Position numbers and translations under genes: made by a program. Source: Mayamaea pseudoterrestris (Eukaryota). From it: 64,000 nt of DNA. The first letter of the stretch is position 1. Each line of letters starts with the position of its first letter. Where the stretch lies: positions 2,666,001 through 2,730,000 of the forward strand of contig BROI01000002.1 of assembly GCA_027923505.1 (NCBI GenBank), read 5' to 3'. Positions 1-64,000 of this stretch are shown one piece after another. The notes beneath the pieces are model-generated. The model did no database searches. It worked only from the letters and a program-made list of their open reading frames with translations, and was not told where the DNA came from.

Positions 1-219
1 CTATGCGGCGTGGTCATTAAAAATTATTACGAGAACATCCACTAGATACTAAAGTAGCTTTGGCGATACATATAATAAGTAGGTGATATTACTTGCCATT
101 TGAAAACAACTTTGGTCATGATTGACAAACTCGTCAAAGTGACATGAGTCCCGCCTGGACCACGCAGATATTGATCAGCTCTCCAGCCGCTGACCGATCA
201 TGGCATATGAATCCTGTTG

Positions 220-3200
220 GAGACTGCGAGGTCATGCATTCATCACTAGCCCATGTAGTCTCCAAGTGGCCTCTCTGTGACAGGGACTGCCAGCATTTCA
301 TGTCCCCAGGCTTGTCCTCAGTAGTGGCTGCCATGACCCACTCGACAACAGCCAAGTGGGAATTGCAGCTGGTACATCAGTTTGCCGAGGCAAGACTTCT
401 TTCTTTCATCATGTCAAAAGTTCAAATGTGTCCTGACCCGACTGCAGCTTGTCTAAAGCGCTTGTCCTCCAGTGACTGGCTCCTCTCCAACAGGCAGAGA
501 GGTGTCAATTGATAGCTGGCAGTTGACAGACATTGTTTCATGATGTCAGAAGTGCAATGCATTCCTCACTAGCCCATGTAGTCTCCAAGTTCTGTGACAG
601 GGACTGCCAGAATTGCATGTCTCAAGGCTTGTCCCCAGTAGCTGGCTGCCATGAACCACTCCAACAGGCAGAGAGGTGTCAATTGATAGCTGGCAGTTGA
701 CAGGCATTGTTTCATGATGTCAAAAGTGCAATGCATTCATCACTAGCCCATGTAGTCTCCAAGTTCTGTGACAGGGACTGCCAGCATTTCATGTCCCCAG
801 GCTTGTCCTCAGTAGCTGGCTGCCATGACCCACTCCAACAGCCAGAGTGGTGTCAACTGGTAGCTGGCAGTTGACAGGCATTGTTTCATCATGTCAAAAG
901 TGCAATGCATTCATCACTAGCCCATGTAGTCTCCAAGTTCTGTGACAGGGACTGCCAGAATTGCATGTCTCCAGGCTTGTCCACAGTAGCTGACTGCCAT
1001 AAACCACTCCAACAGCCAGAGAGGTGTCAATTGACAGCTGACAGTTGACAAGCATTGTTTCATGATATTACAAGTGCAATGCATTCATCACTAGCCCATG
1101 TAGTCTCCAAGTTCTGTGACAGGGACTGCCAGCATTTCATGTCCCCAGGCTTGTCCTCAGTAGCTGGCTGCCATAACCCACTCCAACAGCCAGAGTTATA
1201 TCAATTGATAGCTGGCAGTTGACAGACATTGTTTCATGATGTCAGAAGTGCAATGCATTCATCAATAGCCCATGCAGTCTCCAAGTTCTGTGACAGGGAC
1301 TGCCAGCATTTCATGTCCCAAGGCTTGTCCCCAGTAGCTGGCTGCCATGAACCACTCCAACAGCCAGAGAGGTGTCAATTGATAGCTGGCAGTTGCCAGG
1401 CATTGAACTGTGATGTTAAAAGTGCAATGCATTCATCACTAGCTCATGTATTCTCCAAGTTCCATGACAGGGACTGCCAGCATTTCATGTCCCCAGGCTT
1501 GTCCTCAGTAGCTGGCCGCCATAACCCACTCCAACAGCCAGAGTGGTGTCAATTGATAGCTGGCAGTTGACAGGCATTGTTTCATCATGTCAAAAGTGCA
1601 ATGCATTCATCACTAGCCCATGTAGTCTCCAAGTTCCATGACAGGGACTGCCAGCATTTCATGTCCCCAGGCTTGTCCTCAGTAGCTGGCCGCCATAACC
1701 CACTCCAACAGCCAGAGAGGTGTCAATTGATAGCTGGCAGTTGACAGGCATTGTTTCATGATGTCAAAAATGCAATGCATTCATCAATAGCCCATGCAGT
1801 CGCCAAGTTCTGTGACAGGGACTGCCTGAATTTCATGTCCCCAGACTTGTCCGTCCTCAGTAGCTGGCCGCCATAACCCACTCCAACAGCCAGAGTGGTG
1901 TCAATTGATAGCTGGCAGTTGGCAGGCATTGTTTCATCATGTCAAAAGTGCAATGCATTCATCACTAGCCCATATAGTCTCCAAGTTCCATGACAGGGAC
2001 TGCCAGAATTGCATGTCTCCAGGCTTGTCCACAGTAGGTTGCTGCCATAAACCACTCCAACAGCCAGAGAGGTGTCAATTGACACTGACAATTGACAAGC
2101 ATTGTTTCATGATGTTACAAGTGCAATGCATTCATCACTAGCCCATGCAGTCTCCAAGTTCTGTGACAGGGACTGCCAGCATTTCATGTCCCCAGGCTTG
2201 TCCTCAGTAGCTGGCTGCCATAACCCACTCCAACAGCCAGAGTGGTATCAATTGATAGCTGGAAGTTGATAGACATTATTTCATGATGTCAGAAGTGCAA
2301 TGCATTCATCAATAGCCCATGTAGTCTCCAAGTTCTGCCAGTAGGACCGCCTGAATTTCATGTCCCCAGGTTTGTCCACAGTAGCTGGCTGCCATTACCC
2401 ACTCCAACGGCCAGAGAGGTGTCAATTGATAGCTGGCAGTTGACAGGCATTGTTTCATGATGTTAAAAGTGCAATGCATTCATCACTAGCCCATGTAGTC
2501 TTCAAGTTCTGTGACAGGGACTGCCAGAATTTCATGTCCCCAGGCTTGTCCACAGTAGCTCACTGCCATAATCCACTCCAACAGCCAGAGAGGTGTCAAT
2601 TGATAGCTGGCAGTTGACAGGCATTGTTTCATGATGTCAAAAGTGCAATGCATTCATCACTAGCCCATGTAGTCTCCAAGTTCTGTGACAGGGACTGCCA
2701 GACTTTCATGTCCCCAGGCTTGTCCACAGTAGCTCACTGCCATAATCCACTCCAACAGCCAGAGAGGTGTCAATTGATAGCTGGCAGTTGACAAGCATTG
2801 TTTCATGATGTTAAAAGTGCAATGCATTCATCACTAGTCCATGTAGTCTCCAAGTTCTGTGACAGGGACTGCCAGCATTTCATGTCCCCAGGCTTGTCCT
2901 CAGTAGCTGGCTGCCATGACCCACTCCAACAGCCAGAGTAGTGTCAATTGATAGCTGGCAGTTGACAGGCATTGTTTCATCATGTCAAAAGTGCAATGCA
3001 TTTATCACTAGCCCATGTAGTCTCCAAGTTCTGTGACAGGGACTGCCAGAATTGCATGTCTCCAGGCTTGTCCACAGTAGCTGGCTGCCATAACCCACTC
3101 CAACAGCCAGAGTGGTATCAATTGATAGCTGGCAGTTGACAAGCATTGTTTCATGATGTCAGAAGTGGAATGCATTCATCAATAGCCCATGTAGTCTCCA

Positions 3201-6200
3201 AGTTCTGCCAGTAGGACCGCCTGAATTTCATGTCCCCAGGTTTGTCCACAGTAGCTGGCTGCCATTACCCACTCCAACGGCCAGAGAGGTGTCAATTGAT
3301 AGCTGGCAGTTGACAGGCATTGTTTCATGATGTTAAAAGTGCAATGCATTCATCACTAGCCCATGTAGTCTCCAAGTTCTGTGACAGGGACTGCCAGAAT
3401 TTCATGTCCCCAGGCTTGTCCACAGTAGCTCACTGCCATAATCCACTCCAACAGCCAGAGAGGTGTCAATTGATAGCTGGCAGTTGACAGGCATTGTTTC
3501 ATGATGTCAAAAGTGCAATGCATTCATCACTAGCCCATGTAGTCTCCAAGTTCTGTGACAGGGACTGCCAGACTTTCATGTCCCCAGGCGTGTCCACAGT
3601 GGCTCACTGCCATAATCCACTCCAACAGCCAGAGAGGTGTCAATTGATAGCTGGCAGTTGACAAGCATTGTTTCATCATGTCAAAAGTGCAATGCATTCA
3701 TCACTAGTCCATGTAGTCTCCAAGTTCTGTGACAGGGACTGCCAGAATTGCATGTCTCCAGGCTTGTCCACAGTAGCTCACTGCCATAATCCACTCCAAC
3801 AGCCAGAGTGGTGTCAATTGATAGCTGGCAGTTGACAGGCATTGTTTCATCATGTCAAAAGTGCAATGCATTTATCACTAGCCCATGTAGTCTCCAAGTT
3901 CTGTGACAGGGAATGCCAGAATTGCATGTCTCCAGGCTTGTCCACAGTAGCTGACTGCCATAACCCAGTCCAACAGCCAGAGAGGTGTCAATTGATAGCT
4001 GGCAGTTGACAGGCTTTGTTTCATGATGTCAAAAGTGCAATGCATTCATCACTAGCCCATGTAGTCTCCAAGTTCTGTGACAGGGACTGCCAGAATTTTA
4101 TGTCCCCAGGTTTGTCCACAGTAGCTCACTGCCATAATCCACTCCAACAGCCAGAGAGGTGTCAATTGATAGCTGGCAGTTGACAGCATTGTTTCATGAT
4201 GTCAAAAGTGCAATGCATTCATCACTAGCCCATGTAGTCTCCAAGTTCTGTGACAGGGACTGCCAGAATTTTATATCCCCAGGCTTGTCCACAGTAGCTC
4301 ACTGCCATAATCCACTCCAACAGCCAGAGAGGTGTCAATTGATTGCTGGCTGTTGACAAGCATTGTTTCATGATGTTAAAAGTGCAATGCATTCATCACT
4401 AGCTCATGTAGTCTCCAAGTTCCATGACAGGGACTGCCAGCATTTCATGTCCCCAGGCTTGTCCTCAGTAGCTGGCCACCATAACCCACTCCAACAGCCA
4501 GATTGGTATCAATTGATAGCTGGCAGTTGACAGGCATTGTTTCATGATGTCAAAAATGCAATGCATTCATCACTAGCCCATGTAGTCTCCAAGTTCCGTG
4601 ACAGGGACTGCCAGCATTTCATGTCCCCAGGCTTGTCCTCAGTAGCTGACTGCCATAACCCAGTCCAACAGCCAGAGTGGTGTCAATTGATAGCTGGCAG
4701 TTGACAGGCATTGTTTCATGATGTCAAAAGTGCAATGCATTCATCACTAGCCCATGTAGTCTCCAAGTTCTGTGACAGGGACTGCCAGAATTTCATGTCC
4801 CCAGGCTTGTCCACAGTAGCTCACTGCCATAATCCACTCCAACAGCCAGAGTGGTGTCAATTGATAGCTGGCAGTTGACAGGCATTGTTTCATCATGTCA
4901 AAAGTGCAATGCATTTATCACTAGCCCATGTAGTCTCCAAGTTCTGTGACAGGGAATGCCAGAATTGCATGTCTCCAGGCTTGTCCACAGTAGCTGACTG
5001 CCATAACCCAGTCCAATAGCCAGAGAGGTGTCAATTGATAGCTGGCAGTTGACAGGCTTTGTTTCATGATGTCAAAAGTGCAATGCATTCATCACTAGCC
5101 CATGTAGTCTCCAAGTTCTGTGACAGGGACTGCCGGAATTTCATGTCCCCAGCCTTGCCCACAGTAGCTCACTGCCATAATCCACTCCAACAGCCAGAGA
5201 GGTGTCAATTGATAGCTGGCAGTTGACATGCATTGTTTCATGATGTCAAAAGTGCAATGCATTCATCACTAGCCCATGTAGTCTCCAAGTTCCATGACAG
5301 GGACTGCCTGAATTTCATGTCCCCAGGCTTGTCCACAGTAGCTCACTGCCATAACCCAGTCCAACAGCCAGAGAGGTGTCAATTGATAGCTGGCAGTTGA
5401 CAAGCATTGTTTCATGATGTCAAAAGTGCAATGCATTCATCACTAGCCCATGTAGTCTCCAAGTTCCATGACAGGGACTGCCAGCATTTCATGTCCCCAG
5501 GCTTGTCCTCAGTAGCTGGCTGCCATAACCCACTCCAACAGCCAGAGTGGTGTCAATTGATAGCTGGCAGTTGACAGGCATTGTTTCATGATGTCAAAAA
5601 TGCAATGCATTCATCACTAGCCCATGTAGTCTCCAAGTTCTGTGACAGGGACTGCCAGCATTTCATGTCCCCAGGCTTGTCCTCAGTAGCTGACTGCCAT
5701 AACCCAGTCCAACAGCCAGAGTGGTGTCAATTGATAGCTGGCAGTTGACAGGCATTGTTTCATGATGTCAAAAGTGCAATGCATTCATCAATAGCCCATG
5801 TAGTCTCCAAGTTCTGTGACAGGGACTGCCAGCATTTCATGTCCCCAGGCTTGTCCTCAGTAGCTGGCTGCCATAACCCAGTCCAACAGCCAGAGAGGTG
5901 TCAATTGATAGCTGGCAGTTGACAGGCATTGTTTCATGATGTCAAAAGTGCAATGCATTCATCACTAGCCCATGTAGTCTCCAAGTTCTGTGACAGGGAC
6001 TGCCAGAATTTCATGTCCCCAGGCTTGTCCACAGTAGCTCACTGCCATAATCCACTCCAACAGCCAGAGAGGTGTCAATTGATAGCTGGCAGTTGACAGG
6101 CATTGTTTCATGATGTTAAAAGTGCAATACATTCATCACTAGCCCATGTAGTCTCCAAGTCCCATGCCAGGGACTGCCAGCATTTCATGTCCCCAGGCTT

Positions 6201-6520
6201 GCCCACAGTAGCTGGCTGCCATAACCCACTCCAACAGCCAGAGAGGTGTCAATTGATAGCTGGCAGTTGACAGGCATTGTTTCATGATGTCAAAAGTGCA
6301 ATGCATTCATCACTAGCCCATGTTGTCTCCAAGTTCTGTGACAGGGACTGCCAGAATTTCGTGCCCCAAGGCTTGTCCTCCGTAGCTGGCCACCATAATC
6401 CACTCCAACAGCCAGGGAGGTGTCTCAAAAGACTGCAATGTGACTGGTGAGAAGTTATCACCATTCTTTCGCTGATGTCAAAGTGCAATCATTCTCAATA
6501 GCCCATGTAGTCTCCAAGTT
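220..6520 (+). repeat. Satellite A, 174-bp tandem repeat, about 35 copies
   Basis: The ACAG of TGTGACAGGGACTG recurs at 597, 771 and 945 (period 174). Consensus includes GTCAATTGATAGCTGGCAGTTGACAGGCATTGTTTCATGATGTCAAAAGTGCAATGCATTCATCACTAGCCCATGTAGTCTCCAAG. Edges are degenerate. Confidence 0.97.
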
Positions 6521-6554
6521 TAGCAGTCGCAGTTTTCTGTGCTGCCTCTCCTCC

Positions 6555-9500
6555 AGGGGATGGCAATGTATTTGGTGACAACTTGTCACCACGTCTCAGA
6601 CAGCTGCACTGGATACAGCCATGCACCGCGGAAAGAAACAGCTGGGCCCATTCTGATTGCACCAGGATAATGCCACCAACCTATTTTTAGCTGCGCTACA
6701 AAATGGTATGCTTGGCTGGTGTCTCAGAAACTGCAATGTGATTGGTGACAACTTGTCACCAGTCTCAGCCCACAGATGCCTTGATATTCAATCGCCCCTA
6801 TAGCAAGCCATGTATACACCCAAATCACAGCAAAATGGTGCCAACATCATTCTTCAGGCTGCACGACTAGGTGGAATGCTTGGCTGGTGTCTCAGGGGTT
6901 GGCATTGTATTTGGTGACAACTTGTCACCAGTCTCAGCCCGCTGAAGCCATGACATTCAAACGCCCCTACAGCAAGCCCTGTAGGTGCCCAAATTACACA
7001 AGAATGGTGCCAACATCATAAGTCAGGCTGCGCTACAAGATGGCAGGCTTGGCTGGTGTCTCAGGGGATGGCAATGTATTTGGTGACAACTTGTCACCAG
7101 TCTCAGCCCGCAGATGCCGTGACATTCAAACGCACCTACAGCAAGCCCTGTAGGTGCCCAAATTACACCAGAATGGTGCCAACATTATTATTCAGGCTGC
7201 ACTACAGGAAGCAAAGCTTGGCTGGTGTCTCAGGGGATGGCAATGTATTTGGTGACAACTTGTCACCAGTCTCAGCCAACAGATGCCATGACATTAAAAC
7301 AACCCTACAGCAAGCCCTGTAGGTGCCCAAATTACACCAGAATGGTGTCAACATCATTATTCAGGCTGCGCTACTAGATGGCAGGCTTGGCTGTTGTCTC
7401 AGGGGATGGCAATGTATTTGGTGACAACTTGTCACCAGTCTCAGCCTGCAGATGCCGTGACATTCAAACGCCCCTACAGCAAGCCCTGTAGGTGCCCAAA
7501 TTACACCAGAATGGTGCCAACATCCATCATTATTCCGGCTGCGCTACAAGATGGCAGGCTTGGCTGGGGTCTCAGGGGATGGCAATGTATTTGGTGACAA
7601 CTTGTCACCAGTCTCAGCCAGCAGATGCCGTGATATTCAAACGCCCCTACAGCAAGCCCTGTAGGTTCCCAAATTACACCAGAATGGTGCCAACATCATT
7701 ATCCAGGCTGCGCTACAAGATGGTAGGCTTGGCTGGTGTCTCAGGGGATGGCAATGTATCTGGTGACAACTTGTCACCAGTCTTCAGCCGCAGATGCCAT
7801 GATATTCTTACGCCCCTACAGCAAGCCCTGTAGGTGCCCAAATTACACCAGAATGGTGTCAACATCATTATTCAGGCTGCGCTACTAGATGGCAGGCTTG
7901 GCTGGTGTCTCAGGGGATGGCAATGTATTTGGTGACAACCTGTCACCAGTCTCAGCCTGCAGATGCCGTGACATTCAAACACCCCTAGAGCAAGCCCTGT
8001 AGGTGCCCAAATTACACCACAATGGTGCCAACATCATTATTCAGGCTGCACTACAAGATGGTAGGCTTGGCTGGGGTCTCAGGGGATGGCAATGTATTTG
8101 GTGACAACTTGTCACCAGTCTCAGCCAGCAGATGCTGTGACATTCAAACGCCCCTACAGCAAGCCCTGTAGGTGCCCAAATTACACCAGAATGGTGCCAA
8201 CATCATTATTCAGGCTGCACTACAAGATGGCAGGCTTGGCTGGTGTTTCAGGGGATGGCAATGTATTTGGTGACAACTTGTCACCAGTCGCAGCCAGCAG
8301 ATGCCGTGACATTCAAACGCCCCTACAGCAAGTCCTGTGGGTGCCCAAATTACACCAGAATGGTGCCAACATCATTATCAGGCTGCGCTACAAGATGAAA
8401 AGCTTGGCTGGTGTCTCAGGGGATGGCAATGTATTTGGTGACAACTTGTCACCAGATTCAGCCAGCAGATGCCTCAACATTCAAACGCGCCTACAGCAAG
8501 CCCTGTAGGTTCCCAAATTACACCGAATGGTGCCAACATCATTATCCCGGCTGCGCTACAAGATGGAAAGCTTGGCTGGTGTCTCAGGGGATGGCAATGT
8601 ATTTGGTGACAACTTGTCACCAGTCTCAGCCAGCAGATGCCGTGATATTCAAATGCCCCTACAGCAGGCCCTGTAGGTGCCCAAATTACACCAGAATGGT
8701 GCCAACATCATTATTCAGGCTGCGCTACAAGATGGCAGGCTTGGCTGGGGTCTCAGGGGATGGCAATGTATTTGGTGACAACTTGTCACCAGTCTCAGCC
8801 CACAGATGCCATGACATTCAAACGCCCCTACAGCAAGCCCTGTAGGTGCCCAAATTACACTAGAATGGTGCCAACATTATTTTTCAGGGTGCGCTACGAG
8901 ATGGTAGGCTTGGCTGGTATTTAAGAGGATGGCAATGTATTTGGTGACAACTTGTCACCAGTCTCAGCCCGCTGATGCCATGATATTCAAACGCCCCTAC
9001 CGCAAGCCCTGTAGGTTCCCAAATTACACCAGAATGGTGCCAACATCATTATCCAGGCTGCGCTACAAGATGGTAGGCTTGGCTGGTGTCTCAGGGGATG
9101 GCAATGTATTTGGTGACAACTTGTCACCAGTCTCAGCCAGCAGATGCCGTGACATTCAAACGCCCCTACAGCAAGCCCTGTAGGTGCCCAAATTACACCA
9201 GAATGGTGCCAACATCCTTATGCAGGCTGCGCTACAAGATGGCAGGCTTGGCTGGGGTCTCAGGGGATGGCAATGTATTTGGTGACAACTTGTCACCAGT
9301 CTCAGCTGCAGATGCCGTTACATTCAAACGCCCCTACGGCAAGCCCTGTAGGTTCCCAAATTACACCAGAATGGTGCCAACATTATTATCCAGGCTGAGC
9401 TACAAGATGGTAGGCTTGGCTGGTGTCTCAGGGGATGGTAATGTATTTGGTGACAACTTGTCACCAGTCTCAGCCGTAGATGCCATGACATTCAAATGCA

Positions 9501-12500
9501 CCTACAGCAAGCCCTGTCGGTGCCCAAATTACACCAGAGTGGTGCCAACATCTTTTTGCAGGCTGCACTACAAGATGGCAGGCTTGGCTGGTGTCTCAGG
9601 GGATGTCAATGTATTTGGTGACAACTTGTCACCAGTCGCAGCGAGCAGATGCCGTGACATTCAAACGCCCCTACAGCAAGCCCTGTAGGTGCCCAAATTA
9701 CACCAGAATGGTGCCAACATCCTTATCCAGGCTGCGCTACAAGATGAAAAGCTTGGCTGGTGTCTCAGGGGATGGCAATGTATTTGGTGACAACTTGTCA
9801 CCAGTCTCAGCCAGCAGATGCCGTGACATTCAAACGCCCCTACAGCAAGCCCTGTAGGTGCCCAAATTACACCAGAATGGTGCCAACATCATTATTCAGG
9901 CTGCGCTACAAGATGGCAGGCTTGGCTGGGGTCTCAGGGGATGGTAATGTATTTGGTGACAACTTGTCACCAGTCTCAGCCGTAGATGCCATGACATTCA
10001 AATGCCCCTACAGCAAGCCCTGTAGGTGCCCAAATTACACCAGAGTGGTGCCAACATCATTATTCAGGATGCACTACAAGATAGCAGGCTTTGCTGGTGT
10101 CTCAGGGGATGGCAATGTATTTGGTGACAACTTGTCACCAATCGCAGCCAGCAGATGCTGTGACATTCAAACGCCCCTACAGCAAGCCATGTAGGTGCCC
10201 AAATTACACCAGAATGGTGCCAACATCATAAGTCAGGGTGCGCTACAAGATGGTAGGCTTGGCTGGTGTCTCAGGGGATGGTAATGTATTTGGTGACAAC
10301 TTGTCACCAGTCTCAGCCCGCAGATGCCATGACATTCAAACGCAATTACAGCAAGCCCTATAGGTGCCCAAATTACACCAGAATGGTGCCAACATCATTA
10401 TTCAGGCTGCACTACAAGATGGCAGGCTTGGCTGGTGTCTCAGGGGATGGCAATGTATTTGGTGACAACTTGTCACCAGTCTCAGCCAGCAGATGCCGTG
10501 ACATTCAAACGCCCCTACAGCAAGCCCTGTAGGTGCCCAAATTACACCAGAATGGTGCCAGCATCATAAGTCAGGCTGCGCTACAAGATGGCAGGCTTGG
10601 CTGGTGACTCAGGGGATGGCAATGTATTTGGTGACAACTTGTCACCAGTCTCAGCTGTAGATGCCATGACATTCAAATGCACCTACAGCAAGCCCTGTAG
10701 GTGCCCAAATTACACCAGAGTGGTGCCAACATCATTATTCAGGATGCACTACAAGATGGCAGGCTTTGCTGGTGTCTCAGGGGATGGCAATGTATTTGGT
10801 GACAACTTGTCACCAATCGCAGCCAGCAGATGCCGTGACATTCAAACGCCCCTACAGCAAGCCATGTAGGTGCCCAAATTACACCAGAATGGTGCCAACA
10901 TCATAAGTCAGGGTGCGCTACAAGATGGCAGGCTTGGCTGGTGTCTCAGGGGATGGTAATGTATTTGGTGACAACTTGTCACCAGTCTCAGCTGTAGATG
11001 CCATGACATTCAAATGCACCTACAGCAAGCCCTGTAGGTGCCCAAATTACACCAGAGTGGTGCCAACATCATTATTCAGGCTGCACTACAAGATGGCAGG
11101 CTTGGCTGGGGTCTAAGGGGATGGCAATGTATTTGGTGACAACTTGTCACCAGTCTCAGCCAGCAGATGCCGTGACATTCAAACGCCCCTAGAGCAAGCC
11201 CTGTAGGTGCCCAAATTACACCAGAATGGTGCCAATATCATTATCCAGGCTGCGCTACAAGATGGAAAGCTTGGCTGGTGTCTCAGGGGATGGCAATGTA
11301 TTTGGTGACAACTTGTCACCAGTCTCAGCCAGCAGATGCCGTGACATTCAAACGCCCCTACAGCAAGCCCTGTAGGTTCCCAAATTACACCAGAATGGTG
11401 CCAACATCATTATTCCGGCTGCGCTACAAGATGGCAGGCTTGGCTGGGGTCTCAGGGGATGGCAATGTATTTGGTGACAACTTGTCACCAGTCTCAGCCA
11501 GCAGATGCCGTGACATTCAAACGCCCCTAGAGCAATCCCTGTAGGTGCCCAAATTACACCAGAATGGTGCCAACATCCTTATTCAGGCTGCGCTACAAGA
11601 TGGCAGCCTTGGCTGGGGTATCAGGGGATGGCAATGTATTTGGTGACAACTTGTCACCAGTCTCAGCCAGCAGATGCCGTGACATTCCCTACGGCAAGCC
11701 CTGTAGGTTCCCAAATTACACCAGAATGGTGCCAACATCCATCATTATTCCGGCTGCGCTACAAGATGGCAGGCTTGGCTGGGGTCTCAGGGGATGGCAA
11801 TGTATTTGGTGACAACTTGTCACCAGTCTCAGCCAGCAGATGCCGTGACATTCAAACGCCCCTACAGCAAGCCCTGTAGGTGCCCAAATTACACCAGAAT
11901 GGTGCCAACATCATTATTCAGGCTGCGCTACAAGATGGAAAGCTTGGCTGGTGTCTCAGAAGACTGCAATGTATTTGGTGACAACTTGTCACCAGTCTCA
12001 GCCAGCAGATGCCGTGACATTCAAACGCCCCTACAGCAAGCCCTGTAGGTGCCCAAATTACACCAGAATGGTGCCAACATCATTATTCTCGCTGCGCTAC
12101 AATATGGCAGGCTTGGCTGGTGTCTCAGGGGATGGCAATGTATTTGGTGACAACTTGTCACCAGTCTCAGTCGCAGATGTCATGACATTCAAACGCCCCT
12201 AGCCCTGTAGGTGCCCAAATTCCTCCAGAATGGTGCCAACATCATTATTTTGGCTGCACTACAAGATGGCAGGCTTGGCTGGTGTCTCAGGGGATGGTAA
12301 TGTATTTGGTGACAACTTGTCACCAGTCTCAGCCAGCAGATGCCATGACATTCAAACGCCCCTACAGCAAGCCCTATAGGTGCCCAAATTACACCAGAAT
12401 GGTGCCAACATAATTATTCAGGCTACGCTACAAGATGGAAAGCTTGACTGGGGTCTCAGAAGACTGCAATGTATTTTGTGACAACTTGTCGCCAGTCTCA

Positions 12501-12820
12501 ACCAGCAGATGCCGTTACATTCAAACGCCCCTACAGCAAGCCCAGTAGGTGCCCAAATTACACCAGAATGGTGCCAACATCATTATTCTCGCTGCGCTAC
12601 AATATGGCAGGCTTGGCTGGTGTCTCAGGGGATGGCAATGTATTTGGTGACAACTTGTCACCAGTCTCAGTCGCAGATGCCATGACATTCAAACGCCCCT
12701 ACAGCAAGCCCTGTAGGTGCCCAAATTACACCAGAATGGTGCCAACATCATTTTTCAGGCTGCGCTACAAGATGGTAGGCTTGGCTGGTGTCTCAGGGGA
12801 TGGTAATGTATTTGGTGCAC
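6555..12820 (+). repeat. Satellite B, 169-bp tandem repeat, forward array, about 36 copies
   Basis: Equivalent ORF starts at 7056 and 7394 (2x169) and at 9591 and 9760 (169). Consensus begins GTCTCAGGGGATGGCAATGTATTTGGTGACAACTTGTCACCAGTCTCAGCC. Confidence 0.97.
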
Positions 12821-13299
12821 AACGTGTTGTCACCAGTCTCACCAGCTGTTGCTTTCCCGTGCATGGCATGTATCCAGTGCAGCTGCCCCTCAAGAGGCAG
12901 CGATGTCCGTGGTTGCGTATGCGAAATCACCCGGGAAACTCCGGGTGCCTCAAGAAACACGTCATCGAATGACCCGCAGCGAGTCCTGTCTTGACAGGAG
13001 TCGCCCAACCAACAAACAAACAAGCTGGCTAGACAACAGGGTTGGCAAGAAGCGCATGAGGGCTCGTCAGGGGATCGGCAATTGTCTTGGTTGTCCGTCA
13101 CATCCATTGATGTCGCATCTGACGTGATCCCGAACCATCGATGATGTGTGCCCATCACTCAAAGTGTACTCAAAGGTATCTTCTGAGTGTCCCAAGGCAA
13201 TCTCCCTAAACATCCGCCTGGCAGGAGATTGTGACAACTTGTCACCAGTCTCAGCCAGCAGATGCCATGACCACATGCAAATGACACGATGTAGTTCCA

Positions 13300-14825
13300 G
13301 TTCACCGAATGGCTGCCAACGATTCCTTCACCCTCAATGTAGTCGGTTTCCAAGTTGAGCGCGGATGATCAGTCCTTACCTTGGTTTATCCTACAGGGGT
13401 CTTATCCTACAAAACGCTAGTTGATTAAGCAGTTCTCTAGAAAGTGAGTTGATTTACGATCGGTGAAAAGAGCGATTGATCAGATGGCTCTTTCAAGACC
13501 ATTCACTATAGTGAATACTAATCTTGTTTAACGTGCCTGCGGCTGGCACCATGCAATATTTCAATGACGTAGTTGTGAGTAGATGTCTTTTCGGTACCGC
13601 AAGGAGGTTCGAGTACTATGCTCGTGCGAGCCCCGGGTAGGGCTCAAGCGACTGGACTAGATCGTCATTGTGACCTCCCCCTTGTAGGTGTGCCAGGACA
13701 GGTGTAAGCTCAATGAGCTCCCTGGAGTCGGCTCCCCTTGAGGCAGTGACGGGTCCATAAGGTAGAATTCGAGTTCTCCAGGATCCAAGGTTTCGCCACG
13801 CCAGAACAGTAATGGTTTGAGTAGGGGCCATGCGTCGATGTAGGGTAGGTGTTTGGTGAGCGGTTCAGATGCGTTTTCCTTGCCGGCAATCTTGACGAAC
13901 TTGATAATTCCGGCTGCTACACAACACGGATACGGTGATATGCGAGGGCATTGTGGCGCTTGGTGAGTGTGGATGTAGGCACTGTACACTGCGTGATGAC
14001 TGATTGGTTATCACCAAGTAGCCATGAAGAGGACTCGAAGGGAACACCCATTGCCATGAGTGACCCGCGTATGCCTAGGATATGGTCGGTTGCAACGCGT
14101 CCGCTCATGAGTTCAGAGCCAAAGGTCGCGTGTTCGACGGTATCTTGAAGTTTGGCAAACCACTTGACGGAGTCTGCTGAATGAAGTGAAGGATTCCAGT
14201 GCATGCTTTGCCGGTGACTTTGCAATGCATCAGGTTGGCATCTTTGAGGGTAGTAAGGCGAACTGTCTTGCCCTTTGGTTTCGGCCAGAGGTGAAAGGAC
14301 CTCTTCCTTGGGGTTGTCGTAGACGGTTTGTTGCCAGTCATAGGTTGGTGAGTCGCCGAAGATGATTTTTTGCGTCTGCGCCACTGGCTGCCTGGCGAGG
14401 CTGCCTCTCTTGTCGGTCGGGGTGTCCAATACGAGGCTTCCGCGTCCGATCGCGATCGGCAGCGTGGTACTGTGGCATCCGGCCCCTTGAGCTTGAACTT
14501 GTTGTTGCAGAATGTCCAGAAGTGGTGTCACCAGCAACCATCCGAGCCTGACGAAGTCTTGCTTGCAGTCGAGACCCAGATAGTGCGAATCTTTTGATAG
14601 CCTTCGGGAGGCGCGGCATTCAATCCGAGATCAATGAAGGTGTATCAACAGGCTTGACAGCTCTACCTTCTCCGCCGGTCCATTTTGTATGCCGGAGTTC
14701 TTCTTGGAACTTCAGCTTCCTTTGGATCGCGTGGTACTCAGCGCGCCGAACTTGTCGTAATGCTGCGTCGTGTTTACGGTTCGGGGCGATTCGAGAATCC
14801 GCGCCTTCTTTCCTTCTCGATGGAA
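13300..14825 (-). mobile_element. Frameshifted Ty1/copia remnant (RT start, RNase H, probable PPT/LTR) at the satellite inversion point
   Basis: Minus-strand peptides TVEHATFGSEL, LLGDNQSVI, LTKRHNALAYHRIR, ENASEPLTKHLPY..PLLKPLLFWRG and FQEELRHTKWT resemble the 58-64 kb element. A purine tract AAGGGGGAG lies near 13675-13683 (-). The left boundary is approximate. Confidence 0.8.
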
Positions 14826-17800
14826 AATGATGTTGGCACTGGTGTATTACCACAGGAGCTTGCTGTAGGGGCGTTTGAATGTCACGGCATCTTGAGGCTG
14901 AGACTGGTGACAAGTTGTCACCAAATACTCCATCCCCTGAGACACCAGCCAAGCCCTACGATCTTGTAGCGCAGCCAGAATAGCGTGTTACATTCTGGTG
15001 TTTTCCTCTCTGCCTGTAGGGGCGTTTGAATGTCTCGGCATCTGCGGGCTGAGACTGGTGACAAGATTGTCACCAAATACTCCTCCCCTAGACACCAGCC
15101 AAGTCTACCATCTTGTAGCGCAGCCTGAATAATGATGTTGGCACCATTCTACTACCCAGTGTATTTTGGGCACCTACAGGGCTTGCTGTAGGGTGTTTGA
15201 ATATCACGGCATCTGCGCTGAGACTGGTGATAGAGTTGTCACCAAATACTGCCATCCCCTGAGACACCAGCCAGCCTACCATCTTGTAGCGCAGCCTGAA
15301 TAATGATGTTGGCACCCTTCTGGTGTATTTGGGGTACCTACAGGGCTTGCTGGCAGGGGCGTTTGAATCCCGGCATCTGCAGGCTGAGACTGGTCTGAGA
15401 TTGTCACAAAATACATTGCCATCCCTGAGTCACCAGCCAAGCCTACCATCTTGTGGCAGAGAAGCCTGAATAATGATGTTGGCACCATTCATGGTGTATT
15501 TAGGGCACCTACAGGGCTTGCTGTAAGGAGGCGTTTGAATCGGCATCTGCGGGCTTTCAGACTGGTGACAAGTTGTCACCAAACTCATTTCCATCCCATG
15601 AGACACCAGTAAGCCTACCATCTTGTAGCGCAGCCGGAATAATGATGTTGGCACCATTCTGGTATATTTTGAGCTACCACAGGGCTTGCTGTGGGGGGTG
15701 TTTGAATGTCAGCATCTGCGCTGAGACTGGTGACAAGTTGTCACCAAATACATTGCCATCTGAGACACCAGCCAATACCCATCTTGTAGCGCAGCTGAAT
15801 AATGATGTTGGCACCCTTCTGGTGTGTTGCGGGGTACCTAGGGCTTGCTGTAGGCGTTTGAATGTCCCGGCATCTGCGGGCTGGAACTGAGTGACAAGTT
15901 GTCACCAAAATACATTGCCATCCCCTGAGTCACCAGAAGCCTACCATCTTGTAGCGAAGCCTGAATAATGATGTTCGCACCATTCTGGTGTTTAGGGCAC
16001 CTACAGGGCTTGCTGTAGGGGCGTTTGAACCCGGCATCTGCTTAGGACTGGTGACAAGTTGTCACCAAATACATTGCCATCCCCTGAGTCACCAGCCAGG
16101 CCTACCATCTTGTAGCGAAGCCTGAATAATGATGTTGGCACCATTCTGGTGTATTTAGAGCACCTACAGGGCTTGCTGTAGGGGCGTTTGAATGTCATGG
16201 CATCTGGCTGAGAGTGGTGACAAGTTGTCACCAAATACTCCATCCCTAGACACCAGCCAAACTGCAGATCTTGTATCGCTGCCTGTATAATGATGCTGGC
16301 ACCATTCACAGTATATTTTGGGGCACCTACAGGGCTTGCTGTGAGCATTTTGAATGTCATGGCATCTGCGGGCTGAGACTGGTGACAAGTTGTCACCAAA
16401 TGTGCCATCCCCTGAGACACCAGCCAAGCACTACGATCTTGTAGCGAAGCCTGAATGATGTTGGCACCATTCTGGTGTATTTAGGGCACCTACAGGGCCT
16501 GTAGGGGCGTTTGAATGTCCCGGCATCTGCAGGCTGAGACTAGTGACAAGTTGTCACCAAATACATTTACTTCATCCCCTGAGTCACCAGCCAGGCCTAC
16601 GCCATCTTGTGGCAAGGCTGGAATAATGATGTTGGCACCATTTGGTTATTTAGAGCACCTACAGGGCTTGCTGTAGGGACGTTTATGTCATGGCATCTGC
16701 GGGCTGAGACTGAGTGACAAGTTGTCACCAAATACATGTACCATCCCCTGAGACACCAGCCAAGCCTACCATCTTGTATTGCTGCCTGTATAATGATGTT
16801 GGCACCCTTCTGCGTGTATTTTGCAGGGTACAGGAGGGCTTGCTGTAGGGGTGTTTGAATGTCACGGCATCTGCGGGCTGGGCCTGGTGACAAGTTGTCA
16901 CAAATACGTCTGCCATCCCCTGAGACACCAGCCAAGCCTACGATCTTGTAGCGCAGCTGGAATAATGATGTTGGCACCATTCTGGTGTATTTTGGGCCCC
17001 TACAGGGCTTGCTATAGGGGGTGTGTGATCCCAAAATCTGGTATTTGAAGTGACAGTTGTGCCAAACATTCCATCAGGAACATAATAACCTACACATCTT
17101 TAGCGCTTCAGAACAATGATATTGGCACCATTCTCTGATGTTTTGTTTAGGGCTTGCTGTGCAGGCGGTTTTGAATATCATATCCTGAGCTGAGACTGGT
17201 GACAAGTTGTCACCAAATACATTGCCATCCCCATGAGACACCAGCCAATCCTCATTTCATGTAGCCAGAATATGTTGGCGCCGTTGTACCTACAGCTTGC
17301 TGTAGGGGCGTTTGAATAATCACGGCATCTACGCTGAACTGGTGACAAGTTGTCACCAAATGTCCATCCCCTGAGACACCAGCCAAGCCTACCATCTTGT
17401 AGAGCAGCCTGAATAATGATGTTGGCACCCTTCTGCTGTATTTGGGGTACCTACAGGGCTTGCTGTGGGGGGCGTTTGAATGTCGAGCATCTGCAGGGGC
17501 TGAGACTGGTGACAAGTTGTCACCAAATACTCCATCCCCTGAGTCACCAGCCAAGCCTACCATCTTGGCAAGCCGGAATAATGATGTTGGCCATTCTGGT
17601 GTATTTAGGGCACCTACAGGAGCTTGCTGTAGGGGCGTTTGAATGTCATGGCATCTGCGGGCTGAGACTGAGTACAAGTTGTCACCAAATACATTGCCAT
17701 CCCCTGAGTCACCAGCCAAGCCTACCATCTTGTGGCAGTCAGAATAATGATGTTGGCACCATTCTGGTGTATTTAGGGCACCTACAGGAGCTTGCTGTAG

Positions 17801-20800
17801 AGGCGTTTAGATGTCGGCATCTGCAGGCTGGGGGCTAGTGACAAGTTGTCACCAAATACATTGCCATCCCCTGAAAAACCAGCCAAGCCTACCATCTATT
17901 GGCGCAGCCGGAATAATGATGTTGTGCCATTCTGTGGTGTATTTTGGGCACCCTACAGGGCTTGCTGTAGGGGCGTTTGAATGTCACGGCATCTGCCGGG
18001 CTGAACTGGTGACAAGTTGTCACCAGATACGTTCTGAGACACCAGCCAAGCCTACCATCTTGTAGCGCAGCCTGGTCTGTATGATGTTGGCACCATTCTG
18101 GTGTATTTCGGGCCCCTACAGGGCTTGCTGTAGGGGTGTTTGGGCCCGGCATCACTGCGGGCTGAGACTGGTGACAAGTTGTCACCAAACACATTTCTGA
18201 GACACTAGCCAAGCCTACCATCTTGTAGGGCAGCCTGAATAATGATGTTAGCACCATTCTGAGTGTATTTGAATCTTCCAGAACTTGCTGTAAGGGGCGT
18301 TTAAGATATATCTGTGAATACATTGCCATCCCCTGAGACACCAATGGCTATCTTGTGGCGCAGCCAGAATAATGATGTTTGGCACCTTCTGGGTGTATTT
18401 AGGGTACCTAGGGCTTGCTGTAGGGAGCGTTTGAATGTCCCGGCATCTGCAGGCTGAGACTGGTGACAAGTTGTCACCAAATACATTCTCACCAGCCAAG
18501 CCCTACCATCTTGTAGCGAAGCCGGAATAATGATGTTGGCACCATTCTGGTATTTAGGGCACCTACAGGAGCTTGCTCAAGGCGTTTGAAATGTTACAGC
18601 ATCTGCGGGCTGAGACTGGTGACAAGTTGTCACAAATACGTACCATCCCCTGAGACACCAGCCAAGCCTACCATCTTGTAGCGCAGCCAGAACAATAATG
18701 TTGGCACCATTCTGGTGTATTTGGGCACCTACAGGGCTTGCTGGCAGGGGCGTTTGAATGTCGGCATCTGCGGGCTGAGACTGGTGACAAGTTGTCACCA
18801 AATACATTGCCGTCCCCTGAGACACCAGCCAAGCCTACCATCTTGTAGCGCAGCCTGAATAATGATGTTGGAACCATTCTGGTGTATTTTGGGCCCCTAC
18901 AGGGCTTGCTGTAGGGGTGTTAGAATGTCCCGGCATCTGCGGGCTGAGACTGGTGACAAGTTGTCACCAAATACATTGCCATCCCCTGAGACACCAGCAA
19001 AGCCTACCATCTTGTAGAGCAGCCTGAATAATGATGTTGGCACCATTTTGGTGTATTTTGGGCACCTACAGGGCTTGCTGTAGGGGCGTTTGAATGTCCC
19101 GGCATCTGCGGGCTGAGACTGGTGACAAGTTGTCACCAAATACATTGCCATCCCCTGAAAAACCAGCCAAGCCTACCATCTAGTAGCGCAGCCCGAATAT
19201 TGATGTTGGCACCATTCTGGTATAATTTAGGCTCCTACAGGGCTTGCTGTAGGGGCGTTTGAATGTCACGGCATCTGCAGGCTGAGACTGGTGACAAGTT
19301 GTCACCAAATACATTGCCATCCCCTGAGACACCAGCCGAGCCTACCATCTTGTAGTGCAGCCTTAATAATGAATGTTGGCACCATTCTGGTGTATTTTGG
19401 GCACCTACAGGGCTTGCTGTAGGGGCGTTTGAATGTCACGGCATCTGCGGGCTGAGACTGGTGACAAGTTGTCACCAAATACATTGCCATCCCCTGAGAC
19501 ACCAGCCAAGCCTACCATCTTGTAGCGCAGCCTGAATAATGATGTTGGCACCATTCTGGTGTATTTTAGGCACCTACAGGGCTTGCTGTAGGGGCGTTTG
19601 AATGTCATGGCATCTGCGGGCTGAGACTGGTGACAACTTGTCACCAATCTCATTGCAGTCTACTAAGACACCAGCCAGGCAAACCATCTTGTAGCGCAGA
19701 TGGAATAATGATGTTGGCACCATTCTGGTGTATTTTAGGCGCCTACAGGGCTTGCTGTAGGGGCGTTTGAATGTCACGGCATCTGCGGCTGAGACTGGTG
19801 ACAAGTTGTCACCAAATACATTGCCATCCCCTGAGACACCAACCAAGCCTACCATTTCGTAGCGCAGCCAGAATAATGATGCTGGCACTTTTGGTGTATT
19901 TTAGGCACCTACAGGGCTTGCTGTAGGGGCGTTTGAATGCCACGGCATCTGCGGCTGAGACTTGTGACAAGTTGTCACCAAATACATTGCCATCCCCTGA
20001 GACACCAGCAAAGCCTACCATCTTGTAGAGCAGCCTAAATAATGATGTTGGCACCATTCTGGTGTATTTTGGGCACCTACAGGGCTTGCTGTAGGGGCGT
20101 TTGAATGTCATGGCATCTGCAGGCTGAGACTGGTGACAACTTGTCACCAATCTCATTGCAGTCTACTAAGACACCAGCCAGGCAAACCATCTTGTAGCGC
20201 AGAGGGAATAATGATGTTGGCACTTTGGGTGTATTTTAGGCGCCTACAGGGCTTGCTGTAGGGGCGTTTGAATGTCACGGCATCTGCGGGCTGAGACTGG
20301 TGACAAGTTGTCACCAAATACATTGCCATCCCCTGAAAAACCAGCCAAGCCTACCATCTAGTAGCGCAGCCCGAATATTGATGTTGGCACCATTCTGGTA
20401 TATTTTAGGCTCCTACAGGGCTTGCTGTAGGGGCGTTTGAATGTCACGGCATCTGCAGGCTGAGACTGGTGACAACTTGTCACCAATCTCATTGCAGTCT
20501 ACTAAGACACCAGCCAGGCAAACCATCTTGTAGCGCAGATAGAATAATGATGTTGGCACTTTGGGTGTATTTTAGGCGCCTACAGGGCTTTCTGTAGGGG
20601 CGTTTGAATGTCACGGCATCTGCGGGCTGAGACTGGTGACAAGTTGTCACCAAATACATTACCATCCCCTGAAAAACCAGCCAAGCCTACCATCTAGTAG
20701 CGCAGCCAGAATAATGATGTTGGCACCATTCTGGTATATTTTAGGCTCCTACAGGGCTTGCTGTAGGGGCGTTTGAATGCCACGGCATCTGCGCTGAGAC

Positions 20801-21733
20801 TGGTGACAGAGTTGTCACCGTACGGCTACCATCCTGAACCAGCCAAGCCTACCATCACGCATGGCCGGGTATTGATGTTGGCACATTGCGGGTATATTTT
20901 AGGGGCGCCTCTTCTTGCTGTAGGGGCGTTTGAATGTCACGGCATCTGCGGGCTGAGACTGGTGACAAGTTGTCACCAAATACATTGCCATCCCCTGAAA
21001 AACCAGCCAAGCCTACCATCTAGTAGCGCAGCCCGAATATTGATGTTGGCACCATTCTGGTATATTTTAGGCTCCTACAGGGCTTGCTGTAGGGGCGTTT
21101 GAATGTCACGGCATCTGCAGGCTGAGACTGGTGACAAGTTGTCACCAAATACATTGCCATCCCCTGAGACACCAGCCGAGCCTACCATCTTGTAGTGCAG
21201 CCTGAATAATGAATGTTGGCACCATTCTGGTGTATTTTGGGCACCTACAGGGCTTGCTGTAGGGGCGTTTGAATGTCACGGCATCTGCGGCTGAGACTGG
21301 TGACAAGTTGTCACCAAATACATTTCCATCCCCTGAGACACCAGCCAAGCCTACTATCTTGTAGCGCAGCCTGAATAATGATGTTGGCACCATTCTGGTG
21401 TATTACAGCACCTACAGGAGCTTGCTGTAGGAGCGTTTGAATCCACGGCATCTGTGGAGGCTGAGACTCGTCACTAGTTGTCACCAAATACATTGCCATC
21501 CCCTGAGACACAAGCCAAGCCTGCCTATTTGTAGCGCAGCCTGAATAATGATGTTGGCACCATTCTGGTGTATTTTGGGCACCTACAGGGCTTGCTGTAG
21601 GGGCGTTTGAATGTCATGGCATCTGCGGGCTGAGACTGGTTACAACTTGTCACCAATCTCATTGCAGTCTACTAAGACACCAGCCAGGCAAACCATCTTG
21701 TAGCGCAGATGGAATAATGATGTTGGCACTTTG
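14826..21733 (-). repeat. Satellite B, reverse-orientation array, about 40 copies
   Basis: Reverse complement of the 169-bp unit (CTGAGACTGGTGACAAGTTGTCACCAAATACATTGCCATCCCCTGAGAC). Indel-rich to about 18.6 kb and cleaner afterwards. Ends abruptly at the LTR. Confidence 0.96.
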
Positions 21734-22062
21734 TGACACAATATTATTGAGTTGAGTTGACCTGCGTCTCATGACAAGACGGTTAGCTACCTGTGTTTTG
21801 TATGCATTTAATCCTGTGCAGGGTTGAGTCACACTTGTGACCGAATCCTCACATACATGAGTGAAATCGCTGACGATCGAGGCGTGAACCTCGACCGTGA
21901 ACCCAGTGAGAACGAGAAAGAAGCGCACGAGTAGAGTAGCGAGTAACATGCACTATTCTAGCAATTGAGTTTGTTTGTTTGCTTTACGCTGGACGAAGAG
22001 GTTGATCGCTCCGAGTCCATTGTAGTCGCTGGAATAAAGGTTCGTCTGATATTATCGTGTCA
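21734..22062 (+). repeat. 5' LTR (329 bp)
   Basis: Runs TGACACAATATT to TTATCGTGTCA. I see two substitutions relative to the 3' LTR. Confidence 0.95.
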
Positions 22063-22077
22063 GATTAACAGTCTTGC
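22063..22077 (+). promoter_or_regulatory. Putative primer-binding site complementary to the tRNA-Asn(GUU) anticodon arm
   Basis: GATTAACAGTCTTGC directly follows the LTR. Its reverse complement GCAAGA-CTGTTAA-TC contains the Asn anticodon loop CUGUUAA. Confidence 0.65.
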
Positions 22078-22247
22078 TAGCTTGTCTTGACCTGAGAGAG
22101 CTGTGCGAAAGAGAGAGTGAAAGATCATTGAGAGCGAGAGAGACAAGACAGATTCCTTGCGGCGTCGTCAATCCGAATACTGGCACAAGAGAACAGGTCG
22201 TTTGGCTGACGCAGAGCGGTTGAAACTGGTGAAGGCTTGTCACTATC

Positions 22248-25200
22248 ATGGTTGCTGTCCCCAGACAGCTCGCATCAAAAGCGTTCTTGTTTTTGGAATG
22301 TAACCACCACGACCCAGATGTTGAGATTGACCAAGGAGCAAGAAGCCCCCTCCGCACAGCCCCCATCCCAGCTGGCGTTGAGCAAAGAAAGGCGCAGATG
22401 CGCCGACACGAGCCGGCCAAGAACCCGGCCGAAGAACAAGAAGCCGCCGTCCCAGAACGTCTGCGACATTAGCACCAGTCTCGTGAACCTTATCCTCGAT
22501 GCATGCGAATGGTTTAACATGCACGACGGACCCCCGAACACCAGGAAGTGGGCGTTGCTTGATTTAGGCAAAAGCGATTCCAGCAGAGACTCGCCGAACA
22601 AGAAGTCCGCGAGCGTGGAAGAAGGATACGTATGCTCGAGGCCAAGAAGAAGCAAGCCGAGCTACTTGCCAAGCACTCGAAAATGAGACCATCAAGGCTG
22701 AGAAGGCCGAAAAGGAAGAAGATGCCGCGGGTCTTCTCGAACCTCAAGACGAAACGAGACTACAAGGACTACAAAACGTTCAACATCCCCACGCGTGGTT
22801 GAGTTGGCCGCGTCTACCAAGGCAATCGCCAAGCTCCATGGCTGTTCTAACGTGCTTTCGACAGCAAGTACGTACCAGTCACGAAGAAGAGAAAAGAGTT
22901 CGAGAATCAGCAAGTCTTCATGTACACTGCGTTCCGCATTGTCTCGAAGTCCCTGGACACCAGTCGCTCCCTGATGAAGTACGGCGACAAGTCTGACGCT
23001 CAAAGCGTCTATCGTGAACTCGCGACCAAGTTTGGTTCCGGCAGTTAGCTACCCCACCAGGCGAACTGCAGGCCAAGCTGCGCGATTCGCCTTCGACCTG
23101 GACAAAAGGACACTACAAGTTCCTAAACTACATCGAACAGCTGCGAAGAATCTCGAAGAGTTCCGTCCTGGAGTGACGGATTGACAAGAAGAAGTACTAC
23201 TGGCTTCGAGCGCTGCGGAGGGTGACGAAGAACGCGCTAAAACGTGCCAGACTGATCGGAACAACGCATCATGGTGCAAAACTCCAGAGGCGGCCGCGCG
23301 AGATTTTGATTTTGACTATCTTTTCGACATGTTGTCGCAGCAGGCTTTGGTTCGCCCAACAAGAACGCCAAGGTTGAACAAGGGCAAGAAGAACGCCGAC
23401 CCCAAGCGAACAACGCGAACACTTCGGAGGCAGGGGACGGTGTAATGGACGCTCCCGGACGAGACGGCGGTGGCGAGACTGTGGACGTGGCACCCAATCG
23501 GGCCGCGGTTCCGGAGGACGAGGCTCGTCCGCGCCAGTACCAGCAGCCGACGCGCCAAGCGCATCGGAGACGATTCCCTGGCGGATTATCTGAACTTTGA
23601 ACAGTTGTTACAGAACCCCTGGTCGTCATGTCGTACGAACGACTCGGCCGACTTAACGAGGACGAATACGCTCAGCTCATGGCTCGACGCGAAGCCGTCC
23701 CAAGACCCGCCACAACAAGACGCGCGAACAACGGCAACCGCGCGAATAACCAGCAGTCACAAGCGGCTGCCTCGGTGCCTGGTACAATCCTGTATCAGAA
23801 TGACGCTGTCTCGATCGCCCCGACGACAGCCACTCAAGGTGCACCGGATGACATGATTAGATCTTTCCTTGCGAACGCCGCGTCGTCTCGCACTCAAGCT
23901 GCGAATAACACCCAGCAAGAGTTTATGGGAAGCGACGGCCGTCGGTACCGCGCAATGGTATCGGTGCGCTACACTGTGAATCGAGCTCGCAGCAACGAGA
24001 CCCGCCAAGGATCGCTGATTGACGGCGGTGCGAACGGTGGACTCGCTGGAAGCGATATGAGAATCTTGAGTACTACCAACCACACGTGTAACGTGACAGG
24101 TTTGAGCGACCACACGGTTCGCGACCTCCAAGTCGGAACTGGCGTCGCATTGATTGAGACTCGGACTGGACCCATTATCGGTCAGTTCAACCAGTATGCT
24201 TTGTACGACGGTGCTGAATCCATTCATGCACCATCGCAGCTTCGTTCGTTCGGCCATCTGATCGACGACGTTGCTCGCTCCCAGAATGGAACACAAGCCA
24301 TTGTCACCAGTTGTGGCAAGACCATCCCCTTGGCGATCCGCGACGGTTTGCCTCGAATGGATATGCGTCCACCGACGGACGCAGAGTTGGAAATGTATCC
24401 GACGGTCATTTTCTCTGCGGACACCCTTTGGGATCCGGCGGACTTGGACAATGAATGGAACGAAGAAGAACTTGAGTTTAATCGTCACCTCGACGAATTG
24501 GAAGAAACCCACGGTTTCGTCGACGCCCGCATGGATGACTTCGGCGACGCCACCTACCGGAACAACATGAATTCAGTGGAACGTGTGGTGCAGTATGTCG
24601 ATCGCAATCAGGCTGATACGACGCGCCAAGCCAATGCACGACGCATAATGCCACGCGAACCCCACTACCAAGCGCTTCCCCCCTACCTTGGCTACACGCC
24701 AATCGAACGAGTCAAGCGCACCATTAAGAATACGACACAGCTTTTCCGTGCATCGGCACACACCCCATTTCGCCAACACTTTAAGTCGCGATTCCCTGCC
24801 GCCAATGTGGTTCGTTTCCATGACGATACGGCGACAGATACCTGGTTTTCCAAGGAAGCCGCCTTTAACGACGGAATCCGCGGCCATGGCGGATGCAAGA
24901 TGATGCAACTGTTCGTCGGCAAGAAGAGTCTGCTGACGAGGGGATACCCACTGAGAACCGAGAGTGACATGCCCATGGCGCTCGAAGACTTCATTCGAGA
25001 CATTGGCGCTCCCGACTTGCTCATTAGCGATAACTCGCGAGTGCAGCTCGGGAAGCAAGTTGAAACCTTGTTGCGATTCTACGCGATTCGTGACCAACAG
25101 AGCGAGCCCGGATACCAGAACCAGAACCCTGCCGAGCGTCGCATCCAAGAAGTCAAGTCATCAGTCCAGAACATCATGAACCGTACGGGCGCACCCGCTG

Positions 25201-28023
25201 GAGCCTGGCTCCTATGCGCGCTGTACGTAATCGCCTTATTCAACAATCTGGCGACCGAGTCCCTCAACTGGAAGACCCCTACTGAAGCCGCCTTCAACCG
25301 AGTACCCGACATTTCACCGTTCCTGCAGTTCAAGTTCTGGGAACGAGTCCTGTACGAAGCTGGAGCCGACGAGCCGCCGACATTTCCTCACACCAAGGAA
25401 GCAGCAGGACGCTGGGTCGGCATTGCAGAGAACAAGGGTGACATCCTCACGTACCAAGTCCGATCCGATCGGACTGGAATGGTTGTCGTCCGATCCAACG
25501 TTCGCCCCTTCTCCGAAGGGCGTAACCTACGCGCTGAAGCTGAAAGCGCTCCTGAACCCGAGTCCGAACGACCGCTGTTCGCGGAACCTGTCTTCGACGC
25601 GCGCCCCGCGCGTGAACGAGTCCAAGTCGAAACTGTCGATGAGTTTGACGATGATTATGACCTAGTCGGTCCGGTGTTTGAACACGACCTTACACCGACC
25701 CCAGCGCCTGATTCTGGGGGAACCGTGGATGAAGACGCATTCACGTTGGAAAGCGCTGCCGAGTTAGCCGGTTTGGATCCCGACGGACCCATGCCGTCCT
25801 TTACTCCGGCTGAACTGATGGGACGCACTGTCCTTCTTGACGAGGAAGACGGCTCCACGCGACGTTACAAGGTTATCGAGCAACTGAACGATCGCGATGA
25901 AGCTAACCACAAGATTATCAAGTTCCGATTGAGCCTCGGTGACGGCGACGTCGACGAGCTTATTACATACAACGAACTAGCCGACCTGTGCGAACGGCAA
26001 GATTCTTTACGACTGGGGGACGATGACAACGACGATCAGTACTACAAGTTTGATTTCATTGACGGACATGAAGGTCCACTGACACAAGCCGACGCTACGT
26101 ATCGCGGCTCATCCTACAACTTGCTCATCCAATGGGCAAATGGCGAGAAGACCTGGGAGCCACTCGCATTGATTATCAAGTCCGACCCTGTGACCGTTGC
26201 CGAGTACGGCAAGCGCAAGGGTATGCTGGAAAAGGATGGATGGAAGCGCTTGAGGCGCATGGCAGGACGCACTAAACTGTTTAACCGCATGTGCAAGGCT
26301 GCAAAGAAGAACCGTGTCCAAGAAGCGCGTTTCAAGTTTGGCGTTCAAGTTCCTAATACCTGGAAGGAAGCAAACCGCCTCGACGCTGCTAATGGAAACA
26401 CCCTGTGGGCTGACGCCGTCAAGACTGAGATGGAGCAGCTACACGAGTACGACACTTTCATCGACAAGGGCATCGGTGCCTTCATGGAAAGTGACTGGAA
26501 GCGCATCAACGCGCATCTTGTCTTCGACTGCAAGAACGATCTACGACGTAAGGCCTGACTCGTCGCCGGGGGACATTTGACCGCTCCGCCCAAGGACTCC
26601 GCCTACTCCGGCGTTGTATCTATGCGAAGCATTCGAACCATAGCACTGTTAGCTGAACTGAACGACCTCAAGTTTTGGGCTGCCGATGTCGGTAACGCCT
26701 ACCTCGAGGCCAAGACCAAGGAAAAGGTCTACATTGTTGCCGGTCCCGAGTTTGGACCATTGGAAGGCCATACCTTGGTCATCTACAAGGCACTTTACGG
26801 ATTGCGCACTTCTGGCGCGTTGGCATGAGCACTTTGCCGACACACTCCGCGACATTGGATTCTACCCAAGCTACGCGGACCCTGACGTCTGGATGAAAGA
26901 CTGTGGCACTCACTACGAGTACGTCGGCGTGTTCGTCAACGATCTGGCTATGGCCATGAAAGATCCACAAGCCTTCACAGACCTCCTCAAGGAGAAGTAC
27001 AAGTACAAGTTGAAGGGCGTCGGCGACATCAAGTATCACCTTGGAGCTGATTTCTATCGCGACCCTGATGGAACCCTCTGCATGAGCGCGAAGACCTACG
27101 TCGGTCGCATGCTCAAGAACTACGAGACCATGTTTGACGAGAAGCCACGCAAGCGCAAGTCACCGCTTGACGACGGGGACCACCCCGAACTTGACCTTAC
27201 CGAAGAGCTGGATGCCCGTGGCATTCAACAGTACCAGTCTCTTATCGGTGCCCTCCAGTGGGCAGTGACCCTATGTCGACTTGACATTCATTGTGCCGTA
27301 ATGACACTTGGCCGATTCCGCTGCGCCCCGCGCCGTGGACACCTGGACCGAGCCAAGCGAGTCTGCGGTTACCTAGCTGAGTACCCTGATGCGGCGATTC
27401 GTTTCCGGACGAAGATCGTCGATCACGGGGAACCTACCAAGTATGATTGGTTGCAATCGGTCTACGGCAACTCAAGCGAAGAGCTTCCGTGGAACATGCC
27501 GATCCCGAAGGGCAAGCCTGTGCAACTAACTACCTTTATGGACGCGAACCTGTACCATGATTACACTACTGGATGTTCCGCAATGGGAGTCCTGCATTTC
27601 CTGAACCAGACGCCCGTCGAATGGTTCTGCAAGCGTCAGAATACTGTTGAGACTGCAACGTATGGATCCGAGTTCGTCGTCGCCAAGACCGCGACGGAAC
27701 AGATTATGGATTTCCGATACTCCCTACGTATGTTGGGAGTTCCTTTGAGTGGACCAGCCTGGATGTTCGGCGACAACGAAAGTGTCAAGAAGTCGTCAAC
27801 GATTCCGCACTCCACACTTTCTAAGCGACACAATGCGCTCGCCTACCACCGAGTTCGCGAGGCCATTGCAAGCAATGTTCTGTACTTTGAGCACATCTTC
27901 GGCAAGCAGAACGTCGCCGACGTTCTTACCAAGTTCTTGCCGCATGCCACGTTCCGACCCCTGATCATTCCGATTCTTTTCTGGAAGGGTGATACGGCAA
28001 ACCGATCGTTGTCACAAGCCTAG
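22248..28023 (+). pseudogene. gag-pol polyprotein with frameshifts and a premature stop
   Basis: Protease SLIDGGANGG; integrase DTATDT/ISDNS/QNPAERRI; RT KA*LVAGGH, ADVGNAYL, KALYGLRTSG, YVGVFVNDL; RNase H TFMDANL, ETATYGSEF, QNVADVLTK. The gag start is approximate. Confidence 0.9.
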
Positions 28024-28034
28024 ATCAAGGGGGA

Positions 28035-28363
28035 TGACACAATATTATTGAGTTGAGTTGACCTGCGTCTCATGACAAGACGGTTAGCTACCTGTGTTTT
28101 GTATGCATTTAATCCTGTGCAGGGTTGAGTCACACTTGTGATCGAATCCTCACATACATGAGTGAAATCGCTGACGATCGAGGCGTGAACCTCGACCGTG
28201 AACCCAGTGAGAACGAGAAAGAAGCGCACGAGTAGAGTAGCGAGTAACATGCACTATTCTAGCAATTGAGTTTGTTTGTTTGCTTTACGCTGGATGAAGA
28301 GGTTGATCGCTCCGAGTCCATTGTAGTCGCTGGAATAAAGGTTCGTCTGATATTATCGTGTCA
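28035..28363 (+). repeat. 3' LTR (329 bp)
   Basis: Preceded by the PPT and near-identical to 21734-22062. Confidence 0.95.
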
Positions 28364-28629
28364 CAACGCATAGCGAGCCAACATTTGATGGAAATGGCCT
28401 ACAGGGGCAGTGGTAGAGGGCCACACTTTAGCACCATGAGGCTGCCAATGCTGTCCTACCATGATAGTGGAATAAGGCCATGCACATTATATTCTCAAAT
28501 GCATCGTTTTATGAGCCATAAAATGATGGGTCTAGCCATTGTTCCTGCTATATGCCACCTGCTCTGGCACCCACAAGCAAATGGATAGATCCAGTCTTGC
28601 GCACAAACCCCAAAAATATACAAGTGACT

Positions 28630-29345
28630 GCTGTTTCTGTAACAGAATTGGGGACTAGATGGGCTAGTGATGAATGCATGCTCTTTCTACATCATGAAAC
28701 AATGCCTGTTAACTGCCAGCTATCAACGTATACGCCTCTGGCAGTTGGTGTAGGTTATGGCAGCCACCGACTGTGGACAAGCCTGGGGCCGCAAAATTCA
28801 GGCAGTCCCGAGACAGAAGTTGGAGACTACCTGGACTAGTGCTGAATGCATTACACTTTCTACATCATGAAACAACGTTTGTCAACTGCCAGCAATTTAG
28901 TAATACTTCTCTGGCTGTTGGAGTGGGTCATGGCAGCCACCGACTGTGGACAAGCCTGGGGCAGCAAAATTCAGGCAGTTCCTGAGACAGAAGTTGGAGA
29001 CTACCTGGGCTAGTGATGAATGCAAAATGCCTGTCACATTTCAGCTATCCGTATATTTTTATGGCTGTTGGAGTGGGTTATGGCAGCCAGAAACTATGGT
29101 CAAGCCTGGGGCCGCGAAATTCTGGCAGTCCTACTGGCAGAACTTGGAGACTGCATGGGCTAGTGATGAATGCATAGCACTTTTTACATCATGGACCAAT
29201 GCCTGTCAACTGCCAGCTATCAATGTATACCTCTCTGGCCATTGGAGTGGGTCACGGCAGACAGCGACCGTGGACAAGCCTGGGGCCATGAAATTTAGGC
29301 AGTCCCCGTTGGCCTTGCATGGCAATGTGACGGGCTAGTGATCAA
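28630..29345 (-). repeat. Degenerate satellite A, reverse orientation, about 4 copies
   Basis: AACTTGGAGACTGCATGGGCTAGTGATGAATGC and GCCTGTCAACTGCCAGCTATCAA are reverse complements of satellite A. Confidence 0.9.
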
Positions 29346-29607
29346 CGCAATGAGCTCGCGCCTCAGCCAAGGCTACAACAACATCATAGGCACCGACACC
29401 CTCCGTTTCAATCACTTTTTATGAGTGCTAACCAGCGAATGCTTTCGCTTGAAATTTACAGAACAAGTGCTATGTAAGTGCTAACTAATGAATGATGAAT
29501 GACTCCGCAAACAATTCCATTATACAAATTCTTCCCTCCATTGAATCATTTTCCCATAATGCTACAGCGTTTCCTTTTTCAGTTGGTTTTACTGTGACGC
29601 TGGGCCG

Positions 29608-29949
29608 CTACGCTTTGTCGTCGTTTGCTTCATTTGTTTCTGCCGTCGCATCTGCTGCTTGCGCTGTATCGTCTCGCTCATTGCTATTATGGTTGTTGTT
29701 GTTGTTGTTATTGTTGCTGCTACTGCAATCGTCTTCATCATCATCCCCGTTCTCCGTCACTGCCGCAGCTGTGTCATCGTCACGTATCAAGACTGGTTCA
29801 ATGACTGCCTGAAAGTTGTCTCCAATCCTTGGAAGACGTCGAGGACACGGACGAAGAAACTGTGGTTGCTCGTGCCTTGTCGGTTTTTTGCTAGGACTGC
29901 TGGAGTTGCGATGCTGCTGCCGATCTTCTTCGTCTTGCTGTCGCTTCAT
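29608..29949 (-). CDS. Possible small low-complexity protein with an ELM2-like motif
   Basis: LPRIGDNFQAVI resembles the ELM2 RIG..FQA motif. Contains a poly-Asn tract from an (AAC)n microsatellite. Confidence 0.3.
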   Translation of the reverse strand: MKRQQDEEDRQQHRNSSSPSKKPTRHEQPQFLRPCPRRLPRIGDNFQAVIEPVLIRDDDTAAAVTENGDDDEDDCSSSNNNNNNNNHNSNERDDTAQAADATAETNEANDDKA

Positions 29950-30091
29950 TGTTATATGGTGTCTATAAGAGTAGGAGAAACAATGTGATGTAGAGATTGA
30001 CGTGTTCCCTCGCAGGATTTTGATGGATCGATTCTGATGAATCGAACAAAAGTTACACGTCGCACCAGTTATAACAAAAGTCTTAGCGGTA

Positions 30092-32208
30092 ATGGAGCGC
30101 GGCGATGCACGTCAGCGGCGCGGCAGAACGACCAAGCCATCAACCAACCACCATCTCGGCAAGAAAGAAGGAAGCGCAGATGCTTTCAACATAGCCTTGG
30201 AGAATAATATGTATAGAGATACAACAATAATGAGTCATGATAGAAAGATAATAGTTGAGATCAGCAGACTAAAGCGACATGGCAGCAGGAGAAATCGCGC
30301 GACAGACGTTCCTCAACGACGACTCTTTCTCGCCTTTGTCATGGCATCATGTATGCTTGCCTCATCGGTAAATGCATGGACTACCAAGAGCAGTCACGCA
30401 ATAATGCCGTTACGAAACTCTCCCTTAAAAATGTCAAGGAGGAATCCATTGCTACTTCACTCGACCTCATCGTCGGCATCATCCTCGACTTCTTCATCAT
30501 CAACAACTACTTCTTCCAACAATAATCCTCAATCAAGTCCAAAATCATCAAGTCCATTCATATACGACTCGAAATATATTCGCAATTTCTCCATTGTCGC
30601 CCATATCGACCATGGTAAGAGCACGCTGGCGGATCGATTGCTCGACACGACGGAAACTGTGGCCGTGCGTGACATGGAGGCGCAGCTGCTGGACAATATG
30701 GATCTGGAGCGAGAGCGAGGAATCACCATCAAACTGCAAGCGGCGCGGGTGCTGTATAAAGCAAAGGATGGACATGACTAGTGAGTAATTTTAACGTCTT
30801 TTTCGGGTCCAGTATGCAAACATTTGCAACTATGCAGAGAACTATCTCACATTGACGCTGCCTCCTGTCGACTTTCTTTTTTAGCATTCTAAACTTGATT
30901 GACACTCCAGGCCACGTTGACTTTGGCTACGAGGTGAGTCGATCACTCGCCGCCTGCGAGGGCGCGCTGCTGGTAGTGGACGCTGCCCAAGGAATTGAGG
31001 CGCAAACCTTGGCGAACGTTTACCTGGCGCTCGACAATAATTTGGAAATCATTCCAGTGCTCAACAAGATTGACTTGCCAGCGGCGGAGCCAGAGCGCGT
31101 CAAGCAGGAAATTGAGGAAACCATTGGGCTGGACTGTTCGGATATTGTGCATGCTAGTGCCAAGGCTGGGATTGGTATTGTGGATATTTTGGAAGCCATT
31201 GTGCAAAAGATTCCGCCTCCGCCGCAGGCAACGGGTGGACCCTTTCGGGCACTAGTGTTTGATAGTTACTATGATGCGTATCGCGGAGTCGTGGTCTTGT
31301 TTCGCGTCGTCGATGGAGCCGTCAAGCGGGGCGACAAGGTGCGGTTTCTCAATTCACAGGCCGAGCATGAAGTGGTCGAAGTGGGAGTCATGACGCCAAA
31401 CCAGATTCCGGTCAATCAGCTACAGGCTGGTGAGGTTGGGTACTTGTGGGGTAATATCAAGGTATGCGCTGGTAGCCTGTTTGCTTTGGATGAAACCTTG
31501 TATATTTTTCATTGCTGGTCGACTGACCTTGTGTCTGCTTGCTTCAACAGGACGTCATGGACGTTCCGATTGGTGACACCGTTACTAACGCCAACGAATT
31601 TAAGACGGCCCGAGCGAAGGGATTGGATCCACCAATTGAACCACTGCCTGGATATTCAGAGAGTAAACCCATGGTATACTGTGGACTCTTTCCGACTGAC
31701 GCTGACGAGTATGAAACACTTCGCGTCGCCCTTGGCAAGCTACGACTTAACGACGCGGCCTTGTCGTTTGAGCCAGAAAACTCTGGCGCCATGGGTTTCG
31801 GCTTTCGATGTGGATTCTTGGGTCTGCTCCATATGGAAATTGTTCAGGAACGGCTGTCGAGAGAGTATGACCTTGACTTGATTGTAACGGCACCATCTGT
31901 GGTGTACAGAGTTGAACGGAAGAATGTTAAGGGACCAGACCTCATCATTGATGCGCCAGCTAAAATGCCTGATCTCGGCAGGGACGATATTGCGAAGGAA
32001 CCATTTGTCAAGATGGAGATTTTGACTCCCAGGTACGTCCTATTTAGTGTTTTTGCGTTCATTTGTTCGTCGGTGGCTCTGACTTGGATCGTACACGTAT
32101 TTCCCTCTATTTAGCGATTATAACGGAGCAATCATTGAACTTGGTCAGGAACGTCGCGGAATTTTGATCGACATCAAATACTTGACCCCACTTCGATCAA
32201 CAATTATC
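30092..32208 (+). CDS. lepA: Plastid-targeted elongation factor 4 (LepA/GUF1), 3'-truncated
   Basis: [45 protein letters not shown] and [14 protein letters not shown]. Introns at 30781-30884, 31462-31550 and 32033-32114. Signal peptide ends ...SVNA-W followed by a Ser-rich transit peptide. Start codon uncertain. Similarity stops at ...PLRSTII. Confidence 0.92.
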
Positions 32209-33280
32209 TTCTTTGTTCATGGCTTGATGAAGTCGTTACTGTTGTCTCCAAGTCGCAGAAAGTGATTGACAAGTGTATCGAACGACTGATCAAGGATGGC
32301 TATGATTTGGATCCACGAGCGGACGATTTAGCTGGTTTTCTAGGCATCAAGATAAATGAGGAGGAGAAGGACAGCCAAGGCAAAAGCAATGGCAACCTCG
32401 CCTTACTCAAAACTCACTCATTGAGCACATCCTCAAAGTGCTCAAGCTATCTGATTTGAAATAAACCAAGCTCATCCCTGCAGCCAAAGCCTTAAAGGCA
32501 TGCAAGGAACGTCCAGCCCATGAATAACATTGGAATTACAGGTCCATCGAAGGTGTGATGCTCTATCTAGTGCAGAATACAAGACCAGACATTGCGACGG
32601 CAGTTCACCAAGAGGCACAATTTGCTAACAATCCTTGCAACGTGCATTCCAAGGCTCTCTTCTACATTGGTCAGTACCTACTAACTACATGAATTAAGGG
32701 AATGATCCTGTGCCCAAACCATAATTCAATGAAACTGGACATGTTTTGTGACACCAACTTTTCCAGTATATTTAAAGTGGAAGACCGTGACGACCCAAGA
32801 AGCGCCCGCTCTCAAACTGGTTACATTATCACACTAGGAGGAGTGCAAGTGCTCTGGGCAAGCAAGCTCCAGATGGAGATTGCAACTTCTACCTGCGAGG
32901 CTGAGTACATTGAGTTATCTACAGGAATGTGATCACTTCTATCTACCAGCCCACTGGATTTTACAAGAAGTTACTAGTATGTTGCAGTTGCCAACAAAGC
33001 AGTGCTCTGTCATTTCAACCATTTGGGAAGACAATGATGCAGCTTTGATTCTGGCCACATCAGACCCACCCAAGACCTCATTGCAAACCAAGCAATTCAA
33101 TGTGAAATATCACGGGTTTAGGAGTCACCTTAAGAAGGGAGAGATTGAGTGCAAGCGAGTTGATACCAAGGAGCAGTGGGCAAACATTATGACGAAGCCA
33201 CTGGACCGTATCCAACTGGAAGCAATCCGTAAGAAGATCATGGGATGGTAAGACCCTGTTGCTCACTTGAGGAGGAGTAA
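32209..33280 (+). mobile_element. Decayed Ty1/copia RT/RNase H fragment, a third lineage
   Basis: LDMFCDTNF, SQTGYII, LWASKLQMEIATSTCEAEY, IWEDNDAA and DTKEQWANIMTKPL, with many stops. PPT-like GAGGAGGAG near 33270. Confidence 0.88.
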
Positions 33281-33811
33281 AAGAAACCTGCTAGCTGAAG
33301 TGCAAGTTAGGTGTCAATCAAGCTCGCCAGGGAGTAGACGCTGGAGAGTCCTTTAGTTGTAGCAATAAGCTCACAATTTTAGATTTGAGTTGCTTTCAAA
33401 CAAGTTGTCGTCGAGCGTAAGTGCGGGACTTTGATTCCAAGAGTCATAGGCTGCCGCCAGGGGACTAAACTAAAGTCCTCGGGTAGCTCGTCACCAGATA
33501 GACTTCTTTGAAGTCGCCAGTTTCTCTCGTTACCTCCTACCGTCTTACTAAGCCGACGCGACGCGACGAAATCGACCATGGCGATCACAACATCTGCAGG
33601 CCGCTTTCTGTAAGCTTAAATTGCGTGCGGAGTGTCAATCTCGTACTTTGTAAGTCATGTATGATAGTAGCGGATACGTGTGGAATTTGGAAGAGTCGAA
33701 ACGTTGCATTCAGTCGCGCCTCCATGAATTTTTGTCACACTTCCTCATCGACTCACATTCATCCATTATTCGCAGAATACAAAAATCATAAACACGTAAC
33801 AATCTAAAAAC

Positions 33812-34171
33812 ATGCGTCACTTGGCAGTCTACTTGATGCTCCAACTAGGAGGCAATGACTCTCCTTCCAAGGAGGATATTACCAAAGCGCTTTCGGCCGT
33901 TGGTGTCGAGTCCGATGCGGAAAGCCTTGACAAGCTCGTGGCTGGACTAGACGGCAAATCCGTCGAAGAACTCATGGAAGCAGGAAAGGAGCTTCTTGCC
34001 ACCTTTGGAGGCGGTGGTGGCGGAGGCGGCGCGGCTGCTGCGGGTGGTGGTGACGCTGCCCCGTCTGCCGCCGCCAAGGAGGAAGAAAAGGAGGAGGAAG
34101 TGGAAATGGACCTTGCTGGAGGTATGGACATGTTCGGAGGTGAAAGTGGCGGCGGCGGAGGTGATTATTAG
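33812..34171 (+). CDS. RPLP2: 60S acidic ribosomal protein P2
   Basis: MRHLAVYLMLQLGGNDSPSKEDITKALSAVG..LDGKSVEELMEAG, an Ala/Gly hinge and an acidic tail. Confidence 0.93.
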   Translation: MRHLAVYLMLQLGGNDSPSKEDITKALSAVGVESDAESLDKLVAGLDGKSVEELMEAGKELLATFGGGGGGGGAAAAGGGDAAPSAAAKEEEKEEEVEMDLAGGMDMFGGESGGGGGDY

Positions 34172-34448
34172 AATGGTGTGCGATGTTACTACTACAATCA
34201 TATGATAATAGACTATTAATTTGCTGCTGCGTGATAACAACTTCTAGTCGACGACATGCTGTAGATTGCGACAAACGAAAAAGTAATTCGACAATGTTTA
34301 CTCAATACTGCTTATTTGGCTTCAGAGGCGTGTGAAAGATGAAGAAGGGGAGAATAAAGAACGAGCAGCAATGTAAGCGTTACCTTGACCCGTCGCAGGC
34401 AAGCTCAAGTCGTCACCTTGCTGATGCCTGCAGCAACTAATCTATCTC

Positions 34449-35225
34449 TTATCCTGGAAACCTGCTGAGAAAGCCTTTATCCATGGCTTTATCAATAGCC
34501 GCAGCTGTAGCGCCAAAGATTGCCGCCGAAGCTCCTCCATTCAACATTCCTTGACCGATAATGTTCCAGTCCACGTAACCAAAGGGTGCGCCGCCTTGCA
34601 ATGAGAGTTGGAAGGGAATTTGAACGATGAGCATCGAAACCACTAAACAAATTTCTCGTTTGCATTTTTAAAACACTTGTTAGAACTCACAATCCAATGG
34701 CACTGCCAAGCAATAGCTAGGTACATGTATCGAAGTCAGTGTCCGCGTCAAGACAAAAGCTCCAATGACTCCTTGATTGAGCTGCGAATTGCTCACATCT
34801 TGACGTATGCAGTAGCGATAGACAATGGCGAACAGTCCACCTTGAACGGCTGCCATGTCGGTGTCAAACTCCCATTGCGCAATGGACGAATGATCAAAGA
34901 CTAAATCCTTGACGAAACCAACTGGCGCAAAGACGAGACTTCCTGACACGCCGCCAATGACGAGACACTTGACAGATTCAATGCGTTGGAAGAAGCCAAA
35001 CTTGTTTGCATCATTCTCTTTGTTATTGTCAATGGATTCGTAAAGTTTTGTCGTTGTTGGTGGGGGTGCGAGATCCTTATTGCTGCTGCTGTGACGCTCA
35101 TTTGTGCTGATGGGAACGTCTTTTCTGAGAACAAATCCATGAGATTTTGGTAGCTGCAGCAGGAGCACGAGCAGGAATGTAAAGAGACCGCCGAGTCGCG
35201 ACATGCTGGTGAAAGAGAGATGCAA
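34449..35225 (-). CDS. Plastid-targeted membrane protein of unknown function, one intron near 34645-34690
   Basis: Signal peptide ending SHG-F. Motif LFAIVYRYCIRQD..N.QL.QGVIGAF resembles a conserved plant/cyanobacterial hypothetical family. Hydrophobic segments present. Confidence 0.7.
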
Positions 35226-35707
35226 ATGCTGGTGTCAATGCAATGATTTCGGTCCGACTCGTCCAGTCTCCAGAACGATCGTCCTTTCCGCCGGCGCAAA
35301 AAAGTGTGTCGTACATGTTTCGTTGCGACTAATTTTAACCAATCGAATCGCAAATATGGTATTTCGCTGCGACATGCTCCAGCCAATCATAGTGCGCGAA
35401 ACGTCAAGCAGCGAAGACAACCACCATGAGCAAAACATCAACACAACCTCATTCTACCTTTCAACCCTCGTCATCGTGGGCTACCATACAAGTTAAAGGG
35501 GTGTGTAAAAGTGTACAGTAGTGATCACTCGAACTTGATTTACAGCAAGATATCACTTCGGGAACGACATTTCTCAGCCATTTACTACAGGCACATCAAA
35601 GGTCGAAAGAACAAGCAAAACTTCACTCACTCCAACAGCAAGACACGACCGAGAATACCGGTCATTCATCCATTGCTACAGTCATCTATAGCACTTAATT
35701 AATCATC

Positions 35708-38700
35708 ATGGGAAACTCTCCATCAACAGCCCGCCAGATCATTCCTGTCGAATCTAACGACCAAGCCTTTTGGGATTCGAGTCCAATTCTGCAGCAGTTT
35801 CGCGTGCAGACTCAGTTTGGCTCCGGCAGTGGCCGCATGATGCGAACCGTTTCGCTAAGACACAGTCAGAAACAATCAACTTGTGTTGGAAAACTAATGT
35901 ACATACCAGTCTCCATCGACACGACGCAGCAAGAAGCTGAAATCAAGCGATTGCAGGAATTGAAGAAATCAATGAATCTGCAATCAAACAATGTTGCCGT
36001 TTGGTCCGTCTTGAGTGGCAATTCGTTGCGCATACAAAACCAATGGTACAAGCCAGTCGCTCTACTGCGGCCGTATTTGTATACCACGCTGCGCGATCGA
36101 TTGGCGTCGCGGCCGTTTTTGGATTCCATCGAGCAAGTTTGGATTGCCGCGCAACTTTTGAGTGCACTGGATCATTTGCACCGCAACGCCATTGTGCATG
36201 GGTTTGTCTCCACGTCAAACGTTGGATTGACTAGTAGTGGATGGGTGGTGCTTCTTGATATAAGTAGCGTCTACAAGCCGTTTGTCAGTCTACCGGATGA
36301 TGATCCATCCGACTATCTGCTGGCCTTTCACTCGGAACGATGCTATCTTGCGCCGGAACGGTTTTGCAAGTCGTCCATGGTGCAATCGGCAAATAAGAAT
36401 GTCAGTGTAAACGCAAATAACATGGGCATAGATTCTGTCTCGTCAGAATTGACTCCCGCCATGGATATATTTGCCGCTGGATGCGTTTTAGTCGAACTCT
36501 TTTTGAACGGAGAGCGGTGCATGGACCTTGGAGACTTGATGGAGTATCGGCGAGGCAATTCCTCCTCGGTGCAGCAAACTCTTGCCAAGGTTGAGCACGC
36601 TGCCATTAGGGCCGCTTGTAAACACATGCTTAGTCTCGATCCAAGGGAACGTCTTTCGGCGCGCGAGTATTTAGATCGGCTCGAAGCGCAGGAGGATACC
36701 GTACCGAAAAGTTTGAAGCTCCTGACGGATCTGGTTGGACGCGCGACAAGCGCCTTGATACCGGATGCGAGAATCGCCTTGGCGGCGCAGGAATTTGGTA
36801 GAGTGGTTTTTGAGTGCGTGGGTGTGCATGACGCTGAGGGCACGCAACATTGTAATAGAATGCTGGGGCCGGATATGGTTGGATCGGACGAGAACCAAGA
36901 GCTTTCCGGTTATTCTTCTTCGCCGACTTCTGTCGTGACCATGGAACAATTATTTGCTGAAACAGATGACTTTCTAAAGCAATTGGAAGCTTTTGAACTT
37001 CATGGAGCATTGCCTTCGCCCACACAGGATACAGTTGCAATGCCAAAGATAACGGACGCGATGAATATGGTAGTTGAGCAATCGCTACCGAGTACCAGGT
37101 CACTACTTATATACTTGCAGCTCATTTTGTCAACCATTCGACATGTGCAACGCCCATCGTCTAAACTTGTGGCTTTGCAAATAATACAAAGACTTGCTCG
37201 GTACATACTGGACGAAGTGAGATTGCAACGCATTGTCCCTGTTTTAGTGTCAATGCTTCAAGACCAGGATCATTTGGTGCGAGCATCTGCCATTTTAAAT
37301 CTCACGTCGGTACTTGCTCGTCTGGATAGTTTCTCGCCCTCGGACTCTAAACTGTTTCCCCAGTATATTTTTAAGCGTGTATCACACCTTATCACTGATC
37401 CTTCTGCGATGGTACGCATCGCTTTCGCGAGTAGTATTGGCGCATTGGCCGAATCCGCGCTGCGGTTCCTTGATATCAGCCACGCTGTACGACTATACGA
37501 AGCAGTTGGTAGCGGCACTGGACAAATTACCCCAATCAAAGAAGCTTCTCCGAAAGAAGAGCTGACAATGTTTGCGGACGACGTGGCGAATCTGCTTGAC
37601 AACTCAGACGCCACGCGGCCTAATGACGAGTCTAAATTTGGCAAAGTTGATGGTACATCAGCGGCAGCTGCATCAGTCTTGATCAATAGTAATTACAACG
37701 AGGATTTGTCTAGTCTGCATGAAACAGTCTCACGTTGGGTCGTCCACATTACAACTGACCAAGCCGCGGATGCGACTCCCGTGAAACGTGCACTGCTGAG
37801 TGACATTGACCGTCTCTGCAATTTTTTTGGTTTGGAAGGCGTCATGTCATTTATTCTCCCTCAAATTCTGGCTTTTTTAAATGATCGGATTGATTGGGAG
37901 CTACGATCAACATTGTTCGATGCCCTCCCTTGTGTTTGTCGAGTGATGGGCAGGGCTGCTACGGAAGAATTTGTCATACCGTGTGTGGAGGTTGGTCTGA
38001 TTGACATGGAGGAGCTTGTTGTAGAGCGTTCTCTGGTGTGCCTGTCGCGACTTATTGAGTTGAATCTTCTTTCGCGCGGGATGATAATTGGAAACGGCAA
38101 GAAGTCTAGCTTTGTTGAACGATATGGAGCTCTACTGTTACATCCGTCAACTCGTATTCGAGCAGCAATTATTCAGACCTTGTCAACCGCGATGAAAGCG
38201 CTTGGATTACTGGATTCCGAAATCTTAATACTTCCTGCGCTTAGATCATACTTGCGTTATCGACCTTCCGCCCTCGAGATTGTCGAGTCAAACGGATTAG
38301 AGTCGTGCCTACGCGACCATTGGACGCGGGAATTATACTGGGATGCGCTGCAACGAATAACAGTACACCTCCAGCATGCTATTAGCGCTAAAGATGGAGC
38401 TTGGACGACGATCGATTCTGATTTTAAAAATCATACTGGCACTTTCGACCGCGATTCGTTGTCTAACGTCCAACATGACGTTGGCGAAATGACGAGCTAT
38501 CTCCAGATGCTTGCAAAACACTCACTTTACAGCGGCCAACGTGAAATGAGAGGCTGCCGCACCCTTTCAAGGCTGGAGGCAGGTATAGAAGGATCTTTGA
38601 AACAAGCGCAAATTATCATGTTTCCACGACAAGATGTCAGATCGAAGCTTGACTTTCTGCCGACATGGTATGATGCGCTTCGCGAAGCGTCACTAAATGA

Positions 38701-40405
38701 GCATCTGCAAGTGTCAGAGGCAACCATGATTCGAACTGTATCAATGCTTGGCCATGTATACGGTCTTTCGATCATGGGTCCAGCGACCACTGTTAATATT
38801 GTGGGCGCAGATGACGATGCTCGGTATAAAGATTCGTCCCAGGACCTGAGTGCTCTTCGATCGACATCGTCAAAAAGAGTCGAAGCCTTATTTCGGGGTC
38901 AATGGGGATCGGAAACAACTATCGATCCAGAGCTTTGTGATACAACCCTTTTAATAACGAAGTTAAAAGCCCTGGGTGTTCCGCCACTGCCATATAACCT
39001 GGGCACAGCCATGGAGTCGACATCTCAGCCTAAACGAGGGCCTGGCAAATCAATAGAAGCCAATGATTGGAGGCCAAGAATGAACTCTCTTGTCGCCACA
39101 AGCACTCGAATCCATGGTCACAGTGCGCCAATAATGCGTTTAGCGGTAGCATCTGACAATAGATTTTTTGTATCTGGCAGTCACGATGGAACTTGTCGCG
39201 TTTGGGAAACGGCACAGATTGAAGACTCACTTGGCGTATTAGAAAGTAGCCTTGTCTACTCCAGCCATGCGGTCCTTAAACCGTCGCGCGTCAACGATGT
39301 TGCCATTATTGAAGGTAGCCATTCCGCCGTTTCTTGTGACAGTAATGGAGCAGTTCATGTCTGGCGTGTCGAGCGTGAACTGAAGGGACAAGGTGGTAAA
39401 GACAAAGTAAAGACAACGGGTACCAGCACCGTTCGCACACTTCAAAAAGAGGAAGGCGAAATATTCGCAGTGTCTCATTTTAATACTTTGTCGGAATCTC
39501 TCATTACTTTTGCAACCCACAGTGGTCGCGTGCACTCATGGGACTTGCGCTCTGCTGACGAGCCATTTCTCCTGACGCACAGTGCAGAGCTCGGTCACTT
39601 GACGAGCTTGGTGGTTGGCAGTGATCGGAACTGGATAATATCGGGTACTAGTCGAGGTTATGTGGCGCTTTGGGATGTTCGCTTTCAAAAGGCAGTGAAG
39701 CTTTGGCGTCACAGTCGCCGTGCGCCCATTAGCCGCCTTGGCACATCGATGTCTACGCCACCGCAGAGTTGGGGGTCCTTGTCAAAACCGTTACGTGAAC
39801 CCAGACCTTCAATATTTATCGCCTCGGGCGAGAATGAGTGCTCAATGTTTGACGCCATCTCCGGATCGTGCAATGAATGTTTTAGAGTCGTCGCAAGCGG
39901 CTCTGGAGAGTCGGTATTGCACAGGGAGCCGCTACCAGTGTTGATAGACGTCAGCATTGCGCCTCTTCGGTATGGATGTCTCAGTCCCCGTAAGTTAGAT
40001 TTCCCTAGTGTTCATCCTGGATATTTCTCTTCGCTGGATTCAATCAAGGCGCTGGTTGGAAGTATAGGCGGCTCTGGCCGCCACAGCTATCTCGTGACAG
40101 GTGGAAGTGACAGCATCATCCGATGTTGGGACTTTGCAGTACCATCAAAATGTTATGAGATCAGCGGGCAAGGTCGCACTCGGTTGCCACCATCGTTCGA
40201 GCGTATCGACTTCGATAACGAGCATAGACTGATGCTCTGTTGTCAGCCCCAGTCAACGAGGGAGACGAGCAGCGGTTCTCAAGGGCTTCGACTGCCTGAA
40301 AGCGTTTATACAGATTCGGTCGAGGATCTGAAAATATTCGAGCATCGCGCAGACAGCTTTCTCGTTAGCAGCGGACGAGACGCTTTGATCAAAATCTACC
40401 ACTAG
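35708..40405 (+). CDS. VPS15: Phosphoinositide 3-kinase regulatory subunit 4 (VPS15)
   Basis: 1565-aa ORF. MGN myristoylation start, kinase domain (LRDRLASRPFL, YKPFVSLPDDDPSD, CYLAPERF), HEAT repeats (VRLQRIVP, FLNDRIDWELR) and C-terminal WD40 repeats. Confidence 0.95.
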   Translation: MGNSPSTARQIIPVESNDQAFWDSSPILQQFRVQTQFGSGSGRMMRTVSLRHSQKQSTCVGKLMYIPVSIDTTQQEAEIKRLQELKKSMNLQSNNVAVWSVLSGNSLRIQNQWYKPVALLRPYLYTTLRDRLASRPFLDSIEQVWIAAQLLSALDHLHRNAIVHGFVSTSNVGLTSSGWVVLLDISSVYKPFVSLPDDDPSDYLLAFHSERCYLAPERFCKSSMVQSANKNVSVNANNMGIDSVSSELTPAMDIFAAGCVLVELFLNGERCMDLGDLMEYRRGNSSSVQQTLAKVEHAAIRAACKHMLSLDPRERLSAREYLDRLEAQEDTVPKSLKLLTDLVGRATSALIPDARIALAAQEFGRVVFECVGVHDAEGTQHCNRMLGPDMVGSDENQELSGYSSSPTSVVTMEQLFAETDDFLKQLEAFELHGALPSPTQDTVAMPKITDAMNMVVEQSLPSTRSLLIYLQLILSTIRHVQRPSSKLVALQIIQRLARYILDEVRLQRIVPVLVSMLQDQDHLVRASAILNLTSVLARLDSFSPSDSKLFPQYIFKRVSHLITDPSAMVRIAFASSIGALAESALRFLDISHAVRLYEAVGSGTGQITPIKEASPKEELTMFADDVANLLDNSDATRPNDESKFGKVDGTSAAAASVLINSNYNEDLSSLHETVSRWVVHITTDQAADATPVKRALLSDIDRLCNFFGLEGVMSFILPQILAFLNDRIDWELRSTLFDALPCVCRVMGRAATEEFVIPCVEVGLIDMEELVVERSLVCLSRLIELNLLSRGMIIGNGKKSSFVERYGALLLHPSTRIRAAIIQTLSTAMKALGLLDSEILILPALRSYLRYRPSALEIVESNGLESCLRDHWTRELYWDALQRITVHLQHAISAKDGAWTTIDSDFKNHTGTFDRDSLSNVQHDVGEMTSYLQMLAKHSLYSGQREMRGCRTLSRLEAGIEGSLKQAQIIMFPRQDVRSKLDFLPTWYDALREASLNEHLQVSEATMIRTVSMLGHVYGLSIMGPATTVNIVGADDDARYKDSSQDLSALRSTSSKRVEALFRGQWGSETTIDPELCDTTLLITKLKALGVPPLPYNLGTAMESTSQPKRGPGKSIEANDWRPRMNSLVATSTRIHGHSAPIMRLAVASDNRFFVSGSHDGTCRVWETAQIEDSLGVLESSLVYSSHAVLKPSRVNDVAIIEGSHSAVSCDSNGAVHVWRVERELKGQGGKDKVKTTGTSTVRTLQKEEGEIFAVSHFNTLSESLITFATHSGRVHSWDLRSADEPFLLTHSAELGHLTSLVVGSDRNWIISGTSRGYVALWDVRFQKAVKLWRHSRRAPISRLGTSMSTPPQSWGSLSKPLREPRPSIFIASGENECSMFDAISGSCNECFRVVASGSGESVLHREPLPVLIDVSIAPLRYGCLSPRKLDFPSVHPGYFSSLDSIKALVGSIGGSGRHSYLVTGGSDSIIRCWDFAVPSKCYEISGQGRTRLPPSFERIDFDNEHRLMLCCQPQSTRETSSGSQGLRLPESVYTDSVEDLKIFEHRADSFLVSSGRDALIKIYH

Positions 40406-40468
40406 CGAAGGAAAAGGACGATTATTTATTTACCAATCTGAAAGTGTACAGAGTTATATACTATGCGT

Positions 40469-43400
40469 CTAATTCCAAAAGGCTGCCACTTCCTCTCCTC
40501 GAAATGTGTCTATGGATTGGCTATCAGTGGCTTCTAAATTATTCATCAGCCCATTGCTTTTGGGGTATGCTCTGTGAGAATCGCGTGTCCACAAGTTCCT
40601 CGACTCAGTTGGGCCAGTTAAACGTGGCGAAGGAATCCACGATGAACCAACACCGTCTTTCGGTGCGACGAATACATGATTTTCAGTTGTCTCGCACCAA
40701 GAAGGCCCACCATGCCTGGCATATTCGGCTGCATTGACGCCATAAGCATAAGGTTGATTATACGCAATAGTTGCGTAAACGTGAGCATCTTTACCATCAG
40801 TCGTGGGCTGGAGCGTTGGCAAATCATGTCTCGCCCAAGACGTATTATCTGGCTGATTTGAGTGGTGTTGTTTACCCCAATTCGACGCTTTGGTTGTGAC
40901 TGACTGTAACTCCAGAGATTTCTGGGCGAGCAGGTCTCGTTCAGAAATGCTGTTGCCGCCACGTTTCCGTGCTGCTCTCCGAGGACCTGTTGCTCGGTTA
41001 AAAACTGACGGAGTTGTACCAGCGCTTGCATGGGTTTTGTACAAATGATCGAGGGCTAACCTCTCCTTCGCCGGAATCACGTCTTCACTTCCTGCTATTA
41101 GCTGGTCGAAGTTTGTCTCTATATTGTTGGGATCATGCATATAAGTTGTAAAGGGATTGTCACATTTTCGTGTGAATACTCGACGCTGAGAATTCTCCTT
41201 CTCCTTTCGTTCCTTTACCCAGCCTTTCGAGTAGGGGCTTTGGTGTCGCGCAACAGTATGATAATTGACAACGTCGTGACGCCAGCTGTGCGGCTCATCA
41301 TTTTGCCCATGTACTAAATGGTGCTGGTGGATGTTAGGTGCTTCTCGAGAAGTTAATGTCACGAGGTTGAGCTCGGAAGGCGCGAATGCGCGATTTTGAG
41401 GACAAATTGACATAGGTGTCGATTCTGGGGTCAGGGAATTGTCCAGCTTTTGCGGAAATCTCTCGTGTGAGCGTGCTGGATCACCGCTTTCAGACACATC
41501 GAGTTGGTTGTTCCCGTACTTATCTTCGAAGCGCGTTGGATCACCGCTATCATACTCATCGAAATGGTTGTCCGCATGGCAAACTTGCGCCGCTGGCTCT
41601 GCTACTGACTTATTTGTTCCTTGAGCGATCGTCTCGCACGCTGAAGGGCCGGCGATGTTGGATGACATATGTTTGGGTGAAGGAGTGATCCATTTACTTG
41701 TAGAGTTCATGTTGGCTGGAAGCGTTGACTGCTTGAGGCGCTGCTCAGCTGCTTTAGAATATTCGACTACAACTTCCTGTTGGCTTGGTTTGCCTGTATT
41801 GCCACGCTTGTTCTGCTTCGATGGCCTTGACATGTTCGATTCAATAACTGATTGCCGTGTCGGACTTGAAACATCGTTTCCCCGAAGTTCCATCTTCTCT
41901 ATACATTTGAAAGCGGCGAACGATGAATTAACGTGGCGACGAGGCAGATGTAGCATGCAAAGGCTCATAGCTCACAAGGAACGTACCGTCTAATCCAACA
42001 ATTGTAGCTATTAAACAGACGGAGAGTTTTTTAAACAATGGCGGCGTTGAGATTTTGATTATTTCCGTGCCCGCAATTTCTCGTCGGTGAAGCAAACACC
42101 CTCCAGCACGATCGGTGAAGGCGAGCAATGTGTAATGTACGGGTGTCCCCGCCACAGAAACAGTCGCTTGGCTGGCCTCCTTCCGTTCGATGCGACAAAC
42201 GAGATTACTGGGCGATCGAGTACCGACCACATACTCAAGCGAGGCGGAAAGCTTGAAGGCCCCACTGAGGATTGTGGTGACGGCGGTACGTAGAGTTTTT
42301 GCAAAGGGAGGTGCTCGTTGTGCGGCCCTTTCGATCTGCTTATCTGAGGACGTGAGTACATCCTTGAACGACGAGATACCGTGAAAATTTAAACACGCTG
42401 CGGTCTTCTGCCCAACATTGATAATTTGGTTGAGGACTCCGTCATGTTGAGTCCATAAGCTTGTCGCCAAGCTTCGTCGCAGCAGCAGGCTATGCATCGC
42501 CACTTGGCCGTTGCGACTACCTCTGACGCTATATTCTTCAAGCGCGGATAGCATTCGAGATGCATATTCCACCATAGCATTCATTTCCTGCCGTAGGCTA
42601 TAATCATCAATCGGAATTTGCCCGATGGACGCTTGGAGGAGGACGAACGACTTCTGCCACGGCTCTTGTATGCGGATTTTGCTTTGCGGTCCATCAAGCT
42701 TATGTTTAATGCGTCCACTGCGAGAAAGCAAATAAGGAAGGGGTGAGAGCTGTCGTTAAAGTCAGACACAACAGGTCACCTACGTACTGCGTTTGATTTA
42801 AGAACTTCTTCTCGTTTCGTTTCACTGGACGGTGAAGCCCCGCTATATGGGCAATCGCTTTTAATACGTCGCATTGGTTGGCATCATGAGGAATTTGCGT
42901 CATAATTCTCAAGGCTTCAAAGTCTACGAGCGATTGGCTCATGATGAAGCCTGCTGCGGCGGGCTTGACCATGTCACCTTCCCCTTGCTCAATTGCGCCA
43001 ACTTTCACCAAGTTAGAGAAAATTTCGTGACAAATATGCAATATATGGGCATCGGGCGAAGACTGAGGAGCGCCATTTTTGATAAGCTGCACAAAATAGA
43101 GTGTTTGCTTCAGCCAGTTTGTGGCATCCGCAGCCGAAGATATCTCCCCTTGCGAAATGGCTGTGTTGACGATCTCTTCTTTTTTCATTAAAAAATTACT
43201 CTTGGCGACGCTCAGGCCATCCAATGCCGCCCTTTGATACTTATCTTTAGATTTGTTGTCTGTCATGATCACTGCAGTTCCAGTTGTATCGAAGCCAGGA
43301 CGTCCAGCTCGACCGATCATCTGTAACTGAAAATAGGGAAGAGCGTCAGTGAGTTTGATGATGCCACACCTGACTTATAAATGCAAAGCCCTTACCAAAG

Positions 43401-45903
43401 ACGCCTGGTCAAGATCTTGGTACCCTTGTTCACCGCCACGCCATGCTTTCGTTCCTTTTACTACGACTAGATGCGCCGGCGTGTTAACGCCCATTGCAAG
43501 CGTTGAAGTGGCGCACAGAACTCGTATTTTTCCTCCTGTAAATGCCTTTTGAATGAGTGCTCTATCGTCAAGTTCCAAACCTGCGTGGTGGTACGCGATG
43601 CCAGCATACAAAACTCTTTGGAGTTTTGTTATCCTGGTCTGGGAGGCGATATCTTGGTTGTCGCTGCCTCTGATGGCAATACCGGATACTGTTGCAAGCA
43701 GGTCCGCCAGGTTCTCAGCGTCAGCTTTGCTATGACAGAAAACGATAGCTGGGCGATTTTCAGAATATTTGAAGATAATTTCCGGAACATTTTTGTTGAG
43801 GCTGCTCCAAAATCGATATTGGCTTGCACTATCGACTCCGACAAATCCTTGTCCAATGACATGAAGTGTCAGAGGAACAGGCCTGTACGACTCATCAAAC
43901 ATATCTGAAGACAAGGAAGAGTATCCGGTCAAAGAGTATCTGCAACAAGACGATGCTTTGGTTGGGAATGCAACGTACACGCTTCGCTAGCATTGAGAAA
44001 CTCGGCAATTTCGTCTATATTTGGAAGTGTAGCGGAGACGGCGACGCATCTCATGACTGAGTTGATGGCTTCGGGGGAGGTTTGCTGATAACTTCAAAAT
44101 GGTAACGAAGTGAGAAATGCGTAACGGAAAAAGGCACCATTCACAGCCATGCCATACCTTGACGACGCCACAAACATATCATCAAGATGGCTCTTCGCTG
44201 CCGCTCGTTGGATTGTTTTCATTCTGCAAAGAATTGATTCAAGAGTCCAACCACGACTTTCGTCGGCAAGTAAATGGACCTCGTCGACCAAGATAAGCTT
44301 GAATGAGGAAAAAAGTACAAAGTTCTCAGTCCAGCGGCGCGTCAAGCTATCCCACTTCTCAGGGGTGGTGAGAACAACATGCGCTGAAACGAGATCTCGA
44401 AATGCGTCACTCGGATCACCATCTCCAGTAACAAGCGCGACAGAGATTCCAAGGTTCATGGCTAAAAGTCGAGTGGACCAGTCGTTCAAACGCTCCTCAC
44501 AGATGGCTTTGGTTGGAGAGATATACACAATCTTGCGTTGGTTCGAGATCTGCTGCTGGATGATGGGTTGGTGCGGCTGCCTATTGACTTGAAGGTCCAC
44601 CGCAAAGAACCGTGCCATGGCCATTTCGAAAATCGCAGTTTTGCCCGCCCCAGTTGGCGCTGACAGAACGATGTTATCGTCACTGCGGAATGTTTAAAGT
44701 ATAAGTTTGTGAGTGTCAAGGATAGCGAATCCGATTCTTCTTTGCTTGAAACGGTATAACCTACCTAAATGCCAGCACATTGGCCATTTCGGACTGAAGA
44801 TTGTTAAAATTAGCGAACTTGCCTTGCCAAAGAGTATTGACAGGATGCGCAAACACCGTGGATACTGGCGTTCGCTTGCGTTGTGCCATGGGCCGATTCT
44901 CTTTTGTGTAACGATGGACAAATGAAGGTGGAGGCAACTCGTAATTATCTGGCGCGTAAAGTGATGGATCTACTTCGCATGGACGGCAGTCGGCTTCGAG
45001 TCCCGTCGGTTCTGGTCCTCCAAGACCGAAGGGAGGATTTTGCTCACTTGGTAGGCTGTCTTGAGCCGCCTCGAAACCAAATGCGCGAGCCATGTCATCG
45101 TCGGTGAAATCGGCATCTGCTGCCGCTGCATAGCCAGCCTCGTCCAGAGTGGGATGGGCGCCTGCTGGCCATAACTGATACATTTCATCGGCCATATTGA
45201 GATTACCGGGATTTGCGAAAGCAACCCTGCTTGCATCGTCACCTGCTTGTTTCACTTGCTCATCTAGTCCAGCATTTACGGACGAGCCAGATGGCGCCGC
45301 CACTCGTTCCGACTGCAAGCTGGACGCCTCGGGAGGCGCAAATATGTCAAGTTCCAAGCCCAAAAGCTCCTCATCAGTTAGCGAGCAGCCGTCGTTATAG
45401 TCGCCTCGCTGCGCATCTTGCTCCGTCGGACATTGCGCACTGGTCATCATGTTGTGGTGGTGGGAGACATTGGAGTCAGTTTTAGTCGATTGACCAGTTG
45501 TCACTGAAGATCGTGGGACTGCGTCGTCGGTCAATCTTGGCCGTTTCATGGCGTCCATGGTGTCTTGTAACACTTGCAGCAGGAGCTTGTCGCCATTAAT
45601 CGCTACTGCATTTCGGGTGCGTAACGATGAGGAAGGGCGAGCGCCATTGTGATTATTCATACAAATTATTGGTGAATTTGGCTTCGAATCGGACGAAACA
45701 CTCATTGGCTGCGACTGGATATGCTGCTGGTATTCATTGACTTCGTTAGATGAAAGGGAGCTCTCATCGCTGCTGCGTAGAGACGCGTCGTCATTGGCGT
45801 CCAAGTCAGATGCGACTCGTTTTCTGGTCAGCTTTGCGTGAATGCGTGCAAGCTCCTCCGACTCGTCGTCGGACGACGGAAGGGTGGCGTAGGTGTTTGG
45901 CAT
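40469..45903 (-). CDS. MER3: Meiotic DExH-box helicase MER3/HFM1, multi-exon
   Basis: APTGAGKTAIFEMAM, TTPEKWDSLTRRW, DEVHLL, YHHAGL, ATSTLAMGVNTPAHLVVVKGT, MIGRAGRPGFD and a Sec63-like region. A GT-AG intron near 41910-41987 joins ORF 40469-41968 as the C-terminal tail. Confidence 0.9.
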
Positions 45904-46168
45904 GAAACGATCGGAGCGACTGTGGGTACTAATAGTATAGACTCTTTACGTCGCTAATAATGTATGTACCGTAGCGATCTTGGCAAAAACGAAACCGTGG
46001 ACAATCACCATGGTCATAGCGATGTGCTGAAAACGCGCTAGTGACATGCGGAACCGGGACCAGGAAATTAGTCCCGCTACGACTCCAACGAGAGCTGCAG
46101 AGCGACGACCATGGACAACATGATGGATCTGCATGCCAGCAGCATCATCCTCTAACCAACCATAGACA

Positions 46169-48652
46169 ATGAGAATTCGCTGTATAACACAGTGCATAAT
46201 ATGGTTCTTTTTATTTGCTGTCGATGCCCGTCAGATTCCGTTGCCTCATCTATCGGAGAATCTAGACGGACGAGTGTACGACGATGATCAAGCACTGCCA
46301 ACGACGCAGCAAACTCATCCCAATCAACCTCCGCAGCATTATATACCTGCGTTGACGATTGATCCTTCCGTTGCGACACTGATAAAAGCGGCTTATGCTC
46401 GCCTCGTGACCCTTATCAGTCATAAACCACCAGTCGGCATTGTTTTGTCAGCCGTCATGTACCGACTTGTTGTCAAGGGCCGTCTGTTTAGACTCCACGA
46501 CGCCAAAGATAGCAATCAACCTGGACGGGGCCGAGCAAGACGGAGGGAAAAATCTCATCGAGCAATAGTATTAGACGAGAATGATCAGTTATACGTTACG
46601 CAAGGAGGCGTCCAGTCTGTTCGAAGAAGGCTGCTACAATCGATCACTGCAAGTCTTTTGGAATTTCACCCATTGGCACATCGTTCAACTTTAGATGATC
46701 ACGCAGTAAGACCAGCCATTGTACTTCTCGAAGCGATGGTTGCATGTCTCAAGGTTACGCATCACCCTGGCTCTTTAAAAGTAGGCTACATTCGAGATTT
46801 GATTGAGCCATACTCTCGACTGCGTTCCTTGTCCAGCGATGCTTCTATACTTCCCAGCCGCATTGGCAAGCACGAGGAAGTACTTGATCCAATCGAAAAG
46901 CAGAGGATACTCGATCTTTGCTTGGCTACCATGGATGTTTGCTTGACGGACGCCCTTCTGCGACTCTGTCGTGATCGCCTGCTGTCAAGTAGTCTTCGAC
47001 TGGCTCGTGCCAAGGAATACTGGAAGCGAAGGGTGAATGGTCTGCAAGGTCTGCCCAAACTCTTTCCTCTTGACAAGCTCGTCGAAGGGGACCGGATGAG
47101 ACTTTCTTTGGCATCAGCTGCCTTGCAACAAGAGCTTACAAGACTTGGTCAAATTGGGGCTGTATTGTTGGACACGCCCACGGATATTCAGCAAGAATTG
47201 TTGATTAAAGCACTACGCGAGTCGGATAGTGAACGACGCAATGAAAAGCAGACAGGAAAGCCCCAACATGACAACCAGAAACCATGGCACATACCCAACC
47301 TAGGTTCGTTATCTAACAAAGCCTCTCAATATTACCGAGACAACTCGTTTCATTTTCGAAAAATGGGAAGCGGGGATATTCGGGGCAAGGCGGCCATTGC
47401 ATGCCTGTCGGACAAATGGAATGAACAAGACGCTTGGATGAGGACGACCAGCGGTTGGAGTATCCGTGCCAAGCGCTTCCTTTGTGCGGTTGTACAAGAT
47501 ACTCTGACCAACAGCGTCCCAGGGGACGAATTTAATGCCGCAGATTTCTCAGCGTTGGAGAAATTATATTGCGCTTCGCCATTGCAGCCGAAAAGTATGG
47601 GCGTGGAGCTTGCAAAATTTATCAAGTATGTGGAGAGCATGTCAGCTTGGAGACGCGTCGGAGAAGGCAAAGAGCTTCGTCTAGGAGATACATTCATTGC
47701 AGACTGGTCAAGGAGGCTGGATTTTTTAGGCATACCTTCATCGCTTCTTGCTGTTTGGGTTGCCACGCGAGCTCATGCAATCTTACAACCATACTGGCCT
47801 CGTTTCAGACAAGAAGCTATTGACTTTGCGACCAAATCAAAAGAAATTGTCTTTACTAGACTCGTTATTCCGATACAAGAAATTGCGGCCGATATTCTCA
47901 ACAAACACCCGGGAATGATGGCAGGCTTTGGGCTTGACGAGGAAAGCTCGTCGCTTGACCGCATGCTTCGAGACATGGGATTCGGCGACGGGACAGAAGC
48001 TTCTCGACACGAAGCGCTAATGCAAGCGACCGACGAGTATGAGAAAGATCTGCAGAGTAGCCTATTTGGAATGTTGGTGAAAGGAAGGCTTGTTACGCTG
48101 TTACTTTTACAAATGCAGCAGCTTAAAGTTGGTCTATTGTCAGCACTAGCTGACATTGATGTCTTGATGCAGGGAAATCGAATAAATTTTCAGCTCATGG
48201 CAGCAATTCCAGCAGTCGTTCTTGTATACTTTGGCGCTCATTTTTCAATGCGTCGGTTGTACAATATCCGAGCCAAAGACTTGCGACCCGTCACTGCAGT
48301 GCATGCGGACATGACAATCTACCTCAATGACATGGAGCGAGTCATTTTGTCGACAACCGAAACAATGGGCGACTGCAACAACGTAAATCTACGCCAAGTC
48401 TCATCACCTTCGCTGATATCACTGTTGTCTTACTCTGAATATGGACGGTGGATGTTGACGATGCACCGCTATCTCATTCTACTGGATTATTCTTCGCCGC
48501 CATATCCACAAATGAGCTGCAGCGACATTCACTTGTCCCTTCTGAGCTTTGGAGGTCGCAACGGAGCACTATCAACGTCGGGGAGTGCTCGGAACTTGGA
48601 GATATTACGTCGAATACAGCAAAAGCACGAGGGATTGAATAAATTTTTGTAA
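46169..48652 (+). CDS. NCA2/DGS1-like protein
   Basis: 827-aa ORF. YEKDL...GRLVTLLLLQMQQLK...DIDVLMQGNRINFQLMAAIPA matches the NCA2 domain pattern as I recall it. Confidence 0.75.
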   Translation: MRIRCITQCIIWFFLFAVDARQIPLPHLSENLDGRVYDDDQALPTTQQTHPNQPPQHYIPALTIDPSVATLIKAAYARLVTLISHKPPVGIVLSAVMYRLVVKGRLFRLHDAKDSNQPGRGRARRREKSHRAIVLDENDQLYVTQGGVQSVRRRLLQSITASLLEFHPLAHRSTLDDHAVRPAIVLLEAMVACLKVTHHPGSLKVGYIRDLIEPYSRLRSLSSDASILPSRIGKHEEVLDPIEKQRILDLCLATMDVCLTDALLRLCRDRLLSSSLRLARAKEYWKRRVNGLQGLPKLFPLDKLVEGDRMRLSLASAALQQELTRLGQIGAVLLDTPTDIQQELLIKALRESDSERRNEKQTGKPQHDNQKPWHIPNLGSLSNKASQYYRDNSFHFRKMGSGDIRGKAAIACLSDKWNEQDAWMRTTSGWSIRAKRFLCAVVQDTLTNSVPGDEFNAADFSALEKLYCASPLQPKSMGVELAKFIKYVESMSAWRRVGEGKELRLGDTFIADWSRRLDFLGIPSSLLAVWVATRAHAILQPYWPRFRQEAIDFATKSKEIVFTRLVIPIQEIAADILNKHPGMMAGFGLDEESSSLDRMLRDMGFGDGTEASRHEALMQATDEYEKDLQSSLFGMLVKGRLVTLLLLQMQQLKVGLLSALADIDVLMQGNRINFQLMAAIPAVVLVYFGAHFSMRRLYNIRAKDLRPVTAVHADMTIYLNDMERVILSTTETMGDCNNVNLRQVSSPSLISLLSYSEYGRWMLTMHRYLILLDYSSPPYPQMSCSDIHLSLLSFGGRNGALSTSGSARNLEILRRIQQKHEGLNKFL

Positions 48653-48729
48653 ACATGTATCATACTAGCCATTATTTATTTTTATACTACGAACATCAAA
48701 CCATGTACGGCTTGCTTAAGCAGTACCGC

Positions 48730-49449
48730 TTATACATCCAAAGAGTCAAGCGAAGTTATTGACGGCGCCCTTGGAATCTCACTCCCTTGGCCGCCCATGG
48801 CCCCCAGTAGGGGACGATTATGCACCGGCAAGATCGGCGGAGGAAATGTAATAATTTCTTTATCGCCAGTTCCATTCTGAGTCGGCGCGAACTGGTCAGC
48901 TGGCATTGAGTCGATATCAATGTTATTCTCCAGCAAGGCGGCAAAACGATTTTCTCGTTCCATTGCCGTAACGGCTGCAGCCTTCTTTTGTGTTTGCTGC
49001 AATAGAAAGCTTGACGCTGCCTCACCCGAGCCATTGGTCAAATAGTTTATATTGCCACCAATGCCTTCCAAAGCTGCAATGCCGCGTTCGATTGGTTCAT
49101 CATGAACAATGCCAGTGAATATTGGCGGTTGTAAATCAATGACACGAGGGTTCTGTTTCTTTCGGCTTGACGATCCGCCTTTCTTCCAGGCGCAGCGTTC
49201 ATGTAAACTTGCTTGTTCGCGATTAAATTCTTTTTGCTCTGACGAATCTTTCTGAGCCTTCTTTGGTGCCCTTAATGCTTCCTGGCGCTGCCGACGTCGA
49301 GCTTGGCGTGTGGTAGACCCAGCTTGACCAGTGGGTTGCGGCTGCGGCTGTTGGTTCTGCGTTGGTTGACGACCGACTTCGAGCTTTCGAAAAGCCTTGC
49401 TTAGCGTCTTTGCCACCCGCTTCCGCTGCTTATTGTTTGCTTTGACCAT
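48730..49449 (-). CDS. Hypothetical basic protein
   Basis: 239-aa ATG-initiated ORF with a K/R-rich N-terminus; family not recognised. Confidence 0.6.
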   Translation of the reverse strand: MVKANNKQRKRVAKTLSKAFRKLEVGRQPTQNQQPQPQPTGQAGSTTRQARRRQRQEALRAPKKAQKDSSEQKEFNREQASLHERCAWKKGGSSSRKKQNPRVIDLQPPIFTGIVHDEPIERGIAALEGIGGNINYLTNGSGEAASSFLLQQTQKKAAAVTAMERENRFAALLENNIDIDSMPADQFAPTQNGTGDKEIITFPPPILPVHNRPLLGAMGGQGSEIPRAPSITSLDSLDV

Positions 49450-49715
49450 GTTCGAAAAATCAAAAGCGGGTAATGTAATGGTTCATTGTTCACACTGCAT
49501 TCACGTTTGTGGCAGACGGCGACTCGTCGTCACGGTCTCGGAAGCGGTCGTGAAAGGCTTATTTAAACCAATCACATTTAGTACAGTTTTTATCACATTG
49601 AGGCTGAAAACAGGAGGGTAAATAAATGTGTACATAATTAACGCTATGATACGAACTCGATCAAGGGAGTTATCTCCCTTGAACTCGATGTGGGTGAGTT
49701 GCGGCAGGTAAAGTC

Positions 49716-50984
49716 CTACAGCTCTTCACCTTTATGTTTCTTGTTTGAATCACTCGCTGCTGCTTCTAGGCTAGCATCGTTCTCAGTGTTAGCCATATCC
49801 GTATCACCTCCATCAGCATCGCGACGATCGCCACTACTAGTCCTCAGTTTCCAAAATTCAACTTTACGATCAGCCATCATTCCTCCACTCGCAAGCAAAG
49901 AAAGCTTGTCATGAGCCGAAACGGCAAGGACAGAATCCTTGTGTCCTTTCAGTACCTGGCGCACTTGTTTCGACTGTATATCGTAAATGACAACCGAGCC
50001 ATTCTCACTCCCCGTTACTATGTTGCCATGGTAACCAGGAATAAAGTCGCTCACCACCGAGTACTTTGTGTGTATATGTTCAAATGAAGAGTAGCTTTTA
50101 CTGCATGACTGACTTTTGCTGGTGGTTGTCACTGGCCACAGCCGTATCACAGAGTCCAGAGTGCCAGCTAGCAAAAATTTGCCGTTCGGCGAAAATTTGG
50201 CCGAACAGACGGGCGGATTGCCGGCGGCAAAAATGGTCTTGAGACACTCACCCGTCGCCACGTCCCACAGTCGGATCAAACCATCGTGTGACGCTGTGCA
50301 GACACAAGTTCCGTCGCGATTGAAACTGACCGAGGTGACAGGTTCCGAATGTGCTGGCAGAGTGCATACGCAGTCGCCCGTCCGAAGATCCCAAAGCTTG
50401 ACCGTCTCATCAAACGAGCCAGAAACAACCTACAAATGCAATCAAGGAGTGAGGCGACAGGATTATTCATACTAAGTACAGCGAACACATAGCCACCTTA
50501 CCATTGTTTGCTGCTGATCGACACAAAAGACAAAATTTTCGTGTCCTTTGAGCTCACTGAGCGACTCTCCCGTGGCAATATCCCAAATCCGTACTGTTTT
50601 ATCGTCGCTTGCACTAGCTAATAATGCCGCATATGGATTCCAGCATACTTCATTTACTCCGCGTGCATGTCCACGACATTGTGTCGTCGGCGTCAAGGCT
50701 TTTCGATGCGTGTCGTCCAAAGTTTCCTCCAATACTACATCTTGACTTAGATTCCAAATCTTGATGGAAGAGCTTGCGCTGGCACTAGCTACCATAACGC
50801 TGGATCCTTGACATAGTCTGGAAGGAGCGAATTTGACCGAGCTGACGGCCCTCTCATGGTCTCCAAACACGTTCAGGCGGACGAATTCATCCGTGGCGAC
50901 ACGTTCGAGACATTTCTCCTCCAGTTGGGACCTTTTCCTGCTTATTGTCGCATTCTCAGAGTTAATTGCTTCAATATTAGCCAT
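49716..50984 (-). CDS. WDR5: WD40 protein WDR5 (COMPASS subunit), intron 50430-50501
   Basis: HERAVSSVKFAP, LASASDDKTVRIWD, LKGHENFVFCV, VSGSFDETVKLWD, NPPVCSAKFSPNGKFLLAGTLD and IVTGSENGSVVIYD. Confidence 0.88.
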
Positions 50985-51038
50985 TTTACAACGCCGGCTA
51001 CAAGTATATCAGAGAGTTGATGTTTGTTTTACAGATGA

Positions 51039-52332
51039 ATGCATGGATACCGTCGGTATGCACAACCGGCTTGCCGCCGTCCTTCCGGTACTGATCTGAC
51101 ATGCGACAGCATCAACTCGTCGTTCCGACGACCGATTGCAGCACTGATCGTATCCAACTTTCGTAGCATGGTTGTTCCTTTCTGGGAGCTGCAGCAAGAG
51201 CACGAAGGAAAGGAGAAAGATGTTCAACTCAATAATGGATTTGCTCATCACGGAGAAGAGTTTGATGCTTTGAACCGCCACCACAGTAGAACAGGCATGA
51301 AACAATTCACGGTACCCGTTGTTCAGAGACGAAACTTGACGTATATAAAGATGTCTGACAGGACAATGAAGAAAAATATTATCAAATCTACCGGGTAAGC
51401 TTTCAAAATACCTACCATTCAAGACTAGACCATCCAATGTCTCTCACCCAACTCATTTCCATGTTACTCACAATTGGATCCATGATAGAATATATGCATT
51501 CCACCTGCTTAGCGAAAATCAACATTCAGTCGAAAGTGGTCTCATTCAGAATGATTTTGTTTGCCCTCTTTGTTCATTTGACTCGCGAGCATTGCCTCAT
51601 GTTTGGATCCACTTGAAAACATTTCACTCGGGAACGTTTTCCTTCCAGCACCGGACGACTCCCGACAATCAGCTACACATTTTAGCCAAGCCGCTGAAAC
51701 AGCACAAGCCAGAAGCAAGACCACCAAAAGGAACTTCAGAACTCATCTACTTTGAAACTCTGTGTCGTTACAAGGACTACCACAATTTTCCAAATCAAGG
51801 AAGTGTCAAGCCACAAGACTTAATCACGCTACTACCTCCATATAGAGTCTCCTTTCCTGATCGACCATACTACCATCCAGAGACTGGCTGCGTACTTACA
51901 CTTGGTCAATGGCTGCATGAAACAGAACATGTTAGTTTGAATCCCGAGTGGCAACGAAAGATGGAGAATGGCATGATTGATGAGTTTTCTGATGTTTTGG
52001 CAACTGAAAAGGCATTTCTCAAGCTCTGGAATGGATACATGGCCAATGGCATTATGTTCTTTCCTGACTTGTTGCCACAACTTGTTCATTTTGTGGAGAA
52101 ATTTGCAAAGGCTATTTGTGAACAAGACTTGAACGGTGAGCTCCTTGCCCACCTGATGAATATGTGGGACCATGGCCACATTAGTCGCCAAGCCATGCAT
52201 TGGCTTTGTCGGCGCTACAGTGAATTGATTCATACTGACAAGTCTACTGTGAGAGCCACCAAGCCAGCTCAAACGCTAGTATGTATGATGGCAAGGCCAA
52301 TGGGCAAGCGAAAATTTGCAGAGTCATCATGA
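51039..52332 (+). CDS. SUZ12: SUZ12/EMF2-like Polycomb protein (C2H2 finger plus VEFS box)
   Basis: QRRNLTY, then CPLCSFDSRALPHVWIHLKTFH at 51562, then VEFS-like RPYYH...EW...MIDEFSDV..TEKAFLKLWN...LAHLMNMWDHGHIS. The two frames join near 51370-51400 by an intron or a frameshift. Start uncertain. Confidence 0.8.
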
Positions 52333-52399
52333 ACATGTTTGCCTTCTCTAACTAGCTTATAAGTCAGACACTCAAGGCTGGTCAAGTAATGATACTTTA

Positions 52400-54803
52400 G
52401 ATTAATTTGTTTGCTTAATTATAACTTTTGTTTTGTAGCCCATTGGATAAGGCTTTTGCCATCGCCACATATCTTCACACATGGCATCAACACTGAGTTT
52501 TGCTTCCCAACCTAGCATGGAGCATCCGCATAAACAGTCACCCATCTCCCAGTCTTCTAGATGACAACTTAAAGGGGAGCCACAGAGGGTGACAAGCTTG
52601 GTGCTGCACTGGGAAAGAGAACTGTCCTGCGCTAGGTGACTCACTTGGCTTGGCGCTTGGGTCACTTATTGGCCCACTTGATGGCAAGCTGCTAGGGTGA
52701 GTGCTTGGGAGACACACTGGGAGCCAGGGTGACAAAGGAGACTATCTTCTTGATGATAAGCTTGTTACATCTATTACAGTATGCTACCTAGTCTATGAAG
52801 CAATAGTTCACATAATTAATGACATTACCCTTAGACGTCTAGTTTTCCACAAACAATGTACGGGCACTGGTGATTTCCATGGAAGAAGCCTTAAAATGAC
52901 AATCTTTGATTGTGCGCTTCAACTTGCCAGCCCAAATAACCGTCACTGCTTCATGATGCAAGGCTGCCCATACAATACCGATTAATTGTGGTAGGATATA
53001 TCTGGACATGCTTCACTGACATTAATGGGTGTAACTTGGTAAACATGCCGTACTTCTTGGTGTTTGTGTAGTCTACTCCAAATGGCCGGTGGTTCTGCAA
53101 CATCTTCTACCCCAATCCAGTTGATTTGGCAATCTTTGTGCACGCGGAGCGCACAAAAGTTTGTTGCCAGGCATTGTAAAACCATTGATCCTACCACTTT
53201 CCCCACCCTGCGAATGTGTTTTGAGCATGATATAAGCATGGGTAGAGTTCAACAACCGTTTGTCAAAATGGGATGGCAAGTCACTATTTACTGTTAATGC
53301 AAAGACTTTTTGCAAGCTTTGTTTATCTGCACTTACAGTGAAATTGACAAACGCTAGAAAAGCAGTCATCACTGACGTACCAAATGCCCAATCAACAAGT
53401 GTGCATAGGCCCTCATTGTATTCCTCGGAAATATAAGAGCTGGTCATCGTGAGAACTACTCTGAAAGTGGTTTGCAGCATCAAGAGAGCACTATCAGCCC
53501 TGCCATCCTGTGGGCAAATTGAGCATATGAGCAACATCAAAGACAAGAACAAAAAAGATGGCAAACTGAATACGTACATGCAAGGAGGAGACAAATTTCG
53601 GGAGAAGGCCCAAGATGCCCGCCGCAAAAAGTGTCGTCACAAATTTACTTGGGCGAGCTGCAACATGTTTTTCAAACAGTATAGGCAATCATGTTGAGGG
53701 GTAATGCTTTCCTTTCATCAAAGCGTTGTCAACCAATGCAGCCTGGCTCGTTAGAAGTCCTATCAACCCGGGAATAAGTCTTTCACCATGTAGGGTGGCA
53801 AGATTCTCACTTGATCATATGTCTTGGTGGGTGAAATGTTGGGCAAACACTCTCAGCAGTGCTGCCAACCAAAAGCAAAATATGGGGCTCACCTGGATGG
53901 TCAGAATGGGCCACTAGGAAAGCACCAACAAGGCCCCCAAGGCAGCCCAAATCAATAGATGGGTGATGCTCAAACAATTCCTGAAAAAGGCCTAACACCA
54001 CAAGGCAGCTTGGAATTGTCAATCTCATCCAGACTATGATGTTAGGCTTGAAATGCCGTAGATGATTGAAGAGAGACATGGTTAGCAATGGAATAATAAA
54101 CTTAGTCAAGAATTGACAAATGCAACTTACAAGATATTTGAGTATAATCCGCAGTGTACCAAAAGCAAAGGCTCCTGTCTGCAGAGACGAGTCATAATTT
54201 TGGCTGCAATTACTCTCACGTCGTTGTTCGCAGAGTCTGGCCCAAAGTGTAGGAGTGTTCGTGAAAGACATCTTACTGCGGTCACATTAATCACGGGCCA
54301 CAAGCTTTGAACATGGTGAGCACCTCAACCAGTCCTGCCGCTGCACGGAAGATGTCAACCATTCTGGCATGGGCCCAAAATGCGAATGCGAGTAGATGGG
54401 CAATATTCTCAAATGATGTTTGAGAACAATGCCAGTAGAGGTATTTATCCCCAGTATCTGCCGCAGTCGACGCTGCATATGTACGTATGAATCCAAGGCA
54501 GTAGACCATATATGCGCTACACTCAGCAACCATTTCGTTCATGGCACATTGCCCCATGTAGTCATTGATAAAGGCAAATGCCTTTACCAGTTCCTGAACC
54601 ACAGCTGGGTTGGCAAAACAACCTCTTCCATTTCAATTTACGCTGGCGAAAAGGTGTTGTGAACATGTTGGAGAAGAGCTGATATAGGCACGAATAAAGT
54701 GTGAGGTAGGAGCCTCATAATAAATGAACACTTGAGTACAAGTTTTGGAGCCGCTATTGACAGTTGAAGTTGCTGGTGCTCCTGCCTCTTCAGCTGTACT
54801 TAC
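52400..54803 (-). pseudogene. Decayed, CpG-poor, protein-like sequence of unknown origin
   Basis: Leu-rich helical peptide stretches interrupted by many stops, plus a PSxxPS repeat near 52620-52720. Confidence 0.3.
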
Positions 54804-56244
54804 TGACACGATAATATTAAACAAACCTTTATTCCAGCAACTACAATGGACTAGGAGCAATCAACCTCTTCATCCAGAGTAAAGCAAACAAACAAACTCA
54901 ATTGCCAGAATAGTGTGTGTTACTTGCTACTCTACTCGTGCTCTTTGTCTCTGTTCTCACTGGGTTCATGGTCGAGGTTCACGCCTCGACCCTCAGCGAA
55001 TTCATACATGTATGTGAGGATTCGGTCACATGAGTGACTCAATCCAGCACAGGATTCAAATGTTTACAAACACAGGTAGCTAACCATCTTGTCATAAGAC
55101 ACAGGTCAACTCAACTCAATAATACTGTGTCATCCCCTTTAATCTAGGCTTGTGACAATGATCGGTTTGCCGTGTCGCCCTTCCAGAAAAGAATCGGGAC
55201 AATCAACGGGCGGAATGTGGCATGCAAGAACTTGGTAAGAACGTCGGCAACGTTCTGCTTGCCGAAGATGTGCTCAAAATACAGAACATTGCTTGCAATG
55301 GCCTCACGGACTTGATGGTAGGTGAGCGCATTGTGTCACTTAGAAAGTGTGGAGTGCGGGATCATTGACAACTTCTTGATGCTTTCGTTGTCACTGAACA
55401 TCCAGGCTGGTCCACTCAAAGGAACTCCTAACATGCATAGGGAGTATTGGAAATCCATAATCTGTTCTGTTGGGGTCTTGGCGACGACAAACTTGGATCC
55501 ATACGTTGCAGTCTCAACAGTATTCTGATGCTTACAAAACCATTCAACGGGCGTCTGGTTCAGGAAATGTAGGACTCCCATGGCGGAACGTCTGGTTGTG
55601 TAATCATGATACAGGTTCGCGCCCATAAAGGTAGATAGTTGCACAGGTTTGCCCTTTGGGACCAGCATATTCCACGAAAGCTCTTCGCTGGAGTCGCCGT
55701 AGACCAATTGCAACCAATTGTACTTGGTAAGTTCCCCGTGATCAACGATCTTTGTTTGGAAATGAATCGCCGCATCAGGGTACTCAGCTAGGTAACCGCA
55801 GACTCGCTTGGCTCGGTCCAGGTGTCGCGCCACGAAATTGGCCAAGTGTCATCAGGGCACAATGTATGTCAAATCAACACAGTGTCACTGCCCACTGGAG
55901 GGCACCAATAAGAGACTGGTACTGTTGAATGCCACGGGCATTCAGCTCTTCGGTAAGGTCAAGTTTGGGGTGGTCCCCGTCGTCAAGCGGTGACTTGCAC
56001 TTGCGTGGCTTTTCGCCAAACTATGGTTTCATAGTTCTTGAGCATGCGACCAATGTAAGTCTTTGCGCTCATGCAGAGGGTTCCATCAGGGTCACAATAG
56101 AAGTTGGCTCCAAGGTGATACTTGATATCGGTTAGGCTTGTGGATCTTCACACCGACGTACTTGTAGTGAGTGCCACAATCTTTCATCCAAACGTCAGGG
56201 TCCACGTAACTTGGGTGAAATCCAATGTCGCAGAGTGTGTCAGC
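54804..56244 (-). mobile_element. Old degenerate 3' portion (RT/RNase H, PPT, LTR 54804-55132) of the same family as 21734-28363
   Basis: HLDRAKRVCGYLAEYPDAAI and TVETATYGSKF are near-identical to the intact copy. The LTR is diverged and followed by TCCCCTTT, the PPT complement. Confidence 0.93.
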
Positions 56245-56574
56245 TGACACGATAATATCAGACGAACCTTTATTCCAGCGACTACAATGGACTCGGAGCG
56301 ATCAACCTCTTCGTCCAGCGTAAAAGCAAACAAACAAACTCAATTGCTAGAATAGTGCATGTTACTCGCTACTCTACTCGTGCGCTTCTTTCTCGTTCTC
56401 ACTGGGTTCACGGTCGAGGTTCACGCCTCGATCGTCAGCGATTTCACTCATGTATGTGAGGATTCGGTCACAAGTGTGACTCAACCCTGCACAGGATTAA
56501 ATGCATACAAAACACAGGTAGCTAACCGTCTTGTCATGAGACGCAGGTCAACTCAACTCAATAATATTGTGTCA
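56245..56574 (-). mobile_element. Young solo LTR of the 21734 family
   Basis: Almost identical to the reverse complement of 21734-22062. No adjacent PBS or PPT. Confidence 0.93.
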
Positions 56575-56607
56575 ATCTGCAAAAGTACTTTAAACGTAAT
56601 AGTCACA

Positions 56608-56722
56608 TACTTTCAGATTCTGTCTGAATGTAAAAAGTACTTTCAGACATTGTCTGATTAAGCCAGATACTTTCAGACATTGTCTGAATCAGAAAGATAC
56701 TTTCAGACATTGTCTGAAAGTA
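56608..56722. repeat. 30-bp-period array of palindromic TACTTTCAGACATTGTCTGA, 4 copies
   Basis: Units start at 56608, 56638, 56668 and 56698 with variable ~10-nt spacers. Confidence 0.9.
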
Positions 56723-57018
56723 GCAAATCGCAGACTCTGAAACAGCTGGACGGGCAGGCGCGCCGCGCCGGCATTGCCTTCAACTGATCTTCGAAGCGTC
56801 AACGGAAACTTGAGTGCCAGTATGACATTTAGTCACGAAAAGTCATTTTACCGGACGCTCCAGTCTCATGCATCTCATTTGCGCTGACTTGCTATGCTAC
56901 TAATACAGATTATCACGCTGAGCATGACTCCCGCTGCAAGGCTGCCCCTTTCAGTCTACTCAATCTACTACCGGTAGTAGCTGCATCTATGTGCACCCTC
57001 ATCCACGAATCATTTTAC

Positions 57019-58180
57019 CTACGCGTAAGACCGTGGTCGCTGCAATTCGCCCTCCGCCTTGGTGTTTTTACTACGCTCAATTGCCGCCGCAATTCGTTTA
57101 CAATCACTTTTATGGACTTCCCAATGAGCTACCTGGCACTCTTTGCTGCTGTATAAGGGCAAGGAAAAGTGGACGCATAGTGAGAAGCGCACGAGTTTGA
57201 CATACAAAAAATGAACTCCTTCTCTTAAGCGTACCAGTATTCGACATTTTTGCATCGTTTGCATTGGAGCAAACTGTTTTTGTTGCATAAATGTCGACAG
57301 TCTGGATAAAAACATGCATAAGCCATTCCACCGCCAGCTTGGGCTTGCTGAAAAAGCTGCTCACGAGAATCTTCCTTTAAACCGTTACGCATCGCTCTAA
57401 AATCGCGGTAAATCAGCTCGTGTTGGACAGGAACACTTGCCGTGGTGCCTTTTTTCACCCAGGAACATACTGAATCACGAAAGGCTGAAACAGACCGCGT
57501 CACAAAAGCTTGCTTAAGCGCGCTCTTTGCTGCGCGAGGGCTCCGCCGATACCGATCAGCAAGATAGTGCGGAGGCTCGAGAGTATCATCTTGAAAGACG
57601 CGAGTAGCTTTAAAGGCAGCACGCAAGAGATGCACAACCTGATTAACTTGATCCATTGAATCGTCCTGACCACAGCACAGCCAGGCGTTATACATATCGG
57701 TCATTTGGTGCATTGCATTCCAGAAGGTAGGCTCACTGAAAGCCTGATCACTTCCCAAATTATTGAACAATATTCTGAACGCTAAGAGATAGGAATTTTC
57801 CGCAAGCTCCCACTCACTACCATATGTATAGGCAATACCTCGAAGAAGTCGAAAATAAGTCTCACATATATGCCTTTTGCTCAGCCAAGATTCCATCGGT
57901 ATGGAGACATAGTCCCATCCAGATACCCTGGAGCTAAAGTTGCGCGACGGCAAAAGTCGGTTACTTGCACGCCTAATATTCTGTCCATAAGCTTTTGCGC
58001 AAATGCGTACGTCTCAACACCGTTGACGATTTCGCAGTCAACGTCTTACCTCCAAAAGCTTCGATACAGGGTCTTGGCCACGGTCTGTACAGCTCTTGAT
58101 GGAGATGGCTCGTCGAATAGTCTTGCGCCCGCCACTACACGAATCCGACTGCACTCTCGTCGCAAACTAGTAGTTCTATA
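57019..58180 (-). CDS. MYND zinc-finger protein, 5' end unclear
   Basis: Splicing an intron near 57151-57233 gives CFYPDC...CKRCKNVEYCSKECQVAHWEVHKSDC. An upstream open exon has a GTAAG donor near 58050. Confidence 0.8.
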
Positions 58181-58181
58181 T

Positions 58182-61100
58182 TGTGAGCTTATCGCTCCGC
58201 TACATCGACCATGGAAGATCATCCGATCAATCCGTTTCTTTCAATCACATTACATCAGTCGTAACTGGTCGTTCCATTCATACAACGCATCCACACGTCG
58301 GTTGCGCACTTTCTTCATTCACATGTCACATACGACAGCTGCGGACTCGACACAAGCTAATTAGGGTTCGGGCTCTTGACTTCGCCGCTCTGCGACTTGT
58401 CACTCCCCTCGGGTACGCTGCTCGTCGTAGCCGCATTCTTGTCCTTCACAATCGCATACGATGTATCGCCGCACCAAAACAATACTGGCTTGAGCAATGG
58501 CATCGCATCACAGTACGGCAGGTACTTCGTCAGTATCGTCCGCAATGTTCTCCTTTCCGTCAATCTTCACAACTTGAGTAATCCGCAGCAACTGCCCAAC
58601 GAACACGATGGTAGGCCAACGCATTGTGTCGCTTGGACAATGTCCGAACTCAGGATTGTAGATTGTGTAATCACTGCTTGGTTGTCTCCGTACATCCAGG
58701 CAGACTTCTCCAATGGCGTACGCCCATAGCCATGAGCGATGCGCGTCGAGAAATGCTGATATCCGTTCCACTCTTTGCTACCGCCGACTTCCGATCCGGG
58801 TCGCAGTCTCGACTGTGGCCTGGAGTTTGCAATGCCAGTCGATTGGCGTTCTGGTTGACAAATGACAAAAAACTCCTTCCAATGACTTGCCTGTCACCAT
58901 GCAATCCATGAGCACGCATCCTCGAAAGTTGATGTTCGTACAGTCACACCCTTTGGCGGTGGGTGCAGACGTCCAACATCTCATCAACTCCGTCCTTCCC
59001 GTGAACGCTGCGCTCCAATCTTGTTCCTCCATGGTGCCGAAGTGCTCCTCGTTGGCTCCGTTCGTACGGAAACGGATTGCTGCGTCCGGTAACTCTCGCA
59101 AATATCCACAGACTCGCTTCACCCGCTGCAGGTGTCCCTTGCGCGGCTCCACACGGAATCGCGACAGACTCACAACTGCTACGGCAATGTCAAATCGTCC
59201 CAAAGTAATCGCCCACTGAAGTGCTCCGACTAGAGACTGGTAAATCTTCTTCTCTTGGTCGTTCAGTAGCTCGCTTTGGTCAAGTTCGGGATGATCGTCT
59301 TTGTCGATTGGTGATGAATACTTCTTCGGAGGACCTTCAAACAACCGCTCGTACTGCGCCAAGAGTTTCGCAACGTAGGTCTTGGCCGACCAGTAAAGAG
59401 TTCCATCAGGGTCTCGTCCAAAGTCACCGCCGAGATGATACTCGGGATGTCCAACACCTTTGAGCTTAAACTTGTACTTCTCCTCTAGCATCTTGAAGAA
59501 CGCTGCTGGATCGTCTGAAATATTCAACAGATCGTCGACCCATACACAGAGGTAGTCGTAGCTGTCGCCGGCGTCCTTGATCCACAGATCGGAATCGCAA
59601 TAGGACGGCTTCCACCCTTCCGCAAGTAGGGCGTCGGCTAAGCGTTCGTGAAATCGTGCTCCGCTCGTTCGCAATCCGTACAAAGCCTTGACGATGACCA
59701 GGATGTGTCCTTCGCGCTCCCCGAACTCGGGGCCTCCAACGAAGTATACCTTCTCCTTGGTGAACGCTTCGAGATAAGCATTCCCAATGTCACCGACCAT
59801 GCACTTCTTGCCGTTCGCTTCTCCAATGACGAGAGCTAGACGCATTGCCTTCAATGAGATAACACTGGAGTAGGCATCGTCGTTGTCTTTCGTCATGTGG
59901 CCGCCTGCAACGAGACGTGCCTTGTATCGCAAATCGTGCTTGACATCGTACACAAAATGGACTCGGATCTTCTGGTAACCAGTTGGTGGTGTTGTGGTGG
60001 AACTCGGACCGAGATCTTGAAACGTCTCGTACTCGTCCAGGTTCGCAAGCTCCACGCCTTCTGCATCCGTCCACTTCGTGTGTCCTGCAGCTTCTTGTAG
60101 ACGTCGCGCTTCCTTCCAATCTCGGGGTACTTGGACTCCAAACTTGTAGCGCGGTCCGTTCTTCTGCTGCTCCATTCGGGCGATCGCCACCTTGCGCGCA
60201 ACCTTCTTGGCGTTCCGGGCCCATCGATTCAACGATGTCCATCCGTCCTTGTCGAGAAGATTATGCTTTTGCGCGTAGGCTGCCACTGATACTTTGTCGC
60301 TTTCGATCATCGCGTTGAGAGGCTCCCAAGTCTTGGATCCATCGTCCCATTGTACAAGGACGTTCCACTTGGAGTGCTTCCAGTTCTTCGACTTGCTCGT
60401 CAGCGGACCCTGATGGTCTAGAATCTCCTTGAAGAACCATTTACGCTCAGGATTCGCCATGTCTTGGTTCACTTCGGCCTCGTAGAGATCGGAAACCTCG
60501 ACATACGACATGATTTCGTCCGCTTCGCCGTTGCCAAGCTTCAGCATCATTTTAATGTTCTGATGGTTCTGGGCGTCGCGGTTGTTCAGCTTGCTCATGA
60601 CGGTCGCTCGAACTTCTTGCCCGTCGTCCGTCTTCATGAGAAACGACTTGCCGATAAGTTCATCGGGTGCATACTTCGGGAGTTTGCGCCACGGATTGAT
60701 GTTCTTCTTCTTCGGCTTGTCGTCGTCGTCATCGTCATCGGCAGGATTCGGATCTAGCTCCCCGTCGGTCATATCGTCGTCTTCCGGGTATTCCACCGTC
60801 TCGACCAAAGGGGTATCGTCTTCGTCAGGAATGAAAGAATCATCGTCTCTGCTGTCGGCGTCGGTAATCTTCTTGATCATTTCCGGCATAAGGATCTCGC
60901 CACCTAGACCAGGTACGGTATAGAGACGCGGCTCCCCTTCTTTCATGACTGGGGAAGCAGGTGCCGGTACGCGAAGGTTCAAAAATTTTGGGTCATTTCG
61001 GGGTAAGCAAACCGATCGCGTCATGATCTCGTGGGTCTCGCAATCACAGATGAAGTACGTCAGGTCGTCTCCGCACGTCGTGTTGGGACCAAGCCAGTAC

Positions 61101-64000
61101 GCCGCGCGCTGGCGGGTACCCGGGGCCTCGACATCCTTGACAAAGTAGTTGACAATTTCAAACCAACGAAAATGCAAATACTTCGACACGTCGGGGACTT
61201 GCCCAGTGATAAACTCGATGGGAGACTTGCCGTCCAAGGCAGGATGCGACAAATGACGGTACATCTCGGTCTGAAAGAGTAAAGCGCGTAGCCAGAAGCA
61301 TGCCGGAGTGCCTGTTCGGTCCATAAGTCGTTCATGACTTTCCTTGACGTGTCCGATGATGCGCTCGGCTGGATTTTGATTCTGGTAGTACGGCTCCGAT
61401 GTATGACGACGGCGAATCATGAACTCGCGCATTACTTCGTCAAACTCGGCACTCATCGCTTCTTTCGCATTATCCGAGAAGACTTCCAACGGAGCTCCAA
61501 ACTCGCGGATGAAATCACGGAATCGTTTCGGTACGTCACCTTTCGTCCGCATGGGATACACGACAATGATCTGACTGCGACAGCCATAGAATAGCTGCAC
61601 GCATGTGCACCCTGCATGTCCGTCGATATGATCATCCATGGCTGGTTCGTCGAAGAACATGGTGTCATGGGCCACTCGATCATCTAGACGGTAGACGTTC
61701 AGGAATCGGCTCTTTCGATGCATTCGTGGGGGGTATCGGCGCTCGTGCATGTTGAACTGCGTGCTGTGGCGCAAAGTATCCTTGATCGTCTGCGCCGGGT
61801 ACCATGCAAAGTTCGGCAGCAATGCGTCGATATCAGGTTTCTTTGGCAGGATAGACTTGTAGGGCTGATAGACGAGATCCGCATTGTACTTCTGTACGAC
61901 GGCACAAACATTCAGCTCCTTCTCGGTGTAAACAGGTTGATTGTCGTGTCCGAGATTCGTATACGTCACGTTGCTTTGACGATGGGTGCGATTCCGCGTA
62001 CGCGAACGTGTCACGCGCGTGAAGCCCTCTTCGTCGTCACTGTCTTCGTCGTCTTCGTCGCGCGACAACAAGTCCGGTACGTCGTCCTCGTCGTCATCGT
62101 CATCCGAAGAGTCATAGTCGTCGTCCTCGGTCGGCTCGACGTCAAACTCATTCGGATCCCAAGGTCCATCGAAGGTCATCATGACCCGAGGTAAGGTGTG
62201 AAGCTCATGCGCCGACACTGGAAACATTGGCAAGGTCGCCATGCCACTTTCCATCCCGAGCATAAACTTGTATCCATCTGGCGTTTCGATTCGTAACTTG
62301 CCACCAAAGTTGTAATGCTTGTCGTTGACATGAAGTCCGAAGGCTTCCATCTGCATACTCGAATGAATCGTCTTGCCGGTTCCAGAATATGCGTAATTAT
62401 GGAACTCGCCGACGACCCAACCCTTGGTGCTCTTAAGCTTGGCGACTGCTGTGACGGTAGACAGGTCCGGAAGTTTGAGACCACCGACTCCAGTGACTTC
62501 AATCTTGTGGAACTTGTCCTCGGTAAGGATGCGGCCGTCCGCTCCCCATACTCCGCCACTCGCGCCGCGATCGACAGTCGACGCTGAATGCTTATCCAAG
62601 TCAATGCTCGCGACTTTGTACTTGCGACTCTGAGCGATATTCGCTCCCCGAGTCGTAGTCGTGGGCTGGTCTGGACCTAAGAAACTTCGCATCGCTGAGC
62701 CACGGCTGGTGTTGTTCACACGCTCAGTCGCTGCACTCGCCGTCGTTGCCGCTGATGAAGTGGCTGCGACGTTTGCGTTGCGTGTTGTACTCGTCGTCTG
62801 CGTGGTGCCTGCCTGTGTTGCTGATGTCGAACCACCTGCAGCACTGGCCGCTCGACTCGTACCACGGCGTTCAAACACTTCATGTTGCTGATCGCGGGTA
62901 AGGAGTCGCCACGTGTTTGGTGGAATCGTCGCATTCACGTCGCTGGGGATTTCGATCGTCTTCGTGTCGGCATAGCTGCGAACATACGTACGAGTATCTC
63001 CCCGACCGCGGCCGCTGCCGCCGCCTCGTCCTGTGCTCAAGTCGCCGCGACCACCGCCCCCCTGACTGGATTGCTGATTGTTGCTGCTACTTGGCGTAGA
63101 CTGGGAATTGTTCGCGCTTGCCTTCTTCGTCTTCTCCTTCTCTTTCTTGGTCTGCTCAGATTGGTTCGCCTGACGCTTCTCGGTCTCCTTGATGCCACGA
63201 CGATTGTCAGATTGACGTGCGACGTCGTTCAGGAGGTTCCAAAACTGGGTGTACGCCATCGGGTTGCCGGTCTTGGACTCTTCGATCAGCGCCATGTTCA
63301 CCGCCGCTGCCATATCCGCATGGCGGAAAACCGCGCGTTCCAAAATCTGACGCTTCGTGCTTGCTGTAAGTAGCTCGGTTTCCTCGGCGTAGTCATTGTA
63401 GTTCTCTTCCTTGCTGGACCACTGGATAAGCCAATTGACGAGAGACTTGGCGTAACCCGCGTCGAGGGTGAAGTTGCGCCATTCGTCTTCGGCCGAACGT
63501 AGATCCAACTTGCGCGCCATCCCGTCGAGGAATGTCGCCTCCAACTCTGCAATGCACGCTGAGGCATTCGCGCTGTCGATGTGCTTGCGGACAATGAGCT
63601 TGCTCTGCGGAGTCTTGCAGGTATACTCGAGCGCCGCTAAAAGCTTCGAACACTGATACTGATACTCGGCGAATTCGGGCTCGAGTGCAGCTGGTGCCTT
63701 GAACTCGTCGTCCCAAAAGTAGCCAAGTCGCTCGCTTCGCATGCGGTTATTGAAGGCCCGCCAGTAGGAGCAGAACTTGCGATCGTTCTTAAGCTCCAGC
63801 ATGGTCTTCAGATCCAGCTTGATGTCATGTCGCTTCGTCGTGTTGTCGTTGCCTCCGATAACGCTGAAGTCTCCGAAACTGCGGTTGCCTGCGGTCGGTG
63901 ACCCCGGTGCTACTGGGAGGTCTCGGCTCGTAATCTGGTCTTTCTCCAAGTCTTGCCATTGCGCAGTCGTCCGACGTTGCTCGTGAATCCAACTCATGAG
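58182..64000 (-). mobile_element. Ty1/copia (CoDi-like) element, second family, 5' LTR outside the window
   Basis: PPT GAGGGGAG at 58410-58403 followed by TGACA, so the 3' LTR starts at 58402. The far end near 58182 is tentative. Confidence 0.93.
58778..63997 (-). CDS. gag-pol polyprotein (1739-aa ORF; RNase H frameshifted to about 58430)
   Basis: STVDRGASGG, VAHDT/FSDNA/QNPAERII, YKARLVAGGH, GDIGNAYL, LCVWVDDL, then ENIAD and LTKYLPY in shifted frames. Confidence 0.92.
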   Translation of the reverse strand: MSWIHEQRRTTAQWQDLEKDQITSRDLPVAPGSPTAGNRSFGDFSVIGGNDNTTKRHDIKLDLKTMLELKNDRKFCSYWRAFNNRMRSERLGYFWDDEFKAPAALEPEFAEYQYQCSKLLAALEYTCKTPQSKLIVRKHIDSANASACIAELEATFLDGMARKLDLRSAEDEWRNFTLDAGYAKSLVNWLIQWSSKEENYNDYAEETELLTASTKRQILERAVFRHADMAAAVNMALIEESKTGNPMAYTQFWNLLNDVARQSDNRRGIKETEKRQANQSEQTKKEKEKTKKASANNSQSTPSSSNNQQSSQGGGGRGDLSTGRGGGSGRGRGDTRTYVRSYADTKTIEIPSDVNATIPPNTWRLLTRDQQHEVFERRGTSRAASAAGGSTSATQAGTTQTTSTTRNANVAATSSAATTASAATERVNNTSRGSAMRSFLGPDQPTTTTRGANIAQSRKYKVASIDLDKHSASTVDRGASGGVWGADGRILTEDKFHKIEVTGVGGLKLPDLSTVTAVAKLKSTKGWVVGEFHNYAYSGTGKTIHSSMQMEAFGLHVNDKHYNFGGKLRIETPDGYKFMLGMESGMATLPMFPVSAHELHTLPRVMMTFDGPWDPNEFDVEPTEDDDYDSSDDDDDEDDVPDLLSRDEDDEDSDDEEGFTRVTRSRTRNRTHRQSNVTYTNLGHDNQPVYTEKELNVCAVVQKYNADLVYQPYKSILPKKPDIDALLPNFAWYPAQTIKDTLRHSTQFNMHERRYPPRMHRKSRFLNVYRLDDRVAHDTMFFDEPAMDDHIDGHAGCTCVQLFYGCRSQIIVVYPMRTKGDVPKRFRDFIREFGAPLEVFSDNAKEAMSAEFDEVMREFMIRRRHTSEPYYQNQNPAERIIGHVKESHERLMDRTGTPACFWLRALLFQTEMYRHLSHPALDGKSPIEFITGQVPDVSKYLHFRWFEIVNYFVKDVEAPGTRQRAAYWLGPNTTCGDDLTYFICDCETHEIMTRSVCLPRNDPKFLNLRVPAPASPVMKEGEPRLYTVPGLGGEILMPEMIKKITDADSRDDDSFIPDEDDTPLVETVEYPEDDDMTDGELDPNPADDDDDDDKPKKKNINPWRKLPKYAPDELIGKSFLMKTDDGQEVRATVMSKLNNRDAQNHQNIKMMLKLGNGEADEIMSYVEVSDLYEAEVNQDMANPERKWFFKEILDHQGPLTSKSKNWKHSKWNVLVQWDDGSKTWEPLNAMIESDKVSVAAYAQKHNLLDKDGWTSLNRWARNAKKVARKVAIARMEQQKNGPRYKFGVQVPRDWKEARRLQEAAGHTKWTDAEGVELANLDEYETFQDLGPSSTTTPPTGYQKIRVHFVYDVKHDLRYKARLVAGGHMTKDNDDAYSSVISLKAMRLALVIGEANGKKCMVGDIGNAYLEAFTKEKVYFVGGPEFGEREGHILVIVKALYGLRTSGARFHERLADALLAEGWKPSYCDSDLWIKDAGDSYDYLCVWVDDLLNISDDPAAFFKMLEEKYKFKLKGVGHPEYHLGGDFGRDPDGTLYWSAKTYVAKLLAQYERLFEGPPKKYSSPIDKDDHPELDQSELLNDQEKKIYQSLVGALQWAITLGRFDIAVAVVSLSRFRVEPRKGHLQRVKRVCGYLRELPDAAIRFRTNGANEEHFGTMEEQDWSAAFTGRTELMRCWTSAPTAKGCDCTNINFRGCVLMDCMVTGKSLEGVFCHLSTRTPIDWHCKLQATVETATRIGSRR

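Follow-up and report, generated by a model that had tools for sequence, protein, structure and literature searches.

A putative primer-binding site for a tRNA-Asn half in Ty1/copia elements of the diatom type

The 64,000 nucleotides of Mayamaea pseudoterrestris DNA analyzed here (contig BROI01000002.1, positions 2,666,001 to 2,730,000; hereafter, the window) contain a Ty1/copia element whose 5' long terminal repeat (LTR) is followed by no TGG to pair with a tRNA 3' end, which raises the question of how reverse transcription of this element is primed. The initial annotation, made from the letters alone, had proposed that the bases after the LTR are complementary to the anticodon stem-loop of tRNA-Asn and that a cleaved tRNA-Asn serves as the primer.

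The element is a broken copy on the plus strand (21734-28363), recognized by its LTR pair and its copia-type reverse transcriptase (RT). The 329-bp 5' LTR, which has TG...CA ends, lies at 21734..22062 and the 329-bp 3' LTR at 28035..28363, with two mismatches between them; the polypurine tract AAGGGGGA (28027..28034) lies directly before the 3' LTR. Tblastn with the 1987-aa open frame of a family copy located a gag-like region with several indels at 22276..23625, where the match is only piecemeal (32% in one frame). A 985-aa open frame follows (23601..26558), containing a protease-like motif, a presumed integrase, a chromodomain-like stretch recognized by its conservation (26040-26240) and the start of the RT, and ending at an in-frame stop (26556-26558). 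The remaining RT and the RNase H lie in a different frame at 26662..28023 (Pfam RVT_2, E 1.1e-8), and a change of tblastn frame indicates a frameshift near 26817. The Pfam search of the 985-aa frame returned no match, nor did integrase have a Pfam match in the window element; PF00665 was matched in 2 of the best 120 of 1,923 homologous proteins. These best 120 are nearly all unnamed environmental sequences, and the single eukaryote-named protein among them is from a diatom (67% identity). In the open frame of the family, the protease-like motif (653) precedes the RT (1477-1689) and the point where RNase H ends (1952). The RVT_2-type RT, the order protease-integrase-RT-RNase H, the two TG...CA LTRs and the polypurine tract together identify the element as Ty1/copia. 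Although 5-bp target-site duplications are present in three of seven other family copies examined, none was found in the window copy, whose flanks read CTTTG and CAACG; its left flank is the same as that of copy L118, which has a CTTTG duplication, and the window copy is therefore probably a recombinant of two insertions.

Starting at the first base past the 5' LTR, positions 22063-22077 of the plus strand read GATTAACAGTCTTGC, without a TGG. The reverse complement of this sequence is found letter for letter in the host gene G000:C23:41577-41649 (L005/L036), a tRNA-Asn(gtt) by ARAGORN's call. If the anticodon is taken as 34-36, the site is the exact complement of positions 26-40, and base 16 past the LTR breaks the match. 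Searching the genome with a pattern for the predicted anticodon arm gave five places, of which this ARAGORN gene is one; an Rfam search of the genome gave 50 tRNA matches, 49 of which are called by ARAGORN and one of which is Asn, and a further pattern, any Asn loop with a T-arm after it, again yielded this tRNA-Asn(GTT) gene alone. No tRNA gene lies within the 64-kb window. At a fixed place, an exact 15-base match to any of the 3,773 host tRNA bases has a chance of ~3.5e-6, the register being uncounted. Among the 49 host tRNAs, taken with and without an added CCA, the best match to the site is Asn 26-40 rather than the 3' end used in canonical 3'-CCA priming. The complementarity that the initial annotation had read from the letters is thus confirmed as flush with the mapped LTR, and the exact 15-base match in the sole tRNA-Asn gene found answers its expectation that the host gene would contain the sequence.

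The site is shared by other elements of the same genome. The 13-mer core of the site occurs at 60 places, against one for the reversed control; these comprise the tRNA gene, the window's family (family 1) with 40 places, a second family with four, and 15 others. In 14 of these 15, an LTR-like end is followed by the full site, and the remaining one has C for the first G. An identical site is carried by all 30 distinct family-1 junctions, a count that is biased because the query contained the site. The family survey covered full-length stretches at 55 places, chosen among the family-1 places, the core sites and 150 RT matches, in which LTR pairs were sought and many had no usable pair. In six families, the window's and five others, GAT starts on the first base past the LTR in the same register; the LTRs of these families have no cross-family blastn match, and their RT/RNase H regions are 54-99% identical to that of the window element. 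Perfect 14-15-base sites are found in families 1, 2 (four copies) and 3 and in one family-6 copy. In family 2, two bases are inserted opposite positions 32-33 in 48 of 53 copies; in family 4, 38 of 39 copies match only positions 33-40 contiguously; and C stands opposite position 37 in family 5 and in a family-6 copy. Families 2 and 4 are sister families with imperfect sites in the majority, which runs against a tidy picture. The RT tree divides this genome's families between two clades, and TTG, the stem of the host tRNA, is present wherever the stem part of the site is kept. Two of 59 sites lie within ~850 bases of a tRNA gene (G000:C26:92766-93665 and G000:C3:541965-542539; Arg-TCT, Glu-TTC), which may be chance.

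Duplexes predicted for unmodified RNA favor tRNA-Asn over other tRNA halves. The window site pairs with the Asn half at -26.0 kcal/mol, versus -20.1 kcal/mol for the next best half (Phe), and Asn ranks first for eight of the nine sites tested. For the family-5 site, tRNA-Phe(GAA) ties with Asn (-17.9 versus -18.0 kcal/mol), and for one family-6 variant it narrowly beats Asn (-17.7 versus -16.7 kcal/mol). The host tRNA-Asn(GTT) (L036) and tRNA-Phe(GAA) (L040) have an identical anticodon stem, and the family-5 and family-6 sites that start with GATC (L175, L179) pair about equally well with either half.

Relatives outside this genome were collected by an RT/RNase H alignment search, which confirmed at least 588 stretches; the best 80 of these yielded 79 metagenomic loci with 48-67% identity. 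A search of viral_contigs gave no relatives. The motif GATTAACAG is present on the element strand in 51 of the 79 loci, several of which are near-duplicates, and on the opposite strand in two, compared with eight loci for the best other control loop of the form GATTNNNAG; GATTAACAGTC is read in 47 of the 79. The matches sit where LTR ends are expected, either 260-870 bases past the RNase H (collapsed contigs) or 4.4-5.8 kb before the RT, the LTR ends of most loci being placed by position and by the CA/TA dinucleotide; the two bases before GATTAACAG are CA in 43 cases, TA in seven and CG in one. The strict motif is missing from 28 loci. Two of these, L199 and L214, carry a variant that differs in one base, and most others are too short to tell; L209, in which both LTRs are visible, has a different sequence past its LTR, and L222, L258 and L264 have no such site in the expected region. 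The conservation beside the LTR on which the initial annotation had made its reading depend is therefore found both in other families of the genome and in metagenomic relatives. The stem triplet facing tRNA positions 27-29 varies among the 53 labelled loci (GCA 22, GTA 8, TTG 7, TCG 6, others 10) and switches many times on the RT tree, a quick IQ-TREE result in which rows L176 and L110 are partial or family-4-like and have no site of their own. This pattern suggests that the site may track the tRNA-Asn stem of each host, the host stem being known for this genome alone.

We conclude that these 15 bases very probably serve a diatom-type Ty1/copia clade as primer-binding site and that minus-strand DNA of this clade would start from a 5' fragment of cytosolic tRNA-Asn(GUU) comprising nucleotides 1-40. 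By analogy with copia and Ty5, a cut after C40 would sever the anticodon stem of tRNA-Asn, the arm opened in this way would pair with the element RNA, and RT would extend the 3'-OH of C40 into minus-strand DNA. A cut after C40 would set the LTR border exactly at the end of the match, where it lies in every family. The copia/Ty5-like geometry noted in the initial annotation places the primer end at nucleotide 40, as described for Hemivirus (PMC1181622), and the putative priming by a cleaved tRNA-Asn is well supported. Additionally, classical half-iMet sites ending at 40 are present in distant families of the same genome (L153, L160, L162), which suggests that a cutting route exists in this host. 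Small-RNA data from Phaeodactylum tricornutum were size-selected at 18-35 nt, and the Asn fragments reported there are mostly 19 nt (PMC4247016); because of this size selection, a 40-nt fragment could not appear in them.

In most tRNA-Asn, positions 32-37 are modified. The pairing that matters would be that of primer bases 38-40 with part of the stem, and mismatches or bulges opposite loop positions 32-37 would be tolerated. That imperfect sites do so well suggests that the element RNA is what usually passes the site on, with no re-copying from the primer in each round. A reversion test in family 2 compared 3.1 kb of internal sequence from 29 of 53 copies (four perfect, 25 with the insertion). 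The four perfect copies do not form one clade (AU p 0.0008), the family is a mosaic, and all four have a nearby SNP that is found in only two of the 25 others; common descent with recombination thus explains the perfect copies at least as well as reversion.

The same genome and window contain further features. In a distant Copia family (L157, G000:C9:617262-617284, minus strand; C15:14777; C28:340399), 14 bases flush with the LTR complement positions 11-24 of the iMet D-arm, pointing to a putative primer of ~23-24 nt; our literature search found nothing on an iMet D-arm primer site. Other Copia families (L169, L180, L182, L184) have a 12-base palindrome directly past the 5' LTR, without a tRNA match, that resembles the hairpin site of GalEa elements in fungi (PMC5445492). 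TG...CA ends are missing from several abundant families, which instead have TT...AA, TG...TA or other ends and yet near-identical LTR pairs (L101-L104, L164-L167; L171-L174; L152, L160, L162, L186, L190). A 174-bp tandem array occupies the window start from 342 to ~21700 and reappears at 28364-29330, copies of its unit lying directly upstream of the 5' LTR, and many copies of these Copia families (L101, L105, L118, L119, L164, L165, L170 and L172) lie within similar ~170-bp arrays; possibly the chromodomain-like region directs the elements to satellite heterochromatin. The RT of a second Copia copy lies at ~59350-59990 on the minus strand (G000:C2:2725351-2725986); its score class and a nearby site (C2:2730310) point to family 4, with the 5' LTR just past the window end. 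Pfam matches also identify three host genes in the window, encoding an EF-Tu/EF-G-type GTPase (30856-31881), a VPS15-like kinase-HEAT-WD40 protein (35699-40405) and an NCA2-family protein (46166-48652).

Three other explanations of the site were weighed against priming by the tRNA-Asn half. In the first, intact tRNA-Asn or its anticodon arm is bound at the site in the service of packaging, dimerization or regulation, and the tRNA is cut only after binding or priming proceeds from another end. Cutting before and cutting after annealing are indistinguishable by sequence, and imperfect sites thrive in families 2 and 4; nevertheless, the match ends at position 40 exactly on the LTR border in families with unrelated LTRs, as predicted if the 3' end of the primer defines the LTR end, and there is no TGG site, so that we consider binding of the intact tRNA improbable. 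Still less probable is self-priming from the element RNA, as in Tf1, or from a hairpin site of the fungal GalEa type, with the tRNA likeness as a relic. The palindromes past the LTR of the distant families L169, L180, L182 and L184 would fit such a route, as would the 12 bases of the family-4 LTR that are identical to tRNA-Asn 22-33. However, the best pairing of the site with its own LTR (-13.3 kcal/mol) is matched by 28 of 100 shuffled LTRs (mean -12.2), seven of eight other sites likewise do no better than shuffles, the exception being a rearranged junction, and a relic would not be expected to stay invariant across elements that are 50-67% identical in RT. A chance match, or a captured and functionless tRNA scrap, has nothing but the short length of the site in its favor and is scarcely credible given the low chance expectation at a fixed site and, above all, the conservation in 51 of 79 distant relatives, which refutes it.

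Two junctions bear on whether bases of the tRNA-Asn primer can enter the DNA. At L105 (G000:C16:705730-705752), two LTRs are joined through GAT, the inserted bases being the complement of tRNA-Asn 38-40; a search of LTR-LTR junctions found this as the only such joint in family 1, and the LTR-LTR joints L167 and L182 have no insert. L096/L110 (G000:C23:508202-508227, minus strand) has a fold-back order of a family-2 LTR end, a family-4 LTR end, 19 bases and an inverted family-4 LTR (1-289). The 19 bases complement tRNA-Asn 22-40, family-4 sites do not have them, and the in-register continuation is absent from all 13 other views of the family-4 LTR. We rejected the 19-base match as a longer primer site, as it lies in a rearranged junction and not at the site of an intact element. 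L096/L110 is possibly a fossil of copied primer, in a single case. An alternative reading is a microhomology joint that links the 8-base family-4 site to the 12-base tRNA-like stretch in the family-4 LTR, but the in-register landing would then be luck. As single junctions, L105 and L096/L110 give a hint of occasional copying of primer bases into DNA. We speculate, as a tentative idea that we do not favor, that the whole diatom-type Copia clade has long been locked on half-tRNA-Asn and that its site follows the anticodon stem of each host since RT usually copies only primer bases 38-40 into plus-strand DNA and occasionally runs on through the modified loop, so that the site is rewritten, the L105 and L096/L110 joints being fossils of this process. 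If this is true, these elements would provide genomic evidence of primer identity and a route for the coevolution of primer site and host tRNA.

Half-tRNA priming as such is established: in copia and Ty5, synthesis starts from the 3'-OH of nucleotide 40 (PMC1181622). The window element shares with copia, Ty5, Osser and 1731 a site flush with the LTR and a primer 3' end at 40, its site adjoining the 5' LTR and complementing an anticodon stem-loop up to that position. Those elements use initiator tRNA-Met, whereas the site here matches tRNA-Asn and not the host iMet, the iMet primer being that of the named members of the genus; moreover, half-tRNA priming was demonstrated by experiment in copia and Ty5 (PMC1181622) and is read from sequence in the window clade. 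The element thus appears to work like a Hemivirus and is not filed as one. Primers other than Met are also described, as plant Osser, Bryco and Gymco-II are assigned half tRNA-Met and Bianca half tRNA-Ile (PMC6317226), and fungal FunCo1 an internal tRNA-Lys site, ATTAAGAGTCT (PMC5445492). These lineages share lineage-specific half-tRNA sites, including non-Met ones, with the window clade and differ in tRNAs and hosts (PMC6317226, PMC5445492). The tRNA-Asn sites given in the plant survey are 3'-end sites, unlike the anticodon-arm site of the window element (PMC6317226).

The initial annotation knew of no half-tRNA primer from tRNA-Asn, and in this respect it has to be corrected: a tRNA-Asn-GTT anticodon-loop primer is in print for Helenus, a group of non-autonomous LTR elements of rust fungi (Kojima 2024, PMC10886601). 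That paper states a single adoption of tRNA-Asn-GTT as primer among the Helenus elements of fungi; its section 3.6 also says 'Asp' in two places, including for the primer of the partner Copia-6_PHord. Eight internal sequences of the supplement start with (c)gattaacagtcgaa or with a form of it that differs in one base, the same GATTAACAGTC core, which settles the Helenus primer as Asn and not Asp (PMC10886601). Helenus differs from the window clade in its fungal host, its non-autonomy, another stem triplet and, mostly, one spacer base before the site; and the choice of Asn, made once in the Helenus lineage, marks a broad clade of full-length elements in the present case (PMC10886601). This paper is the only source in which we found Asn half-tRNA priming, subscription papers, Repbase and GyDB being outside our reach.

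Among diatom elements, the window element resembles CoDi-A/CoDi-I as described in three papers (PMC2806351, PMC2774666, PMC5348765), which report lengths of 6.2-7.3 kb, a chromodomain-like stretch between integrase and RT, and some families without TG/CA ends. A conserved 67-aa stretch occupies the expected place of a chromodomain at the integrase C-terminus, although the Pfam Chromo profile matches one of 37 members (E 0.05) and a profile search against PDB sequences finds no chromodomain. Compared by description, the element likely belongs to CoDi-A. Term searches of the main texts of these papers (PMC2806351, PMC2774666, PMC5348765) gave no mention of a tRNA primer site, and no described primer site for diatom Copia was found in the literature; as subscription papers, Repbase and GyDB were outside reach, its absence is unproven.

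Since the mechanism and this tRNA have both been published for other hosts, the surprise is modest: the choice of tRNA is published for fungi and apparently not for the diatom clade. Our analysis names a likely primer for a widespread diatom-type Copia clade for which no primer description was found, and it provides an annotation rule, an LTR end followed by GATTAACAGTC, for sites missed by tools that seek tRNA 3' ends only. Fungi and diatoms both reach the Asn anticodon arm, which suggests that position 40 is open to cutting in some tRNAs only; such a restricted set of cuttable tRNAs would bear on the question of which enzyme makes half-tRNA primers.
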